Assembly (NCBI GenBank): GCA_009840385.1
Contig: VXNX01000013.1
Coordinates: 84,723-148,722, forward strand
Source of the DNA: Candidatus Dadabacteria bacterium
GTDB taxonomy: Bacteria > Desulfobacterota_D > UBA1144 > Nemesobacterales > Nemesobacteraceae
Direction: 5' to 3'
Length of the DNA stretch: 64,000 nt
Shown: positions 1 to 64,000 of the stretch, piece by piece
Layout: each line of letters begins with the position of its first letter
Position numbering within the stretch: position 1 is the first letter of the stretch
Translations under genes and position numbers: made by a program
Notes under the pieces: generated by a model
The model's input: the letters and a program-made list of their open reading frames with translations, nothing else
What the model was told of the DNA's origin: nothing
The model's database searches: none

Positions 1-4
1 TAAG

Positions 5-403
5 TTGATCGTTCCCAATCGGATGGAAGAAATCCGAACGATCACAGCGGCGCTGGAGGAATTTTTTGAACAGCAGGGTCTCCCCCCTGAAGCATTGTTT
101 AACACGCAGCTCTCCTTAGAGGAAATCTTCACTAACGTGGCAAGCTATGCGCATGATGATGATCAGGAACATGAAGTGGAAATCATACTTTCTAGAGAAG
201 GTGAAACCATAACTGTTGAGATACTGGATGACGGATCCCCCTTTAATCCGCTAGAAGACGCACCGGAGCTTGATGTCGAAAGTTCGCTTGAAGACCGCGG
301 TATTGGTGGAGCGGGAATAATGCTGGCGAAGCAACTGATGACAGAGTTGCGCTATCGACGCAACAGTGATCGTAATCATCTGACTATGATCAAGAAAATT
401 TAG
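5..403 (+). CDS. Anti-sigma regulatory factor-like Ser/Thr kinase (HATPase_c_2, RsbW/SpoIIAB-like)
   Basis: 132 aa. It has the N-terminal helical region, then EVEIIL..ITVEILDDGSPFNP and a G-rich lid (RGIGGAGIMLA) typical of RsbW-like kinases. TTG start at the window edge. Confidence 0.7.
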   Translation: MIVPNRMEEIRTITAALEEFFEQQGLPPEALFNTQLSLEEIFTNVASYAHDDDQEHEVEIILSREGETITVEILDDGSPFNPLEDAPELDVESSLEDRGIGGAGIMLAKQLMTELRYRRNSDRNHLTMIKKI

Positions 404-413
404 CAAAGATAAA

Positions 414-1613
414 ATGCGGTTATTAAGCAGACTGTCTCTCAAAAAAGTGGTTACCGCCTCAATAGTTGCAATACTGGCAACCGCAGCATCAGGGGAAGCC
501 CAACAGCAAACACACGCTGTGCCGGGCGTATACAGTGACCGTATTGTCTTTGGGCAGTCAGCTGCCTTCAGCGGCCCGGCCGGCAAACTTGGTAAAGGCA
601 TGCAAACCGGCATTCTTTCCGCGTTTAAAGAGGTTAATGACCGGGGTGGCGTTAACGGACGTCGTCTGGAACTGCAATCAATGGATGACGCATACGAACC
701 GGAAGCGGCAATTGTAAATACGCGACGACTGATTGGTGAAAATGTTTTCGCACTCATCGGCGCAGTTGGCACTCCTACATCCAAAGCTGCGGTACCCGTC
801 GCGGAGGAACACGATGTACCTTACATAGCACCTATGACCGGTGCGGAATTCCTGCGTGACAGCGCACGCCGGACAGTGATCAATCTTCGGGCTTCGTATT
901 ATCAGGAAACCGAGGAGATGGTAGAACGATTGACGACCGATCTCGGAATTAATCGCATTGCCATTCTCCATCAGGATGACTCATTCGGTCGTGCCGGTTT
1001 GAATGGGGTCCTTCTTGCCCTTGAGCGTCGCAAGCTTTCTGCTATCGGAACGGGGATATTTCCTCGCAATACTGTCGCGATAAAGACGGCCCTTCTTGAT
1101 CTGCACGCTACCGGACCGGAAGCTGTGATTATTATTGGTCCCTACAAGCCAACCGCGACATTTATTAAGTGGGCGCGCCACATCGGTATGAACTCCATTT
1201 TTATGACACTTTCTTTCGTAGGCAGTAGTGCCTTGGCAAGCGAACTGGGTGATCAAGGGGCCGGAGTTCTGGTTACCCAGGTGGTTCCTTTTCCAACCGG
1301 AAACACGGTGCCTGCTTCCGCTTCCTATCGTGCTGCGCTCAAGGCGTACGACCCGGCGGCAAAACCCGGATTTCTATCGTATGAAGGATATTTAGCAGGG
1401 CGTTTGGCTATCTATGTGGTAGATAATTGCGGCAACCGGGTTAACCGCGGTTGCATCGACGCGGTGCTGCGGACCGGCAACAACATTAATTTGGATGGCT
1501 TCACCTTGCGATATAGCAAGAATGATAATCAAGGTTCAGACAGCGTGTTTTTGACGATTATTGGTCCTGATGGCCAGTATACGCCACTCACGTCTCTAAC
1601 ACGACGATACTGA
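414..1613 (+). CDS. Periplasmic type-I solute-binding protein (Leu/Ile/Val-binding family, Peripla_BP_6-like)
   Basis: Signal peptide (MRLLSRLSLKKVVTASIVAILATAASGEA), ~400 aa, and LivK-like blocks (FGQSAAFSGPA, ALIGAVGTP). Sits immediately upstream of the sensor kinase. Confidence 0.8.
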   Translation: MRLLSRLSLKKVVTASIVAILATAASGEAQQQTHAVPGVYSDRIVFGQSAAFSGPAGKLGKGMQTGILSAFKEVNDRGGVNGRRLELQSMDDAYEPEAAIVNTRRLIGENVFALIGAVGTPTSKAAVPVAEEHDVPYIAPMTGAEFLRDSARRTVINLRASYYQETEEMVERLTTDLGINRIAILHQDDSFGRAGLNGVLLALERRKLSAIGTGIFPRNTVAIKTALLDLHATGPEAVIIIGPYKPTATFIKWARHIGMNSIFMTLSFVGSSALASELGDQGAGVLVTQVVPFPTGNTVPASASYRAALKAYDPAAKPGFLSYEGYLAGRLAIYVVDNCGNRVNRGCIDAVLRTGNNINLDGFTLRYSKNDNQGSDSVFLTIIGPDGQYTPLTSLTRRY

Positions 1614-1658
1614 CCGACGTTTTGCATAGGCAAAAGACGTTGAATTGAGATAAGCGAA

Positions 1659-3881
1659 ATGTTTTCAAAGCTTTGGAACCGAATTTCTACGCAAATTTCT
1701 ACGCAACTTTATATAAGTTACGCAGGTGCTGTAGTACTCATCATCATCGTCAGCTTGATGGCTCTTTCCTTCCTTAACCAAATCGGCAAAGTTCAGCAGA
1801 ACGTTAATGAAAAGAATATACCCGAGATGACATCGGCGTTTGCAATTGCCCAGCAGACAGCCATGCTCGTCGCCGCTGCTCCCCGACTCACCGCGAGCAC
1901 GCCTGAGCAGTTCAGGACCGTTGTCGGGACGGTCGACCTGCAGGCGGATGCATTTAAAACACAACTCTCGACAATGATGGAAAATCAAGGAGAAAGCGAA
2001 CAAGCGCGGCAGATTCAATCTGACGGGGTCGCCATAATCCAGAACATTGAGCGGATCAAGCTGCTTGTCAGGGAACGCTTTGAACTTCGCGAGAGCAGTC
2101 TCAATCTTAGAGACGAGCTCCGGGGTATCCAAAGTAAAATAACGCCGATTATGATTAACGAAATCGACGATCAGATGTTCTATTTAATGACCGGACACCG
2201 GTCTCTTGATGCAGTACAATCTCCCCGCTCGGTTCATTTCTCCGAACCGGAATTCCTGATCTATCGTCGCCTGTTTGAACTCCGCGAAGCGGCTGTAGTC
2301 GCTTCGCAGTTGCTCGCAACCGCGTTTGTAGTGACCGATGCGGCCATGCTGCAGCCATTGCGAGAACGGTTTGAAGCCGCAGCCGGTAGCACCAGCCGAT
2401 CGCTTGATGCGCTTGAGAAATACGAACAGGGGGGAGGCGACCTTCATGACCAGCTGTCTGGGATTTTCGAAGACCTGGTCTCATTCGGCAGAAGGGAAAA
2501 CAACGGATTTGACCTGCGCAGTCGGGAACTTGCAGTTGACGATGAATTATCCGCCCTGCTTCTCGAGAATCAAGCTTTGGGAATTGACATCGTAGCGCGA
2601 GTAGAAAGCGTTGTAAACGATTCAAGCATGACTGCAGGGGAGATGGCGAGCAAAGCGGCGGCGGTAACTGCCACCAGCACGAAGGTACTACTGGTTTTCA
2701 ATATTGTTGCTATAAGTGGTGGAATCTTGTGGGGATGGATACTTGTACATCGTCGTCTGATTCGGCGTCTGGAGAGAATATCGAATCAAATGCAAGAAAT
2801 GGCTGATGGCAACCTGGAAATAGCCGTCGACACTAGAGGTAATGACGAAATCGCGCAATTAGCCAAGGCGCTTGAGGTGTTCCGATATAACGCACTGGAA
2901 GTACAACGCCTTAATCTTGTAGAGACGCTCGCCAACCAGCTGCAAGAAAAAAACGAAGAACTGGCACATACTAACGAAGAGTTGAAACGGGCGCAGGACC
3001 AGATCGTGATGCGAGAGAAACTTGCTGCGCTTGGCCAGTTGACAGCCGGGGTCGCACACGAAATCAAAAATCCAATGAACTTCATCATGAACTTCTCGGA
3101 GGTTTCACAAGAGCTGCTGGAAGAACTTCTGGAGGAAGTGGCCAAAATGGAGGCTAACGGGGACGCGAAAGAGGAATACGATCCGGAGTTAGTCGAGGAA
3201 GTAGCCGAGGATTTGACAGGAAATTTGAAACGCATTCACGAGCACGGAACTCGTGCGAACCGAATTATAACAGACATGCTCAAGATGGGCCGTGGTGGCG
3301 GGGAATGGCAACCGACTGACCTCAACATATTGCTTAACGACCATGCGCTGCTCGCGTTCCACAGCGCTCGCGCTGCCGACCCTGACTTCCAGCTAGAAAT
3401 CCAGGAAGACTACTCGCCGGATATAGGCGAGATCACGGTGCAACCGCAGGACATCGGCCGGGTTTTCCTAAATCTGGTAACTAATGCTTGCTATGCCGCG
3501 GACGAAAAACGAAAAATGCTGGCAGCCGACAATGCGTCGAAGAAAGATTATCAGCCGACGCTTAAATTGAGTACGCGGCTCGTTGATGACCGTATTGAGG
3601 TACATGTTCGTGACAATGGAACCGGTATTCCCGAATCCGCATTGGAACGTATCTTCAACCCGTTCTATACAACGAAGCCCACGGATCAAGGGACAGGCTT
3701 GGGATTATCGCTGTCCAACGACATAGTACGACAGCACGGCGGTGAGTTTCGCGTAGAAACGGAGGAAGGAGAATACACAGATATGATTGTCGTCTTGCCG
3801 CTTGACCCTGTAGCTCATCAGGTAATTGATACTTCAGAAGAAACCGCAGAAGGCGAGGACTCGGCAACTGCCTCTTCGTGA
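1659..3881 (+). CDS. Membrane sensor histidine kinase (two TM segments, periplasmic/helical sensor, HAMP, HisKA, HATPase)
   Basis: H-box GVAHEIKNPMN, N-box FLNLVTNACYA, G1 VRDNGTGIP, G2 GTGLGLSLS. A HAMP-like segment follows the second TM. No receiver domain. Confidence 0.9.
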   Translation: MFSKLWNRISTQISTQLYISYAGAVVLIIIVSLMALSFLNQIGKVQQNVNEKNIPEMTSAFAIAQQTAMLVAAAPRLTASTPEQFRTVVGTVDLQADAFKTQLSTMMENQGESEQARQIQSDGVAIIQNIERIKLLVRERFELRESSLNLRDELRGIQSKITPIMINEIDDQMFYLMTGHRSLDAVQSPRSVHFSEPEFLIYRRLFELREAAVVASQLLATAFVVTDAAMLQPLRERFEAAAGSTSRSLDALEKYEQGGGDLHDQLSGIFEDLVSFGRRENNGFDLRSRELAVDDELSALLLENQALGIDIVARVESVVNDSSMTAGEMASKAAAVTATSTKVLLVFNIVAISGGILWGWILVHRRLIRRLERISNQMQEMADGNLEIAVDTRGNDEIAQLAKALEVFRYNALEVQRLNLVETLANQLQEKNEELAHTNEELKRAQDQIVMREKLAALGQLTAGVAHEIKNPMNFIMNFSEVSQELLEELLEEVAKMEANGDAKEEYDPELVEEVAEDLTGNLKRIHEHGTRANRIITDMLKMGRGGGEWQPTDLNILLNDHALLAFHSARAADPDFQLEIQEDYSPDIGEITVQPQDIGRVFLNLVTNACYAADEKRKMLAADNASKKDYQPTLKLSTRLVDDRIEVHVRDNGTGIPESALERIFNPFYTTKPTDQGTGLGLSLSNDIVRQHGGEFRVETEEGEYTDMIVVLPLDPVAHQVIDTSEETAEGEDSATASS

Positions 3882-3887
3882 CGCGTT

Positions 3888-4247
3888 TTAACCCGTTGTT
3901 GCAGCTATAGCGTCAGAACGAGATTTGAGCACATCAATGATTTTATCAAAACCTGCGATCTCGAAGATTTCCCTTATGGGACCAGGCAAGGAACACAGCA
4001 TGAATCTCGTATTTCTACTTTGCAATGTTTTTGCAATAAGCAGAATTGAACGCAATCCCGCACTGCTGATGTAGGACAGCTTTTCAAGATCCAGAACTAC
4101 GGGATTGTCAGAACCACCTATTTCCTTGTCCAGGTTCTCGTGGAATTCCTGTGCGTTCAGACCATCAATTCGACCAGCTACGGTTATTATCAAGACACCT
4201 TCGACCTGATCGGACTGCAATTCAAGTTGATTGTTTTGACTAGCCAT
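3888..4247 (-). CDS. STAS-domain anti-sigma-factor antagonist (SpoIIAA/RsbV-like)
   Basis: 119 aa. VLDLEKLSYISSAGLRSIL contains the conserved phosphorylatable Ser context, and the C-terminal part (FEIAGFDKIIDV) also fits this family. Confidence 0.85.
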   Translation of the reverse strand: MASQNNQLELQSDQVEGVLIITVAGRIDGLNAQEFHENLDKEIGGSDNPVVLDLEKLSYISSAGLRSILLIAKTLQSRNTRFMLCSLPGPIREIFEIAGFDKIIDVLKSRSDAIAATTG

Positions 4248-4422
4248 TTTTCAATCGTAGTAACTTATCTAACTATAAAGCGATAATCAAGATAGGATTT
4301 GCATGTCCAAACAAAAGAGACAATACCGGGATATTCCAAGGGATGCAACCCCGGGAATCCGGGGTTGCGCAGGTGCCGGGGACTTGTTACCCTTTATCAA
4401 GCTTGTTTGTCAAGCTACAATC

Positions 4423-4887
4423 ATGGGAAAAAATCTTGAGATAGGGAACCAGGCCCCTGATTTTGAAACCGAAACCTACGGAGCGGAGAAAGTAAGGCTA
4501 AGCGACTTTTATTCTAAAGGAACCGTAGCGCTTTACTTTTATCCTAAGGACAACACTACGGGCTGTATTAATGAGGCTTGCTCGCTTCGCAATGCGGAGG
4601 AGGAACTTGCGTCTCTTGGAGTACAGGTCTTGGGGGTAAGCACAGACGGGGTGAAGTCCCATGAGAAGTTCAGAGACAAGTTTTCACTCAATTTCCCGTT
4701 ATTGAGCGACAGGAGCAGGAAGATAGTGGCTCTTTACGGGGTAAGGTGGAAGTTCTTCCCCTTCGTTGCTCGCAGGACTACCTTCCTTATAGAAAAAGGC
4801 GGCAGGATAGCGTATATTTGGAACAAAGTTAAATCCTCGTCCCATGCCGAAGAGATACTCAGCAAGGTAAAAGAACTAGGTCTTTGA
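4423..4887 (+). CDS. bcp: Thiol peroxidase / peroxiredoxin Bcp (PrxQ)
   Basis: APDF near the N-terminus and YFYPKDNTTGCINEAC (the Cys-x4-Cys Bcp motif). I chose the internal ATG at 4423 over the ORF-track start at 4303 because homologues start near MGKNLEIGNQAPDF. Confidence 0.8.
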   Translation: MGKNLEIGNQAPDFETETYGAEKVRLSDFYSKGTVALYFYPKDNTTGCINEACSLRNAEEELASLGVQVLGVSTDGVKSHEKFRDKFSLNFPLLSDRSRKIVALYGVRWKFFPFVARRTTFLIEKGGRIAYIWNKVKSSSHAEEILSKVKELGL

Positions 4888-4937
4888 ACGGTGAACAAAG
4901 TATGAGGAAATGCCAGATCTGAAACCTACACATATTG

Positions 4938-4943
4938 TATAAT
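4938..4943 (+). promoter_or_regulatory. Candidate extended -10 element (TGTATAATTCGG) for the RND gene
   Basis: TATAAT at 4938-4943 preceded by TG. The ATG at 4957 is only 13 nt downstream and there is no Shine-Dalgarno sequence. Confidence 0.4.
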
Positions 4944-4956
4944 TCGGCACGATCTT

Positions 4957-7287
4957 ATGAACTTGGAATCCTACATCTCAACAATTCTCGCCCGCCGCTG
5001 GCTGACCATTCTGCTCTCTTTGCTTGTTATGCTGGTCCTTGCCGCGGGAGCCACGCGCTTGATTGTGGTGGACGTAGACTTCCGCAACCACTTTAGTAAA
5101 TCCGACCCACACCTCGTTGCACTCGAACAGCTTGAAGAGACATATGCACTGTCCGATGTCGTATTGGTTGCCATAGCACCGCATGACGGCACCATTTTTA
5201 CACGGGAAACGCTTGTTGCCATTGAAGAGATGACCAAGCAGCTTTGGCGCACCCCGTACGCCACCCGCGTCGATTCTATTTCAAACTATACGCATAGCGA
5301 GGGGTTTGAAGACGAGCTGGTTGTTGAGCAGCTTATAGACGAAGCCAGTTCCCTGAGCGATACCGATATACAACGAATCATGGATATCGCGCTCGGCACT
5401 GAGGAAGTTGCCGGGCGATTCGTCTCCCGTGACGGACGAGTTGCAGGTCTGGTTGTCAGTATTATTCTTCCTGACGACAATAGGGAATTGGCCAAGCGAG
5501 AGGTTACTGACTACCTGTATGAAACTGTTGCCGACGCCGGGGAGAAATATACATCCATCGACTACCACCTTTTAGGTGGACTCATCCTCAATCGTGTCAT
5601 AGGTGACGCGCTTGATGATGAAACGGCCATCCTCGGGCCCATTGCTCTTGGAACCATGCTGCTTGTCGCCTTGGTTCTGATACGTTCGATATGGGGGACA
5701 CTTGCCATTGTGCTGATGATTGCTACCGTCATCCCATCCGCGCTGGGCTTTGCCGGGTGGACAGGCTTAAGACTGTTTGGTGAAAGCGGTGCCGCAATGT
5801 TCGTGCTGATGGCCGTGACCGTCGCTCACTCCGTGCACATTATTGAGGCAATGGCCGGGGGCTTACGCCAGGGCATGACGAGAACAGAAGCGGCAATCTA
5901 TGCCGTGCGAGTGGACGTGTGGCCTATTTTCCTTACCTCGTTCACAACCGCAATCGGATTTCTGAGCCTGAATTTCGTAGATATGCCACCGTTTAAGGTC
6001 ATGGGTAACATCGTGGCGTTCGGTTCCATGTGCGCTTTCGTCTTTTCGGTGACTCTGTTGCCCGCATTCCTGTCACTATTACCTATTCGTCCCCGGAAGC
6101 TGCGCGAAGACAAACAGGATTTTTTCGATCGTCTCAGCCGTTTTGTCATCTCCTATCGTACGATCCTTCTGTGCTTCTTTGGCATTGTGACTGTCTTTCT
6201 GGTTGCAGGCATTTCCAAGATTGAGCTTAGGGAGAACTGGCTTGAGGTTCTTGACGAGAGTTACGAGTTCCGGCGATCCGCGGATTTTCTGAGCGAGAAT
6301 TTCCCTGGCGTGGAAACCTATGAGTACTCTCTCGATTCCGGCCGTGAAGGCGCCGTCACGGATATAGAATACCTAAAACAGGTTGAGTCGTTTGCGGATT
6401 GGTACCGGGAGCAACCGGAATTTGTCCATATCTTCTCAATTGCCGATATCATGAAGCGTCTTAACAAGAACCTGCATGGTGATGACCCGGATTACTACGC
6501 CCTTCCCGACGATCCTGACCTTGCTGCGCAGTACCTTTTGCTTTACGAATTCTCTCTTCCGGTAGGCCGCGATCTGAACAACCTGATCGACCATGACCGG
6601 AGGGCAACACGCGCAACGGTCTCAGTGAAGAGTATGTCCAGCAAGGAAAAGATCGATCTTGACGATCGTTCACGTGCGTGGCTGCGGCAAAATGCCCCCG
6701 GCATGGAAACCGGCGCTACAGGAATTTCGATTGTGGGGTCTCATTCGATTCAGAGGAACATTGAAAATATGTTGCAGGGCACTTTTGTGGCGATGGCCAT
6801 CGTCTCCCTGCTGCTGTTCGCCATATTCAGAAGCATACGCCTGGGACTGGTCAGTTTGATCCCCAATTTCCTTCCGGCCGCTATGGCCATGGGACTGTGG
6901 GGGTATTTGGTGGGAGAGGTAGGAGTTCCAGCGGCGGTCGTCACCGCTATAGCATTCGGCATCATCGTGGATGACACCATCCACTTCATGACAAAATATA
7001 CGGATAGCAGAAAAGCAGGGAAATTGCCTTCGGAGTCCGTTCAAATTGCCTTTCGCTTGGTGGGCAGGGCACTGTTTACAACTACCGTAGTGTTTGGTCT
7101 GGGCTTCATGGTGTTCGGAGCATCCGGGGTGGTGGGAAACCAAGTGCTTGGTCTTTTGGTAGGAATAACGGTAATTATTGCTCTACTGGCAGATTTCTTC
7201 TTTCTTCCGCCGCTTCTGATGCTACTTGACGAGACCAAGGAAACCACCGAGGAGATTAGGGAGAGATTGAGACGCTCAACCGCATAG
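4957..7287 (+). CDS. RND-superfamily exporter (MMPL/HpnN-like, COG1033-type, two 6-TM bundles)
   Basis: 776 aa. N-terminal TM, large periplasmic loop, 5-TM bundle, second loop, second bundle. This architecture and sequence style match HpnN/MMPL lipid exporters. Confidence 0.8.
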   Translation: MNLESYISTILARRWLTILLSLLVMLVLAAGATRLIVVDVDFRNHFSKSDPHLVALEQLEETYALSDVVLVAIAPHDGTIFTRETLVAIEEMTKQLWRTPYATRVDSISNYTHSEGFEDELVVEQLIDEASSLSDTDIQRIMDIALGTEEVAGRFVSRDGRVAGLVVSIILPDDNRELAKREVTDYLYETVADAGEKYTSIDYHLLGGLILNRVIGDALDDETAILGPIALGTMLLVALVLIRSIWGTLAIVLMIATVIPSALGFAGWTGLRLFGESGAAMFVLMAVTVAHSVHIIEAMAGGLRQGMTRTEAAIYAVRVDVWPIFLTSFTTAIGFLSLNFVDMPPFKVMGNIVAFGSMCAFVFSVTLLPAFLSLLPIRPRKLREDKQDFFDRLSRFVISYRTILLCFFGIVTVFLVAGISKIELRENWLEVLDESYEFRRSADFLSENFPGVETYEYSLDSGREGAVTDIEYLKQVESFADWYREQPEFVHIFSIADIMKRLNKNLHGDDPDYYALPDDPDLAAQYLLLYEFSLPVGRDLNNLIDHDRRATRATVSVKSMSSKEKIDLDDRSRAWLRQNAPGMETGATGISIVGSHSIQRNIENMLQGTFVAMAIVSLLLFAIFRSIRLGLVSLIPNFLPAAMAMGLWGYLVGEVGVPAAVVTAIAFGIIVDDTIHFMTKYTDSRKAGKLPSESVQIAFRLVGRALFTTTVVFGLGFMVFGASGVVGNQVLGLLVGITVIIALLADFFFLPPLLMLLDETKETTEEIRERLRRSTA

Positions 7288-7363
7288 ATCGCGAAGATTC
7301 CACTGTGCGGTATGGAAAAGCTGAATAGTATGCCGAAATCGGCATAAACGTCTCCACATACCT

Positions 7364-8407
7364 CTACGGATTATAATACTGACCATCCGGATAGAACTGC
7401 CTGCAGTAGCGCCGATACTTCCCGATATCGCCGTCAACGCTGCAAAGCCTTGGAAGTGACCGATGTTTTAGATTGCTCCAGATGACGACATCCTGCATGA
7501 CGTCATGCTCCTGGGAAGCAATGAGGACCTTGTTCATGAGGCGGGTCCTGAGTCCCAGGGGAAGGAGCCGCAGCCCGTGGCCCACTCCCTTCAGATTACG
7601 AAGTTGTCGCACTTGGCTCACCAACGTCAATTCAATAATTTTGCCATCAATCGGTGTTGCAAGCACCCACAGGCGGGTGTCCATATTGATCGAATGTTCG
7701 TGAACCTCGACAATTGAATAGCCAAGCCCGTGTATACTGGCGACCGCAGAAACGTCGTACTCGAAAAGCTTGATGCCAGCAACTGTAAGGTTACGTTTGA
7801 AGTTAAAGGAGTTCCTGAGGAAGGTGCCGTCAATCGATACCGAACCGACAATGTTCACACTGTTGTAGTGGTGCACATAGTTAAGGTGTGCAACATCCAC
7901 GGAGTTCTCGGTAGTTTCCTGGGGATGTCCCGGGAAACGGAGGTGGCAGAATTCCATCCCGCTCCAGTCGGTATCCGTTGTGGAGATTTCGGGCAGGTGC
8001 CATAGAGGTTCTCGACCGCCGCTGCCCCACCAACCAAAAATGAGACCCTCTATCTCTCGTGTCTCGAACACCTTCAGCTTGGCGGTTTTTGGCGGAGGAG
8101 CGAAGGGTGTCGCCACGCATTGACCGCTCACGTCAAACTCGAAACCGTGAAAAGGACATACGAGGCAACCGTTGCGCACCCGCCCCCCTGCCTCAGGGCC
8201 AAGATCGGCTCCAAGATGCGGACAGACCGCCTCAGCAACACAAACGTTCCCTTCCCCGTTGCACCAGACAACAATCTGTTCTCCAAGCCAAGTTCTCTTT
8301 AAGAGTCCCTTTTTTTCAATCGTCTTGCGGCTGGCAACAAAATACCAGCCTTCCGGAAATGGGTAAAGCAAGGCTTCATCCTTGCGCACGTTTGAGTTTG
8401 GATTCAT
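7364..8407 (-). CDS. Rieske [2Fe-2S] non-heme-iron oxygenase, alpha-subunit type (KshA/Neverland/SdmA-like)
   Basis: CPHLGADL...CPFHGFEF Rieske ligands, plus the mononuclear-Fe motif ENSVDVAHLNYVHH (E-x3-D-x2-H-x4-H). Confidence 0.85.
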   Translation of the reverse strand: MNPNSNVRKDEALLYPFPEGWYFVASRKTIEKKGLLKRTWLGEQIVVWCNGEGNVCVAEAVCPHLGADLGPEAGGRVRNGCLVCPFHGFEFDVSGQCVATPFAPPPKTAKLKVFETREIEGLIFGWWGSGGREPLWHLPEISTTDTDWSGMEFCHLRFPGHPQETTENSVDVAHLNYVHHYNSVNIVGSVSIDGTFLRNSFNFKRNLTVAGIKLFEYDVSAVASIHGLGYSIVEVHEHSINMDTRLWVLATPIDGKIIELTLVSQVRQLRNLKGVGHGLRLLPLGLRTRLMNKVLIASQEHDVMQDVVIWSNLKHRSLPRLCSVDGDIGKYRRYCRQFYPDGQYYNP

Positions 8408-8444
8408 TTGCTGTTATTCCGCTTATCCAGCGTTAAGTACCAGA

Positions 8445-8458
8445 AATGCATTTGCATT
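8445..8458. promoter_or_regulatory. Operator-like inverted repeat AATGCA-TT-TGCATT
   Basis: Perfect 6-bp arms with a 2-nt spacer. Lies between the -10-like motif (8466-8478) and the Rieske start codon (8407). Confidence 0.3.
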
Positions 8459-8465
8459 AGCTTCA

Positions 8466-8478
8466 GGGAATTATATAT
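8466..8478 (-). promoter_or_regulatory. Promoter-like motif (minus strand reads ATATATAATTCCC) upstream of the Rieske gene
   Basis: Canonical TATAAT followed by TCCC, ~60 nt upstream of the ATG at 8407. The same motif recurs at 13534, 32384, 41417 and 20281. Confidence 0.45.
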
Positions 8479-8763
8479 CTAAACCGAAAAAGTGTAAATT
8501 CTGCTTTTTCTCGTTTGTGGGGGGAATAATAATAAGCGTTTTGCTTGCCTTTTGTTTCTAGATCAATGCACAGCTAGCCTGTTCTCTTAACATAAACTCA
8601 TAACTTGTCCTTATGAAATATTTTGGTTGCAGACAAAATGGCATCCGTCTAGCCAAGTTGATCTTGAAATTGCATCTTTCATTAAATACTATACTAGTGC
8701 TGGTGGCGACCGGCTCGTTCCACAGGACTCTTTATGAGGCAGATGCCTTTGCTTCCGTGAACT

Positions 8764-8877
8764 ATGGAAAACCTTAGATACATAATCGCTTACCTGTTGG
8801 GCTTTGTGGCTATTGCTCTTGTGGCAATTCTGATAGTAGTCGGCGGTGTTACTCTAGTTCGCTGGATTTTTGGGTAA
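8764..8877 (+). CDS. Possible 37-aa single-TM small protein (MENLRYIIAYLLGFVAIALVAILIVVGGVTLVRWIFG)
   Basis: Found by reading the sequence; it is below the ORF-track cutoff. Strongly hydrophobic core. It ends 70 nt upstream of the SMT-like gene. No clear SD. Confidence 0.25.
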   Translation: MENLRYIIAYLLGFVAIALVAILIVVGGVTLVRWIFG

Positions 8878-8946
8878 TTAAAGGGTTAAGCCCATAACCA
8901 CTTATTGCGAAAAATAATTCCATAAATTTTATAGGGGAAACCTGCT

Positions 8947-9984
8947 ATGCAACTCCGCAAATTATTGAACGGACTGAAGACCGCGTACAGCGGGTCGAAC
9001 GTCGCCCGCCGCGTGCAATACTTCAATGGATGGACAGACAGGGCGTCCGCGGAGAATACCGGTGCGGCGGACTATGATCACACCAAGACCGTCAAGGAAT
9101 ACTACGACCTTTGCAGCGAGCTCATGGTGTTCGGCTGGGGCGAATCCCTTCACTTCGCACCGCTGTCGCCCCGCGAGAGCCTGGAGGACTCCAAGATTCG
9201 GCATCAGCGGCTGATGATTGCCAAGCTGGAGCTGCACGAGGGGATGACGGTGGTCGATATCGGTTGCGGGATCGGCGGCCCGATGCGCCGTGTCGTCCGC
9301 GAGGCCGGAGTCAGGGTCGTCGGGGTCAACAACAATGAAATCCAGTTGGACAAGGCAAAATCGTTGAACGTTGAGGCAGGGCTCGACCACATGGTCGACT
9401 ACATCGCGTGCAGCTTCATGGACATGAGCGCCATCGCGGATGACACCTTCGACCGGGGCTACGCGATCGAATCGACGTGCCACGCGCCAAAAAAGACGGA
9501 CGCGTTCGCCGAGATCTACCGCGTGCTGAAACCCGGAGCCCTCTTCTGGGGTCAGGAAATGTGCCTTACGGACAAGTTCGATCCCGACGACAACCGGCAC
9601 CAAGCCATCAAGCAGGAACTAATGCACGGCATCGCGCTCAAGGATATCGCGACGATGGGCGAGGTGGACCGGGCGCTTGAAACCGTGGGATTCCAGGTCG
9701 TCGAGGGGGCGGACCTAGCCGTCGAGGAGAACGGTCCGACCACGCCGTGGTACCAACCCATGGAAACCCGGCACGGAACGCTGGACAATTTCCTGCCTAG
9801 GCTTCCGCTGGGGCGTAAGGTGTTCATCGGGGCATCCAGGCTGGCCGAGATACTGGGGGTGTTCCCGAAAGGTTCCGCGGAAGTCTTCAGTCTGATGGAT
9901 CGGACCGCCGACGCCTATGTCGCGGGCGGCAGGACCGGGGTCTTCACGCCGCTATATTGCTTCCTGGCACGCAAACCCCTCTAA
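8947..9984 (+). CDS. Sterol C-24 methyltransferase-like SAM-dependent methyltransferase (Erg6/SMT family)
   Basis: Collinear with yeast Erg6 as I recall it: EYYDL..FGWGESLHF, SAM motif VVDIGCGIGGP, YAIESTCHAP (Erg6 YAIEATCHAP), IYRVLKPG, and the C-terminal sterol-MT domain ending FTPLYCFLARKP (Erg6 FTPMMLFVARKP). Confidence 0.85.
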   Translation: MQLRKLLNGLKTAYSGSNVARRVQYFNGWTDRASAENTGAADYDHTKTVKEYYDLCSELMVFGWGESLHFAPLSPRESLEDSKIRHQRLMIAKLELHEGMTVVDIGCGIGGPMRRVVREAGVRVVGVNNNEIQLDKAKSLNVEAGLDHMVDYIACSFMDMSAIADDTFDRGYAIESTCHAPKKTDAFAEIYRVLKPGALFWGQEMCLTDKFDPDDNRHQAIKQELMHGIALKDIATMGEVDRALETVGFQVVEGADLAVEENGPTTPWYQPMETRHGTLDNFLPRLPLGRKVFIGASRLAEILGVFPKGSAEVFSLMDRTADAYVAGGRTGVFTPLYCFLARKPL

Positions 9985-10119
9985 ATCCCCGCATTCCCTA
10001 GTGCTCCAGCGGATCCTCCCATGGCGCACTTCAGGCGGACAATTTGCACATCCGCTCGGCAATGCGGAATTTCAGCTTTTGGTTCGGTTTCATCGCAGGT
10101 AAGGGTATATCTTAGGGAA

Positions 10120-11568
10120 TCAATAAGCTGCGCGTCTTGCAATTTCTTTAAGCATCTGCCTGAAAATAATCCAGTGGATTGGATAAAGACCATACCAGTA
10201 AAGCAGACCGCCGAGACCCAAGGGCTGGAAAACGGCCGTCTGCGTTATCTGACTGCCCCTTTCAGCGGGCTCGACTTCAAACTGAAGCCACGCCTGACCA
10301 GGCAACCTCATTTCCGCTCTCAGGCTCAGCAGTCGATTCTCTTCATACGCCTCAACACGCCAGAAATCCAGAGGGTCGCCCTGGCGCAAGTCGGTCGGAT
10401 GCCGCCTGCCCCTCCGCATCCCTACTCCACCCACCAGCAGATCAACCAGGCCGCGCAGATACCATATCCAAGTGGCAAAATACCAGCCCTGCTCTCCGCC
10501 AATGCGTCGTATGGGCGCGAAGGCTCGGGCGGGGTTCACTTTGACGACGGCCTGCTGGCGGTCAACAAGTTGTGAGCCGAAACGTCTTCTGCCCCAAGAC
10601 GGCCGGTTACCGCTTGAAGACACGGCGTCGCTCCAGCGGGTCTGGGCAATTTCCATATTTTCCTGCTTAAGGGCACGGTCTATCGCTTGGCGCACTCCCA
10701 AGGGATGTACCGGGAAACGCTTCAGGGCCGTTTTATCGCGGACGATGGTCTCGTTGCGTAAACCGTCAACGAGTTTCCTTCCCACCCGGGCGTAAAGGGG
10801 AGTCACAAGACCCAGCCAGAGACTTGAGAGATTGGGACTCAGTACAGGCACCGGAATCATGAAGCGCCGCACGCCGATCTGGCGTGCGTACTCCTGCATC
10901 AACTCACCGTAGGTAACCTGGTCAGGACCGGCGATTTCAAAAACCGCGCTGTCTTGCAGTTCCAGATCCAAGCCACAAATGAGATAGGCTATTACGTCTT
11001 CGATGGCGATGGGCTGGGTTAATGTTCTCACCCAGCTCGGGGTAACCATCAGCGGCAGCCTGTCAACCAGGCTTCGCAGCAACTCAAAAGAAAGCGATCC
11101 CGAGCCGATTATGATCGAGGCGCGAAATTCCAAGGTCAGGGGACCTTCTGAGGCCAGAATATCCCCTACTTCCCTGCGGCTCGCTAAGTGAGAGGAAAGT
11201 TCACCATCTCCGAACAAGCCTCCCAGATAAATAATTCGACGCACCCCATGTCGGCGTGCAACCCGGGCAAAATTACGCGCCCCGATACGGTCCTGCTCCT
11301 CGAAGTTGTCCCCGGAACCCATGGAATGGACCATGTAGTAGGCCGTGTCCACCCCTTCAAGCGCGATCTCGAGAGAATCAGGGTCAAGCACATCGCCGGC
11401 GATAATCCGGGTATCGGGGGAGAAACGACCGGCGAGATATCCGGGATTGCGGGCAAGACAACGCACCGGCTCTCCCCTTCCCTCCAAAGCCGGGACCAGC
11501 CGCCCGCCAACATAACCGCTTGCCCCCGTTACCAGTATAATCCGGTCTTCTTTCTTATCATCGGACAT
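10120..11568 (-). CDS. Atypical SDR / NmrA-like NAD(P)-binding protein with C-terminal DUF2867-like domain
   Basis: ILVTGASGYVGGRL Rossmann motif at the N-terminus. The ~150-aa C-terminal region resembles DUF2867 fusions. GC-rich by eye. Confidence 0.7.
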   Translation of the reverse strand: MSDDKKEDRIILVTGASGYVGGRLVPALEGRGEPVRCLARNPGYLAGRFSPDTRIIAGDVLDPDSLEIALEGVDTAYYMVHSMGSGDNFEEQDRIGARNFARVARRHGVRRIIYLGGLFGDGELSSHLASRREVGDILASEGPLTLEFRASIIIGSGSLSFELLRSLVDRLPLMVTPSWVRTLTQPIAIEDVIAYLICGLDLELQDSAVFEIAGPDQVTYGELMQEYARQIGVRRFMIPVPVLSPNLSSLWLGLVTPLYARVGRKLVDGLRNETIVRDKTALKRFPVHPLGVRQAIDRALKQENMEIAQTRWSDAVSSSGNRPSWGRRRFGSQLVDRQQAVVKVNPARAFAPIRRIGGEQGWYFATWIWYLRGLVDLLVGGVGMRRGRRHPTDLRQGDPLDFWRVEAYEENRLLSLRAEMRLPGQAWLQFEVEPAERGSQITQTAVFQPLGLGGLLYWYGLYPIHWIIFRQMLKEIARRAAY

Positions 11569-11611
11569 TAACTTCTCGATGCAATTATTAACTGAGATTA
11601 ATTAACCTCTT

Positions 11612-12523
11612 TTAAAAAACATCGCTGAGCTTTTTTGCTGTCCTGAGCTTTTCAAATGTGGTGTAGCGTAGCCCCTGCATAGCTCCAAGCGGAGCGTCGC
11701 TGAAAGGTATCGGCCCAATCTCTTGTGCTTTCTCAGAGAAAACAATCCGATACTTACCACTCTCCCCATATGGTTCGATCCGGTCAACCGGCGCATAGTG
11801 TGTGATTGCGGAAACTGGATTTGTTTGATAAGCGGCGATGTATTTAATCTTTCCAAGCATCCCACCAGAGATACGTATTGCATGCCAAGAGTCTTCTCCG
11901 AGAAAGACCTTCTTAAACCCCTCTTCACGTGCGGGCACTATTACAGTATCGGGTTTGTGCGAAGGCAAATTGGGCAGTATATCTTCAGTAGTAGCTCTTG
12001 GCGTAGCAACTGGTTTCGGAAACTCGAACACTCGCAAGCCCACCAATGGGAGTATTTGGAGGATTTCCTTTAGAAATCTCTTTGTATCCGCTTTCTCAGA
12101 TTCAGTCATCACAGGTTCTTGCGGAACATTACCGTTGGCCAAATGGCAGCGGTTAGCTTGCGCTGCACGATCCAGTAGCGCATATTCCAGCCAAGTAATA
12201 TGAGCCCGGTTGAGACCATCATTGGCTGAAACAAACACGATCCCATGATCCCAGAAATCCTTATCCTTATAGTGAGACTCAATACGTTTATGGACACCAT
12301 CCGCCTGACCAACATAAATAGTTGGCAACTCATCATCCTCATTCTCATAACCCTTTAACATATAAACACCGGCTCGAGTGAACTCAGGACGCTGCTTGAT
12401 TTCTGCCCATTTGGAACGTGGAAAGGCCAAACCGACCCCTGTCCAATTCATATGGTCAATCACCATAAGGCTTTCTGGGTCGCCATCGGGGACATATATG
12501 TGGATTGTAAACGCTTCAGCCAT
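11612..12523 (-). CDS. GIY-YIG nuclease family protein with C-terminal DUF4357-like domain
   Basis: AGVYMLKGY ... TIYVGQADGVHKRIESH (GIY / YVG / Arg-His block), then a ~110-aa C-terminal domain. Lower GC than its neighbours by eye. Confidence 0.7.
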   Translation of the reverse strand: MAEAFTIHIYVPDGDPESLMVIDHMNWTGVGLAFPRSKWAEIKQRPEFTRAGVYMLKGYENEDDELPTIYVGQADGVHKRIESHYKDKDFWDHGIVFVSANDGLNRAHITWLEYALLDRAAQANRCHLANGNVPQEPVMTESEKADTKRFLKEILQILPLVGLRVFEFPKPVATPRATTEDILPNLPSHKPDTVIVPAREEGFKKVFLGEDSWHAIRISGGMLGKIKYIAAYQTNPVSAITHYAPVDRIEPYGESGKYRIVFSEKAQEIGPIPFSDAPLGAMQGLRYTTFEKLRTAKKLSDVF

Positions 12524-12831
12524 TAATTGCTCTGGTTTTTAATACTCCCACACTGAGAACTTAATATTGATGATTTCATTAGACCTAGAACTGGAGCATA
12601 CTCCAAACAAATTCTATGTAATGAGAAAATATATGTAAGAACATGTTTAATTGTCAATCATGTATGCACAACTATAAGAACGTGTTCTGAGTTTGCTAAA
12701 ATTCAGGTTTTGACATTTCTTCAAATTTCTTCTTATGGTTCAGGAAAATCACATCCAATCCCCTACCTTGATGGAAATTGCTAAAAAAATGTTTTTGCCC
12801 AAAAAGGAAAAGAGTCCTCAGTATACGGAAA

Positions 12832-13500
12832 CTAGGAAAGCAGTTTCTGAATTCTCTTTATCCTCTCTTCTTCCGTTTCCTCTTCCTTCAAGCTTGGGGG
12901 AATCCCGTTTCCTCTTATCACGGCGGGCCTTTCGCCAACTTCGGCATGCCACCTAGTAAGATTCGGAAAAGCCCTGAGATCCAGTTCCGCCCAGTCGTAA
13001 GCGTTTATCCAGGGCCATGTGGCTATGTCGGCGATCGAATACTCTTCTGCAAGATACTCCACTTCAGAGAGTCTTCCGTCGAGTATCGAGTAGAGCCTTT
13101 TAGTCTCCTCGGTGTATCTCTTTATGGCATAGGGTATTTTTTCCGGGGCGTACTTTAAAAAGACGTTCAGCTGTCCCTGCATGGGCCCTACCGCCGACAT
13201 CTGGAACATGAGCCACTGGATGCACGTTGTTCTGCGACTGTCCCCTAGGGGCGGAAGAAAGTTTCCGAACTTGTCGGCAAGATATATGAGTATGGCTCCT
13301 GACTCAAAAACCGCCGTGCCGTCATCATTGTCAACTATTGCGGGTATTTTCCCGTTCGGGTTTATCTCGAGAAACCACGGCTCCTTGTGTTCAAGCTCAG
13401 AGAGGTTAAGAGCGTGAATCTTGTAGGCGGCTCCCAGTTCTTCAAGCATTATTGAAACCTTCTTGCCGTTCGGCGTGGCCGCCGTGTAGAGATCGATCAT
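12832..13500 (-). CDS. Glutathione S-transferase (Nu-class, YfcG/YghU-like)
   Basis: [36 protein letters not shown]-terminal thioredoxin-like domain plus a helical C-terminal domain. Confidence 0.85.
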
Positions 13501-13533
13501 TTTTTGCCTCGGTTTATATCGGGCCCTCAGTTA

Positions 13534-13546
13534 GGGAATTATATAC
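13534..13546 (-). promoter_or_regulatory. Promoter-like motif (minus strand GTATATAATTCCC) upstream of the GST gene
   Basis: TATAAT-TCCC lies ~35 nt upstream of the ATG at 13500. A GAGG SD lies between them. Confidence 0.45.
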
Positions 13547-13630
13547 AATAGTTACGAAAAATCCGGTCAATTTAACTTGTTTCCTGCATCGGCCGTATAT
13601 GTTAAATTTTCTTTTGGAAGGAGTCAGACG

Positions 13631-13702
13631 ATGACCGCAACAGGTCACGCTCCCGAAATGAAACGTAGATTGAGTACGGCTGGACGAAGGATGCCCAGAT
13701 GA
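13631..13702 (+). CDS. Possible 23-aa upstream ORF (MTATGHAPEMKRRLSTAGRRMPR) coupled to the hydroxylase gene
   Basis: Strong SD (GGAAGGAG) 7 nt upstream of the ATG at 13631. Its TGA (13700-13702) overlaps the ATG (13699) of the next gene as ATGA. Confidence 0.25.
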   Translation: MTATGHAPEMKRRLSTAGRRMPR

Positions 13703-14334
13703 CCTATATAATAAGCGCAATCCTGGTGATGAGCGGATTTATGGCCGGAGCCCAGCTGGCCTACTCTAAGCTCTATGACTGGAGAATAGCCGAGGGAGAC
13801 GGCAGTCGTCTCAAGGACCGTTACAGAAATGCTTCAATGAACGGAACGATCGCCGTGGCGCTTTACCTTGTCGCGATCGTGATGTTCGGGGAACTCCTGA
13901 TAGACTTGGATGCAGCTTCCACCTGGTACAAGCCCATCCTTGTCCTGCTGCTTTACGATTTCGGGTACTACTGGCTGCATCGTCTGCTGCATGTGCGGAA
14001 AGTCATGCAGAAAGTGCACTGGGTTCATCACATGAACCTGCATCCCACTGCCGTCGACTCCCTGTATCTGCACCCGGTGGAAATGATCGCGGGGCTGGCT
14101 TTCCTGTTAATCTCGATAGTGATAGTGGGCCCCTTGGGTATCGGAGCGTTTCTGGCGGTCGTTTTGCTTCATACCATCATCAACATACTGCATCATACGA
14201 ATCTGCAGCTACCCTATCGTCTGGCATGGCTCGCGAACCACTGGGCCTCAAGTCACGATGCGCATCATAGCCAGGGAGGAAATTACGGAGTGATTACGCC
14301 TGTATGGGACTGGATATTCGGAACGCGCTCATAA
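13699..14334 (+). CDS. Fatty-acid hydroxylase superfamily membrane di-iron enzyme (sterol desaturase / C-4 methyl oxidase, Erg3/Erg25-like)
   Basis: Three His boxes (HRLLH, HWVHH, HDAHH) and 4 predicted TM segments in 211 aa. Confidence 0.8.
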   Translation: MTYIISAILVMSGFMAGAQLAYSKLYDWRIAEGDGSRLKDRYRNASMNGTIAVALYLVAIVMFGELLIDLDAASTWYKPILVLLLYDFGYYWLHRLLHVRKVMQKVHWVHHMNLHPTAVDSLYLHPVEMIAGLAFLLISIVIVGPLGIGAFLAVVLLHTIINILHHTNLQLPYRLAWLANHWASSHDAHHSQGGNYGVITPVWDWIFGTRS

Positions 14335-15410
14335 AAGGTCCCGTACTGGTAACCGGCGGATGTGGATTCATCGGAGGGGCGATTGTCCACGCATTGGCCG
14401 ACGAGGGGCGGGATGTGCGGGTAGTCAGTCCGCATTGCCATTCGTTTCGGTCCGACGTGCGATTTCTGAACGTGGATATCAGAGACCTGTCTGCCCTCGT
14501 CCGGGCTTGCCAAGGATGCGAGACGGTTATTCATTGCGCGTCCGTCGTACAGACCCGCAACACGGCACGGGATGAAATGTGGTCCGTGAACTACGGCGGG
14601 ACGGTCAACGTGATAGAAGCATGCAGGAGGGCTGGGGTACGCAAACTCGTGCATATCAGTTCGGCCAGCGTGGTTTTCGAGGGCAGGGATATCGAGGCCG
14701 GAGACGAGACCCTTCCCTATGCGGAAGTATCTATGAGCGCCTACGTGGACAGCAAGATAGAGGCGGAACGGCGTGTCCTGGAATTCGCTACAGAGGATGT
14801 AACCCGGGCATGCGCGCTGCGTCCTCACCTTGTCTTCGGTCCGGGAGACCAACGTTTCCTCCCGAACATTCTCAAACGGGCAGACGGGGCAGGTATCCGG
14901 GAAGTTGGTCGGAGGGAGAAGCTGTCCGATTTCGTCTATGTCGACAATGTGGTCGATGCCGTGCTGGCCGCGGAACGGGCCCTTGACTCGAACGGGCTGG
15001 TATCCGGTCAGGCATATTTCGTGACAAACGCGGAGCCGGTCCCGTTTTTCGAGTTCATAGAACGCCTGCTTATGGCGTCAGGGTACGGTCCCATCCGACG
15101 ACGTATTCCCTACTGGGTGGCGTACGCGGGAGCGGGCATTGTGGAGGGCTTCCATGCCGTGATACGACGGGGTTTGGTCCCGGAGGACGGCCTGTCCCGG
15201 TTCGCGGTCCGCTACTTGAATACGCATCACTACTTCCGTATTGACAAGGCGTGCCGCGACCTGCATTGGCAACCCCGCGTATCCCTTGCCGAGGGGATAG
15301 CACGCACGGCCGATTCGTTGCACGATTCGGCGTACGACAGGGCGTTACGTGTTCAACAAGAACCCTCTATCGCAAAGGAACCAGACGATAAAGGTGATGT
15401 CCCGCGATAA
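14304..15410 (+). CDS. 3-beta-hydroxysteroid dehydrogenase/isomerase-family NAD(P) enzyme (Erg26/NSDHL-like)
   Basis: VLVTGGCGFIGGAIV Rossmann motif, catalytic YVDSK (YxxxK), and extended-SDR architecture. Overlaps the preceding gene by 31 nt, so the two are probably co-transcribed. Confidence 0.8.
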   Translation: MGLDIRNALIKGPVLVTGGCGFIGGAIVHALADEGRDVRVVSPHCHSFRSDVRFLNVDIRDLSALVRACQGCETVIHCASVVQTRNTARDEMWSVNYGGTVNVIEACRRAGVRKLVHISSASVVFEGRDIEAGDETLPYAEVSMSAYVDSKIEAERRVLEFATEDVTRACALRPHLVFGPGDQRFLPNILKRADGAGIREVGRREKLSDFVYVDNVVDAVLAAERALDSNGLVSGQAYFVTNAEPVPFFEFIERLLMASGYGPIRRRIPYWVAYAGAGIVEGFHAVIRRGLVPEDGLSRFAVRYLNTHHYFRIDKACRDLHWQPRVSLAEGIARTADSLHDSAYDRALRVQQEPSIAKEPDDKGDVPR

Positions 15411-15466
15411 CTGGACCTTCGACGCACAGATCGTAACCGCCGTAGGAATGTTCAGCGCAGGGTCCA

Positions 15467-16066
15467 TTAGGCCTGAATCTCGTCCGCTCTCTCAAGATGT
15501 TTCGCGTATTCAATAATTTCCGGGAAAAACCGGTTGAAATGCTCGTTCATCTCGTCGTAGTGCGCCACGAGTTCCTGCTCGGACCCGGAAAGGGGATTTT
15601 TTCTCCTTACTCTTATCGACATCCCCCGGAATACGACGCTTAGCCCGGAAATGCTCCGGTACTTCTCTATCCAGCCGTCCTTGATGATGGTGTTTATCCT
15701 GGCCGCCGCGTGCTCGGGGAAGATATCCGCCGCCCCGAGGATTATACCGTACGACCTGTCAAGAAAGTCCCTTAGGCTCTCATCCGAATACCTCTCCCAG
15801 TTAACGGCAAGCAGGTGGTCATAGAAGATGTCAAGAATAACCCTACTCCAGCGCCTGCGCTCGGGACTTATAAGCCGGGCGCACTCCCTCGTTATTTCAT
15901 GAGAATCCGTCCAGGCGTCAATCCTGCGGTGCATCACTATCCCGCGTCTTATGCCCGGGGAATAGCGGTCCTCGGTGAGGCGGCCCTTCACGAAATCGCC
16001 CAGGAAATTTCCTATCAGGCATTCAGGGTCATCCCCGGCAAGGCGGATATGGGCAAGGTAGTTCAT
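15467..16066 (-). CDS. acpH: Acyl carrier protein phosphodiesterase
   Basis: MNYLAHIRLAGDDPECLIGNFLGDFVKG matches the AcpH N-terminus. ~200 aa. Confidence 0.8.
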   Translation of the reverse strand: MNYLAHIRLAGDDPECLIGNFLGDFVKGRLTEDRYSPGIRRGIVMHRRIDAWTDSHEITRECARLISPERRRWSRVILDIFYDHLLAVNWERYSDESLRDFLDRSYGIILGAADIFPEHAAARINTIIKDGWIEKYRSISGLSVVFRGMSIRVRRKNPLSGSEQELVAHYDEMNEHFNRFFPEIIEYAKHLERADEIQA

Positions 16067-16075
16067 CTGCGAACG

Positions 16076-17926
16076 TCACCCGGAACTCAGCCGCTCAAGA
16101 AACTTGTTTATTCTTCCGACCATGCTTCCGGGATTCTCCATGTACCCGGCGGCCAAAAGCGCGTTATCAAAGAGTTGCTCAACTATGATTGCGGCGAATT
16201 CCCCGTCTTTTCCTCTCATGGATGCAAGGTTTTTTATAAGCGCATGGTCGCCGTTTATCTCAAGGCGGACGACGGAACGCATCTCGGCACCCGCGCTGAT
16301 GTTCTTCATGATCCTTTTCATTCCCTGGGTCATGGTGGAATCGGAGTTAAACGCAGCAGCGGGACTCTCAATGAGCCTCCGGCTCATGCGCACGTCCCCG
16401 ACCTTCTCGCCAAGCACTTCCTTCATCCAGCCGCAAAGCGATTTTTCCTCCTCGGAAGGACCCTCAGAAGAACTCTCCGCATCCTTACCCACAACTCCTA
16501 TGTCAACGCTGTCGGCAGAAATAATCTTTTTTTCCTCATACTCCCCGAGAGTCGACATCACGAATTCGTCAATCGGTTCGTATATGAAAAGAACCTCGAT
16601 GTTCTCGGAGCGGAAAAACTCCATGTGAGGCCCGTTCTCAAGCGTTTCTCTTGCGGAACCGAACAGGTAATAGATCTCCTCCTGATCTTCGCGCATCCCC
16701 GAGAGGTAGTCCTCAAAGGAAACCAGTTCCCCTTCCCCCTTGCGCGAGGACTCAAAGCGCAGCAGCCCCCGAAGCTGCTCTTTGTGTTCAAAATCCGATG
16801 CTACACCCTCTTTTATGAAAAAACCGAACTTGCCGTAGAAATCGCCGTAACTTTTCGGGTCGTCAGCCGAACTCTGCTCGAGAAACTTTATGAACCTTTT
16901 CGTGATGGCGGAATTAAGCTTCTTCACAAGCGAGCTGTCCTGCATGGTTTCTCTTGAGATGTTAAGAGGAATGTCAGCGCTGTCCACCACGCCCTTTAGA
17001 AATCTTGCCCATTCGGGAAGAAGATTTTTGGGAGAGGCGTCTATAAGAACCCTTCTTGAGTAAAGACTCACTCCGGGATCCATTCTCCCGAATCCCAGGC
17101 GCTCCATGTTGTCCTCAGGCACGAACAGAAGCACGTTCATGTCAATCGGGGCTTCCGAGGAGAAATGAAGCCTGTATCTGGGTTCGTCAAAGGAATTTGT
17201 CTGGAATCTGTAGAAGCCGCCGTACTCCTGATCCGTAATTTCGCTTTTGTTGCGAAGCCAGACGGCTTCCGTCGTATTTATCTGCTCACCGTTTAGCTTA
17301 AGCGGGAATGGAACAAACGCGGAGTATTTTCTAAGGATGTCCCTTATCACTTCCGGGTCGGAGTACTCCTTTGCATCCTCCCTGAGAGACACGACGACCT
17401 TTGTGCCCCTTCTGTGCCCCTTTCCCTTTGTTATCTCGAACACTCCGTCCCCGCTGCTTCGCCAGACGAGATGCTCTGAATTCTTCCTGTAGCCACGGGT
17501 CACCACTTCAACCGAATCGGCAACCATAAAGGAGCTGTAAAAGCCCACCCCGAACTGCCCGATCAGATCTCCGCCTTCAGTCCCGCTTTTCTCTATCGCC
17601 TCAAGAAAACTCCTTGAACCCGACCGGGCTATCGTTCCGAGGTTCTCAACGAGCTCTTTTCTGCTCATTCCGATGCCGTAGTCGGTAAAGGTGATCGTAT
17701 TGTCCTCGCTTGATGTGGATATTTCGATTTCAAGCGGGAGCGCCTCGTCGTATATCTCTTTTTCGGTAAGCTGTATGTACCTCAGTTTTTCAAGGGCGTC
17801 ACAAGCGTTTGAAACCAGCTCCCTGATGAATATCTCCTTGTCTGTATAGAGAGAATTGATCACGATATCCATCAGCCTTCGCACTTCGGCCTGGAACTCG
17901 TGCTTTTCAGTTTTCTCCTTGGTCAT
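16076..17926 (-). CDS. htpG: Molecular chaperone HtpG (Hsp90)
   Basis: FIRELVSNACDALEKLRY, GQFGVGFYSSF, 616 aa. Confidence 0.95.
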   Translation of the reverse strand: MTKEKTEKHEFQAEVRRLMDIVINSLYTDKEIFIRELVSNACDALEKLRYIQLTEKEIYDEALPLEIEISTSSEDNTITFTDYGIGMSRKELVENLGTIARSGSRSFLEAIEKSGTEGGDLIGQFGVGFYSSFMVADSVEVVTRGYRKNSEHLVWRSSGDGVFEITKGKGHRRGTKVVVSLREDAKEYSDPEVIRDILRKYSAFVPFPLKLNGEQINTTEAVWLRNKSEITDQEYGGFYRFQTNSFDEPRYRLHFSSEAPIDMNVLLFVPEDNMERLGFGRMDPGVSLYSRRVLIDASPKNLLPEWARFLKGVVDSADIPLNISRETMQDSSLVKKLNSAITKRFIKFLEQSSADDPKSYGDFYGKFGFFIKEGVASDFEHKEQLRGLLRFESSRKGEGELVSFEDYLSGMREDQEEIYYLFGSARETLENGPHMEFFRSENIEVLFIYEPIDEFVMSTLGEYEEKKIISADSVDIGVVGKDAESSSEGPSEEEKSLCGWMKEVLGEKVGDVRMSRRLIESPAAAFNSDSTMTQGMKRIMKNISAGAEMRSVVRLEINGDHALIKNLASMRGKDGEFAAIIVEQLFDNALLAAGYMENPGSMVGRINKFLERLSSG

Positions 17927-18128
17927 CTAAAACCTCCATTAAGCGGCAAATTCCATTTGGAAAAACCGTTTTCACTTAGTAAAAATAAGACTGATTGCTC
18001 CCTTGACAAGTGCACGCGGCCCGAGAACCGTTTTTTTATACGGTAAATGTTCCAAGACGGCGAGCTTACCGTAGAGAATTCGGAAGAAAGATATGGGGTC
18101 AGGTCTTGATAAAGTCCCAAAGGCAATC

Positions 18129-18947
18129 CTATTTGCGCCCTGTCGCTTCCCCCCAGGCAAAAGCCGCCAGCGCTCCAGAGGTGTCCTTCCACTCATCAAG
18201 CTTCCGGCGCCAGTCATCGAACTGTTCCTGGGTAGCAATACCGTATTTCGTGGCCGCTTCAACTGTATCAGGGGAGAAAAACCAAGCGCTAATGAAACCG
18301 TGAAGAAAATCAATGTCTTCGTCCGTGCAGAAAGGTTCGAACGAAACACTCGCACTTATGTCCGAGAAACCGGCCTCAACAAACAGCCGCTTGAGTTCCC
18401 TGCCGATCTGGGGGTGGCCCCCGTTAGCTTCGATAAGCTTCGCAAACGTTTCCCATCCGTCCCTCAACGAAGGCTCCAAAAACGAGGAATCAACAAACAT
18501 CTCCCGGCTTGAGATGATGCCGCCGGGCTTCAGGACTCTACGCACCTCCGCCAGAACAGCCAAGGTTTGCGGGGCGTGCATGAGAACGGCGTGACAGTGT
18601 GCGACATCAAACGAGTCATCCTCAAAGGGCAGATCTGCCACGTCAGCGGTCTGGAACACAGCGTTTCGGTGTCCGCCGGCATCCGCGGCGGCCCGTGCGA
18701 TCTCAATCTGCGAAGCCTCCATATCGACACCGAAAAACTCTCCGGGTTCAACCGCTTTTGCCAGTCCCACAGAAATCGTTCCGGGGCCGCAGCCGAAATC
18801 AAGAACGCGCATGCCCGGCTCAAGGTGCGGAAGCAGGTGTGCGGCGCTGGTCCCCGCATTGCGGCGCCTGAGCAGTTTCTGAAAATCGTCGCTGTATCCC
18901 ATGGTGTAGGCAGAAGTGGAAGCATCTTGGGTCTTGTTGCTGTTCAT
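18129..18947 (-). CDS. Class I SAM-dependent methyltransferase (substrate unknown)
   Basis: VLDFGCGPGT motif I and FDVAHCHAVLMH; Methyltransf_11/25-like. Confidence 0.8.
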   Translation of the reverse strand: MNSNKTQDASTSAYTMGYSDDFQKLLRRRNAGTSAAHLLPHLEPGMRVLDFGCGPGTISVGLAKAVEPGEFFGVDMEASQIEIARAAADAGGHRNAVFQTADVADLPFEDDSFDVAHCHAVLMHAPQTLAVLAEVRRVLKPGGIISSREMFVDSSFLEPSLRDGWETFAKLIEANGGHPQIGRELKRLFVEAGFSDISASVSFEPFCTDEDIDFLHGFISAWFFSPDTVEAATKYGIATQEQFDDWRRKLDEWKDTSGALAAFAWGEATGRK

Positions 18948-19195
18948 GGATTCCTCCTCAGTGCTTTTGGCAAATCATTATAGACCCCGGCTGCCACATT
19001 TAAAAGCCCTAGGAAGGCAGAATCCGGAAAAAACTTGAGCAGAGTCTTCTCCACCGTCCCCATCCTCCAAGTGCTAGCCGGGAATATTCGGCTTTTGTTG
19101 ACTATTCTCCCGAGCCTTTTATTATTTTCCGGGGGTTTCGCGCTGTGTAAAAGCGCTTCTCCTCCCATGCTTATAAAACCAAGATTGCAAAAACC

Positions 19196-20230
19196 ATGAG
19201 CACCAGAAGAAAAACTAAAATAAAAACGCCGGTTAGAGACGTCCCTTCTCTTGACCTCTCCGCAAGGCCAAGAAGAAACCGCAAATCCCCTTCCATAAGA
19301 GACTTGGCGCGGGAAACTTCGCTTCTGCCGGGAGACCTTGTGTATCCACTTTTTATCCACGATAAAAACGGCGATGAGGAAATAGAATCGATGCCCGGAT
19401 GCAAAAGATGGGGCATTGCGGGTCTTGTGGAGGAAGTGAGGCAGTCCCACAATCTGGGCGTCGGGGCGGTAATGATTTTCCCTGCAATCGAAGACGGACT
19501 TAAATCTCCTTTTGCCGAGGAGTGTTATAACCCGAGGGGTCTTGTGCCAAGGGCCATAGCCACCATTAAAAAAGAGGTTCCGGAAGTTGCCGTCATAACG
19601 GACATAGCCCTTGATCCATACTCAAGTGACGGGCACGACGGCGTGGTGTCCCCATCCGGGGAAATACTTAACGACGTAACGGTCGAGGTGCTCTGTAAGC
19701 AGGCTCTATGCCATGCCGCCGCAGGAGTCGACATAGTCGCCCCGAGCGACATGATGGACGGGAGGGTTGGAGCGATCAGGGAGATCCTCGACGAAGAGGG
19801 CCATACGAACGTTTCGATAATGTCGTACACGGCAAAGTACGCCTCCTCTTTTTACGGACCGTTTCGCGGAGCGCTTGACTCAGCGCCCAGAGGCGGGGAC
19901 AAAATGACTTACCAGATGGATCCCGCTAACTCAAGAGAAGCCTTGAGGGAGCTCATTTTGGACGAAGAAGAGGGTGCGGATATGGTGATGGTAAAACCCG
20001 CTGGGTACTACTTGGATCTGGTATCCCAGTTTCGGGAAAACACCGACCTGCCGGTGGCGGCCTATCAGGTAAGCGGCGAGTACCTCATGATAAAGGCGGC
20101 CGCGCAATCGGGGTGGCTTGAGGAGGAAAAAATAATCCTTGAAAGCCTTCTTAGCATAAAAAGGGCCGGGGCCGACATTGTAATCACCTATTTTGCGAAA
20201 AAGGCGGCTGAAATTCTTTCCCGAACCTAG
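19196..20230 (+). CDS. hemB: Porphobilinogen synthase (delta-aminolevulinate dehydratase)
   Basis: RPRRNRKSPSIRDLARET, DIALDPYSSDGHDG, VAPSDMMDGRV, IMSYTAKYASSFYGPFR, MVKPA. Confidence 0.95.
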   Translation: MSTRRKTKIKTPVRDVPSLDLSARPRRNRKSPSIRDLARETSLLPGDLVYPLFIHDKNGDEEIESMPGCKRWGIAGLVEEVRQSHNLGVGAVMIFPAIEDGLKSPFAEECYNPRGLVPRAIATIKKEVPEVAVITDIALDPYSSDGHDGVVSPSGEILNDVTVEVLCKQALCHAAAGVDIVAPSDMMDGRVGAIREILDEEGHTNVSIMSYTAKYASSFYGPFRGALDSAPRGGDKMTYQMDPANSREALRELILDEEEGADMVMVKPAGYYLDLVSQFRENTDLPVAAYQVSGEYLMIKAAAQSGWLEEEKIILESLLSIKRAGADIVITYFAKKAAEILSRT

Positions 20231-20280
20231 CAATAGGAAAAGACCGGTGCCGCAGCGCGCTTTACAAAATTTTATAGTCG

Positions 20281-20292
20281 TATAGAATTCCC
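20281..20292 (+). promoter_or_regulatory. Promoter-like motif TATAGAATTCCC upstream of rpmE2
   Basis: A variant of the recurrent TATAAT-TCCC motif, ending 28 nt before the ATG at 20321. Confidence 0.4.
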
Positions 20293-20320
20293 TTTCTCAA
20301 AAAAACACTGGACAGACAAG

Positions 20321-20602
20321 ATGAAAAAAGACATTCACCCAGATTACAACTACGTGGTTTTCAAGGACTCGTTCACCGGGCATATGTTCCTTACGCGCTC
20401 GACCAGAACATCCGAGGAAACCACCAAATGGGAAGACGGAAACGAGTACCCGCTTATAAGCGTGGAAATCTCAAGCGACTCTCACCCTTTCTACACCGGA
20501 AGGGAAAAACACTATAAAAAAGAAGGCAGGGTCGAGAAATTCCGTCGCAAGTACCAGAAAAAGTCCCCCAAGGAAGAGACCGCGGAAACCGAATCACAGT
20601 AA
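20321..20602 (+). CDS. rpmE2: 50S ribosomal protein L31, type B (non-zinc form)
   Basis: [16 protein letters not shown] with no CxxC pair, plus a short acidic/basic C-terminal extension. Confidence 0.9.
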
Positions 20603-20620
20603 AAAGGTTTCAGAATCCCT

Positions 20621-20670
20621 CCGTTTTTGCCATAACCGAATGAGGGAAGATGTGGTTGCAAAAACGGTTT
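20621..20670 (+). terminator. Possible hairpin terminator after rpmE2
   Basis: CCGTTTTTGC (20621-20630) pairs with GCAAAAACGG (20658-20667) and is followed by TTT. The 27-nt loop is large, so this call is weak. Confidence 0.3.
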
Positions 20671-21111
20671 GATCAATTATTTCGTCTGGCGCAGTACGGG
20701 ATCGTGAATTCGCAATCGATGAAGGGCTCTATCCAGATGTATTCATGAATGCTCCGGGTAGCCGCACTGCGGGTGGTTCGGATGGAATCATGCTCAACAT
20801 TTTGGCTGAACGTGTTCTCGGAATGCCACAGGACATCCGCTTCGATAAGGGGATTCCATTCAGCAAAATTCCGACGGGAAGCAACAATTGATGAGCGTAG
20901 GGCCGTTACCGGGCAAGTCGATACGTGTTTAAGACTTTCTTCGGTTTGCTTAGTGTGTTACGAGCAATGAATCAATCGAAAGTTCAAGATTTGCCGGCAT
21001 GGCGCGAACTTAATGCACGTGCAAATTTCTAAGTTGGTACTGTAGAAACTCATTTGCGACATTTGAACAGAGCGATATTGATGCTGGAGCGTATGACGGA
21101 TACGTTAGTCG

Positions 21112-22008
21112 GTGGAAAATGAAAGTATGCTGGATATCAATTTTTTTAACCATCCACTCGCAGGTACACCGTTTGGTACAGCATTTGACCTGTGCTTGAT
21201 CTCGGCGGCGATAGTGTGGCTATTGTCCGTGGTAACTCGCGAATACTCTTGGGTTGATCGGTTGTGGTCAATTTGTCCAATCATCTATTGCCTTATCGTT
21301 GCAGCAAGTGTTGACTTTGACGTGCCGCGTTTAAATCTCATGTTGATTCTCGTATCGCTTTGGGGAATTCGTCTCACATTCAACTTTGCGCGCAAAGGAG
21401 GTTTTTGGAAAGGAGGTGAAGACTATCGATGGGGCATAGTACGCGAAAAAGTTGGCGAACTCAAGTTTCAAGTGATTAATATCCTGTTTATTGCGTTCGG
21501 GCAGATGCTCATAATTTGGTTGTTTACTGCTCCAGTGCATCTGGCATGGTTAGGACGCGATACGTCGCTTACTTGGATTGATGGAGTATCTGTAACTTTA
21601 TTCCTGGTGTTCCTTGTTGGTGAAACCATTGCTGATGAGCAAATGTGGGCGTTTCAGCAGGCTAAGAAACAGAAGATCGCAGCAGGCGAGGAAATTACGC
21701 AACCATTTATCAAGACTGGCCTTTTTGCTTTTTGCCGCCATCCGAATTATTTTTGCGATATAAGCCTGTGGTGGGTGTTCTATCTCTTTGCCGTTGCGGC
21801 TACGGGGCAGTGGTTGAACTGGTCTGGGCTCGGCTTCATTATATTAACGTTGCTTTTCATTTTTACTTCAAAATTGGTAGAGTCCATTTCTCTTGAGAGG
21901 TATCCTACCTATCGGGAATATCAGGAATCGGTTCCACAGCTAATGCCATTTACGCGGATAGGCTGCCCGAAGGTGCGAAACGACAATGGAACTGAGCTGC
22001 TCAGCTAA
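21112..22008 (+). CDS. DUF1295 / steroid 5-alpha-reductase-fold membrane protein (Erg4/Erg24-ICMT superfamily)
   Basis: Multi-TM, with the C-terminal block FCRHPNYFCDISLWWVFYL typical of DUF1295. GTG at 21112 or ATG at 21127 as start. Confidence 0.75.
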   Translation: MENESMLDINFFNHPLAGTPFGTAFDLCLISAAIVWLLSVVTREYSWVDRLWSICPIIYCLIVAASVDFDVPRLNLMLILVSLWGIRLTFNFARKGGFWKGGEDYRWGIVREKVGELKFQVINILFIAFGQMLIIWLFTAPVHLAWLGRDTSLTWIDGVSVTLFLVFLVGETIADEQMWAFQQAKKQKIAAGEEITQPFIKTGLFAFCRHPNYFCDISLWWVFYLFAVAATGQWLNWSGLGFIILTLLFIFTSKLVESISLERYPTYREYQESVPQLMPFTRIGCPKVRNDNGTELLS

Positions 22009-22264
22009 CCTGTATAGGAGACCGTCCACGGTATGCTGACCAATTGGGCCTGATTCTGTTTGAGAGTGAATGCTACTGACGTCAAATTTTGAATTCGAAC
22101 GGTAGTTTTCAACTTGGCGACAGTCGCGGGCCTCCAGCTTATCTATTTGTTAAATAGTCAGAATTCGAGGTCAATACGTGCAAATGATTCTGCAGTTGGG
22201 AAAATGGCTTGCTCGGATGAAAAAGGAGCTTCCAAACTATAGAAAATCCAAGTCCACCCTGCCC

Positions 22265-23083
22265 TCAGGCTAGCGCAATGATGAACAGGCGAGGGAAAGG
22301 ATACAGCGTACGGTTCCCCGAACCCCTGGGATAAGCATCCCGAAGCCGCCGCTTGTATACTTTTAAAAACCGGTTTCGTTCAGTATCGGACAAACCATTT
22401 AGAATCGGGCGCAGACCGCTGCCCATAACCCATTCAAAAACAGGATCATCGCCCTCCAGCACATGGAGATACCGTGTTTCCCAGATATCAAGGCGTCGCG
22501 TACAGGGAGAAAGGATATCATAGTAAAAGTCCGCATCTTCAACCCATTTGTTCGACAATGTGGCAAGAAGCGAAGTGTCGCCAACGGGCTTCCCGTCGGG
22601 ACCGCCATCTGCCAACGTATTCCGCATCAAGCGGTGAGACGGAAGATCCCAGCTAAGCGGCATCTGGACCGCAAGGCAGCCTCCCGGGTTAAGGTAGCCC
22701 ACCAAGCGCGCAAACAGTTCAGAGTGGCCGTCAACCCAGTGCAAAGACGCATTGGAATAGATAAGGTCCGGGGCTTCCTCCGGCACCCAGCTGCGGATAT
22801 CGGCATCTGCCCAGTGTACGGTCGACGGCTCCGCAGCCGCCTCGGCCAGCATCTGTGGTGAGTTATCGATACCGTATACCTTGGATGAGGACCAGCGCTT
22901 CGCCAGAAGACGGGTTATGTGGCCTGAACCGCAGCCCAGATCATAGATCACACCCGGAGCCTCAAGGGGTATACGATCCAGCAACTCAAGGGCCGGTCGC
23001 AAACGCTCCTGGGAGAACTTCAGGTACTGACCGGGGGCCCAGCGCGTTCCGGCAACCTCGCCCTGATGCGCTCTTTGCGACAT
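22265..23083 (-). CDS. tam: Trans-aconitate 2-methyltransferase-like SAM methyltransferase
   Basis: WAPGQYLKFSQERLRPALELLDRIP and IYDLGCGSGH. I chose the start at 23083, which has a GAGGAAA SD, over the ORF-track start at 23149. Confidence 0.75.
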   Translation of the reverse strand: MSQRAHQGEVAGTRWAPGQYLKFSQERLRPALELLDRIPLEAPGVIYDLGCGSGHITRLLAKRWSSSKVYGIDNSPQMLAEAAAEPSTVHWADADIRSWVPEEAPDLIYSNASLHWVDGHSELFARLVGYLNPGGCLAVQMPLSWDLPSHRLMRNTLADGGPDGKPVGDTSLLATLSNKWVEDADFYYDILSPCTRRLDIWETRYLHVLEGDDPVFEWVMGSGLRPILNGLSDTERNRFLKVYKRRLRDAYPRGSGNRTLYPFPRLFIIALA

Positions 23084-23175
23084 GCGATTTCCTCGCTCCA
23101 CCCCTCGGAGATGTCCGCACGGTTTTTTGTGCGGAGTGGTCAGCAACATCGTCTTTTTAACTTCAGGAACTACGA

Positions 23176-23634
23176 TTAGTCGCCGCTCAGGTAACTTACC
23201 ACGTCATCCTGAATGGACTCGTCCACAAGTTCCCTCCACTCCTCATTGCCGCTTGCTATCGATTCGCGTATTTTGGTAGCCGATATGAACCCTATGTTCT
23301 CAGGCGGAAAAAACTCGTTCATCTCGTAACCGACTCCCCTGCCCCAGTTTACCGATTCAATGTCCGGAATCACCATCACGACCACATCATCCCCCTTGCT
23401 CTCGTGATATTTTCTTATCATTCCAACGGTCTGTTCCGTGGTGAAGGGGTTTTTCGGGTCGGGAGGAATATCCCTTACCATTATCAGGCACGGAACTCCA
23501 TTGTCGAGCTTCTGCCTGACAAGGCTTATGTGCCCGGCGTGGTAGGGCTGATATCTGCCGATGAATATGGCTCTTCTGGAAGGAGAAGGCTTTATGTCCG
23601 GATGACCGTGATTTTTACATTCCCAGTTGCTCAT
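23176..23634 (-). CDS. Cytidylyl/adenylyltransferase-fold protein (NMN adenylyltransferase-like)
   Basis: FIGRYQPYHAGHISL is the (T/H)xGH nucleotidyltransferase motif. 152 aa. Confidence 0.65.
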   Translation of the reverse strand: MSNWECKNHGHPDIKPSPSRRAIFIGRYQPYHAGHISLVRQKLDNGVPCLIMVRDIPPDPKNPFTTEQTVGMIRKYHESKGDDVVVMVIPDIESVNWGRGVGYEMNEFFPPENIGFISATKIRESIASGNEEWRELVDESIQDDVVSYLSGD

Positions 23635-23690
23635 TATTTACCTCGTCGAGTGGATTAAAAGAAGATTTTTACTAACTGAAAGACGCACGG

Positions 23691-23696
23691 ATTATA
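23691..23696 (-). promoter_or_regulatory. Candidate extended -10 (minus strand TGTGTATAATCC)
   Basis: TATAAT preceded by TGTG, ~55 nt upstream of the ATG at 23634. A GAGG SD lies between. Confidence 0.4.
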
Positions 23697-23753
23697 CACA
23701 CGTCCGGATTTTTTTCAACAGCAATCAATAAGGGGACTGCAGGCGGCAAAGCT

Positions 23754-24503
23754 TCAGACAGAAGGCATATGCGCCTTTTTCTCCGAGATGCCCCCGAGCA
23801 GATCGATAAAACCGCCGAAAGTCCGCCTGCTGAGATCGGAAAGGGCATCTATGTATTTTGGCGTCTCGGATCTTATAACATCGGGATTTATCTTGCCGCC
23901 GAGTTCTTCGATTTCCTTTTTGTTCACCGGAGTAACAAGCCAGCGCTCTATCATTGGTGCGTCTACCTCGAGGTGAAACTGGAACCCGTACACCTTGTCT
24001 CCGTATCGAAACGCTTGGTTCGCACACGCGGGGGAAGTGGCCAAGTGCACGGCTCCCGGAGGAATCTCAAAAGTATCCCCGTGCCACTGAAAGACCTTCT
24101 CAACCGCGCCGAATGCGCCCATAAGACGGTCCTCTCCCCCCTCTTCGGTAGGGGAAACGTCATACCAGCCGATCTCCTTCTCCGGGTTCTTGCGAACCCG
24201 GGCTCCGAGGGCCTTGGCAATCAGCTGCGAACCGAGACATACGCCGAGCACCGGAGCGTCCATTTCGATAAATTCCCTTATGGACTCGGTCTCCGGTACG
24301 AGGTAAGGATACTCCTCGGTCTCGTCCACGTTCATCGGCCCCCCCAGAACAACAAGACCGTCGTAATTGCGGAGTCTGGGGATCTTGTAGTTTGAACGGC
24401 CGAAGTTTACGTAACGTATCCTGAAACCGGCATCCCTTAGCATCGGGTCAAGCGTTCCCAGTATCTCGTGAGGCACGTGCTGGAAGACAAGCAATTTCGG
24501 CAT
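23754..24503 (-). CDS. Class I glutamine amidotransferase-like protein
   Basis: VLGVCLGSQL (nucleophile Cys) and FQFHLE (His/Glu). Confidence 0.8.
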   Translation of the reverse strand: MPKLLVFQHVPHEILGTLDPMLRDAGFRIRYVNFGRSNYKIPRLRNYDGLVVLGGPMNVDETEEYPYLVPETESIREFIEMDAPVLGVCLGSQLIAKALGARVRKNPEKEIGWYDVSPTEEGGEDRLMGAFGAVEKVFQWHGDTFEIPPGAVHLATSPACANQAFRYGDKVYGFQFHLEVDAPMIERWLVTPVNKKEIEELGGKINPDVIRSETPKYIDALSDLSRRTFGGFIDLLGGISEKKAHMPSV

Positions 24504-24560
24504 GAGGCAGGATTTTAACCATTTTTCCGGCCTCTGTCATTTTGCTGGGGCAGCGACAGT

Positions 24561-25241
24561 TCAGAGCTCCCACCTGCCGCGCAGGGTCTTCTTCTCAAGA
24601 GAGGATTCAAGCGCAGACAGAAACTCCTTTCTTGAGATTTCTCTTCCCCCGAGAGTCCTCATATGATCAGTCGGAACCTGGGAATCTATGAAATCAAAAC
24701 CGGATTCCCAGCATTTTCGCGTCAGATGGAAAAGGGCCACCTTGGAAGCGTCGGTTTCGAGGTGAAACATCGATTCCCCGAAAAACGCACCGCCGAGAGA
24801 CACTCCGTAAAGACCGCCGACGAGTTTCCCATCCAGGTAGGTCTCAAGAGAATGAGCGTAACCCAGTTCATGCAGTTTCCCGTAAGCCGCCTTCATCTCC
24901 TCGGTTATCCAAGTCCCGCTCTGCCCTTTCCTTTGGACCTGAGCACAGTTCTCGACGACCGCGGCGAAATCCGTATCGGCCCTTACCGAGAATTTCCCGG
25001 AAGACACCGTTTTTAAGAGGGTTTTTGAGAACTTGAAGTCCCCCGGAAGAAAAATCATTCTCGGGTCGGGAGAGAACCATAAAATGGGGTCTTCCTCGGA
25101 ATACCAGGGGAAAATGCCGTTTTCGTAGGCCAAAAGAAGCCTCTCGGGAGAAAGGTCCCCTCCGACCGCCAGAAGCCCTCCCGGCTCCGCTTCGGACGGA
25201 TCGGGAAACATTATTCGGGAGTCGAGAAAGTAAACGGTCAT
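24561..25241 (-). CDS. aat: Leucyl/phenylalanyl-tRNA--protein transferase
   Basis: LLLAYENGIFPWY..PILWFSPDPR and GESMFH blocks. Confidence 0.9.
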   Translation of the reverse strand: MTVYFLDSRIMFPDPSEAEPGGLLAVGGDLSPERLLLAYENGIFPWYSEEDPILWFSPDPRMIFLPGDFKFSKTLLKTVSSGKFSVRADTDFAAVVENCAQVQRKGQSGTWITEEMKAAYGKLHELGYAHSLETYLDGKLVGGLYGVSLGGAFFGESMFHLETDASKVALFHLTRKCWESGFDFIDSQVPTDHMRTLGGREISRKEFLSALESSLEKKTLRGRWEL

Positions 25242-25308
25242 CGGTTCCGGATAAAATCCTTTTAGCGTGACGGCCGCTCACTCAGGAAAATCCCTCGGGT
25301 TTGCCAGT

Positions 25309-25965
25309 TCACTGAAGATCCTGCTTCCCCCAGGTTCTTTCAATAAAGCCCTCCCTCCCCGAACCTATTTTGTAATTGCCGTAGTGAATCGGGTTTTTCT
25401 TGTAGTAATCCTGGTGGTATTCCTCCGCTCTGTAGAAAGAGACGAACTTCTCTACCGAGGTGACTATCGGCTTTTTGAATTTGCCCGACTCCTCGAGTTT
25501 CTTTTTCGAAAGAAGGGCTTTTTCTTTCTGTGAATCGTTATGGTAGAAGATAGCGGTTCTGTAGTGCCTTCCCCTGTCGGCAAACTGCCCGTCCACCTGG
25601 GTCGGATCAATGTTTATCCAGAAAGTCTCAAGAAGGGTTTCGTAGTCTATCTTCGCGGGGTCGTAAACGACCCTTATCGCTTCCGCGTGGCCCGTCTTTC
25701 CCTGCCAGACCTGCTCGTAGGTGGGATTTTCCTCCTTTCCCCCAGAGTAACCCACTACCGTTTCGACAACCCCGCTGAGACTGTCAAAAGGAGGTTCCAT
25801 GCACCAGAAGCATCCTCCGGCGAAAGTTGCCTCCATGTAACCGCTGTTTTTCCCACTTTCCATGTTTTTAACCTCCCCTACACTTTCGTTGTACACGGGA
25901 AAAGCCGCACCCGCAAGCACAACAAGCACCGAAACAAAAATCCTAGACCAGAAATCACGTCTCAT
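25309..25965 (-). CDS. msrA: Peptide methionine (S)-sulfoxide reductase MsrA, secreted or membrane-anchored
   Basis: N-terminal hydrophobic segment, then the FAGGCFWC active site. Confidence 0.9.
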   Translation of the reverse strand: MRRDFWSRIFVSVLVVLAGAAFPVYNESVGEVKNMESGKNSGYMEATFAGGCFWCMEPPFDSLSGVVETVVGYSGGKEENPTYEQVWQGKTGHAEAIRVVYDPAKIDYETLLETFWINIDPTQVDGQFADRGRHYRTAIFYHNDSQKEKALLSKKKLEESGKFKKPIVTSVEKFVSFYRAEEYHQDYYKKNPIHYGNYKIGSGREGFIERTWGKQDLQ

Positions 25966-26036
25966 TTTTCCTCACACCAAGCAAAAACCGGGAAATTACC
26001 GACTCCGAGGACCCGTAGAGCCCCCCCAGGCGGGAA

Positions 26037-27143
26037 TCAGTTATATACCCTTATTTCGTTATAAAGCGCGTCTCTCTCAACGGGAACGTACCCCGAATCC
26101 CGGATCATCTTTATCATGAAATCCCTGCTGTGACCCACTTCAGAAGGAGCGCCGGCGTCGTGAATGATCTTCTCCCTCATTATCGTTCCGTCCGCATCGC
26201 TCGCACCGTAATGCAGGGCCACCTGGGCCGCTTTTTCCCCAAGGGTAATCCAGTAGGACTTTATGTGAGGGAAATTGTCAAGATAGAGCCTCGCAAGCGC
26301 GTGAACCTTCATGTCGTATGAGGCCGGAAAAGGCTTTATATCCTTAAGACCCGTGTTCTCCGGCTGGAAAAGAACGGGGATGAACGCAAAAAACCCGGGG
26401 AACTCGTCCTCTATTTTTCTAAGCCTCTCCATGTGGTCAACTACGTGGAAGGGTTTTTCAAGATGGCCGTAGAGTATGGTGGCGTTTGTAGGGATGCCGA
26501 GTGTGTGGGCTAGGCGATGGATTTCCTCCCACCTTGTCGCAACCGTCTTCGGGGCGCAGATCTTTTTTCTTACCTCTTCGTGCAGTATCTCCGCTCCCCC
26601 GCCCGTAAGTGCGTCAACGCCCGCGTCTTGAAGGGCAAGAAGTACATCCTTCAGGGAAAGGCCGCTTATCTCCGAGAACCAGTCGATCTCAACCGCGGTG
26701 AAGGCCTTTACGTGAATATCCGGGAAGTGGCGCTTTATCATCTTCACTATGTCCAGGTAATGATCGAACTCCCAGTCAGGGTGAAGGCCGCCAACTATGT
26801 GAACCTCTCTCATCTCCTCGCTCAGCATGGAAAGCATCTGCTCGTCCGAGAGCTCGTAGGCGTTTGCGGACTTCTTCGTGGTCCCGAAAGCGCAGAACCG
26901 ACACGATATGGCGCATATGTTTGAAGGATTTATGTGGCGGTTCACGACGAAATAGACCTTTTCCCCCGATTTCTTTCTCTTAACGTAATCCGCCATCATG
27001 CCGACCGTGTTAAGATCGGGGGAATCAAGTATCGAAAGCCCGTCTTCAAAGGAAAGTCTGCGGCCCTCGGCGACCTTCTCCATTATGGGGAGCAGGTTCG
27101 GGTCGGTGCAGAAACTCTCGGTCAACTCCAGTACTCGCTCCAT
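26037..27143 (-). CDS. Radical SAM enzyme of the futalosine pathway (MqnC/MqnE family)
   Basis: CAISCRFCAF (CxxxCxxC) and CofH/MqnC/MqnE-like length. It lies in an operon with UbiD/UbiX/UbiA-like genes. I cannot separate MqnC from MqnE by eye. Confidence 0.8.
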   Translation of the reverse strand: MERVLELTESFCTDPNLLPIMEKVAEGRRLSFEDGLSILDSPDLNTVGMMADYVKRKKSGEKVYFVVNRHINPSNICAISCRFCAFGTTKKSANAYELSDEQMLSMLSEEMREVHIVGGLHPDWEFDHYLDIVKMIKRHFPDIHVKAFTAVEIDWFSEISGLSLKDVLLALQDAGVDALTGGGAEILHEEVRKKICAPKTVATRWEEIHRLAHTLGIPTNATILYGHLEKPFHVVDHMERLRKIEDEFPGFFAFIPVLFQPENTGLKDIKPFPASYDMKVHALARLYLDNFPHIKSYWITLGEKAAQVALHYGASDADGTIMREKIIHDAGAPSEVGHSRDFMIKMIRDSGYVPVERDALYNEIRVYN

Positions 27144-28897
27144 CTCGTCTCAACCTTGTCCTTCATATCCTCCGACATCTCTATTACCGGGGGATACCAC
27201 TGTTTTATGGTGGCGTCGATTCCCATCCTGCCGTCGTAAACGACTGCCGAACCACGAAGTTCCGTATGTTCGAACAGAACATCCAGGTAAGGATCGAACC
27301 TAGTAAAGATACCCCAGATAAGTTCCGTGTCATCAGTTAAATCTATATCCGGGCTCACAAGGGCGATTATGCGCACCCCCTCAAGACCCGGAGTATCGAA
27401 CAGTCTGCGTATCATCTCCTTGGGATCGGTCCGGGATTCATCCATCCGGACGACGCAGAAACCTCCCGAAAGAAGTCTGAATCCCGTTATCTCCGGATGT
27501 TTTTCCCTAGGATCGGGAACCTCCTTGGCGTAGGTTTTTCTCTCGGGGGAGTTTTTCCTTACTGCGTTTATTCCCATCTTGCTTCCCACGTTAAACTTGT
27601 TGCTCGTAAAATCAAGGGTGTCCAAGGGGGCCCACTGTATCATGAGGAAATCCTCCCTGGGATCGAAGTTCTCCCCAATTTCGTGAAGCACTGCCGAGAA
27701 ATCCCTCGGGTTAACGTCGCCTGAAACGCAGACCATGCACTTTGTGAGAAGCAGCTGCCCAGTTCCCCAGAGGGCCAGCATTGCCTTTATCCCACCCTTG
27801 GGATAGCGCTCATCGACGGAAACAGCGAGAAGGTTGTGAAATCCCGCCTCGGGATACGCCCACATGTCCTTTACCTCGGGCTGTATTATTCTTATAAGAG
27901 GGGAGAACATCTCGCCGGCGGCAATCCCAAGGTAGACATCCTCCTGCGGGGGCTTGCCAACCACGATGGAAGGGTACACGGGGTTTTTCCTGTGGGTTAT
28001 TTCGCTCAGGTTAAAAACGGGGAAATCGGCCTCCATCGAGTAGTGACCGAAATGATCTCCGAAGGGTCCTTCCTGCCTCAGCACGTCCCTCGGAACGGAA
28101 CCCTCAAGTACGAATTCCGCGTCGGCCGGAACATGAAGCGAGATGCTTTTTCCTTTTACCATAGGCATCGGGCTTCCGCGAAGATAGCTCGCAAACGCAA
28201 GTTCATCCATGCCATCAGGGAGCGGAGCGACCGCGGAAAAGATCATCCTGGGATCTCCCCCGAGAATCACCGCGGCTTCGAGGTCCCTTCCCAGTTTTTT
28301 CGCCTCGTGGTAGTGCGCAGCTCCTCCCTTGTGCGCATGCCAGTGCATCCCGGTGGTCCTCCGGTCATATACCTGAAGCCTGTAAATCCCGAGGTTTCTT
28401 GAACCCGTAGCGGGATCCCTAGTTAGCACCAGACCAAACGTCACGAACTTTCCCCCGTCGCGCGGCCAGCATTTCATCACTGGAAGTCTTGAGAGGTCAG
28501 GTTCGGTTTCAACCTGCTGAACATCGCCGCGCTTCACCTTCTTAGTTCTCATGGAAAGCAAGCCGGTGGCCTTGGGAAGCACGGAAAAAATCCCCTGTAT
28601 TGAGGGAGGGTTAACCTTGCGGAATATCTCGACAAGCTCCTCGCCGACGTCCGACGGTCTTCTGCCGAGAGCAAGCTCCACCCTCTGCTCGGTTCCGAAA
28701 AGATTGATTACAAGAGGAAAATCCGATCCTTCCACGTTTTCAAACAGAAGGGCAGGACCACCTTCCCTAACGGTTCGGGAAGCTATCTCCGTTATTTCAA
28801 GCTCAGGTGAGACTTCGGTTTTTATTCTCTTGAGATCGCCTATGCTTTCAAGATGGCTTATAAAACTCGCTAGATTGGAAAAACCTTTTGGGGGCAT
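27122..28897 (-). CDS. UbiD-family decarboxylase (menaquinone-biosynthesis decarboxylase type)
   Basis: 591 aa with UbiD blocks (GIYRLQV, HWHAHKGGAAHY). Gene order matches the Streptomyces SCO4490-4492-type late menaquinone genes. Confidence 0.85.
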   Translation of the reverse strand: MPPKGFSNLASFISHLESIGDLKRIKTEVSPELEITEIASRTVREGGPALLFENVEGSDFPLVINLFGTEQRVELALGRRPSDVGEELVEIFRKVNPPSIQGIFSVLPKATGLLSMRTKKVKRGDVQQVETEPDLSRLPVMKCWPRDGGKFVTFGLVLTRDPATGSRNLGIYRLQVYDRRTTGMHWHAHKGGAAHYHEAKKLGRDLEAAVILGGDPRMIFSAVAPLPDGMDELAFASYLRGSPMPMVKGKSISLHVPADAEFVLEGSVPRDVLRQEGPFGDHFGHYSMEADFPVFNLSEITHRKNPVYPSIVVGKPPQEDVYLGIAAGEMFSPLIRIIQPEVKDMWAYPEAGFHNLLAVSVDERYPKGGIKAMLALWGTGQLLLTKCMVCVSGDVNPRDFSAVLHEIGENFDPREDFLMIQWAPLDTLDFTSNKFNVGSKMGINAVRKNSPERKTYAKEVPDPREKHPEITGFRLLSGGFCVVRMDESRTDPKEMIRRLFDTPGLEGVRIIALVSPDIDLTDDTELIWGIFTRFDPYLDVLFEHTELRGSAVVYDGRMGIDATIKQWYPPVIEMSEDMKDKVETRWSEYWS

Positions 28898-28906
28898 GGG
28901 AAAAAA

Positions 28907-29458
28907 CTACTCCAGTTCGTCCCTTTTCCATCCCCTGCCGGTATCGACGCCGACGAGGCCTAAGAGCTTGTCCACGTATCCGCTCACCACATCGGAGATC
29001 GATTCGGCGCCCATGTAGTCAGTCGGAGAAATCGGCGCGATCACTACTCCCTCGCGGGAGAGCCGAAGAGCGTTCTCAAGGGCGATTGTGCCAAGCGGGG
29101 TTTCCCTGAGGGCGATTATAAGCCTTCTTTTTTCCTTGAGGGCGACGGCGGCTATTCTGGTTATGAGCGTGTCGGCTATGCCGTTTGCGATCTTGGCAAG
29201 CGTTGATACCGAACACGGTACTATGACCATAGAATCGAAATGGTTGCTCCCCGAGGAAAAAGGCGACGCGAGGTCTGAATCGCTGTAAATATCGGTTACC
29301 CAGGGACGCAGTTCCTCAACCTTGAGGCCGAGTTCCTCGTGAAGAACCCTCTTTCCCCATTTGCTTGCCACCAGATATTTCTCGTCGGGACACCTTCTTA
29401 GAAAATCAACCCCGTAAGCAACCCCCGACGCCCCGGTAATTCCGACTATGGTTCTCAT
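28907..29458 (-). CDS. ubiX: Flavin prenyltransferase UbiX
   Basis: IVGITGASGVAYG N-terminus, 183 aa. Confidence 0.9.
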   Translation of the reverse strand: MRTIVGITGASGVAYGVDFLRRCPDEKYLVASKWGKRVLHEELGLKVEELRPWVTDIYSDSDLASPFSSGSNHFDSMVIVPCSVSTLAKIANGIADTLITRIAAVALKEKRRLIIALRETPLGTIALENALRLSREGVVIAPISPTDYMGAESISDVVSGYVDKLLGLVGVDTGRGWKRDELE

Positions 29459-29460
29459 TA

Positions 29461-30303
29461 TTAAGGTAAGTATATACCCGCGAGAGTGAAAAATAAAACC
29501 GCAAAACCTATGAGAATATTGGTTCTGAAAAAAGCGGAATCAACCTGCCCGAAGCTTCCGTGTTCAAGGTAAAGCAGGTAGCCGCAGAGCAAAAGCGGCA
29601 AAAGCGCAGACAGGGTCCGGAACGAAAGAATATAGAGAAACACGAGGCAGGCGAACGAAAGCAGGTGAGAGACCCTCGAGACAAGCAGCGCCTTCTGTCT
29701 GCCGAAACGAGCAACAAGCGAGTAAATTCCGCGGCGGCGGTCAAACTCCTCGTCGGCCGTGGCGTATATTATGTCAAAACCCGAAATCCAGAGGAAAGTG
29801 AAACCCGAGAGCACAACTGCCGGAAGCATCTCCTCGAAGGAGCACTTAACGGCAAGCCATCCGCCAAGCGGACCGAGCGCAAGGGAGAGTCCCACGCCGA
29901 AATGACAGAGGCTGGTAAATCTCTTCATTAACGGATAGACGGTAAACGCCACAAGCGGAAGCGGCGAGAGAAAGAATACAAGCGGACATATGAGATAGGC
30001 GGAGACAAAGTAAAGCAGGGCCCCCGCGGCCGCCACGGCCAAAGCCTCGACCATGCTCATCTTGCCCGAGGGAAGCTCTCTCTGAGTGGTTCTCGGGTTC
30101 TCCCGGTCTATTTCCCGGTCAAAAATCCTGTTAAGCGCAAGCGCGGCGGTCCTCGCCCCCGTTCCCGCGAGCACTATCAGCACAAAAAGCCGGGCACTGA
30201 ATATCCCGCCGGCGGCAAGAAAAGCTCCCGCGAAAATGACCGGAAGTGAAAAAAACGTATGTTCTATTCTAAGAAATCCCGAGAGATTCTTTAAAAAAGC
30301 CAT
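29461..30303 (-). CDS. UbiA-family aromatic prenyltransferase (MqnP-like)
   Basis: Multi-TM, with the Asp-rich motifs NRIFDREID and ATADEEFD. Confidence 0.85.
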   Translation of the reverse strand: MAFLKNLSGFLRIEHTFFSLPVIFAGAFLAAGGIFSARLFVLIVLAGTGARTAALALNRIFDREIDRENPRTTQRELPSGKMSMVEALAVAAAGALLYFVSAYLICPLVFFLSPLPLVAFTVYPLMKRFTSLCHFGVGLSLALGPLGGWLAVKCSFEEMLPAVVLSGFTFLWISGFDIIYATADEEFDRRRGIYSLVARFGRQKALLVSRVSHLLSFACLVFLYILSFRTLSALLPLLLCGYLLYLEHGSFGQVDSAFFRTNILIGFAVLFFTLAGIYLP

Positions 30304-30480
30304 TGCTTGATACGGAATCCTACTGAATGTTTCGTCTGCGCGGACGATCTTCCGGGCGGATAGTCACCCGCAGAGAACGTGTCCGCAGCTTACTTTGCCT
30401 GTCATCTAAAATAACAGTAATCTTCTCAAACACACGGGAAATTTCAATGAAAATCAACATTTTGAGCCTGGAAACAAACG

Positions 30481-31167
30481 ATGGAAACATGTGAAGCGCT
30501 TGTTTTAAGGAAATCAAGTTACGGGGAAGCCGATCTCCTGGTAACCCTTTTCTCAAGGGAACTCGGGAAATTCAGGGCGCTTGCCAAAAACGCGAAAAAA
30601 AGCCGAAAGCGCTTCGGGGGACGTCTCGATTTCTTTAACCGCCTGGCAATCGAAGTAACCCTGAACAAGGGAAGATTCAATCTCATCGGGGACGTGACAC
30701 TTAAAAAAAGCTACAGGGAGATAACGGAATCCGTTGACTCTTTCGTCGTGGCAACCCGAATTCTCGAGCTGCTCGATTTCCTAACCCCCGAACAGGAACC
30801 CGGAGGCGAACTGTTCGACCTTGCGGCAGAAACCTTGGGGCTTCTCTCGGAAAAACGGGAACCGTATTCTGTTTTTCTCGTTTTCTTCCTTCGAGCGCTT
30901 ACCCTTTGCGGTTACAGACCCGATTTGCGCTTTGACAGGGAAAAAGACATCGCGGGGTTTGACGTTGAGAACGGAAAACTCGGCAATCTTGAGAAAACAC
31001 GCGGGAAAAGAAACGTCTACCCCTTCCACATGGACATAATGAGACACCCGGAAATCATGGACGCAAACCTGGAGAAGGTAAAAAATAACATAAGGGTTCT
31101 CACGAGATACGCCGAATACCGCACCGGAAGACATCTTGAAAAAACCGGGTTTGCTGACGAAACCTAA
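30481..31167 (+). CDS. recO: DNA repair protein RecO
   Basis: N-terminal OB-fold pattern (EALVLRKSSYGEADLLVTLFSRELGK). ~230 aa. Confidence 0.85.
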   Translation: METCEALVLRKSSYGEADLLVTLFSRELGKFRALAKNAKKSRKRFGGRLDFFNRLAIEVTLNKGRFNLIGDVTLKKSYREITESVDSFVVATRILELLDFLTPEQEPGGELFDLAAETLGLLSEKREPYSVFLVFFLRALTLCGYRPDLRFDREKDIAGFDVENGKLGNLEKTRGKRNVYPFHMDIMRHPEIMDANLEKVKNNIRVLTRYAEYRTGRHLEKTGFADET

Positions 31168-31203
31168 GCATGAAACACGAAGTCTCCGCCGAAGGCCCCC
31201 TGA

Positions 31204-32382
31204 TCAGGTCCTGTAATCGGAATTGATCGAGACGTACTTGTGGCTGAGATCGCTTGTGAGAATCGAGTAGGCCGCTTCCCCTTCCCCGAGACTAAGTGTC
31301 ACGGTAAAGGACGGTTTTTTGAACACGGAGGCAAACCTTGATTCCGGTTTAGATCTTACCCCTTTTGAAAATACCTCTATTCCGCCAAAATAAAGCTTTA
31401 TTTTTTCCGGATCGAATTTCACGCCGGCCCTTCCGGCGGCCGCCACTATCCTTCCCCAGTTCGCGTCCTCTCCGTAAAACGCGGTCTTAACGAGCTGGGA
31501 AGTGGCTATCGTCCTTGCGATCTTCTCGGCGTCTCTCTCGGTCTTGGCTTCCGTAACATTGATCCTGACGGCCTTAGTAGCTCCTTCGCCGTCGCTTACT
31601 ATCATCTCGGCGATCTCTCCGCATAAAGACGAAAGCACGTCTACGAACCTGCCGTAATCCCCGCTTTTCTCCGTAATCTGCTTGTTTCCCAGAACTCCGT
31701 TTGCAAGGATGAAAACGGAGTCGTTGGGGGAAGTGTCCCCGTCAACAGTTATGGCGTTAAAAGAACCGCCTGCCGTTGCCACAAGAGCTTTTGAAAGAGC
31801 TTTCCGCTGAATATTAAGGTCAGTCATTATAAAACAGAGCATGGTCGCCATGTTAGGACATATCATCCCCGCCCCCTTGCCGATAGCCGAGACGGTAGCG
31901 GTCTTTTCTCCCACGGCAAGCTGCCTTGATGCGTACTTGGGAAAGGAGTCGGTCGTCATGATGGCTTCGGCCGCCTCGCGTAAATTGTCTTCTCCAAGAC
32001 CCTTTATGAGCCTAGGAATGGACTTTTTGATTTTCCCGACGCGCAGCCGTTCCCCTGTAACCCCGGTTGACGAAGGGATCACGAGCGATTCATCTATACC
32101 GAGCCGCCCCGAGAGCGTATCTGCAATTTCAAGTGAGTCTTCATAGCCCTTTTGACCCGTGAAGGCGTTAGCATTTACGCTGTTTATTATTAGCGCCTGG
32201 CAGAGCCCGCCTGCGATTCTCTCCTGCCCAACAAGCACGGGGGCGCCTTTTATCAGGTTTTTCGTGAATATGGCGGACGCGTGGGCCGGAACCGTTGAGA
32301 ATATAAGCGCCAGGTCCCTCTTTTCGTCTTTCCTAAGCCCGGCGGATACGCCGCTTAGCAGAAATCCCGGTACGTTTTTCAT
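31204..32382 (-). CDS. argJ: Bifunctional glutamate N-acetyltransferase / amino-acid acetyltransferase ArgJ
   Basis: Autoprocessing site PNMATMLCFIMTD and the N-terminus GFLLSGVSAGLRK. Confidence 0.95.
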   Translation of the reverse strand: MKNVPGFLLSGVSAGLRKDEKRDLALIFSTVPAHASAIFTKNLIKGAPVLVGQERIAGGLCQALIINSVNANAFTGQKGYEDSLEIADTLSGRLGIDESLVIPSSTGVTGERLRVGKIKKSIPRLIKGLGEDNLREAAEAIMTTDSFPKYASRQLAVGEKTATVSAIGKGAGMICPNMATMLCFIMTDLNIQRKALSKALVATAGGSFNAITVDGDTSPNDSVFILANGVLGNKQITEKSGDYGRFVDVLSSLCGEIAEMIVSDGEGATKAVRINVTEAKTERDAEKIARTIATSQLVKTAFYGEDANWGRIVAAAGRAGVKFDPEKIKLYFGGIEVFSKGVRSKPESRFASVFKKPSFTVTLSLGEGEAAYSILTSDLSHKYVSINSDYRT

Positions 32383-32383
32383 A

Positions 32384-32397
32384 GGGGAATTATATAC
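32384..32397 (-). promoter_or_regulatory. Promoter-like motif (minus strand GTATATAATTCCCC) abutting the argJ start codon
   Basis: The TATAAT ends 6 nt before the ATG at 32382, and no SD is possible. This predicts a leaderless argJ mRNA. Confidence 0.5.
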
Positions 32398-32494
32398 AAA
32401 CTATGCTGTCTACGGAATAAAAACCGGAACCAAGCCGCAATGACCACCGCAAGAAAGACTCAAGGTCCGGTCTCCCTTAACGCTTCTCTGCGGT

Positions 32495-33601
32495 TCACCG
32501 GTGGTCGGAACCTGTAATCTCGCTTATGTCGCTGATTCCGTTTTTATCCATGAACCGGAGAAGCCCCCTGTTTATCAAGTTCGCAACCGAAAGCCCCTCT
32601 CCGCGAAGACCCGTAACCACCTGGAGGGCTCTTGCGCCCGCACAAAGCTTCTCAAGCGCAGAAGCGGTGTCGCAAACGCCCCCGACCCCGATTATCTCAA
32701 GCTCCCCGCCAGTAGTACGGTAAATGTGGGAAATAATCGACGTTGAAAGCGACCTGTACTCAGGATCGTTTCCGCTTATTCCCCCGGGAAGACCTTCCCA
32801 CTTCGCGCCGTATTTCGCCTTGAGGGCCCGGTTGTCACTCGTATTGGTAGCGATTACGCCCGAAATCCCGGAATCGATCACGACCCTAAGGAGGTCATCG
32901 ATCGCCTCCAGGGAAAGATCCGGGGAGATTTTTACAAATAATGGTTTCCCCACGCCCGAGGAATCCACGAGTGACTCCGTTACCGCACATATTATCTCCC
33001 CAAGGCGCCCTCCGTCCTGAAGCTTCCTGAGCCCCGGGGTGTTCGGGGAACTCACGTTTATGGCGAAGTAGGCAGCGTCGGAACGGAATTTCCGCGCGAC
33101 GGCGGCGTAAGCCCGCGGAGCGTCTTCATGGCTTGTGTCAGAGTTTATGCCCAGGTTTATTCCCACGGGCGTATCGAGACGGCCATACCACCTGAGGTTC
33201 TCTAAAACAGCGTCCATCCCCGGGCTGTTAAGGCCAAGAGAATTAAGGCACACATCGGGGGTTACCATGAACTGCCTGGGCTTGGGATTTCCCCTCTGGG
33301 GCCTCTCGACGACCGAACCCACCTCGACTCCCGCAAACCCAAGAGAGTAAAGCGCTCGAAGCGCTTTCCCGGTCTTGTCCCATCCGGCGCCCACGATAAG
33401 CGGGTTCTCAAAAGGCACCCCGGCGACCGTAACGCCAAGTCTCTTGTCCCTGACCCTAGCCCCGCCGCTTGCGGCGAACTCAAGGAGTCTCAAAGTGAGG
33501 CCCGAGAACTCGCAGAGGTGCATGAGTTCCTTTACGTTATGGTGCCACGTTTCTGAATCGAGACGGTCAAGAACCGGCCTTAGAAAAGTTTTATAGATCA
33601 T
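32495..33601 (-). CDS. pyrD: Dihydroorotate dehydrogenase (quinone), class 2
   Basis: 368 aa with an N-terminal membrane-association extension. GLNSPG, NVSSPNTPGLR and GVGG blocks. Confidence 0.9.
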   Translation of the reverse strand: MIYKTFLRPVLDRLDSETWHHNVKELMHLCEFSGLTLRLLEFAASGGARVRDKRLGVTVAGVPFENPLIVGAGWDKTGKALRALYSLGFAGVEVGSVVERPQRGNPKPRQFMVTPDVCLNSLGLNSPGMDAVLENLRWYGRLDTPVGINLGINSDTSHEDAPRAYAAVARKFRSDAAYFAINVSSPNTPGLRKLQDGGRLGEIICAVTESLVDSSGVGKPLFVKISPDLSLEAIDDLLRVVIDSGISGVIATNTSDNRALKAKYGAKWEGLPGGISGNDPEYRSLSTSIISHIYRTTGGELEIIGVGGVCDTASALEKLCAGARALQVVTGLRGEGLSVANLINRGLLRFMDKNGISDISEITGSDHR

Positions 33602-33672
33602 GCCTTTTGGAGAATTTTATCCGAACAAGGCGTCGGCAGGCAAAACCGGACCCGGAACTAGGCACGTGCGGG

Positions 33673-34773
33673 TCAGACGTTGAACCTGAAAAACATGACG
33701 TCCCCGTCGCAGACCTCGTAATCCTTTCCCTCAAGCCTCATTTTTCCGGCTTCCCTTACCATCTGCTCGGAACCTTCCCTCACGTAGTCCTCGTAGGATA
33801 TGGTCTCGGCCCTTATGAAGCCCCTTTCGAAATCGCTGTGGATAATCCCGGCAGCCTGGGGCGCCTTGGTTCCCCGCTTGACCGTCCACGCCCTTACTTC
33901 TTTCGGCCCCGTGGTGAAATAGGTAAGAAGCCCGAGATTCGAGTACGCGCAGTTAACAAGCCTGTCAAGACCGGAGTCGCAAAGCCCGAGCTCCTCCAGA
34001 AAAACCGCCTTCTCCTCGTCCCCAAGTTCGGATATCTCGGCCTCTATCTTGGCCGAAACAATGATAACATCATCTCCCGCGCCGCTCGCGTGCTCCCTCA
34101 CCTTCTGAACCTCCACATTTCCTTCGGTCCCCGAAACTTCGTCCTCCGATACGTTACATACATAGATAACAGGCTTTGAACTCAGAAGAAAAAGCTCCCG
34201 CATAGTATCCGCACATTCCTCTCCGCCGGGAAAATCACGCGCGCGCCTCCCCGTCTCGATAAATTCTCTAAGAGATCTTACCGTCTCAAGCTCCCTGATT
34301 ATGTCCCTGTCCCCGCTTTTAGACTGATTCGCGAGTCTTTCCTCCCTTTTCTCAACCGTTTCGAGGTCCTTGAGGATAAGTTCGTCCTCGATCGTGTGGA
34401 TATCGCGGATGGCGTCAATTCCCTCCTCAACGTGAACAACGTTTTCATCCTCAAAACATCTGACTACGTGAAGTATTAGATCCACTTCCCTTATATGGGA
34501 GAGAAAAGCGTTTCCCCTGCCCTTTCCCTCAGAAGCTCCCTTCACGAGCCCCGCGATGTCAACGATCTCTATGCTTGCGGGGACGGTCTTCGGGGGTTTT
34601 ACGATATCCGAGATGGCATAAAGTCTGGGGTCCGGAACCCCGACCACCCCTATGTTAGGATCTATAGTGCAGAAAGGGAAGTTGGAGGCGTCCGCGTCCG
34701 CGTTTGTAAGCGCGTTAAAAAGAGTCGACTTCCCGACGTTCGGGAGTCCCACTATTCCGCATCGAAGTCCCAT
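33673..34773 (-). CDS. ychF: Ribosome-binding ATPase YchF
   Basis: GIVGLPNVGKSTLFNALT and the C-terminal TGS-like domain. Confidence 0.95.
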   Translation of the reverse strand: MGLRCGIVGLPNVGKSTLFNALTNADADASNFPFCTIDPNIGVVGVPDPRLYAISDIVKPPKTVPASIEIVDIAGLVKGASEGKGRGNAFLSHIREVDLILHVVRCFEDENVVHVEEGIDAIRDIHTIEDELILKDLETVEKREERLANQSKSGDRDIIRELETVRSLREFIETGRRARDFPGGEECADTMRELFLLSSKPVIYVCNVSEDEVSGTEGNVEVQKVREHASGAGDDVIIVSAKIEAEISELGDEEKAVFLEELGLCDSGLDRLVNCAYSNLGLLTYFTTGPKEVRAWTVKRGTKAPQAAGIIHSDFERGFIRAETISYEDYVREGSEQMVREAGKMRLEGKDYEVCDGDVMFFRFNV

Positions 34774-34805
34774 TTGTCTTTAATTTTCCGCTGCCTGTGA
34801 GGAAA

Positions 34806-34884
34806 TGGGGTGGATGACCGGATTTGAACCGGCGACCTCTTGGGCCACAACCAAGTGCTCTAACCGGGCTGAGCTACACCCACC
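34806..34884 (-). tRNA. tRNA-His (GTG)
   Basis: I folded the cloverleaf by hand. It has the extra G(-1) opposite C73, anticodon loop TTGTGGC, T-loop TTCAAAT, and an encoded CCA. Confidence 0.9.
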
Positions 34885-35106
34885 GTTGAAACTTTCATTT
34901 TCTATAGAAGTAAAAACCAAGCTTGCTAGTATACCGGCAACCCCATTAACAGACAAAATCGCCGGGAGAAAGTCCCCAGAAGCCCTGCGTCCGCTTTCGG
35001 CGCCACGGGGCAGGTCTCGATCGGCAAGCCGTCGCTGCCGGACAGACGGCGGGATCGTTTCTGCTTGCAGCTCAAACACATGATTTCCAAAATCTGACCA
35101 TTTTAG

Positions 35107-35112
35107 TATAGT
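35107..35112 (+). promoter_or_regulatory. Candidate -10 (TATAGT) 8 nt upstream of the permease ATG
   Basis: TAGTATAGTATCTCGGCATG with no SD, which predicts a leaderless or near-leaderless transcript. Confidence 0.35.
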
Positions 35113-35120
35113 ATCTCGGC

Positions 35121-36881
35121 ATGTCTACCGACACTTCCACTTTGCGATCAGACGTCCGCTACGAACCTAACGACAGACCGCCAACGCCACTGGTAGCCGG
35201 GCTGGGCCTGCAACTTGCCATTATCACCATATCGGGGATCGTCCTCACGCCGTTAATCGTGATCAAGGCGGCCGGCGGATCTGAGACTTACATGATGTGG
35301 GCGGTATTCGCATCAGTCGTGATCAGCGGGGTCAGCACGATATTGCAGGCCGTCAGAGTTGGTCGAATCGGCGCAGGATATGTCCTCCTGATGGGCACCT
35401 CCGGCGCATTCATCGCAATCTGTATTACCGCGATCGCGCAAGGCGGACCCGCAATGTTGGCGACGCTCGTCATTATCTCGTCTTTGTTTCAATTTGCCCT
35501 AGCGAGACGTCTTTCCCTCTTTCGCCGGATACTCACCCCCACAGTCGCAGGCACGGTAATCATGCTGATTTCCGTCACCGTGATGCCAATAATTTTCGAT
35601 CTCCTGGACAACGTTCAGGATGCCGCACATCCCCAGGCTGCCCCCCTCACTGCGCTTGCAACCGTACTTGTCATCACTGCCATCGCCCTCAAGGGCACCG
35701 GTGTATTTCGACTTTGGGCACCCGTAGCAGGCGTCATTATAGGATCCATTCTTGGCGGCTTTTTCGGAATTTACGACACGGCACGCATTTCCGAGGCCGC
35801 CTGGATCGGGTTTCCGCAAGGAGGCTGGCCCGGCCTCGATCTGAGCTTTGGACCTATATTCTGGACGCTTCTGCCCGGGTTCATTTTTGTCACCCTGATT
35901 GGTGCAATCGAAACAGTTGGCGACTCCGTAGCAATTCAGCGCATTTCGTGGCGACGGCCGCGGGCCGTAGACTTTCGTTCCGTTCAGGGAGCCGTGGCTG
36001 CCGACGGGGTGGGCAACCTGCTATCCGGGTTCGCCGGCACGATTCCAAATACGACGTACTCGACCAGCGTATCGGTAACGGAACTTACCGGAGTGGGAAC
36101 CCGGACAGTCGGGACTGCTGCGGGCATCGTCTTTCTCATCTTGGCGTGCTTCCCCAAGGCACTCGCCGCAATTCTTGCAATTCCGAGTCCGGTGGCTGCC
36201 GGGTATCTAGCCATCCTGGTGGCCATGCTGTTTGTGGTCGGAATGAAGGTCGTCGTCCAGGACGGAATTGACTACCGCAAAGGCATGATTGCAGGAGTTT
36301 CATTCTGGGTAGGTGTCGGCTTTCAGAACGGCGTGATCTTCCCTGAGTATTTTGCTGAATTTGCCGGTGGCTTATTGCAGAACGGCATGACAGCAGGTGG
36401 CCTCACCGCTCTGCTCCTGACGCTTTTTGTTGAAGTCACTGAACCCCGGCGAAGACGCATAGAACTTCCGTTCCACATTACGACATTGCCGAAAATCCGG
36501 GAGTTTCTGCGATCGTTTGCTTCCCACAGCAGTTGGGGGGAGGCAATGGCTAACCGCCTTGACGCCGCCAGTGAGGAAACCCTGCTCACACTGCTTGAGC
36601 AGAAGACGACATCAGATCAGGAAGAACCCTTGCGGCGACTGCGCATTATTGCGCACAAGGAAGGCGACGAGGCTGTGCTTGAATTCGTTGCATCAGCCAC
36701 TAAAGAGAATCTCGAAGACCAGATCGCGCTGCTAGGCGAGCGGGCTACGGAAGCCCCAACTGAACAAGATGTGTCTCTGCGACTGTTGCAACACATCGCC
36801 TCGTCGGTACAACATCAACAGTATTACGACACGGACATCGTCAAGATCCGCGTGAAGGCACCGGCTCCTTCATCCGACTGA
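35121..36881 (+). CDS. NCS2-family nucleobase (xanthine/uracil) permease with an extra ~140-aa cytoplasmic C-terminal domain
   Basis: Multi-TM core with NCS2-like blocks (GAIETVGDSVA, TYSTSVSVTELTGV). The soluble tail begins around aa 445. GC-rich by eye. Confidence 0.8.
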   Translation: MSTDTSTLRSDVRYEPNDRPPTPLVAGLGLQLAIITISGIVLTPLIVIKAAGGSETYMMWAVFASVVISGVSTILQAVRVGRIGAGYVLLMGTSGAFIAICITAIAQGGPAMLATLVIISSLFQFALARRLSLFRRILTPTVAGTVIMLISVTVMPIIFDLLDNVQDAAHPQAAPLTALATVLVITAIALKGTGVFRLWAPVAGVIIGSILGGFFGIYDTARISEAAWIGFPQGGWPGLDLSFGPIFWTLLPGFIFVTLIGAIETVGDSVAIQRISWRRPRAVDFRSVQGAVAADGVGNLLSGFAGTIPNTTYSTSVSVTELTGVGTRTVGTAAGIVFLILACFPKALAAILAIPSPVAAGYLAILVAMLFVVGMKVVVQDGIDYRKGMIAGVSFWVGVGFQNGVIFPEYFAEFAGGLLQNGMTAGGLTALLLTLFVEVTEPRRRRIELPFHITTLPKIREFLRSFASHSSWGEAMANRLDAASEETLLTLLEQKTTSDQEEPLRRLRIIAHKEGDEAVLEFVASATKENLEDQIALLGERATEAPTEQDVSLRLLQHIASSVQHQQYYDTDIVKIRVKAPAPSSD

Positions 36882-37152
36882 GTGCTCAAAGGAAGAGCGC
36901 TCGAGGTTTTAGCTGTGTCAGCCGGGAAATACCGGCGTTCCCGACCGCCTGTCTTCCCCTATGAAGCTCACATACCGGCAGCTTAAAAAACCCCTTCTAT
37001 ACTCACCTGTATGATCCCGTTCAAAGTTAAAAAACCGCCGTTTTCCCCGACGCCCAACGGGTTCCGGCTGGGATATTTGATTTAATCGAGAACTTGTTTA
37101 TACTAGGCTGTTTTTATTCAATCATAACAGGCATCCGAGGAGCGAATAACCA

Positions 37153-39036
37153 ATGGGCACCACGCTGCACATAAGAGACAACATCGAGCAATCCTACGGG
37201 GACGTGTACACGCCGGAGGCGCTGGAGGCCCTTGAATTCATGGCCCACTTCAACGGCGAGCAGAAGGCCCTCATGGAAAAAAGGACCCAGAGAAGAAAAA
37301 GGCGCTATGAATCCAAGGAAAGAATAACTTTTCTTGATCCAGATTCTCTTATCCCGCGCACCAATCTCAAGATCCAGGACGCAAGGGACGGAAAATTCGA
37401 GGGGCCGGAGATTCCCCACGACCTCAAAACACAGTGGATACAGGGAACGGGCCCAGCGGCAAAACCGAACTCCCCGGTTGAGAAAAGCATAAGAAACGTC
37501 GCCTACGCCCTTCTCTCGGGCGCGGACGGGTGGATGTTCGACGGCGAGGACGCCCTGGGGCAGATATCAACGATGTCCCTTGACAATCAGCGTAATCTAA
37601 AGCTCGCAATCGCGAGGGACGAAGTGTTCATGAAAACCGCGGAAGGCGTGGCCGGGGAAATGAACAGGTGGGGACGGGATTTCTTCGGACACGACATAAT
37701 CGAGGACTGGGAAAAGCAGCTTGACTTCACCACCGTTATTTTCAGGGCGAGGGGACTTCATCTGGACGACCGCCACATACGCGACGCCGATGGCGTAGCG
37801 CTTTCGGCTTCCGTGGTCGACATGACACTCTTTGTCGTTAACAACTACAAGGAGCTTGCCAAGAGAAACTCATCCATAGTCCTTTACCTGCCTAAGATCC
37901 AGACCGCCGAGGAAGCCGCGCTATGGAACGAGATGCTCAGCGCCCTTGAGGGCCACATCGGGCTTCCCGAAGGCACGATAAAGGTATACGTGCTTATAGA
38001 GCAGCTCGAGGAAACCTTTCAGCTGATGGAGATAAGGGCAGTTTTGGGCAAGCACTTCGCCGGGTTTAACACCGGCAGGTGGGATTACATAAACAGCGTC
38101 TCAGATGCCATGGCGTGGGATGAGGATTTCGTTAACCCGAACATAGAGTCAATCACCATGACCTACGGATACATGAGAAACTACGAGGACCGCGTGAGAA
38201 GGGCCGTAAACACCCCGGACGTAAACGGGAACTTTGCGCTCTGGCAGGGAGGCATGGAACCTAACATACCGGTGGGGTCGAAAGAGGGGGTCGAGAGCAG
38301 CATGGAGAAGGCCTACGCGGGGGCCGTAAGGGAGCAGCAGGAAGGAGCAAGCGGCAAATGGGTTGCCCACTGGAAGATGGTTCACATAATAAGGCCCGTC
38401 TGGGAGAAGGTCGGCGAGGAGAACCAGCTCGGAAGGGAGTTCCCTCCCCTTACCTACACCCAGGAGGACGCAGACGGCCTCATACTTCTTGAGCCCGCCC
38501 CGAGAACGATAAGGGGGGCGCGCAACCTGCTTAGCGTCGGACTTCAGTACGGAAACGCATTCGGCCAAGGATTCCAGGCCGCGGCACTTAAGCCCGCCGA
38601 CTTCTTCGGAAACGACGACATCCTCTACCTGATGGAGGACGCCGCGACCGGGGAGATAAGGCTCAGCATACTCTGGGAGTGGATCCACAAGGGAGCGGAA
38701 CTCACCGAGGACGACCCCGAGACGGGGCTTAAGGCCGGGGACACGTTCACCGTCGAGGTCTTCGAGAGGCTTCTTGAAGAAGAATACGCAAAGCTCCAGG
38801 CGGCAAGCGACAGGGACGTCCACGACATCTCTAAGCCCACTACCCTTCCGATAGCAAAGCAGATAGTGAGAGCCTACGTGCTTGACGACGTAAAGGTGCC
38901 GTGGTACATAGACCTGCTCAACATAAACCTAAACAACCACGACCACGAGGTGGCCTCGCAGAGAATCGAACTCTACATGACGGAGTTCGCGGGCAATGAC
39001 ACGAGAATCACCGAGAACCTCGATTTCGTAATCTAG
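37153..39036 (+). CDS. aceB: Malate synthase (A-type core, extended, 627 aa)
   Basis: [50 protein letters not shown]. Confidence 0.85.
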
Positions 39037-39080
39037 GTTCCCGAAAAAACAACCATTTTTATTTTCAGGAGAGCATATCG

Positions 39081-41354
39081 ATGAGCCAGTTAGAAGCTGA
39101 GATAAGGAAGACGAAAAGGTATTTCTCAAGCGCGCGCTTCAGGGGAATAACCCGTCTTTACTCGCCCCGCCAGGTGGTGGAGCAGAGAGGAACCATAAGA
39201 AGGGACTACTCGATCGCGAAAAACGCCGCGGGAGCGTTCTACAAGAGACTCCGCGAGCTTTTCGCCGAGCGAAAGCAGATAACGTCCTTCGGCCCCTATT
39301 CGCCCGGCCAAGCGGTCATGATGAAAAGAAAGGGAATAGAGGGCATATATCTCGGCGGATGGGCCACGTCGGCAAAGGGATCGATCGGCGAGGACCAGGG
39401 AGCGGATCTCGCGAGCTACCCGCTTAGCCAGGTGCCGGACGAGGCGGCCCCCATAGTGAGGGCACTTCTCGCCGCGGACAAGAACCAGAGATACAACCGC
39501 GCAAGGATGACCGAAAAGGAAAGGCAGCAGACGCCCGAGATCGACTACAGCCCCTTCATAATCGCCGATGCGGACACGGGGCACGGCGGCGACGCCCACG
39601 TTAGAAACCTTATCAGAAGGTTTGTCGAGGCGGGCGTTACAGGCTATCACATAGAAGACCAGAAGCCCGGAACCAAGAAATGCGGTCACCAGGGCGGAAA
39701 GGTTCTCGTGCCTTCCGACGAGCAGATAAAGAGGCTTAACGCCGCCCGGTTCCAGCTCGATATCATGGAAGTGCCGGGAATAATAGTTTCAAGGACCGAC
39801 GCCGAAGCCGCCACCCTTCTTGACGGAAACGGGGACGAGCGCGACCAGCCGTTTGTCCTGGGAGCAACCAAGCTCAACATCCCAAGCTACAAAAACGCCT
39901 ACCTTACTATTCTTAAAAGAATCCACGAAAAAGGCGTAAAGGAGATAAACGGCCACAAGCTCTACAAGATAAGCAAAGAGGTCTACGCGGAAACGGACAA
40001 GTGGCTTGAGGAAACCGGCATAGCGTCGTTTATTGACGAGAATATAGAAGCAATGAAGGGGGATACCCAGGAGCTTGAAACCGCTTTGGATTCCGTAGTC
40101 ACCAAGTTCGTCGAGATATGGGAAGAGGAGTCCGGCCTCAGCACCTTCGGCGAAACAATAGAAACGCTAATGGAGTTTAACATGGAGCAGGGCATTGAAT
40201 TCGATATGACCATCGAGCAGTGGAGGGAGTTTGCCAAGACCGCCTCCACTAAAGACGCCATGGAGAAAGCTGATTCTCTGGGAATCGACTACATATGGGA
40301 CCCCGAGATTTCAAGAACGCCCGAGGGATATTCCCAGGTAAAAGGCGGAATCGAATACGCGATCGCGAAGTCGCTTGCCGTGGCGCCCTTCGCCGATCTG
40401 CTCTGGATGGAGACCAAGACGGCTGACCTTGAGGACGCAAGGCAGTTCGCGGACGCCATCCACGAAGTGTTTCCGGACAAGATGCTTGCCTACAATCTCT
40501 CTCCTTCCTTTAACTGGGACACGACGGGAATGACCGACGAGGAAATGAAGAAATTCCCGGAGGAGATAGGGAAGCTCGGCTTCGTGTTCGATTTCATAAC
40601 CTACGGAGGCCACCAGATCGACGGCATGGCCGCCGAAGAGTTCGCGACCGCGCTCATGCAAGACGGCATGCTCGCCCTAGCGCGCGTGCAGAGAAGGCTG
40701 AGGCTCATAGATTCGCCCTACAAGACTCCGCAGACCCATGTCGGAGGACCCCGCATGGACGGAGCGCTCGTGGCAAGTTCGGGAAGAACCGCAACCACGA
40801 AGGCCATGGGCAAGGGTTCGACCCAGTTCCAGCACCTAGTTCAGACGGAGGTTTCGATCAAGCTTCTCGAAGAGTGGCTCGAGGCCTGGACAAGGCACTA
40901 CAAGATTGAAGACAGCTTCACCGTTGAACTCAAGCCTCACACCGTGGGCACTTTCGTGCTTGAACTGGACATCATGAACGGCAAAGGCGATAAGGTGGCA
41001 GATGTCATATTCGAGATACTGCAGGACAGAAAGGGAGAGAAGATACTGACGGTGAGGGACGAGAACAATTTTGACCCTGCCCTTCGCCAGAAACGTCTCG
41101 CTACCCTGCTTCACCTGTTTTTGATCCACCGCTACAGAACGGATTTCGTGCACTACGTGAGCCCGACAGAGGATAATCTCATGCAGACCAAGGGGATGAT
41201 GAGGCTTGGGATCTACGAATCGGTTAACACCGAAGTCGGTCACATAATAGTGACGAAGGTGAACGTCGAATACGTGAAGGAACTGCTTAGTCCCAACCGC
41301 AGGGAACTCAAGAAGCTTATCGCGAAAAAAACCGGTAGACGCAAAAAGAAGTAA
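39081..41354 (+). CDS. aceA: Isocitrate lyase, long form (757 aa, ICL2/eukaryote-like with inserted domain)
   Basis: ICL signature KKCGHQGGK, plus [11 protein letters not shown] and the SPSFNW block. Confidence 0.9.
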
Positions 41355-41389
41355 CGGAGTGCCGGATTGAAAAGATTCTGTTTTTGTGC

Positions 41390-41437
41390 GTGCCCAAGGT
41401 GAAAAGTGTTTCTTTTGGGAATTATATATCTAGGTTG
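41390..41437. repeat. Left arm of an inverted repeat bounding the RM islet
   Basis: GTGCCCAAGGTGAAAAG (41390-41406) is the exact reverse complement of 45275-45291. Gapped similarity continues inward through GGGAATTATATATCTAGGTTG. Confidence 0.75.
41417..41430 (-). promoter_or_regulatory. Orphan copy of the TATAAT-TCCC promoter-like motif, pointing out of the islet into the 3' end of aceA
   Basis: The minus strand reads GATATATAATTCCC. There is no downstream gene in that orientation. Confidence 0.3.
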
Positions 41438-41605
41438 ACTGCTTTCTCTGTTTGTCCGCTTCCGTCGCCATCGTCTTCTCGACATACTGCCGAGCCCGTT
41501 TGTTCGCAGCCCGCTTCAGGAACCGCTTGACGAGGACTCCGTTTGTGTCCTTGTTAGGTCACGGAAGTGCAATTGTCCGTGCTTTTTCGATGGTTCCATT
41601 GTGCT

Positions 41606-43096
41606 TCACCGTTTCCCCGGTCGGTAGGTCTGCACCCCCTTGGCCGCTTCTTCGGGCGTTGCACTCTTGTAACCCGCTTTGTATGTCTGCTTTTGCGGAT
41701 GGCTAAACCTGTCGGTAAGTTTCGCTACGCCCGCTTCGGCAGATAAAACGGCTTGCGATTTCATGGACATTCCTTTCTTCATGAACGAATCTATGTTGCG
41801 TAACATACTTGATTTCGGCAGCGGAACCAAAACATTCCTGATGTGATCCTCAGTCAGTTCATCCACAACCGCACCATGAATGTTGGCAATTAGTTGAATC
41901 TGCCCCAACGGGGATGTGAGGAACGAGCATAGATATCCGGCGGGACACGCCTTTTCCTGCGGCACGACACGCATAATGTGTTCGGAAGCCGCCCAGCCAT
42001 CCCACTCATCTGGGCAAATGGTCACGCGCCCTACGGTTCCAGATCGTGTAACGAGAACCCACCCGGCTTCAATCGAGACTTCGTCTATGAGTTCATGTTC
42101 TCGGGACAGGTATTTCAAGTCCGCTGCTTGGAATTGGACAACGTGACTCCCTTGGAGAAACGGCACCCCGTACTCGGGTTGGACGTAGATTCTCTTGAAT
42201 CTCTTTGGCATGAAAACTTCCGCAACATTCCGTAGCGGCACCGCATCCATTTCGCGCAATTGGTCAAGGGCGTCGAAAAGGGCAGGATTGTAGTGTCCGG
42301 CATCGATTCTGAGTTCCCCGCTCAGGTGCGTTGACCGAAGGGAGAACCAATTGGCTTGGGAACAGTCTGCCGATGACGTTACCGGGATGGTGTCCACGGC
42401 CTTGCGTACCAAGGTCGCTGCTTCCGAGCGTTCATCGACCGATGCTGTCATTGCAGTCTCAATCGAATGGACCAATGCTCTATCTTCCGCCGTTTCCGGT
42501 AAGGGCACGAGAATGTCTTCTGCTTGTTCTTCGGTTAGTTCATCGACCACCGCCCCATATATGTTTGCGGTCAACTGGGCTTGACCGAGTGGCGAAGCGA
42601 GGAACGCGGCTAGATAACCGGAAGGGCATTTCGTCTCATCTGGAACAATACGAAGGATATGCTGCGAAGCCGCCCAGCCATCCCATTCCGGCAGGCAGAT
42701 GGCAGTTCTTCCAATGGTTCCCGAGCATGTCACCAAAAGCCATCCGGCGCGCACTATCCACTGTTCGAGCCTATGGCTGGACAGGGATAGGTATTTGAGA
42801 TCGGCGGGTTGGAAGTGAACGACGTGGCTTCCCTGCAAGAATGGGATACCGTGTTCTCTCTCGACGTACATGCGTTTGAATCTCGGCGGGATGAACACGT
42901 TTTCCGTGATGTCGGCCAATCGTTCGAGGCGCATGCCCGATTCATTCAAAGTGCGTAGCGCTTCGATCAGACGGGGACTGTATCGTTCCGCGTCAAAGCG
43001 AAGTTCGTCCGAGTCTGTCAGGAAGCCGGACGGCAGGACGTAGCTCTCCGTTTTGGACGGAGGTGCATGCTTGGGAGAGGGAACCGTTTGCAGCAT
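41606..43096 (-). CDS. Restriction-modification specificity (S) subunit with two near-identical target-recognition halves
   Basis: Two Methylase_S-like repeats. RFKRMYVEREHGIPFLQGSHVVHFQPADLKYLS aligns with RFKRIYVQPEYGVPFLQGSHVVQFQAADLKYLS. GWLLVTCSGTIGR...VPLP aligns with GWVLVTRSGTVGR...VPLP. Confidence 0.8.
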   Translation of the reverse strand: MLQTVPSPKHAPPSKTESYVLPSGFLTDSDELRFDAERYSPRLIEALRTLNESGMRLERLADITENVFIPPRFKRMYVEREHGIPFLQGSHVVHFQPADLKYLSLSSHRLEQWIVRAGWLLVTCSGTIGRTAICLPEWDGWAASQHILRIVPDETKCPSGYLAAFLASPLGQAQLTANIYGAVVDELTEEQAEDILVPLPETAEDRALVHSIETAMTASVDERSEAATLVRKAVDTIPVTSSADCSQANWFSLRSTHLSGELRIDAGHYNPALFDALDQLREMDAVPLRNVAEVFMPKRFKRIYVQPEYGVPFLQGSHVVQFQAADLKYLSREHELIDEVSIEAGWVLVTRSGTVGRVTICPDEWDGWAASEHIMRVVPQEKACPAGYLCSFLTSPLGQIQLIANIHGAVVDELTEDHIRNVLVPLPKSSMLRNIDSFMKKGMSMKSQAVLSAEAGVAKLTDRFSHPQKQTYKAGYKSATPEEAAKGVQTYRPGKR

Positions 43097-43097
43097 C

Positions 43098-44963
43098 TCA
43101 TGCTCCTAGCCATTCCTCGAAGTCCAGCACTACCTTTGGCAAATCGTCATCTATCGTTGGTTCTTCGTTGTCGTCGAGAATCACGAATCCTTCCGGTGTC
43201 TTCACGAAGACCTTGTTTCCCCTCTTGTCTATGCCGACCTTCTTGGGAATGGCCATGAAGACACCGTATTCGTCCAGCGCTCCCGCCCGCGCCAGCTTTA
43301 CTTCCTCCCGAGAGAGTCTTTGCAGCACCAGGACACTCGGATTCGGCACTCCACCCCCTTCGGCGAAGGTCTCCTTGGGCAGGTCTATGGAAGCCACGAT
43401 CCGCGTGTTCTGGAGCAGCCACTTCCGGATGAATCTGAGTCCGGGGTTGTTGGCGATGCTTCGAGGAAGGACGATGGCGAGGTATCCGCCCCGCTTGACG
43501 TACTTCAATGCGCCCTCCACAAACAACTGTTCGGCGGGCATGAATCTCCGCATGTCCTTGGATTCCAACGCAGGCAATTCATAGCGAGAAAGAATATGCG
43601 GGTCGTCTATGTTTGCTTGTCCTCCAAACGGAGGGTTCGTCACCACGATGTCGAATGCGCCTTGCTTGATTTTCTGACGGGCCGTTTCGTCCTCCCATTC
43701 CCCCGGTGCAGCGAGGGAGTCACCTTGGAACACGTTCACGGAACCGTCGCCGTGCATGACGAGGTTCATCTGCGTTGTGCGGACAAGAAAGGGGTTGATA
43801 TCCATGCCAAAGATGTTGCGTTCCGCCAGTTCTTTGACGCGGATTTCCGCACGGGTGCGGATATCTTCTTCGGAACCACCTTTCGCCCGCTCGAATCCGG
43901 TTATCTTTTCTCGCACAAGGTTGATTACCGCGACGAGGAATCCGCCCGTTCCGCAGCAGCAGTCGAGCACCTTCAAGGAGGCGATTCTCTGGTTCGAGTG
44001 CAGCGACAACACCATACGGACGGCCATGTCGCAGACATTGCGAGGCGTGAAGAACTCGCCCCGATCTCCCCGCAGGTTTGCTCCAACCAGTTCCTCGTAT
44101 GCCTGCCCCTTTATATCCGTCCGGGTATTGAGCAACGAGTATCGCTGCAATTCGGATACGATGTAGGCGAGAACCTTCAGGTTCAACTTGATCCGGTCAT
44201 CTGGTTCAAAGATATAGGGATAGCGGTCCTTGACCTCGTTGAACAATGGCGAGATGCGTTCGTCCCGAAGCCTGCGCTGCCCAGCGATGGACTTGCGCTC
44301 CTCCCCGAGAACGAAAAATCGCAGATCGTCCACGACCTCTTTCTCGTCTAACACCTTGCAGAAGATAAGCTTTTGGAGTTCGTGGAATGCTTCAGCCTTC
44401 TGGATTCCCTGATTGGCGTAAATATAGTTGTGACAGCGCCGGAGTGAAGCCTTGAGGTCAGTCGCCGGGGTAAGTTCGTGGAACTTGGGCGGTTGCGGCT
44501 GCGTATCCCCAAACCGTGGAATATCGGTCGTGTCTTCAATCTTCCCGTCTTCGGCTTTCTCGTAGGCCAGCCTCTCCGAACCTACCCACAGCCCGAACCG
44601 GCACGACGAACAGGCGCTCATGTAGCTCTTGAGTTGTTCGACGCCTTCATCTTTGTCCTTCGGCTTGATGTCTTCGCGCTTCGCTTCCACAATGACGGCA
44701 ACTGTGTCCTGCCGTCTGGGACCACCCGGTTTGAAGATCACGATGTCGGCGCGTTTTCGCTTCGTCCCCATCTTCACCGAGAACTCGACGGCCATGTCCG
44801 ATACGTCATATCCGTACTCGTCAACGAGACTCCTCGCCCATCGCTGCCGGACGTTTTCCTCGGGGGTATCCTTCCGCAGTTTACCGCTGACAAAGCACCT
44901 AATCTTGCCTGCCGGTACGAAGGGAATTACCTCGGCAGGAGGTTTTTTGTCTTTCCCGCTCAT
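43098..44963 (-). CDS. Fused PD-(D/E)xK nuclease-like (HSDR_N-type) domain + gamma-class N6-adenine DNA methyltransferase
   Basis: N-terminal RADIVIF...VAVIVEAKRE (D...ExK); MTase motif I VLDCCCGTGGFL and motif IV VVTNPPFGG. The start at ATG 44963 overlaps the stop of the upstream ORF as ATGA. The stop is 1 nt before the S-gene start. Confidence 0.8.
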   Translation of the reverse strand: MSGKDKKPPAEVIPFVPAGKIRCFVSGKLRKDTPEENVRQRWARSLVDEYGYDVSDMAVEFSVKMGTKRKRADIVIFKPGGPRRQDTVAVIVEAKREDIKPKDKDEGVEQLKSYMSACSSCRFGLWVGSERLAYEKAEDGKIEDTTDIPRFGDTQPQPPKFHELTPATDLKASLRRCHNYIYANQGIQKAEAFHELQKLIFCKVLDEKEVVDDLRFFVLGEERKSIAGQRRLRDERISPLFNEVKDRYPYIFEPDDRIKLNLKVLAYIVSELQRYSLLNTRTDIKGQAYEELVGANLRGDRGEFFTPRNVCDMAVRMVLSLHSNQRIASLKVLDCCCGTGGFLVAVINLVREKITGFERAKGGSEEDIRTRAEIRVKELAERNIFGMDINPFLVRTTQMNLVMHGDGSVNVFQGDSLAAPGEWEDETARQKIKQGAFDIVVTNPPFGGQANIDDPHILSRYELPALESKDMRRFMPAEQLFVEGALKYVKRGGYLAIVLPRSIANNPGLRFIRKWLLQNTRIVASIDLPKETFAEGGGVPNPSVLVLQRLSREEVKLARAGALDEYGVFMAIPKKVGIDKRGNKVFVKTPEGFVILDDNEEPTIDDDLPKVVLDFEEWLGA

Positions 44964-45253
44964 GCCTGTACCTCTACCGACAGTCTGTTGTTGCTCACCA
45001 GCTTCCGGTAGGGCAGCATGAGTCCGCCTGTGACGATGGCCATCTGTTCGATAGTGTCTAGTTCCTGGATGTTGTGGCAACTAGCGAACTTATCTACGAA
45101 CCATCGGCGGGCGGCTTCCTCGTCGGGAAACATCCGCACCAGTTCTATGAGGGAAATGCCTTTCCTGTGGGCATTGGCGGGTGCCTTACGTGCCATAGTC
45201 TTCGTCCGTTGTAATTTAGGCTGAAGTATGCCCGAACCGGAATCAAATGCCAA
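44960..45253 (-). pseudogene. Internally deleted IS1595-family (ISXO2-like) transposase relic
   Basis: The N-terminal block SLIELVRMFPDEEAARRWF is joined directly to the C-terminal block HNIQELDTIEQMAIV..L.YRKL. The zinc-ribbon and DDE core are missing. Confidence 0.55.
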
Positions 45254-45291
45254 CCCAAGTATATAGTCCCCTTTCTTTTCACCTTGGGCAC
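45252..45291. repeat. Right arm of the inverted repeat bounding the RM islet
   Basis: CTTTTCACCTTGGGCAC (45275-45291) is the exact reverse complement of 41390-41406. The inner part CAACCCAAGTATATAGTCCCC is similar to the left arm. Confidence 0.75.
45259..45271 (+). promoter_or_regulatory. Promoter-like motif GTATATAGTCCCC pointing toward mgtE
   Basis: A variant of the TATAAT-TCCC motif inside the right inverted-repeat arm, ~280 nt upstream of the mgtE ATG. Confidence 0.35.
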
Positions 45292-45549
45292 AGCTTTTGT
45301 CTGCTTCTTCCGCGAGATATCGCTCACTGATTAAATCTCACTTCCCGATCACCACTCCCCCATAGGAGTTATGCGCGACCATAACCACAAAGTGGGGGAA
45401 TGCTCGGTTTCCCGCCGCTACAGCTTCAAAGAAAAAGATCGCAGGATATATTTTTTGTAGTAATCAATACCGAAAACTGTATCCTAATCTGTTCAGGAAA
45501 GAGGCACTCAACACGCCTCCCGAGAAAACACGGAACCGAGAGTAACAAA

Positions 45550-46923
45550 ATGCCGATTAACGTCAAAAAAACGGTAAAAAGAATAGACAGAGTCCTTAAG
45601 AAAGGGAACTGGGATGCAGTTAGAAGCATAACACAGTCCATGCACCCCTCCGAGATAGCATCCCTTATACAGGCTTCTCCGCAGGAAAAAAAGCATCTGA
45701 TACTTGAGGCTCTCGACACCGAAGTAGCCTCTGAGGTCTATTTCCAGCTAAACCCCGAGGAACGCGTAAGCATGCTGAAGCTTATGCGGGAGACGTCCAT
45801 CACCGCGATGGCAGAAGAAATGGAATCGGACGATGCCGCCGACTTCCTGGGAGAACTGCCGGAAGACCTGGCGAAGAAGGTTCTCGAGGCTATGGATCCG
45901 GAAGAACGCGAGGAGGTGACGCCGCTTCTCAAGTACCCGCAAGATTCTGCGGGCGGAATCATGCAGACCGAAGTTCTAAAAGGTTCGCATGACGCTACTT
46001 CTAGAGAAACCGTCGAACTGATAAGAAAAATCGAGGAAGAAGACGAAGAGGACGTAGAGGACCTGCATATGGTCTACGTTGTGAACGAAACGGGAAGGCT
46101 CGTCGGAAGGGTGTTTCCACTTAAGCTCTCAACTGCGGCGCCGGATTCTCCCCTCTGGACGATAATGGACCCTGTCGAGGTAACGCTCACTCCGAATATG
46201 GACCAAGAGGAAGTTGCCAAAATCTTCAGAAAATACGATGAAATGTCGCTTCCCGTTGTGGACGATTCGGGAGTGCTGCTCGGCAGAATAACCGCAGACG
46301 ATATACTCGACGTCATATCCGAAGAGGCTGGGGAAGACATATACAAGCTCGGGGGAATAAGCGGCGAAGGACTCCACCCCATACACACGTCCATATACGA
46401 CAACGTGAGACTGAGAGCGCCCTGGATAATGCTCGCTCTTGTGGGAGAACTTCTGGTGGCTTTCATAATAATGCAGAAGTTTCAAACCACACTTGAGAAT
46501 TTCATCATACTCGCGGCGTTGCTACCCTTGGTCATGGCCACGGGTGGAAATGTCGGAGTTCAGACAAACACCATCACTGTCAGGGTCCTAGCCACTGGTG
46601 ATTTCGTGATGAACCGGATAAAAGACCTCCTTCTGGCGGAACTCAAGGTGGGACTGGCCCTCGGGATCATAAGTGGCCTTCTGGGCGCCTTGATCGGACT
46701 TCTGCTAAATACCGCGGAAGCTGATGTTACAAGATTGTTTCTGGTAATATTCGCAGGGATTGTTGGAGCTACGCTTACAACTTCGTTTCTTGGAGTTGCG
46801 GGGCCCCTTGTTCTTAACAGGCTAAAGATGGATCCGGCGGTATCCTCAGGGCCGTTTCTCGTTACTTTCAATGATATATTCGGCACCGCTTTCTACCTGT
46901 TTTTAGGTGCGGCGCTGCTGTAA
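45550..46923 (+). CDS. mgtE: Magnesium transporter MgtE
   Basis: MgtE N-domain, CBS pair and 5-TM C-terminus with PLVMATGGNVGVQ. I chose the start at 45550 (MPINVKK) over the ORF-track start at 45400. Confidence 0.9.
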   Translation: MPINVKKTVKRIDRVLKKGNWDAVRSITQSMHPSEIASLIQASPQEKKHLILEALDTEVASEVYFQLNPEERVSMLKLMRETSITAMAEEMESDDAADFLGELPEDLAKKVLEAMDPEEREEVTPLLKYPQDSAGGIMQTEVLKGSHDATSRETVELIRKIEEEDEEDVEDLHMVYVVNETGRLVGRVFPLKLSTAAPDSPLWTIMDPVEVTLTPNMDQEEVAKIFRKYDEMSLPVVDDSGVLLGRITADDILDVISEEAGEDIYKLGGISGEGLHPIHTSIYDNVRLRAPWIMLALVGELLVAFIIMQKFQTTLENFIILAALLPLVMATGGNVGVQTNTITVRVLATGDFVMNRIKDLLLAELKVGLALGIISGLLGALIGLLLNTAEADVTRLFLVIFAGIVGATLTTSFLGVAGPLVLNRLKMDPAVSSGPFLVTFNDIFGTAFYLFLGAALL

Positions 46924-46956
46924 ATGAAGTAGAGTCAGTATCCTTAGCAAATGATG

Positions 46957-47262
46957 TTAATCAACACTTAGTAGTTTGCCCTCATTGTCTAGCCGCCACT
47001 GAGCCGCATCAACAACATCGTTGCAAAAGAAACATGAATATTTTACTATCAGTGCTTCGAAACTGCGGTCGAGTTGGCTGCGATCACGGAGAACTTTAAA
47101 CCCTTGTTGGAGATCAGCACTAATCGCGAGTTTTGACAATGCGTTAATGGGACCATCGCGTTCAATCATTTGCCGAGTTCGCGATGCCGCAAACCCAATG
47201 GCTTCCTCATAAAGTGTTATAGATTCCTCAATTTCTCGTAACAACGATCGTTTTGACAACAT
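46957..47262 (-). CDS. Hypothetical 101-aa protein in an AT-rich patch
   Basis: An ORF only; I recognise no motif. Its composition differs from the flanks. Confidence 0.35.
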   Translation of the reverse strand: MLSKRSLLREIEESITLYEEAIGFAASRTRQMIERDGPINALSKLAISADLQQGFKVLRDRSQLDRSFEALIVKYSCFFCNDVVDAAQWRLDNEGKLLSVD

Positions 47263-47765
47263 AATGTTCTTTTAAGCTTACCCGAATGTTTGACCTAAAC
47301 GTGATTATATAACGTAATGGATGCTTTATAGAACTTGCAGTTTGGTCGCTAAGGACAAAGTGTGTTATACTTATGTCCATCGATTTAGCCGATGAATTGT
47401 TTTTTTTAGTCCGCTTTATCTTTGTGGTATGTATTAGCTTCATTTCGGCTTCCGCACATGGGAATTTAATCCTGAAAGTGGAGGTAGATATGATAATTGC
47501 CAAAACGTGCGTGGAGATGTCGGCGATCTTGTGGAGGCCGTAATGGTATGCTGATCTACGCAATAAAATGTGGATAGTGATTCTAGGCTAGAAGGATCGC
47601 CTCATTGCCACGGGGAGGTCGCCCTCCCCCTCCACGCCCACTCTTTTGCCATGTTTGAATGGTATAAAGTGTGTGAAATTCATCGGTTTAAAACCTTTTA
47701 CTAAGTATCAGATTTAGTCCCCAAAGTGAGTATTCCGATAGGAATTACATCGGAATATGGAAATG

Positions 47766-47840
<75 letters not shown>

Positions 47841-47874
47841 CAAAAAACCAAACACGCATCAAATCACGAAGAAA

Positions 47875-47950
47875 TGGTCGGGGTGAGAGGGCTCGAACCT
47901 CCGACCTCAGCATCCCAAATGCTGCGCGCTCCCAGCTGCGCCACACCCCG
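47875..47950 (-). tRNA. tRNA-Pro (TGG)
   Basis: Hand-folded cloverleaf with acceptor CGGGGTG/CACCCCG and anticodon loop TTTGGGA. CCA is encoded. Confidence 0.9.
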
Positions 47951-48017
47951 ATTTAAAAACGCATAATTATAACGACAGCTACTGAAGAAAACAAAACCGC
48001 CGTCCCGGCGGAAAAAC

Positions 48018-48914
48018 TCAGGAACCCGGAAGCATATACTTCTTCCAATATCTTATGAGACCGCCGGCATTCATATGGTAAGGAGTCATAAGATCATATT
48101 TTTGATAGACTTCCTCGCTCACCCCTTCCCGCTCGAATATTCCCCTGAAGTAGTCTCCGAATTCTTCTGTTATCTCCTCATCGCTCTTCCCGGCCGACAC
48201 TCTCTCGCCGATCCACTCAGACCACTCTTCGAGTTTTTCGGCGGCGTCGTCAAGCATGGGACCCACATCCGTGTATCCGCCGAAATGGGTGAGATAAAGT
48301 ATGTCGGGGGATATCTCCCTCATCTTCTCAATAGAAGCGTTCCACTTCTCAAGGTGTATCTCCGGAGGAGGAGTCGCAGGAATCATGGGCCCGCCCGCCA
48401 TCAGGCACCCCGCAGTATCCCCGGTAAAAAGGGCGTTCTCAATCAGGTAGCAGTGATGATGCCCGGCATGTCCGGCTGTCTCAATAATTTTCACTTCAAC
48501 GTCTCCTATGTTGATGACTTGGCCGTCCTCAATGGCAACCACGCGGTCTTTATCCATTCCCCTGACCTCACCCCAGAGACGTCGCATGTTGTCCTCCCCG
48601 TATATCCTCGTCGCAGATCTCATGAGTTTCTCGGGGTCAACAAGGTGCGGAGCTCCCACCGGGTGAACGTATATGGTGGATCCCGCCTCGGCAAAATGCC
48701 AGGCGGCACCCGAGTGGTCAAGATGAATGTGGGTTACGAACACGTGTTTTACGTCAGAGGGTGCGTAGCCGAGGTCCGAAAGACCGCTTTTAAGATTCTC
48801 AAACGACGTGTCGGGACCGGTTTCTATCAGCATCGGCCCTTCTCCAGTCTCTATCAGGTAAGACGCTACCGCCTCCGTTGTAAAGAAATTAACGTCAATG
48901 ATCTTCAAGTCCAT
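48018..48914 (-). CDS. MBL-fold metallo-hydrolase
   Basis: THIHLDHSG (HxHxDH) and downstream His/Asp ligands. Confidence 0.8.
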   Translation of the reverse strand: MDLKIIDVNFFTTEAVASYLIETGEGPMLIETGPDTSFENLKSGLSDLGYAPSDVKHVFVTHIHLDHSGAAWHFAEAGSTIYVHPVGAPHLVDPEKLMRSATRIYGEDNMRRLWGEVRGMDKDRVVAIEDGQVINIGDVEVKIIETAGHAGHHHCYLIENALFTGDTAGCLMAGGPMIPATPPPEIHLEKWNASIEKMREISPDILYLTHFGGYTDVGPMLDDAAEKLEEWSEWIGERVSAGKSDEEITEEFGDYFRGIFEREGVSEEVYQKYDLMTPYHMNAGGLIRYWKKYMLPGS

Positions 48915-48945
48915 TTAGTTATGTCCTCCTGCGTTTGTTCCATTT

Positions 48946-49407
48946 TTAGAATCCGAAACGTAAACCTGCGTGAAAAGTAGTATTGTCGATTGACAACGAG
49001 TCTATTATATCGCTGCTTCTGGCAATCCCCAGTTTCAGCCTTGCGCTCTCTCCCAGGTTAACAAAACCCGCAATGGCCAACGCGGTGTTACCTACACACG
49101 GGTCCCCGTCCTTTACCGGGTAAGAAGTCCCGTTTGTATAGTGACTGACACCCATGCCCAGTTTCACCCCCGCTACCTTGAAGCCCGCTCCCCCCGTAAA
49201 TACGCTGATATTGTCAAGCTCAGAGTACTTTTCATCAAACGGGGTATGCGACGCGCTTACGTCAAACGTAACTTTCTGGTGAACAAGTTCGGGTACCGCG
49301 TGGATTGCTAGATTGTTGTTTTCAACGGTACTGCAATCGTTCGCAGTTGCCAGCGCCGGCATAATAGCTATTAAGCCCGCTATTAGGAACATTTTGATCT
49401 TATTCAT
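48946..49407 (-). CDS. Small outer-membrane beta-barrel protein
   Basis: Signal peptide ending ALATA, alternating beta-strand pattern, and a C-terminal aromatic residue (GLRFGF). Confidence 0.6.
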   Translation of the reverse strand: MNKIKMFLIAGLIAIMPALATANDCSTVENNNLAIHAVPELVHQKVTFDVSASHTPFDEKYSELDNISVFTGGAGFKVAGVKLGMGVSHYTNGTSYPVKDGDPCVGNTALAIAGFVNLGESARLKLGIARSSDIIDSLSIDNTTFHAGLRFGF

Positions 49408-49544
49408 TTCTCTATCTCCTTTAAATCAGGAACTTACCTTGTCGATTGAGCAGTCTGCCAATGCAGACGGTTAACTGCATCGGCATAATTCTTCCTTTTC
49501 AGATATTTTTTGGCAATCATTTTCTATACGGGAACTTTCGTCTC

Positions 49545-50705
49545 CTATGCGCCGGCTTTTACCCGGCCGGAGTCAACAAAAAACGAGTGGAACTCTCCTT
49601 GACGAGGTATCTCGTTTTTATCAGTCGATGTAACAAATACCTGCCCGGTAAATTCCGAAAGCGTCTGGAAAAGAAAGCTCCTGCGTTTAATGTCAAGTTC
49701 GCTTGTTATGTCGTCTAGAAGAAGTATGGGATTGGTCCCTGTATGCTCCTTAAAAAGCCTTATCTCTGAGGCCTTAAGCGCAAGAACCAGGTTTTTTGAC
49801 TGCCCCTGCGAGGCAAAGCGCGAAGCGTCCTGTCCATTCAGCAGAAAACCGACCCGGTCCCTGTGGGGACCGACAGTCGTGTGGCCCCTTTTTTTATCCG
49901 AAGGGAAATTCCTTGAAAGCGCCTCCCTTATGCCCTCGCCTAGGTCTGCCTTGCGTTCAAAGGAAAATCCGTAGCTCACGCGCGCCGACGTGTCAGACTC
50001 CCCGTGCTCTCCGTATACTTCGGCTAGCTTGCGGTTAAAGCTTTTTATCATCTCGACGCGCCTGCTTACGATATCGGCTCCGATCCCGGCTATCTGCTCA
50101 TCCCAGAGTTCCATGGAAAGAGAAGACATTTTCTCCCTTGAACCGAGCATGTGGTTTCTCTGGCTCACGGCCCTCTGGTAATCGCGAAGCTGCTTTATGT
50201 GGACCGGATAAACAGCGCTTATGACGGAATCGAGATAATTTCTCCTAGCCTGAAGCCCTCCCTTTACTATCTCTATGTCCGAGGGAAGAAACAAAACTAC
50301 TTTGAAACGGCCGAAGTGCTGGCTTATGCTCCGCACGGTCTTTGAGTTAAGCCGCGTGTGGCGGCCTTCTTTCTTCACGGTTATGTGCACTTCGTTGAGG
50401 CCGTTTCCCGAAAGAATCTCCCCCTTCACGAGGGATGCTTCGCAGCCGAAGCGCACAAGCTCAGAGTTTTTCGCACCCGAAAACGGCCGCAGTCCGCAGA
50501 CAAGATAGATGGCTTCGAGGAGGTTGGTTTTCCCTTGGGCGTTTCGACCGTGGATAACGTTGAATCCGGGATAGAACGGAAGGGAAAGGTTTTCGTAATT
50601 TCTGTAATTTCTTAGGCTTAAATGTTTGAGCTGCACTTGATCTACCGACTGTTTTTTCTGGGAAAAAACCGCTTCGCCGCTTCCCGCAGGCCCTTTCTTG
50701 ACCAT
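49545..50705 (-). CDS. recF: DNA replication and repair protein RecF
   Basis: Walker A GRNAQGKTNLLEA, signature SQGQSKNLVLALK, Walker B ILLLDDITSELD. The true start may be GTG at 50636. Confidence 0.9.
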   Translation of the reverse strand: MVKKGPAGSGEAVFSQKKQSVDQVQLKHLSLRNYRNYENLSLPFYPGFNVIHGRNAQGKTNLLEAIYLVCGLRPFSGAKNSELVRFGCEASLVKGEILSGNGLNEVHITVKKEGRHTRLNSKTVRSISQHFGRFKVVLFLPSDIEIVKGGLQARRNYLDSVISAVYPVHIKQLRDYQRAVSQRNHMLGSREKMSSLSMELWDEQIAGIGADIVSRRVEMIKSFNRKLAEVYGEHGESDTSARVSYGFSFERKADLGEGIREALSRNFPSDKKRGHTTVGPHRDRVGFLLNGQDASRFASQGQSKNLVLALKASEIRLFKEHTGTNPILLLDDITSELDIKRRSFLFQTLSEFTGQVFVTSTDKNEIPRQGEFHSFFVDSGRVKAGA

Positions 50706-50746
50706 AAAATTTTAAGCGTTAATATCTTTTTTGAAAGGTACGGCTA

Positions 50747-52858
50747 ATGATATCGCTTAAAATATCGGAAATCCACTCAAAGGACTGGGGAAAGGGTTAC
50801 GCCAGGATCAGCAGTCTGGATATGAAAGAACTCGGCCTCACATCCTGGGATCTCATACAGATAGACGGAAGGAAAAAAACCGTTGTAAGGGCTCTGCCGT
50901 TAGATATAGACGAAGAGGAAACGGAATCCGTCATAGAAATAGATACGGTAACGAGAGAAAACGCGGGAGTGGGGCTTGACGACATAGTGATAGTGACAAA
51001 AGCCGATCTTGAGAAGGCAAGCAGGATAACGCTTTGCCCGAGGGACAAGGCGTTTCTCTACGACCCCGCAAAAAGCAAGCGCCTTTCCAACAGACTCGAA
51101 GGGCTTGCGGTAACGGTCGGAGACAGGGTGTCGGTCAGGGTATCCGCCGCCAAGACCGAAGACTTCGACGTGCTTACCGCCATGCCGGAGCATTCAGTGA
51201 TCATAAGCCAGAAGACCCGCATGGACGTGATACAGAGACCGAAAACCAAAGTAGACGCAGAAAGGATCTCTTACGCGGACATAGGGGGACTTTTAAGCCA
51301 GATAAAGAGAATAAAGGAGATTCTTGAATTTCCGATACGCTTTCCCTCGCTTTTCGAAAAGCTCGGAGTTCAGCCACCCAGAGGAGTTCTTCTTACCGGA
51401 CCTCCTGGAAGCGGAAAGACCCTGCTTGCAAAAGCCATAGCGTTTGAAACGAATTCCAATTTCCAGGTAATAAACGGTCCCGAGATAATTCACAGATTCT
51501 ATGGAGAAAGCGAAGCTAAGCTGCGCCAGATATTTGAGGCCGCGACGAAAAACCAGCCGTCAATAATATTCCTTGACGAACTCGATGCGATAGCTCCCCG
51601 CCGGGACAAGGTAACGGGAGACGTGGAGAAAAGGGTAGTGGCACAGCTTCTCTCGCTCATGGACGGACTTACGAACAGGGGAAACGTTACGGTTATCGGA
51701 GCGACAAATCTTCCGGATATGCTTGATCCGGCACTGCGTCGCCCCGGCAGGTTCGACAGGGAAATCCACCTTCCGGTTCCCGATACCAAGGCCCGCCTCG
51801 AGATATTCCAAGTTCATTCAAGAAGCATGCCTCTTTCAAATGACGTGGATCTCCAGAGGCTCTCTGAGCTTTCAAGCGGTTACGTCGGGGCCGACATAGA
51901 AAACCTCTGCAGGGAGGCAGCCATAAACTCCCTTACCAATATTCTGCCGGACATGGAGGAAGACTCCGCCTCTGACTTCGGGCAGAGCTTTCCCGTCGAA
52001 GTCAGCATGGAAAACTTCCTTGAGGCCCTCCGGAACATCCATCCTTCCGCCATAAGGGAGATAGTGGCTGAGATACCGAAAACCTCCTGGGATGACGTTG
52101 GAGGTCTTGAGAACGTAAAGAACGACCTGATCGAATCGGTTATATGGCCGATGAAACACAGGAATTTCTACGAGGCTCTGGATGTAACGTCCCCGAGGGG
52201 AATAATGCTTCACGGTCCGCCGGGAACGGGAAAAACCCTTCTTGCAAAAGCGCTTGCCAACAGAACGGAAGTGAACTTCATTTCCATAAAGGGAGCGGAG
52301 CTTCTCTCCAAGTACGTCGGCGAGTCGGAGCGTGCCGTAAGGGAAGTTTTCAGAAAGGCAAAGCAGGTTTCTCCGTGCATAGTGTTTTTTGATGAGATTG
52401 ACGCCCTTTGTCCCAGACGCTCCGAATCAAACTCAACCCGTGTGAGCGAAAGGGTCGTAAGTCAGCTGCTTGCCGAAATTGACGGGGTTGAGGAGCTCCC
52501 GGATGTTCTGGTGCTGGCTGCGACAAACAGAATTGACATGGTCGAACCGGCTCTTCTGAGACCGGGAAGATTCGATCTGGTGGTTGAAGTTCCCGCTCCG
52601 TCAAAACAGGAAATTCTCGAAATCCTGAAAATTCACACCTGGAAAAAACCTCTAGGCACCGACATAAAAATCTCTGCGCTTGCGGAGCAACTGGAAGGCA
52701 GGACCGGAGCGGACGTAAAACTCGTATGCAACAGGGCTTCTCTGCATGCGATAAAAGAACATCTGGGGAAAAACAAAAAAGTCATCAAACTCTGCAAAAG
52801 ACATTTTGACCTGGCACTTGCGGAACTCCAGAAAAGAAGCGGTTACCGAGAAGAGTAG
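50747..52858 (+). CDS. Cdc48/VCP-like double-ring AAA+ ATPase (N-domain + D1 + D2)
   Basis: Cdc48-N-like double-psi barrel N-terminus. Walker A GPPGSGKT and GPPGTGKT; Walker B IIFLDELD and IVFFDEID. Confidence 0.9.
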
Positions 52859-52875
52859 CTAGGACAGGAGTCGTC

Positions 52876-53742
52876 TTGGAAAGTTCCTTTTTCTTTCTTG
52901 ACAGTATCGTTCCAGAAATATGGTTTTTCATCCTGGGGGCGGCACTCGGAAGTTTTGTGAATGTCTGCGCAAGGAGAATTCCGGCCGGGGCATCAGTTAT
53001 CTCCCCCCGCTCCCGCTGCGAGAGCTGCAAGACTGCTATACGGAGCTATCACAACATTCCCGTTTTAAGCTGGATTCTTCTAGGGGGCAAATGCGCCTAC
53101 TGTAAAGAGCAGATATCGATTGAGTATCCGCTCACGGAACTTCTGTGCGGAGTGCTTGTGCTTTTTCTCTACATGGAGTTCGGAGTATCGCTTGAGCTGC
53201 TTTTCTACCTGGCGCTTTGCCTGTCGCTTGTGGTTATAACTCTGATAGACATAAGGCATCTCATTATCCCCGATGTGGTAACATTGCCGGGAATAGCAGC
53301 CGGGGTTTTGCTCAACGCAATTAAGACCGACTGGGAAACCGTAGCCGAGGTGGTTTTCTCTCCCGCACTTTCCGACTTTCTGCCCGCCATAGCGGAAATC
53401 GCGGTTTTTAATTCAATAGGTGGGGCACTGCTTGGAGGAGGAGCTTTCTTGCTAATCGCCACGGTTTACAGAACCTTGAGAAAAAAAGAAGGGATGGGGA
53501 TGGGTGACGTCAAGCTTGTCTGCATGCTTGGTGCTTTCTTCGGAATGTGGGGAGTGCTGGTCATAATATTTCTAAGCTCCATCCTGGGAACCCTGATCGG
53601 ACTGTCGGTTATAATACTGCGCAAAAAGGATCCGGGACACGCTATTGCCTACGGCCCCTTTCTTTCCTTCTCGGCCATCTTGTATCTGCTTGGAAATGAA
53701 CTTTTTCTTCTTGCCGGAATAAGCATCGGGCCACTGGGGTAA
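52876..53742 (+). CDS. pilD: Prepilin peptidase / N-methyltransferase (A24 family)
   Basis: GSFVNVCARRIP, Cys pairs CESC...CAYC, and the catalytic GMGMGDVKL. TTG start. Confidence 0.9.
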   Translation: MESSFFFLDSIVPEIWFFILGAALGSFVNVCARRIPAGASVISPRSRCESCKTAIRSYHNIPVLSWILLGGKCAYCKEQISIEYPLTELLCGVLVLFLYMEFGVSLELLFYLALCLSLVVITLIDIRHLIIPDVVTLPGIAAGVLLNAIKTDWETVAEVVFSPALSDFLPAIAEIAVFNSIGGALLGGGAFLLIATVYRTLRKKEGMGMGDVKLVCMLGAFFGMWGVLVIIFLSSILGTLIGLSVIILRKKDPGHAIAYGPFLSFSAILYLLGNELFLLAGISIGPLG

Positions 53743-53746
53743 AATC

Positions 53747-54562
53747 ATGAACAGAATAATCAAAAATCTCTTTCTCCTGATCGTCATAGTCATCGCGGCC
53801 AAGTTTCTGATCACGGTCTTCGGAAAAGACCTCTCCACCGGATATCCGGAGAAAATAATCCTTGGAAGCTGGACGGAACAGAGCATTGAAACCCTTATAA
53901 AACAAGCCGGCTCGAAAAATAGTTCCGGGGAAAAGATAGAATTTCTCTCGGAGAGTTTTCTTGGGACTCCCTACGCCGAGAACACCCTAGGCGGAGGAAG
54001 CGATCAGACGGAGCAGCTTACCGTGGATCTCTCGGGACTCGACTGTTTCACTTATATTGACTACGTGGAATCGCTGAGACTCTCGGGAAGTTTTGCGGAA
54101 TTTAGAGAAAAACTCGCGAAAATCAGATACAAACACGGCGCCGTGCTATGGGAGAAAAGAAAACACTTTTTCTCCGACTGGGTTAGCGGTGGGGATAAAA
54201 ACGCGCATGACGTCACGGGGAAAATCGGGGGTGACGCCGTGCTTACGGCAACCAAGGAATTAAACAGAAAAACAGACGGTTCGCTCTGGCTTCCGGGCCT
54301 CACCACAGTAAAAAGGGAAATAAGCCACATTCCCTCTCAGAAAATCAGTCCGCAGGTACTTCGGGAGATAAAAACGGGAGACTACATTGGAGTCTACTCC
54401 GATAGAGACGGTCTTGACGTGTCTCACACCGGAATCGCGGTGAGAAAAAATGGCGGGGTTTACCTGCGTCATGCTTCCCTGGTGCATAAGAAAGTGCTTG
54501 ACGAGGAACTTGCCACCTACATGAAAAACAAGCCCGGACTCTTGGTATACAGGGTAAAGTAA
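53747..54562 (+). CDS. DUF1460-like protein, putative NlpC/P60-type cell-wall hydrolase
   Basis: N-terminal anchor. GLDCFTYIDYV (Cys) and VSHTGIAV (His) are spaced as in NlpC/P60-like enzymes. This assignment is from memory of the family. Confidence 0.5.
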   Translation: MNRIIKNLFLLIVIVIAAKFLITVFGKDLSTGYPEKIILGSWTEQSIETLIKQAGSKNSSGEKIEFLSESFLGTPYAENTLGGGSDQTEQLTVDLSGLDCFTYIDYVESLRLSGSFAEFREKLAKIRYKHGAVLWEKRKHFFSDWVSGGDKNAHDVTGKIGGDAVLTATKELNRKTDGSLWLPGLTTVKREISHIPSQKISPQVLREIKTGDYIGVYSDRDGLDVSHTGIAVRKNGGVYLRHASLVHKKVLDEELATYMKNKPGLLVYRVK

Positions 54563-54629
54563 TCTATTATGTGGTAGAATCAGAACTGCCCCAAGGAGGG
54601 GTATGATCGTAATCTAAGGAGGCAAATTG

Positions 54630-55046
54630 ATGTCTTTAGACCCGAAAGAACTCACGGGATGTCTTAAGGAAGTGCAAAAAGCGCAGAAATCTCTTGATCA
54701 TCTTCTTGACTTCGTAGACCTGATGAAAAACGTAAAGGAATCTTTCCCGGGAGATGTGGCGACTCCGGCTGAGAAAATCAGGGAGATTTCAAGCACCGTG
54801 GCGCCTTACATAAAAGAGATAAAAGCGGCTTTTGACGAGGAGCTGAACAAGGTTCCGATAAATGACGAAGAGGTTGAAGACGCTGCGAAGAAACTGGTTC
54901 TTTATCACGGAGACCACATGCAGGTTCTTATCTGGGCCGAGCAGCAGAAGGCAAACCACGAACCGGACTCCTACTGGTGGAAATATTGGAACGGTATAAC
55001 GGAAAACGTAAAAAAAGACATGGCGGAGCATCAAAAACAGCTCTGA
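54630..55046 (+). CDS. Hypothetical helical protein
   Basis: Strong SD (AAGGAGG) 7 nt upstream of the ATG at 54630. No recognisable motif. Confidence 0.5.
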   Translation: MSLDPKELTGCLKEVQKAQKSLDHLLDFVDLMKNVKESFPGDVATPAEKIREISSTVAPYIKEIKAAFDEELNKVPINDEEVEDAAKKLVLYHGDHMQVLIWAEQQKANHEPDSYWWKYWNGITENVKKDMAEHQKQL

Positions 55047-55138
55047 GGCTTCTCTCCAGACACGGCCTCCCAAAAATCCATCCGGACAACTCCAACTCCG
55101 AAGCCCCCGTGAAGTGATTCCCGCCCGCCCAAACCAAA

Positions 55139-56176
55139 ATGCAATTCATAGACGAGGCAAGAATAACCGTCATATCAGGTAACGGCGGCAACGGATGCGT
55201 CAGTTTCAGAAGAGAGAAGTTCGTCCCCAAGGGGGGGCCAAACGGCGGCGACGGAGGCAAGGGGGGAGACATAGTAGTGGTCGCGGACGCGAATATGTCC
55301 TCTCTTCTTGACTACAGGTACAAAAAGGAATACAAAGCCCAAAACGGGGAGCCCGGAAGGGGGAAGGACCAGCACGGAAAATCGGGTTCTGACCTCATTA
55401 TTCCGGTCCCCACGGGAACCATAGTGACATCCTGCGAAGACGGAGAGACGCTCGCCGACCTTACCAAAGACGGCCAGCGTTTTACAATAGTGCAGGGAGG
55501 AAGGGGAGGAAGAGGGAACTCAAGGTTCGTCTCACCGACTAACCGGGCGCCCAGAGAAGCGGAGAGCGGTCGGGAAGGACTGCGCCGGGAAGTGAAGCTC
55601 GAACTTAAGATACTGGCCGACGTCGGCATACTGGGATTCCCAAACGCGGGGAAATCAACCCTTATATCGAAAATCTCGGCCGCGAGACCTAAAATCTCAG
55701 GTTATCCGTTTACCACACTCGTCCCCAATCTCGGGGTCGTAGGCTACGGTGACTATCAGTCTTTCGTAATCGCGGATATCCCCGGGATCATCGAGGGAGC
55801 TCACAAGGGCCAAGGACTGGGTCTTCAGTTTCTAAAGCATGTCGAGAGAACCCGCCTTCTGGTTCACATGCTGGATCTTGACCCCATATCGGGGAGAGAC
55901 CCCGTGGAAGATTTTGACAAGATCAATTCAGAACTCAGGAAGTATTCAGCTAATCTTGCTGAAAAAACCCAGCTGGTGGTACTTAACAAGATTGACATCA
56001 CTGAAGCCAGGGAGTTAAGCGTTAAGACAGCCGAGAGATTTAAAGAAAGGAACATTGAAACCCTCAGCATATCCGCGGTCACGGGAGAAGGTTCGCAGGA
56101 GCTTGTTTACTCAATCGGGGAGAGGCTCAAGCTTCTTACTGAAGATTCTCGTAATCAATCTCCTTCCGCGGAATAG
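55139..56176 (+). CDS. obg: GTPase Obg/CgtA
   Basis: Gly-rich Obg fold GGNGCVSFRREKFVPKGGPNGGDGGKGG. G1 GFPNAGKST, G3 DIPG, G4 NKID. Confidence 0.95.
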   Translation: MQFIDEARITVISGNGGNGCVSFRREKFVPKGGPNGGDGGKGGDIVVVADANMSSLLDYRYKKEYKAQNGEPGRGKDQHGKSGSDLIIPVPTGTIVTSCEDGETLADLTKDGQRFTIVQGGRGGRGNSRFVSPTNRAPREAESGREGLRREVKLELKILADVGILGFPNAGKSTLISKISAARPKISGYPFTTLVPNLGVVGYGDYQSFVIADIPGIIEGAHKGQGLGLQFLKHVERTRLLVHMLDLDPISGRDPVEDFDKINSELRKYSANLAEKTQLVVLNKIDITEARELSVKTAERFKERNIETLSISAVTGEGSQELVYSIGERLKLLTEDSRNQSPSAE

Positions 56177-56558
56177 GCATCAAAGAGGCGTGGTGAAGTG
56201 CCATCTTCCATTCTCCATCCGCATGCTCAAATATGTTGGTTGCCTGAGCCAGCACGACAACCCTGCGATTGTCTAGCGAGTAAGTTGCCCTCTCAACACA
56301 GTTAAGCCAAGCCGAATTTCCCTTCACTTCAACAAAGAAATCAGAAATATCAACACGGTCAAATCCGCCCGTTTCAAAAATAGTTTTCCAGCTCTCTTTT
56401 ATAGCTTCCCACCCGAAAATTATCGGCCAGCCCGCATGGACGCACTTGGCCCGGCCATCGGTAAGCCAGACCTGTTCTATCAGATCGATATCGTAGCGGT
56501 TGCGGGCATCGTAAAATTTTCTGTTTGCCTTTATTATTTCGTCTTTTTCATAACTCAT
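56136..56558 (-). CDS. NTF2/SnoaL-like fold protein (DUF4440-like)
   Basis: 140 aa with an N-terminal pattern (ANRKFYDA...DLIEQVW) typical of SnoaL-like proteins. The 3' end overlaps obg convergently by 41 nt. Confidence 0.6.
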   Translation of the reverse strand: MSYEKDEIIKANRKFYDARNRYDIDLIEQVWLTDGRAKCVHAGWPIIFGWEAIKESWKTIFETGGFDRVDISDFFVEVKGNSAWLNCVERATYSLDNRRVVVLAQATNIFEHADGEWKMALHHASLMPIPRKEIDYENLQ

Positions 56559-56570
56559 AGAAAACAGGCC

Positions 56571-57719
56571 TCAGTTTCGCACGGAATCAATAGCATAATG
56601 AACTTCTTCTAGAACCTCTTCGTCGGTTTCGGTCTCAAGCAGGCGCTCAAGTTCAACCAGACATCCCTCGCCCTTGAGCTTCCAAAGCGCCCAGACCGCA
56701 TGAGCCCTTATGATCGGCTCATCATCACCGAGAAAGCCTATTACGTATTTTATATACTCCTTATTTCCCGAATTTCCAACAGCCACAAGTACATTTCTCA
56801 TAAAACCCCTGCGCTTGGCCCTTTTTACGGGACTTTTCCTGAAAACTTCCCGGAATCCGTCCCCGTCAAGTTCCATAAGCCATTTGAAATCAGGGCTGAG
56901 CAGTTTCTCGCGCGGATTGAAGCTTTCCTTCAGGGTGAAAAGGGCATCGTGGTTCCACGGACAGATATCCTGACAAATGTCGCACCCGAAAACATTGTTT
57001 TCCATCCCTTCCCTGAGTTCAAGCGGTATTTTCCCCTTAAGCTCTATTGTGAGGTAGGAAATGCATTTCCTGGCATCAAGCACATAGGGTTCCACTATGG
57101 CGTCGGTGGGGCAGGCATCTATACATCTGGTACAAGTACCGCAACGGTCCTCAACCGCCGTGTCGTAGTCAAGTTCAATATCAGTTATCACCTCGCCGAG
57201 AAAAAGCCAAGAACCGGCCCGCTGATTGATAAGACAGGTGTTTTTTCCTACCCACCCTATTCCCGAATGGCTGGCGTGCACCTTCTCGAGAACGGGACCC
57301 GTATCCACATAAGCCTTAACGCCGGATTTCTCGGGACAAAGACCCGTTATGTATTCGGAAAGCTCGCCGAGCATTTCCCCCATTACGTCGTGATAATCAT
57401 CTCCCCACGCGTACCTTGATATCCAACCGTCTCCCGAAGTCTCGGTTGAGTGGGGATTTTCCGTATTGTAGTTAACGGCGCAGGACACAACCGATTTGGC
57501 ACCGGGAAGAACCCTTTCCACCTCTTTCCTCTTCAAAAGACCCCTGTCAAGATAGCTCATCTCCCCGGCGTAACCCCGCCCGAGCCACCTCTCAAACAGG
57601 TCCGCTTCCCCGTAATGGCTCTCGACCGGACTTATCCCTACAAGGTCAAACCCAAGAGCGAGCGCATGATTCTTTATAAGTGCGGAAAGTCGGCGGGATG
57701 TCTTCATCTCAACACTCAA
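56571..57719 (-). CDS. queG: Epoxyqueuosine reductase QueG
   Basis: CGTCTRCIDACP and CDICQDICPWN ferredoxin motifs, plus C-terminal HEAT-like repeats. Confidence 0.9.
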   Translation of the reverse strand: MSVEMKTSRRLSALIKNHALALGFDLVGISPVESHYGEADLFERWLGRGYAGEMSYLDRGLLKRKEVERVLPGAKSVVSCAVNYNTENPHSTETSGDGWISRYAWGDDYHDVMGEMLGELSEYITGLCPEKSGVKAYVDTGPVLEKVHASHSGIGWVGKNTCLINQRAGSWLFLGEVITDIELDYDTAVEDRCGTCTRCIDACPTDAIVEPYVLDARKCISYLTIELKGKIPLELREGMENNVFGCDICQDICPWNHDALFTLKESFNPREKLLSPDFKWLMELDGDGFREVFRKSPVKRAKRRGFMRNVLVAVGNSGNKEYIKYVIGFLGDDEPIIRAHAVWALWKLKGEGCLVELERLLETETDEEVLEEVHYAIDSVRN

Positions 57720-58213
57720 CCCCCCCTCTTTGAGTTTACGATCAGGTTCCCAAGCTCCGTGAAAACCGCTTCTCCGTCAAAGTTTGATACGTAATTCGAG
57801 ACCATTCTGAGGTCAAGCGGAGCGGAGATGGGTACGACGGAAAAAACCCCGGAACAGAATAAATCAATGTCGGAGACTTCCGAGCCGAGCAGTACGCAGT
57901 CTTTTTTTTCCGCCCTGTTCCGAACGTAGCCGCGATCTTCGGTGACACGGTGGCCGTTTTTTTCGATCAGGTCCCCGAACCCGCTCGTCGAAGCAAAATG
58001 CCCTCCCCCGGAACCATAAAAAACGATCTCGGTGCCAAGGGAGTGAAACTCCCCAAGAAGCTCCGACGCGGAAAAATTCTCGGGAACCCCAAGGTCACCG
58101 TTTGACGGACGGGCGAACACCCCGACGTTTACCAGAAGGGTAGTGGCTTCGCGGAATATCTTTTCCATGTCCGTCCTGATCCTTGTCAAAACGTCTTTGC
58201 TGTGTTTTCGCAA
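57716..58213 (-). CDS. Hypothetical protein translationally coupled to queG
   Basis: Its stop overlaps the queG start by 4 nt. TTG start at 58213; alternative ATG at 58168. No recognised motif. Confidence 0.5.
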   Translation of the reverse strand: MRKHSKDVLTRIRTDMEKIFREATTLLVNVGVFARPSNGDLGVPENFSASELLGEFHSLGTEIVFYGSGGGHFASTSGFGDLIEKNGHRVTEDRGYVRNRAEKKDCVLLGSEVSDIDLFCSGVFSVVPISAPLDLRMVSNYVSNFDGEAVFTELGNLIVNSKRGG

Positions 58214-58242
58214 TTTACCCTAACTCCCGAAACTCTCTCAAG

Positions 58243-58248
58243 TATAAT
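58243..58248 (+). promoter_or_regulatory. Candidate -10 (GTATAATTG) 10 nt upstream of the rhomboid ATG
   Basis: TATAAT at 58243-58248, ATG at 58259, no SD. Confidence 0.35.
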
Positions 58249-58258
58249 TGTCACGATA

Positions 58259-58978
58259 ATGATACCGATTAGAAGCACAATAAAAACCGAAATCATACCC
58301 TACGTAAATTACACGCTTCTTGCCGTAAACATTGCGATTTTCGCGTACACCCTTTCTCTTACGGGTGAGTCACTTGAGATGTTCTACCAAACGCACGGTA
58401 TAGTGCCCAGCAAGATAACGGCTTTGGACACCTACGGATTTTTCGACAGGACGGCAAAGTATTTCAGTTCCATGTTCATTCATGAAAACTGGGTGCACAT
58501 AGCCGGGAATCTCATTTTTCTCTATATATTCGGAAACGGAATTGAAGATCTGCTCGGCCACACAAGATACCTGCTTTTCTATCTGGTGTGCGGGCTCGCG
58601 GCTGTATTTATTCAGGTGATCCTAAACTCTCACTCGGCAATCCCCGCAATAGGAGCAAGCGGGGCAATCTCCGGAGTTCTGGGTGCGTACATGCTTTTTT
58701 TCCCCAGATCAAAGATCCTTACGCTTCTCATAGTCCTGGTTTTTGTCCACTTCGTACGCATAAGTGCCTACCTGTTCATAATTTTCTGGTTTGCCGTTCA
58801 GTTTCTGACGGGAATCGGCTATATTGGTGACGCAGGAACCGAGGGTTTATGGGCGCATTTGGGGGGATTTGCCTGTGGAGCCATTGCCGGAAGCGGTTTC
58901 CTATACACGAGGGGATATCGCAGCAAAAAATACAAAGCTGGCTACGGAACCGGGTGGTACAGAAAAGATGGCGAATAG
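58259..58978 (+). CDS. Rhomboid-family intramembrane serine protease
   Basis: GASGAISGVLGAY (catalytic Ser) and AHLGGF (His). I chose ATG 58259 because the GTG at 58202 would overlap the divergent gene. Confidence 0.85.
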   Translation: MIPIRSTIKTEIIPYVNYTLLAVNIAIFAYTLSLTGESLEMFYQTHGIVPSKITALDTYGFFDRTAKYFSSMFIHENWVHIAGNLIFLYIFGNGIEDLLGHTRYLLFYLVCGLAAVFIQVILNSHSAIPAIGASGAISGVLGAYMLFFPRSKILTLLIVLVFVHFVRISAYLFIIFWFAVQFLTGIGYIGDAGTEGLWAHLGGFACGAIAGSGFLYTRGYRSKKYKAGYGTGWYRKDGE

Positions 58979-60215
58979 AAAAATGGACAATGTGGGAATA
59001 ATTGCGGCGGGAGGACCTGCTCCTGGGATAAACGGCGTTATCAGCTCAGCCACGATCGAGGCCAGAAACAGAGGGAAGAAAGTAATAGGGATTCTCGACG
59101 GGTTCAAGTGGATTTCTAGGGGAGACACCTCGAAAGTTCTAGATCTTGATATCCACAACACTTCGAGGATTCATACAACCGGCGGCTCGATTATCGGAGT
59201 ATCAAGACAAAGTCCCCTTGCTACTGAGGAAACCTTTAAAAACACGGTTTCCTCGATCGAAGAACTCGGCATAGGAAACCTGATAACCATAGGCGGCGAC
59301 GGAACAATGTTTCTCGCAAAAACGCTTCACGAGCGCTTCGGGGGAAGATTAAAAATAGCGCATCTGCCTAAGACTATAGACAACAATATCGCCCTTCCCG
59401 ACTACATATCAACCTTCGGATTCGAGACCGCAAGGGATGTGGGAGCGAAGATAATGAATAATATAATGGAAGAGGCGAGAACTACGGGCAGGTGGTTTCT
59501 GGTTATAACCATGGGGAGAAGAACTGGCCACCTTGCTCTTGGAATCGGGCAGTCAGCTGGAGCCACAATAACGATAATCCCAGAGGATTTCGAAGAGGAA
59601 AGAGTGCCGCTTGAGAAAGTCATAGCCATCCTCGAGGGTTCCATAATAAAAAGAATGAGCATGGGGAGGGAGTACGGAGTGGCGATACTCGCCGAAGGGA
59701 TGCTTGACAAGATAGATCCCGTTGACCTGGGACTTATGGACAAAGACGGCATGGGAAGAATAAGATACGTTGACGTTAACTTCGGTCAGCTTCTGAAAAG
59801 CACTCTTAGCGAAAAACTCTCCGAAAAAGGAGTCGAAGCGGAGCTAGTGCATAAAAGGTTGGGCTACGAACTCCGCTCGGCCAATCCGATTCCGTTTGAC
59901 GTCGATTATACGCGAAAGCTCGGCTACTGTGCCGTAAAGTACCTGCTCGGCGGAGAGGCAGATGGGGCTCTTGTATACGTAAGAACGGGAAAAATACAAG
60001 CGACCCCGTTTCAAGAACTAATAGATAAGAAAACAAACAGCATTAAAGTAAGATATATGGACAAGAACACAGAAGCCTACGAGGTTTCGCAGAAATACAT
60101 GATCAAGTTAAATCGCAACGATATCGAAACGCCCGCAACCCTTAAAAAACTCTCAAAACAGACCAACCTTAGCAGCAGCGAATTCAGGGAATACTTTTCA
60201 AAAATTTTCCGCTGA
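58968..60215 (+). CDS. pfk: 6-phosphofructokinase (ATP versus PPi specificity unresolved)
   Basis: GIIAAGGPAPGING, TIGGDGT, PKTIDNN. I chose the start at 58968 (MANRKMDN) over 58824. Confidence 0.9.
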   Translation: MANRKMDNVGIIAAGGPAPGINGVISSATIEARNRGKKVIGILDGFKWISRGDTSKVLDLDIHNTSRIHTTGGSIIGVSRQSPLATEETFKNTVSSIEELGIGNLITIGGDGTMFLAKTLHERFGGRLKIAHLPKTIDNNIALPDYISTFGFETARDVGAKIMNNIMEEARTTGRWFLVITMGRRTGHLALGIGQSAGATITIIPEDFEEERVPLEKVIAILEGSIIKRMSMGREYGVAILAEGMLDKIDPVDLGLMDKDGMGRIRYVDVNFGQLLKSTLSEKLSEKGVEAELVHKRLGYELRSANPIPFDVDYTRKLGYCAVKYLLGGEADGALVYVRTGKIQATPFQELIDKKTNSIKVRYMDKNTEAYEVSQKYMIKLNRNDIETPATLKKLSKQTNLSSSEFREYFSKIFR

Positions 60216-60299
60216 CGCCGTACGCTACGTTCGGTTCCAGCGCGAGCAGTTTCTCTGCGAAACCGACGGGACGGAAGTCGGAAGAAAGGCCAACCAACA

Positions 60300-61994
60300 T
60301 CAGTCCTTTATGTGATGTTTTTCGTGAACCGGTTTTATCAGGAGATTGCTTATCAACGCGATTATTAATAACGCCGCCATCACATACATCGTCGAGTTGT
60401 ACAAGGAAGCCGTCGGGTCTACTGTCCCTTCAGGCGCGATATCCATAAGTTTCGCAAGCGTTACGGTTTTATTTTGCACGAGTATCTCTAGGTCGCTAAC
60501 TCCGGCTCCGAAAGTCCTGACGAATTCATCTGGCGATACCTTTTCAGCGAGGCGATTGATTTCGGCCATAAGCGAACGATCTCTAAGCGAGGTGACCGCC
60601 AAGGGACCGAGCACGCCGGCGACGCTCCAAGCGGTCAGCAAACGTCCATAGATACCACCAACGTAACGAGTACCAAACAGGTCGGCCAGATATGCCGGAA
60701 CGGTGGCGAAGACTCCCCCGTAGAAAGTAAAAATTATCATCGTCGCCGCGTAGAACATTAACAGCCAGAAAATCGAAGGATTAAGGTTAACGTAATGGGC
60801 GGCCACAGGAATGGACAAATACAACAAAAAACCGGCCGCGCAAAATATCGAACACGTATTGCGTCGCCCTAGTTTATCGGAGGCACTCGCCCACATAACA
60901 CGCCCTAGCATGTTGAACATGCCGATCATCAAAACGTAAGTGGCGGCAAAGGTGACGTCAACAATATCCGGAAGCGCGTTACTGAATATCTCGGTCATCA
61001 TTGTCTTGGCGACAGAGATAATCCCGATGCCGGCTGTAACGTTAAGGCACAGTACAACCCACACTTGGTAGAACTGAGGTGTTTTTAACGCCTGATCCAT
61101 ATGCACATCTTTCTGACTGATCATTCGCTTGCTGGAATCCTTGCCGATCGGCGGCTCCCATCCCTGCGGCTTATACCCCGGAACCGGGACACGATATAAA
61201 AAGGCCGATACCATTATCACAAGAAAATAAACCGCTCCGAAGAAAAGAAAGGTCTGGGCGACTCCCGCGGAACCGGTGCCAACCACATACACTCCGGCTG
61301 CTTCGGTTCCGGGCGCCAGCACATGTGCCGCCTCGGCAGCCCCCGCGACAACGACCTCTTTGAGCTGACCGCCGACTTCAACAAAGCGTCGGCCCGAATG
61401 AGTGATCATATCGAGGGCGTCGGCCGTCCCCAAGTATTGAGGCGCCTTGTAAAAGTACTGGAGGAAAAATTCCTTAAGCGGCACCGCGATCATCGCCCCG
61501 CCGCCGAAGCCCATGATCGCCATTCCGGCGGCCAAGCCGCGTCGGTCCGGAAACCAGCGAATTAAATTGGTGACCGGAGAAACATAGCCTAAACCCAGAC
61601 CGATACCGCCGATTACGCCGTAACCCAGATAAATCAGCCACAATTGATGCAAAGTAACGCCGAGACTGCTGAGCATATAGCCGCCACCCCAAAAACACGC
61701 TGCCATCACACAGACCATGCGCGGTCCCACCTTCTCAACCCACTTGCCGGCAAACGCCGCCGTAAGCCCGGTGAACGCGATCGCGACGCTGAATATCCAC
61801 ACTACCTGACGCAGAGTCCAGTCGTCCGCCGCACTGGTGGCAACCCCAAGCACCTCAATTAACGCGGGATTATATATGCTCCAGGCGTAAACGGAACCAA
61901 TGCACAGGTGAATCGCAATAGACGGAGGCACAGCCAGCCAGCGGTTGAATTCCGGACCTCTAACGATACGTTCCTTTGATAAAAGACTCGCCAT
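60300..61994 (-). CDS. MFS transporter, oxalate/formate antiporter (OFA)-like, with extended central loop and C-terminal tail
   Basis: 12-TM pattern and an OFA-like N-terminus (IHLCIGSVYAWSIY). I chose the start at 61994; the longer ORF runs into tRNA-Thr. Confidence 0.85.
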   Translation of the reverse strand: MASLLSKERIVRGPEFNRWLAVPPSIAIHLCIGSVYAWSIYNPALIEVLGVATSAADDWTLRQVVWIFSVAIAFTGLTAAFAGKWVEKVGPRMVCVMAACFWGGGYMLSSLGVTLHQLWLIYLGYGVIGGIGLGLGYVSPVTNLIRWFPDRRGLAAGMAIMGFGGGAMIAVPLKEFFLQYFYKAPQYLGTADALDMITHSGRRFVEVGGQLKEVVVAGAAEAAHVLAPGTEAAGVYVVGTGSAGVAQTFLFFGAVYFLVIMVSAFLYRVPVPGYKPQGWEPPIGKDSSKRMISQKDVHMDQALKTPQFYQVWVVLCLNVTAGIGIISVAKTMMTEIFSNALPDIVDVTFAATYVLMIGMFNMLGRVMWASASDKLGRRNTCSIFCAAGFLLYLSIPVAAHYVNLNPSIFWLLMFYAATMIIFTFYGGVFATVPAYLADLFGTRYVGGIYGRLLTAWSVAGVLGPLAVTSLRDRSLMAEINRLAEKVSPDEFVRTFGAGVSDLEILVQNKTVTLAKLMDIAPEGTVDPTASLYNSTMYVMAALLIIALISNLLIKPVHEKHHIKD

Positions 61995-62042
61995 TGGCTG
62001 TACCACGTAGTTAGTCGAGGAGGTGGAGCTGAAGCTACATAC

Positions 62043-62114
62043 AGCCGACGAGGGGATTCGAACCCCTGACCTGCTCATTACGAGTGAGCTGCTCTACCAC
62101 TGAGCTACATCGGC
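62043..62114 (-). tRNA. tRNA-Thr (CGT)
   Basis: Hand-folded cloverleaf with acceptor GCCGATG/CGTCGGC and anticodon loop CTCGTAA. CCA is not encoded. Confidence 0.9.
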
Positions 62115-62239
62115 AGTAATAAGCCTTTAATTTTGCCACAGTAAAAGTCTTTGTAAACATGATCCCTTCAACAATCACCTTAAGCTAATAGGATCCGAAA
62201 GCATACAATTAAATATGGGTGGGCGTATCTTGTTTTATA

Positions 62240-63637
62240 TCAGGGTGCCATATCCACGTGAATTTTTCTGGCCGCAAATTCCGCTGAACGCACGCAATCG
62301 GGAATCCCAACGCCCAAATAAGCCGCTCCGCAAAGCGCAAGCCCCGAGTGACGCGAAAGTCGGTGCATAACGCCCGAGATATCCTCTTTGTGCCCCAGCG
62401 CAAAGCGCGGCATGGACATCCTATATCTCCTGATATAAATATCCGTCGGATGATTATCGAATCCAAAAACTCTCGCAAGTTCTTCCCTTAAGACGGATTT
62501 TATTTCTTCCTCATCCCAAAGCACCGCATCGGGGTTAAGCTCTCCTCCGAGAAAACACCTGATCACCACTTTTCCGCTCCCGGACTTTCCGGGAAACTTG
62601 CTGCTGTAAAGCGAACAAGCAACGAGGTTCATTCCCTCTCTGGAAGGAATTATGATTCCCAAGCCCTCGGGAAGACCGCGGAAATCCTTTTCCTCAAAAA
62701 CAAGAGTCGCGACAACAGAAGAAACATAGCGCACGCCCGAGAGCCTCACTCCAAGCTGCGGATCGATATCGGAAAGCAGCAGGCCGGCCGCATCGGCCCC
62801 GACAGACAGGATGACAGCGTCAAACTCCTCTTCTCCACGGTCAGAGCCGACAAGCCATCCCTTTTCTGATTTTTTAAGGGAAAGAACCGGGGTCTCAAAA
62901 TCCTGCCTCGCAAATTCGGCACTTTCGCAAAGTCTTTCGGCGATAATGGACATACCTTCCGCCGGAGTGAGAAAAAGACCGTACCTGGCACCGCTTTCCC
63001 CACGGGACGTCGGTGGATTGCGAAGAAGGTCCCAAAGAACGCTTCGGCTTCGCTGCTCCATCTCAAGGAACTGCGGCATGGTGGCCAAGAGGCTGAGCTT
63101 ATCCGGGTCGGCCATGTATATCCCGCCCAGAAGAGGCTGCGCGGCCTTCTCGAAGATTTCCCTTCCGAACCTCCTTTCTACAAAAGAACGGACGCTTTCA
63201 TCCCCTCCCCCACCGCGGGGAACCAGAGGCTCAAGAAGCACCCTGAGCTTGGCCCCGGCGCTGAAAAGTCCGCTACGCAAAAAGGGAAGAAGCTTTGAGG
63301 GAGCCATCAGGAAAAAACCTTCGGGAAGCGCCGAAAGCCTTTCCTCCTGATACACGAACGTATTCTTTCCCTTGCCGTATCCCACCCCAAGGAGCGAATC
63401 CCCCAGTCCGAGTTCCCTTGCAAGATCAAGCGCCCAAGGCTTTGACGTTATAAAGGAATCGGGTCCGAGTTCAAGAACCATGTCCCCCTTTTTTACGGTA
63501 TCCAGAACCCCACCTGGACGCTCAGAGGACTCGAAAAGAACAAGCTCAAGGGGGACACTTCCCTCCCGGCAAAGCTTTCTCAGGTAATGGGCCGAGGAGA
63601 GACCCGAGATTCCCGCGCCGACAATAGCGACTTTCAT
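62240..63637 (-). CDS. hemY: Protoporphyrinogen / coproporphyrinogen III oxidase (HemY/CgoX family, FAD-dependent)
   Basis: MKVAIVGAGISGLS dinucleotide-binding motif. 465 aa. Adjacent to ferrochelatase. Confidence 0.85.
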   Translation of the reverse strand: MKVAIVGAGISGLSSAHYLRKLCREGSVPLELVLFESSERPGGVLDTVKKGDMVLELGPDSFITSKPWALDLARELGLGDSLLGVGYGKGKNTFVYQEERLSALPEGFFLMAPSKLLPFLRSGLFSAGAKLRVLLEPLVPRGGGGDESVRSFVERRFGREIFEKAAQPLLGGIYMADPDKLSLLATMPQFLEMEQRSRSVLWDLLRNPPTSRGESGARYGLFLTPAEGMSIIAERLCESAEFARQDFETPVLSLKKSEKGWLVGSDRGEEEFDAVILSVGADAAGLLLSDIDPQLGVRLSGVRYVSSVVATLVFEEKDFRGLPEGLGIIIPSREGMNLVACSLYSSKFPGKSGSGKVVIRCFLGGELNPDAVLWDEEEIKSVLREELARVFGFDNHPTDIYIRRYRMSMPRFALGHKEDISGVMHRLSRHSGLALCGAAYLGVGIPDCVRSAEFAARKIHVDMAP

Positions 63638-63652
63638 ACCAAACTATCTTAC

Positions 63653-64000
63653 TTACTGCTGGGAGTTTTCTGAATCGATAAGCCTCAGCACCCCGTCACC
63701 CAAGGCCTTTATGTAGCGGTCATCATCGTTTACGGTCTCAGCCCTGTAAAGGTTCACCCCGCACTCACGCGCGGCTTCGCTTGCTTCAACACCTATATCG
63801 AAAAGTACCTCGATATGATCGCATACAAACCCTATCGGCTGAATCACAATATCCGTAAAACCCCGGTCAGCAAGATTCCTTATCACGTCGCATACGTCCG
63901 GTTCAAGCCACTCCTCGTTTGGAGAACCGCTCCTGCTCTGATAGGCAACCATCCATTTTTTGTGCCTAGCTCTGTCCGCCACCAGCATGGCGGAAGTTTC
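63653..64000 (-). CDS. hemH: Ferrochelatase, C-terminal part (gene runs off the window)
   Basis: IQPIGFVCDHIEVLFDIGVEA block. The reading frame is open to the window edge. Confidence 0.8.
   Translation of the reverse strand, partial: ETSAMLVADRARHKKWMVAYQSRSGSPNEEWLEPDVCDVIRNLADRGFTDIVIQPIGFVCDHIEVLFDIGVEASEAARECGVNLYRAETVNDDDRYIKALGDGVLRLIDSENSQQ

Follow-up and report, generated by a model that had tools for sequence, protein, structure and literature searches.

The window, i.e. the whole 64-kb stretch of DNA that was analysed, contains a two-gene restriction-modification (RM) pair lying inside an IS1595-family transposon of 3,855 bp (3.9-kb; 41417–45271, minus strand). One gene encodes a fusion of nuclease and methyltransferase (RM-fusion, or M), the next a specificity subunit (S), and these are accompanied by the relic of a transposase. 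Probably the locus is a mobile RM module, self-contained and Type IIB-like, in which an RM fusion is accompanied by S as in BcgI and BsaXI; the pair is a further example of that known kind. New here are the pair as cargo of an IS1595 transposon, the MADS proteins MAD2 and MAD5 as its nearest curated families, and the loss of the catalytic residues of the N-terminal domain in MADS-related multi-gene loci. As far as can be judged from sequence, the evidence supports the original prediction that the system is self-contained and Type IIB-like and is no decayed Type I system: BsaXI is the best relative, the unit arrived as transposase, M and S (tnp-M-S), and there are related loci with M and S only.

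The RM-fusion (M-like) gene (43098–44963, minus strand) encodes 621 aa counted from the ATG. Its frame is open upstream to a TTG at 45080, and the public gene call on identical DNA is also 621 aa; the public annotation labels the pair merely 'N-6 DNA methylase' and 'subunit S'. The gene was analysed using Pfam, NCBIfam, PADLOC, an alignment of homologues, an AlphaFold2 model and Foldseek. It had been predicted that a D...ExK block would precede gamma-class methyltransferase (MTase) motifs in this protein. KRADIVIF, VIVEAKRE, VLDCCCGTGGFL and TNPPFGG are each found in the translation, and Pfam places HSDR_N_2 at residues 34–149 (E 3.8e-21) and N6_Mtase at residues 282–551 (E 5.9e-28), confirming that order. 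The PD-(D/E)xK nuclease domain occupies residues about 20–150, with E60, D73, E93, K95 and Q110-x3-Y114, the last of which we take to be the QxxxY motif known from work on EcoR124I. A helical connector follows at residues about 170–300, and then the gamma-class N6-adenine MTase at about 305–560 (motif I at 334–342, NPPF at 443–446) and a C-terminal tail. Judged by sequence and fold, a single polypeptide combines an N-terminal PD-(D/E)xK nuclease with a gamma-class N6-adenine methyltransferase, as in the Type IIB RM+S systems.

The S gene (41606–43096, minus strand) encodes 496 aa. It has two Methylase_S stretches in Pfam and matches MAD5 in NCBIfam, and its two target-recognition halves, compared with each other, show 54% identity. 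This is a separate Type I-like S subunit with two target-recognition domains (TRDs), again as in Type IIB RM+S systems. The TRDs are 47–68% identical across phyla, unusually conserved for an RM system. A search of the PDB with the S protein returned weak, uninformative matches alone. The gene starts where it was said to do; the junction with RM-fusion is TGA-g-ATG, with exactly one base from stop to start.

The original prediction had named absence of the catalytic residues on alignment as one observation that would count against it. Across 43 aligned homologues (33–89% identity) no substitution occurs at D73, E93, K95 or Y114, and conservation at E60 and Q110 is 90% or higher; the prediction stands up to this test. 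Constraint on the nuclease domain equals that on the MTase domain, with identities of 68 vs 67% among close homologues and 34 vs 31% among distant ones.

The RM subunit of BsaXI (Type IIB, RM + S; PDB 8w0p, 8w2p, 8w2q) is the best relative in the PDB by sequence, with E values of 3.6e-27 for the single protein and 1.1e-58 for a profile. An AlphaFold2 model of RM-fusion was built with the alignment of 43 homologues (pLDDT 84.8), the single-sequence prediction being unusable (pLDDT 35). BsaXI RM is also the top Foldseek match of this model, at full length (E 1.4e-25, 642 aligned columns), and Type I HsdM is next at about 1e-14. The order of domains is the same in BsaXI, i.e. PD-(D/E)xK nuclease, multi-helical connector and gamma N6-adenine MTase, and there too the two-TRD S subunit is separate. 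The identity of BsaXI to RM-fusion is only about 21%, and the resemblance of the N-terminal domains is weak by sequence at 9 bits. D73, E93 and K95 pair in the sequence alignment with D90, E105 and K107 of BsaXI, residues that mutagenesis has shown to be indispensable for cleavage (PMC11997821); E60 pairs with E75 of BsaXI and not with the essential E73. BsaXI RM is 916 aa in length and has a C-terminal 'paddle' (PMC11997821). Because RM-fusion is about 300 aa shorter, it is likely to be without a counterpart of the paddle.

By homology to BsaXI, two 621-aa proteins would bind one two-TRD S subunit, giving (RM)2S. The S subunit would read a bipartite site that is probably near-symmetric, and the gamma-class MTase domains would place N6-methyladenine on host DNA. 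The PD-(D/E)xK domains would cut unmethylated incoming DNA near the site, with no ATP-driven translocase. Type IIB enzymes cleave both strands on either side of a bipartite site, as this pair may also do.

A two-gene RM+S arrangement with no translocase is also found in BcgI and Sau42I (Type IIB/IIG-like RM with a Type I-like S); the likeness is one of organization. The A subunit of BcgI is about 637 aa, similar in size to RM-fusion, and its B subunit is about 341 aa, shorter than the present S. BcgI and Sau42I are named as a known RM+S type by Furuta et al. 2010 (PMC2853133). The S fold and the gamma-class MTase are shared with Type I systems (HsdR, HsdM, HsdS), and the nuclease of RM-fusion belongs to the HsdR N-terminal family, including its QxxxY motif. 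However, HsdR contains an SF2 translocase; here there is none, and the nuclease is fused to M rather than to a motor. No HsdR, SNF2 or DEAD protein is present among all window ORFs of at least 586 aa, these large ORFs encoding a histidine kinase, MMPL, Hsp90, UbiD, a permease, malate synthase, isocitrate lyase, a Cdc48-like protein and MFS. No ORF of the window is an HsdR with an SF2 motor, as a Type I system has, and the transposon comprises the transposase relic, M and S alone. A search for an ATP-dependent translocase covered the element, the whole 64-kb window and 34 related loci, and found none.

Direct repeats of 8 bp flank the transposon, whose ends are imperfect inverted repeats. The 8-mer TTTCTTTT has just two copies between 41300 and 45420, one flush with each end of the element (41409–41416 on the left, 45272–45279 on the right), and these form the target-site duplication. 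Such a duplication of 8 bp is typical of the IS1595 family. The terminal inverted repeat on the S-gene side is GGGAATTATATATCTAGGTTGAC (41417–41439, plus strand), of which 17 of 23 bases are the reverse complement of 45249–45271; on the transposase side the repeat is GGGGACTATATACTTGGGTTGGC, read on the minus strand (45249–45271). The core GGGGAYTATATAC of the S-side repeat also terminates the intact element of locus L001. In a search of all close loci the inverted repeats of the window were clear only in L001 and one-sided in L015, other ends being diverged or unclear.

The element is missing from three related contigs (L082–L084) that retain the flanking isocitrate-lyase and mgtE genes, and these provide the empty site. 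Downstream of the isocitrate lyase gene lies the left arm of a native terminator-like hairpin (41390–41406, plus strand), a 17-nt perfect inverted repeat with the right arm at 45275–45291 (plus strand). Only 5 nt separate the arms in the relatives L083 and L084, where a run of T follows them. The element inserted into the loop of this hairpin, which lies between isocitrate lyase and mgtE, and the right copy of the target-site duplication overlaps the first five bases of the right arm. The 17-nt perfect repeat was itself considered as the pair of transposon ends and was rejected; it is a native hairpin in the relatives, and the true ends lie inside it. An exact search for the hairpin 17-mer in the related loci gave no match. 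The inverted repeats, 8-bp duplication and empty site are those by which an IS1595 passenger transposon is recognized. The genes tnp-M-S travel together as one IS1595-family transposon, and since the module lies within an element that has a target-site duplication here and an empty site in relatives, it arrived as tnp-M-S only.

The transposase relic (44960–45196, minus strand) encodes 78 aa and is IS1595/ISXO2-like by translation and tblastn. It consists of N- and C-terminal transposase blocks fused in frame, the zinc ribbon and DDE core being deleted. By tblastn it matches the 329-aa transposase of L001 at either end (E 1.5e-10 and 1.2e-4); that protein is intact and is DDE_Tnp_IS1595 in Pfam. 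The relic itself is too short to obtain a Pfam match, so its homology rests on tblastn. Intact transposases confirmed by Pfam as DDE_Tnp_IS1595 occupy the equivalent position in L001, L008, L013, L027 and L034, where the window has the relic alone. The core was lost by a later in-frame deletion, and therefore the element is now fixed in place. The TGA of the relic overlaps the ATG of RM-fusion by 4 nt (ATGA), and the identical overlap is present in L001, L004, L008 and L027. The intact sister element L001, in a Nitrospira metagenome-assembled genome, has the target duplication CAAGGAAG. IS1595 transposases or their relics adjoin the module in ten loci. The islet does lack HsdR, as the original prediction held; its content has to be amended to include a third ORF, the 78-aa IS1595 relic, and exact transposon boundaries.

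M and S are the sole genes that recur in the 34 related loci, which come from many phyla. In these the S gene may be full, half or fused to M. A homologous M+S pair, 42% identical and with no R gene, is present on a 22-kb plasmid. RM-fusion is 89% identical to its nearest homologues, and the clade extends to more than 5,000 database proteins at E <= 1e-10.

Among curated families the pair comes closest to MAD2 and MAD5 of MADS (NCBIfam NF047738 and NF047740), with matches that are full-length. MAD2 scores 539.5 bits against a cut-off of 720 and MAD5 336.4 against 400, so that both fall below the level required of an equivalog. The HSDR_N_2 plus N6_Mtase architecture and the two-TRD S are common to MAD2/MAD5 and to the present pair. 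In MADS, MAD2 and MAD5 operate alongside separate nuclease modules (bioRxiv 10.1101/2023.03.30.534895). MAD6, MAD7 and MAD8 are mandatory in the detection model of the MADS authors; they are not among the neighbours here, which are malate synthase, isocitrate lyase and mgtE. In the window MAD1, 3, 4, 6, 7 and 8 are absent, and there is no other MAD or HsdR gene. We note that MAD2 and MAD5 as closest curated relatives had escaped the original prediction.

Among 107 proteins of the MADS-related clade, all at 646–714 bits and so below the 720 bits of canonical MAD2, none has D at position 73 or K at position 95. The nuclease residues are thus replaced in the clade as sampled, L047 and L089 included, whereas in RM-fusion they are intact. 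The loci of that clade additionally encode MAD7 and a giant HerA-like ATPase. To judge from these sequences, M keeps its catalytic site where M and S stand alone and has lost it where other effectors accompany them. The N-terminal domain of MAD2 is undescribed in the main text of the MADS preprint (bioRxiv 10.1101/2023.03.30.534895).

The retention of a nuclease fold without catalytic residues in the MADS-related clade would also be consistent with an orphan M+S methyltransferase that marks or protects transposon or host DNA, in which the nuclease-fold domain serves for DNA binding or regulation and not for restriction. The unusually conserved TRDs would fit a fixed methylation target, and the best PADLOC model for RM-fusion carries the bare label 'MTase_II'. 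Against this, D73, E93 and K95 never vary, and E60 and Q110 rarely do, in sequences down to 33% identity, the two domains are equally constrained, and the same residues are replaced in 107 of 107 sister-clade proteins, where catalysis is dispensable. We therefore regard an orphan methyltransferase as rather unlikely. It is improbable that the pair is the methylation and specificity module of a larger MADS-like or Type I system with its effectors (HsdR, MAD3/4, MAD7/8) elsewhere in the genome. The best curated matches are indeed to MAD2 and MAD5, which MADS pairs with separate nuclease modules, but both scores lie under their cut-offs, neither the duplication-bounded element nor the rest of the window holds a MAD or HsdR gene, and the nuclease site that is dead in true MADS-type relatives is intact in RM-fusion. 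Moreover, M and S recur alone in the related loci, and a unit transposing between phyla cannot depend on a resident partner.

With the transposase reduced to 78 aa, the whole locus might be a decaying relic in which M and S are drifting and inactive. This is very unlikely, since both ORFs are full length with every motif intact, the close identity of M to its nearest homologues is maintained, and M keeps its start codon as well as its stop/start coupling to the transposase relic. Least credible of all is a decayed Type I system that has lost hsdR. It is true that S and the gamma-class MTase resemble those of Type I, but M has a nuclease domain in the place of the N-terminal domain proper to HsdM, the 34 loci and the plasmid show the two-gene form to be conserved, and no hsdR was on the transposon that brought the unit in. 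This settles the question raised by the original prediction: the pair is no remnant of a Type I system but a complete mobile unit.

Beyond the mobile Type IIB-like module itself, we propose only tentatively that the clade is an autonomous 'restriction transposon'. In it, translation of a minimal Type IIB-like RM+S cargo, serving defence or addiction, would be coupled by an ATGA or GTGA overlap to that of an IS1595 transposase, and the unit would have spread across many phyla, with sponge symbionts among its hosts. MADS could have derived its methylation module from such a unit, the nuclease of which died after dedicated nuclease/ATPase modules were recruited. The intact and dead nuclease sites make this evolutionary link to MADS testable. 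The public runs holding the element are sponge-metagenome DNA contigs only, with no RNA run listed.

The clade is a large, well-conserved and uncharacterised group of compact nuclease-methyltransferase plus S modules in which S is swappable (full, half or fused). If its members cut like BcgI or BsaXI they would be a possible source of new Type IIB enzymes. The locus shows cleanly how an RM system is carried by a transposon: the target is duplicated, relatives have the empty site, and a sister element exists in another phylum. The sole precedent found in the literature on IS1595 passenger RM genes is that of Furuta et al. 2010 (PMC2853133). In Neisseria gonorrhoeae NCCP11945 an RM unit comprises homologues of an RM fusion and of an S subunit and a transposase-like ORF between inverted repeats (PMC2853133); the target is duplicated over 8 bp, and a relative has the empty site (Furuta, Abe and Kobayashi 2010, PMC2853133). 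The RM gene of that unit is N-terminally truncated, whereas here RM is intact and the transposase broken; the likeness of the two is one of organization.

A promoter-like site, TTGGCA-17-CATACT (45225–45253, minus strand), was found by consensus scan only. It lies upstream of the relic ORF, starts within the inverted repeat on the transposase side, and is a tentative candidate for the promoter of an operon of the transposase relic, M and S.

The two genes under study lie on the minus strand. M (43098-44963) encodes 621 aa from an ATG in a frame that is open upstream as far as a TTG at 45080; the 621-aa form is favored by the N-termini of homologues and by the public gene call on the same DNA. 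S (41606-43096) encodes 496 aa, and the junction TGA-g-ATG bears out the one-base spacing that had been predicted. Residues 34-149 of M match HSDR_N_2 (Pfam, E 3.8e-21), the PD-(D/E)xK nuclease domain known from the N-termini of Type I HsdR proteins, and residues 282-551 match N6_Mtase (Pfam, E 5.9e-28), while S contains two Methylase_S stretches (Pfam). The original prediction of a nuclease-methyltransferase fusion with a separate S subunit thus holds, and all the motifs that it quoted are found in the translation. No helicase or translocase is present among the large ORFs of the window. The neighbors are housekeeping genes, with a permease, malate synthase and isocitrate lyase on the upstream side and mgtE, an MBL-fold hydrolase and recF on the downstream side.

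Among proteins of solved structure, M comes closest, in sequence and in fold, to the RM subunit of BsaXI, a Type IIB enzyme. In sequence searches this subunit lies well ahead (E 3.6e-27 with the single sequence, 1.1e-58 with the family profile), Type I HsdM proteins giving 1e-10 to 1e-24. AlphaFold2 run on the single sequence was unusable (pLDDT 35), but with the 43-sequence alignment it gave pLDDT 84.8 and pTM 0.79. The predicted chain comprises a beta-rich nuclease domain (~20-150), a helical connector (~170-300), a Rossmann-fold methyltransferase (~305-560) and a short tail. In a Foldseek search of the PDB the three BsaXI entries lead, with 604-642 aligned columns and E 1.4e-25 to 4.3e-23; Type I HsdM comes next (~1e-14), ahead of the Type IIG/IIL enzymes DrdV and BpuSI. 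The nearest curated families, matched over their full length, are components of the multi-gene defence system MADS, i.e. MAD2 for M (539.5 bits) and MAD5 for S (336.4 bits); both scores fall under the equivalog cut-offs (720 and 400 bits). The top PADLOC model for M is the REBASE-derived 'MTase_II' (387 bits, full length), with the mad2 model at 212 bits.

The putative nuclease site is intact. An alignment of 43 homologues (33-89% identity to the window protein) shows no variation at D73, E93, K95 and Y114 and ≥90% conservation at E60 and Q110, the pattern being E-x12-D-x19-E-x-K and then Q-x3-Y. The family profile pairs D73, E93 and K95 with D90, E105 and K107 of BsaXI, although the N-domain stretch scores only 9 bits. 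Alanine mutation of these BsaXI residues, and of E73, abolishes cleavage (PMC11997821). Identity in the nuclease domain is 68% in close homologues and 34% in distant ones, compared with 67% and 31% for the methyltransferase domain. Loss of the catalytic residues had been named beforehand as the refutation test; since these residues are conserved and the domain is constrained as much as the methyltransferase, the interpretation is not refuted.

The site is dead in a related clade. We sampled 107 MADS-related proteins; the six scored on MAD2 gave 646-714 bits, canonical MAD2 (≥720 bits) lying outside the sample. In these proteins position 73 is occupied by P, S, A, G or Q, with D absent, and position 95 by Q, A, V, E, H, T or L, with K absent; E93 and E60 are mostly replaced too, and the domain itself is kept. 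M of two MADS-related loci, L047 (Magnetococcales) and L089, likewise keeps its HSDR_N_2 domain and has lost every PD-(D/E)xK catalytic residue. The fold thus outlives its active site in loci with further effector modules, whereas the site does not vary in stand-alone pairs of M and S. This contrast links the module to MADS and, of the arguments from sequence, most strongly favors the N-domain as the part that would cut DNA in stand-alone pairs.

We note that L047 (6241-18868) encodes in order a 643-aa ORF, MAD7 (410.7 bits against a cut-off of 410), M (696 bits with the MAD2 model), S and a 1,755-aa HerA/MAD8-like protein, and that L089 (3566-15591) has an architecture of this kind with a Pfam MAD7 gene. 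These loci form a five-gene MADS-related type, with an unknown protein of ~600 aa, MAD7, a MAD2-like M, S and a HerA/DUF87/MAD8-like giant of 1,715-1,755 aa.

The pair is carried by a transposon of 3,855 bp (41417-45271) with imperfect inverted repeats (17/23 bases matching), flanked by a perfect 8-bp duplication TTTCTTTT that is absent elsewhere in the region. Directly upstream of M is a 78-aa transposase relic (44960-45196). It aligns through its first 36 residues with the N-terminus, and through its last 46 with the C-terminus, of an intact 329-aa IS1595 transposase at the same position in a Nitrospira locus (L001), the zinc ribbon and DDE core having been deleted in frame. The TGA of the relic overlaps the ATG of M, and a 4-nt stop/start overlap also occurs in four related loci (ATGA in L001 and L004, GTGA in L008 and L027). 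The related inverted repeats of the L001 element (8955-12799; 3,845 bp) have the core GGGGAYTATATAC, and this element is flanked by an 8-bp duplication of its own, CAAGGAAG. An IS1595 transposase, intact or decayed, adjoins the module in 10 loci.

The insert is absent from three metagenome contigs with flanking genes 86-92% identical, where isocitrate lyase passes straight into the mgtE upstream region. Where the insert is missing, the junction consists of a terminator-like hairpin, GTGCCCAAGGCGAAAAG-5 nt-CTTCTCGCCTTGGGCAC, with a T-run after it (17-bp stem, 5-nt loop; 370-420 in L083 and 6905-6950 in L084), and the transposon landed in the loop of this conserved element, splitting the likely terminator of the glyoxylate-shunt operon. 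The hairpin arms now lie 3,868 bp apart (41390-41406 and 45275-45291); they were rejected as transposon ends, since the hairpin is present in the insert-free relatives and the real element is 41417-45271. From these bounds, the duplication and the insert-free relatives, the unit that entered this genome is tnp, M and S, and nothing more. There is a precedent in Neisseria gonorrhoeae, where inverted repeats with an 8-bp duplication enclose homologues of the RM fusion and of S along with a transposase-like ORF; BcgI and Sau42I are named there as the known RM+S type (Furuta et al. 2010, PMC2853133). The clean IS1595 'restriction transposon' structure adds to the original prediction.

Among 80 related loci (one genome per species), only M and S recur in the 34 at ≥ about 50% identity, the sole further recurrent neighbor being an IS1595-family transposase. 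The hosts include Nitrospira, Pseudomonadales, Caldilineaceae, Spirochaetia, Binatia, Acidobacteriota, Dehalococcoidia and Actinomycetota. S is a full two-TRD gene in the window and in L002, L020, L021, L024 and L025, or a half gene (206-322 aa) down- or upstream of M, or is fused to M in one chain of 874-926 aa (L005, L006). The fusions at L005 (9947-12571), L006 (9755-12535) and L032 (9947-13336), from Spirochaetia and Synergistaceae, measure 874-1,129 aa; with the nuclease, methyltransferase and S parts in one gene, they resemble Type IIB or MmeI-like Type IIG enzymes of the single-chain kind. A 22-kb Skermanella plasmid encodes an M 42% identical to that of the window and a 489-aa S, with no R gene on the replicon.

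The two TRD halves of the window S are 54% identical to each other, and TRDs are 47-68% identical between phyla (window S and the S genes of L001-L011). Specificity subunits of RM systems are not usually so well conserved, a hint that the range of sequences recognised is narrow. The similarity of the halves, together with the many relatives whose half-S has to dimerise, makes a symmetric or near-symmetric site probable.

What is observed directly is the architecture, the intact motifs, the mobility of the module and its recurrence as a pair of genes. With the BsaXI-like architecture, the conserved nuclease residues and an element holding only tnp, M and S, these observations support the original reading of a Type IIB-like RM+S system, Type IIB proper being defined by cleavage to both sides of the recognition site. 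Systems of this sort are already known, and the window pair is a further member. By analogy with BsaXI, the proteins would form an (RM)2S complex in which two TRDs recognise a bipartite site; host DNA would receive N6-adenine methylation, and two flexible N-terminal nuclease domains would cut unmethylated DNA beside the site without ATP-driven translocation.

MAGs from six or more phyla (L003-L007, L014-L023 and others) contain homologues with 75-83% identity to the window protein, which indicates recent cross-phylum transfer. The window DNA itself occurs in sponge metagenomes (public runs). Relatives at ~35% identity (L040, 985-6015; L038, L042, L045) belong to a different, larger locus type, in which an inserted Abi-like gene (AbiJ_NTD4/Abi_C) separates M from S, with a HARE-HTH gene upstream. 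In L049 an 802-aa protein (12774-15182) combines a Methylase_S (Type I S-subunit) region with a radical-SAM/spore-photoproduct-lyase-like domain; it adjoins a 33%-identical M homologue, with RadC and AbiEii genes upstream.
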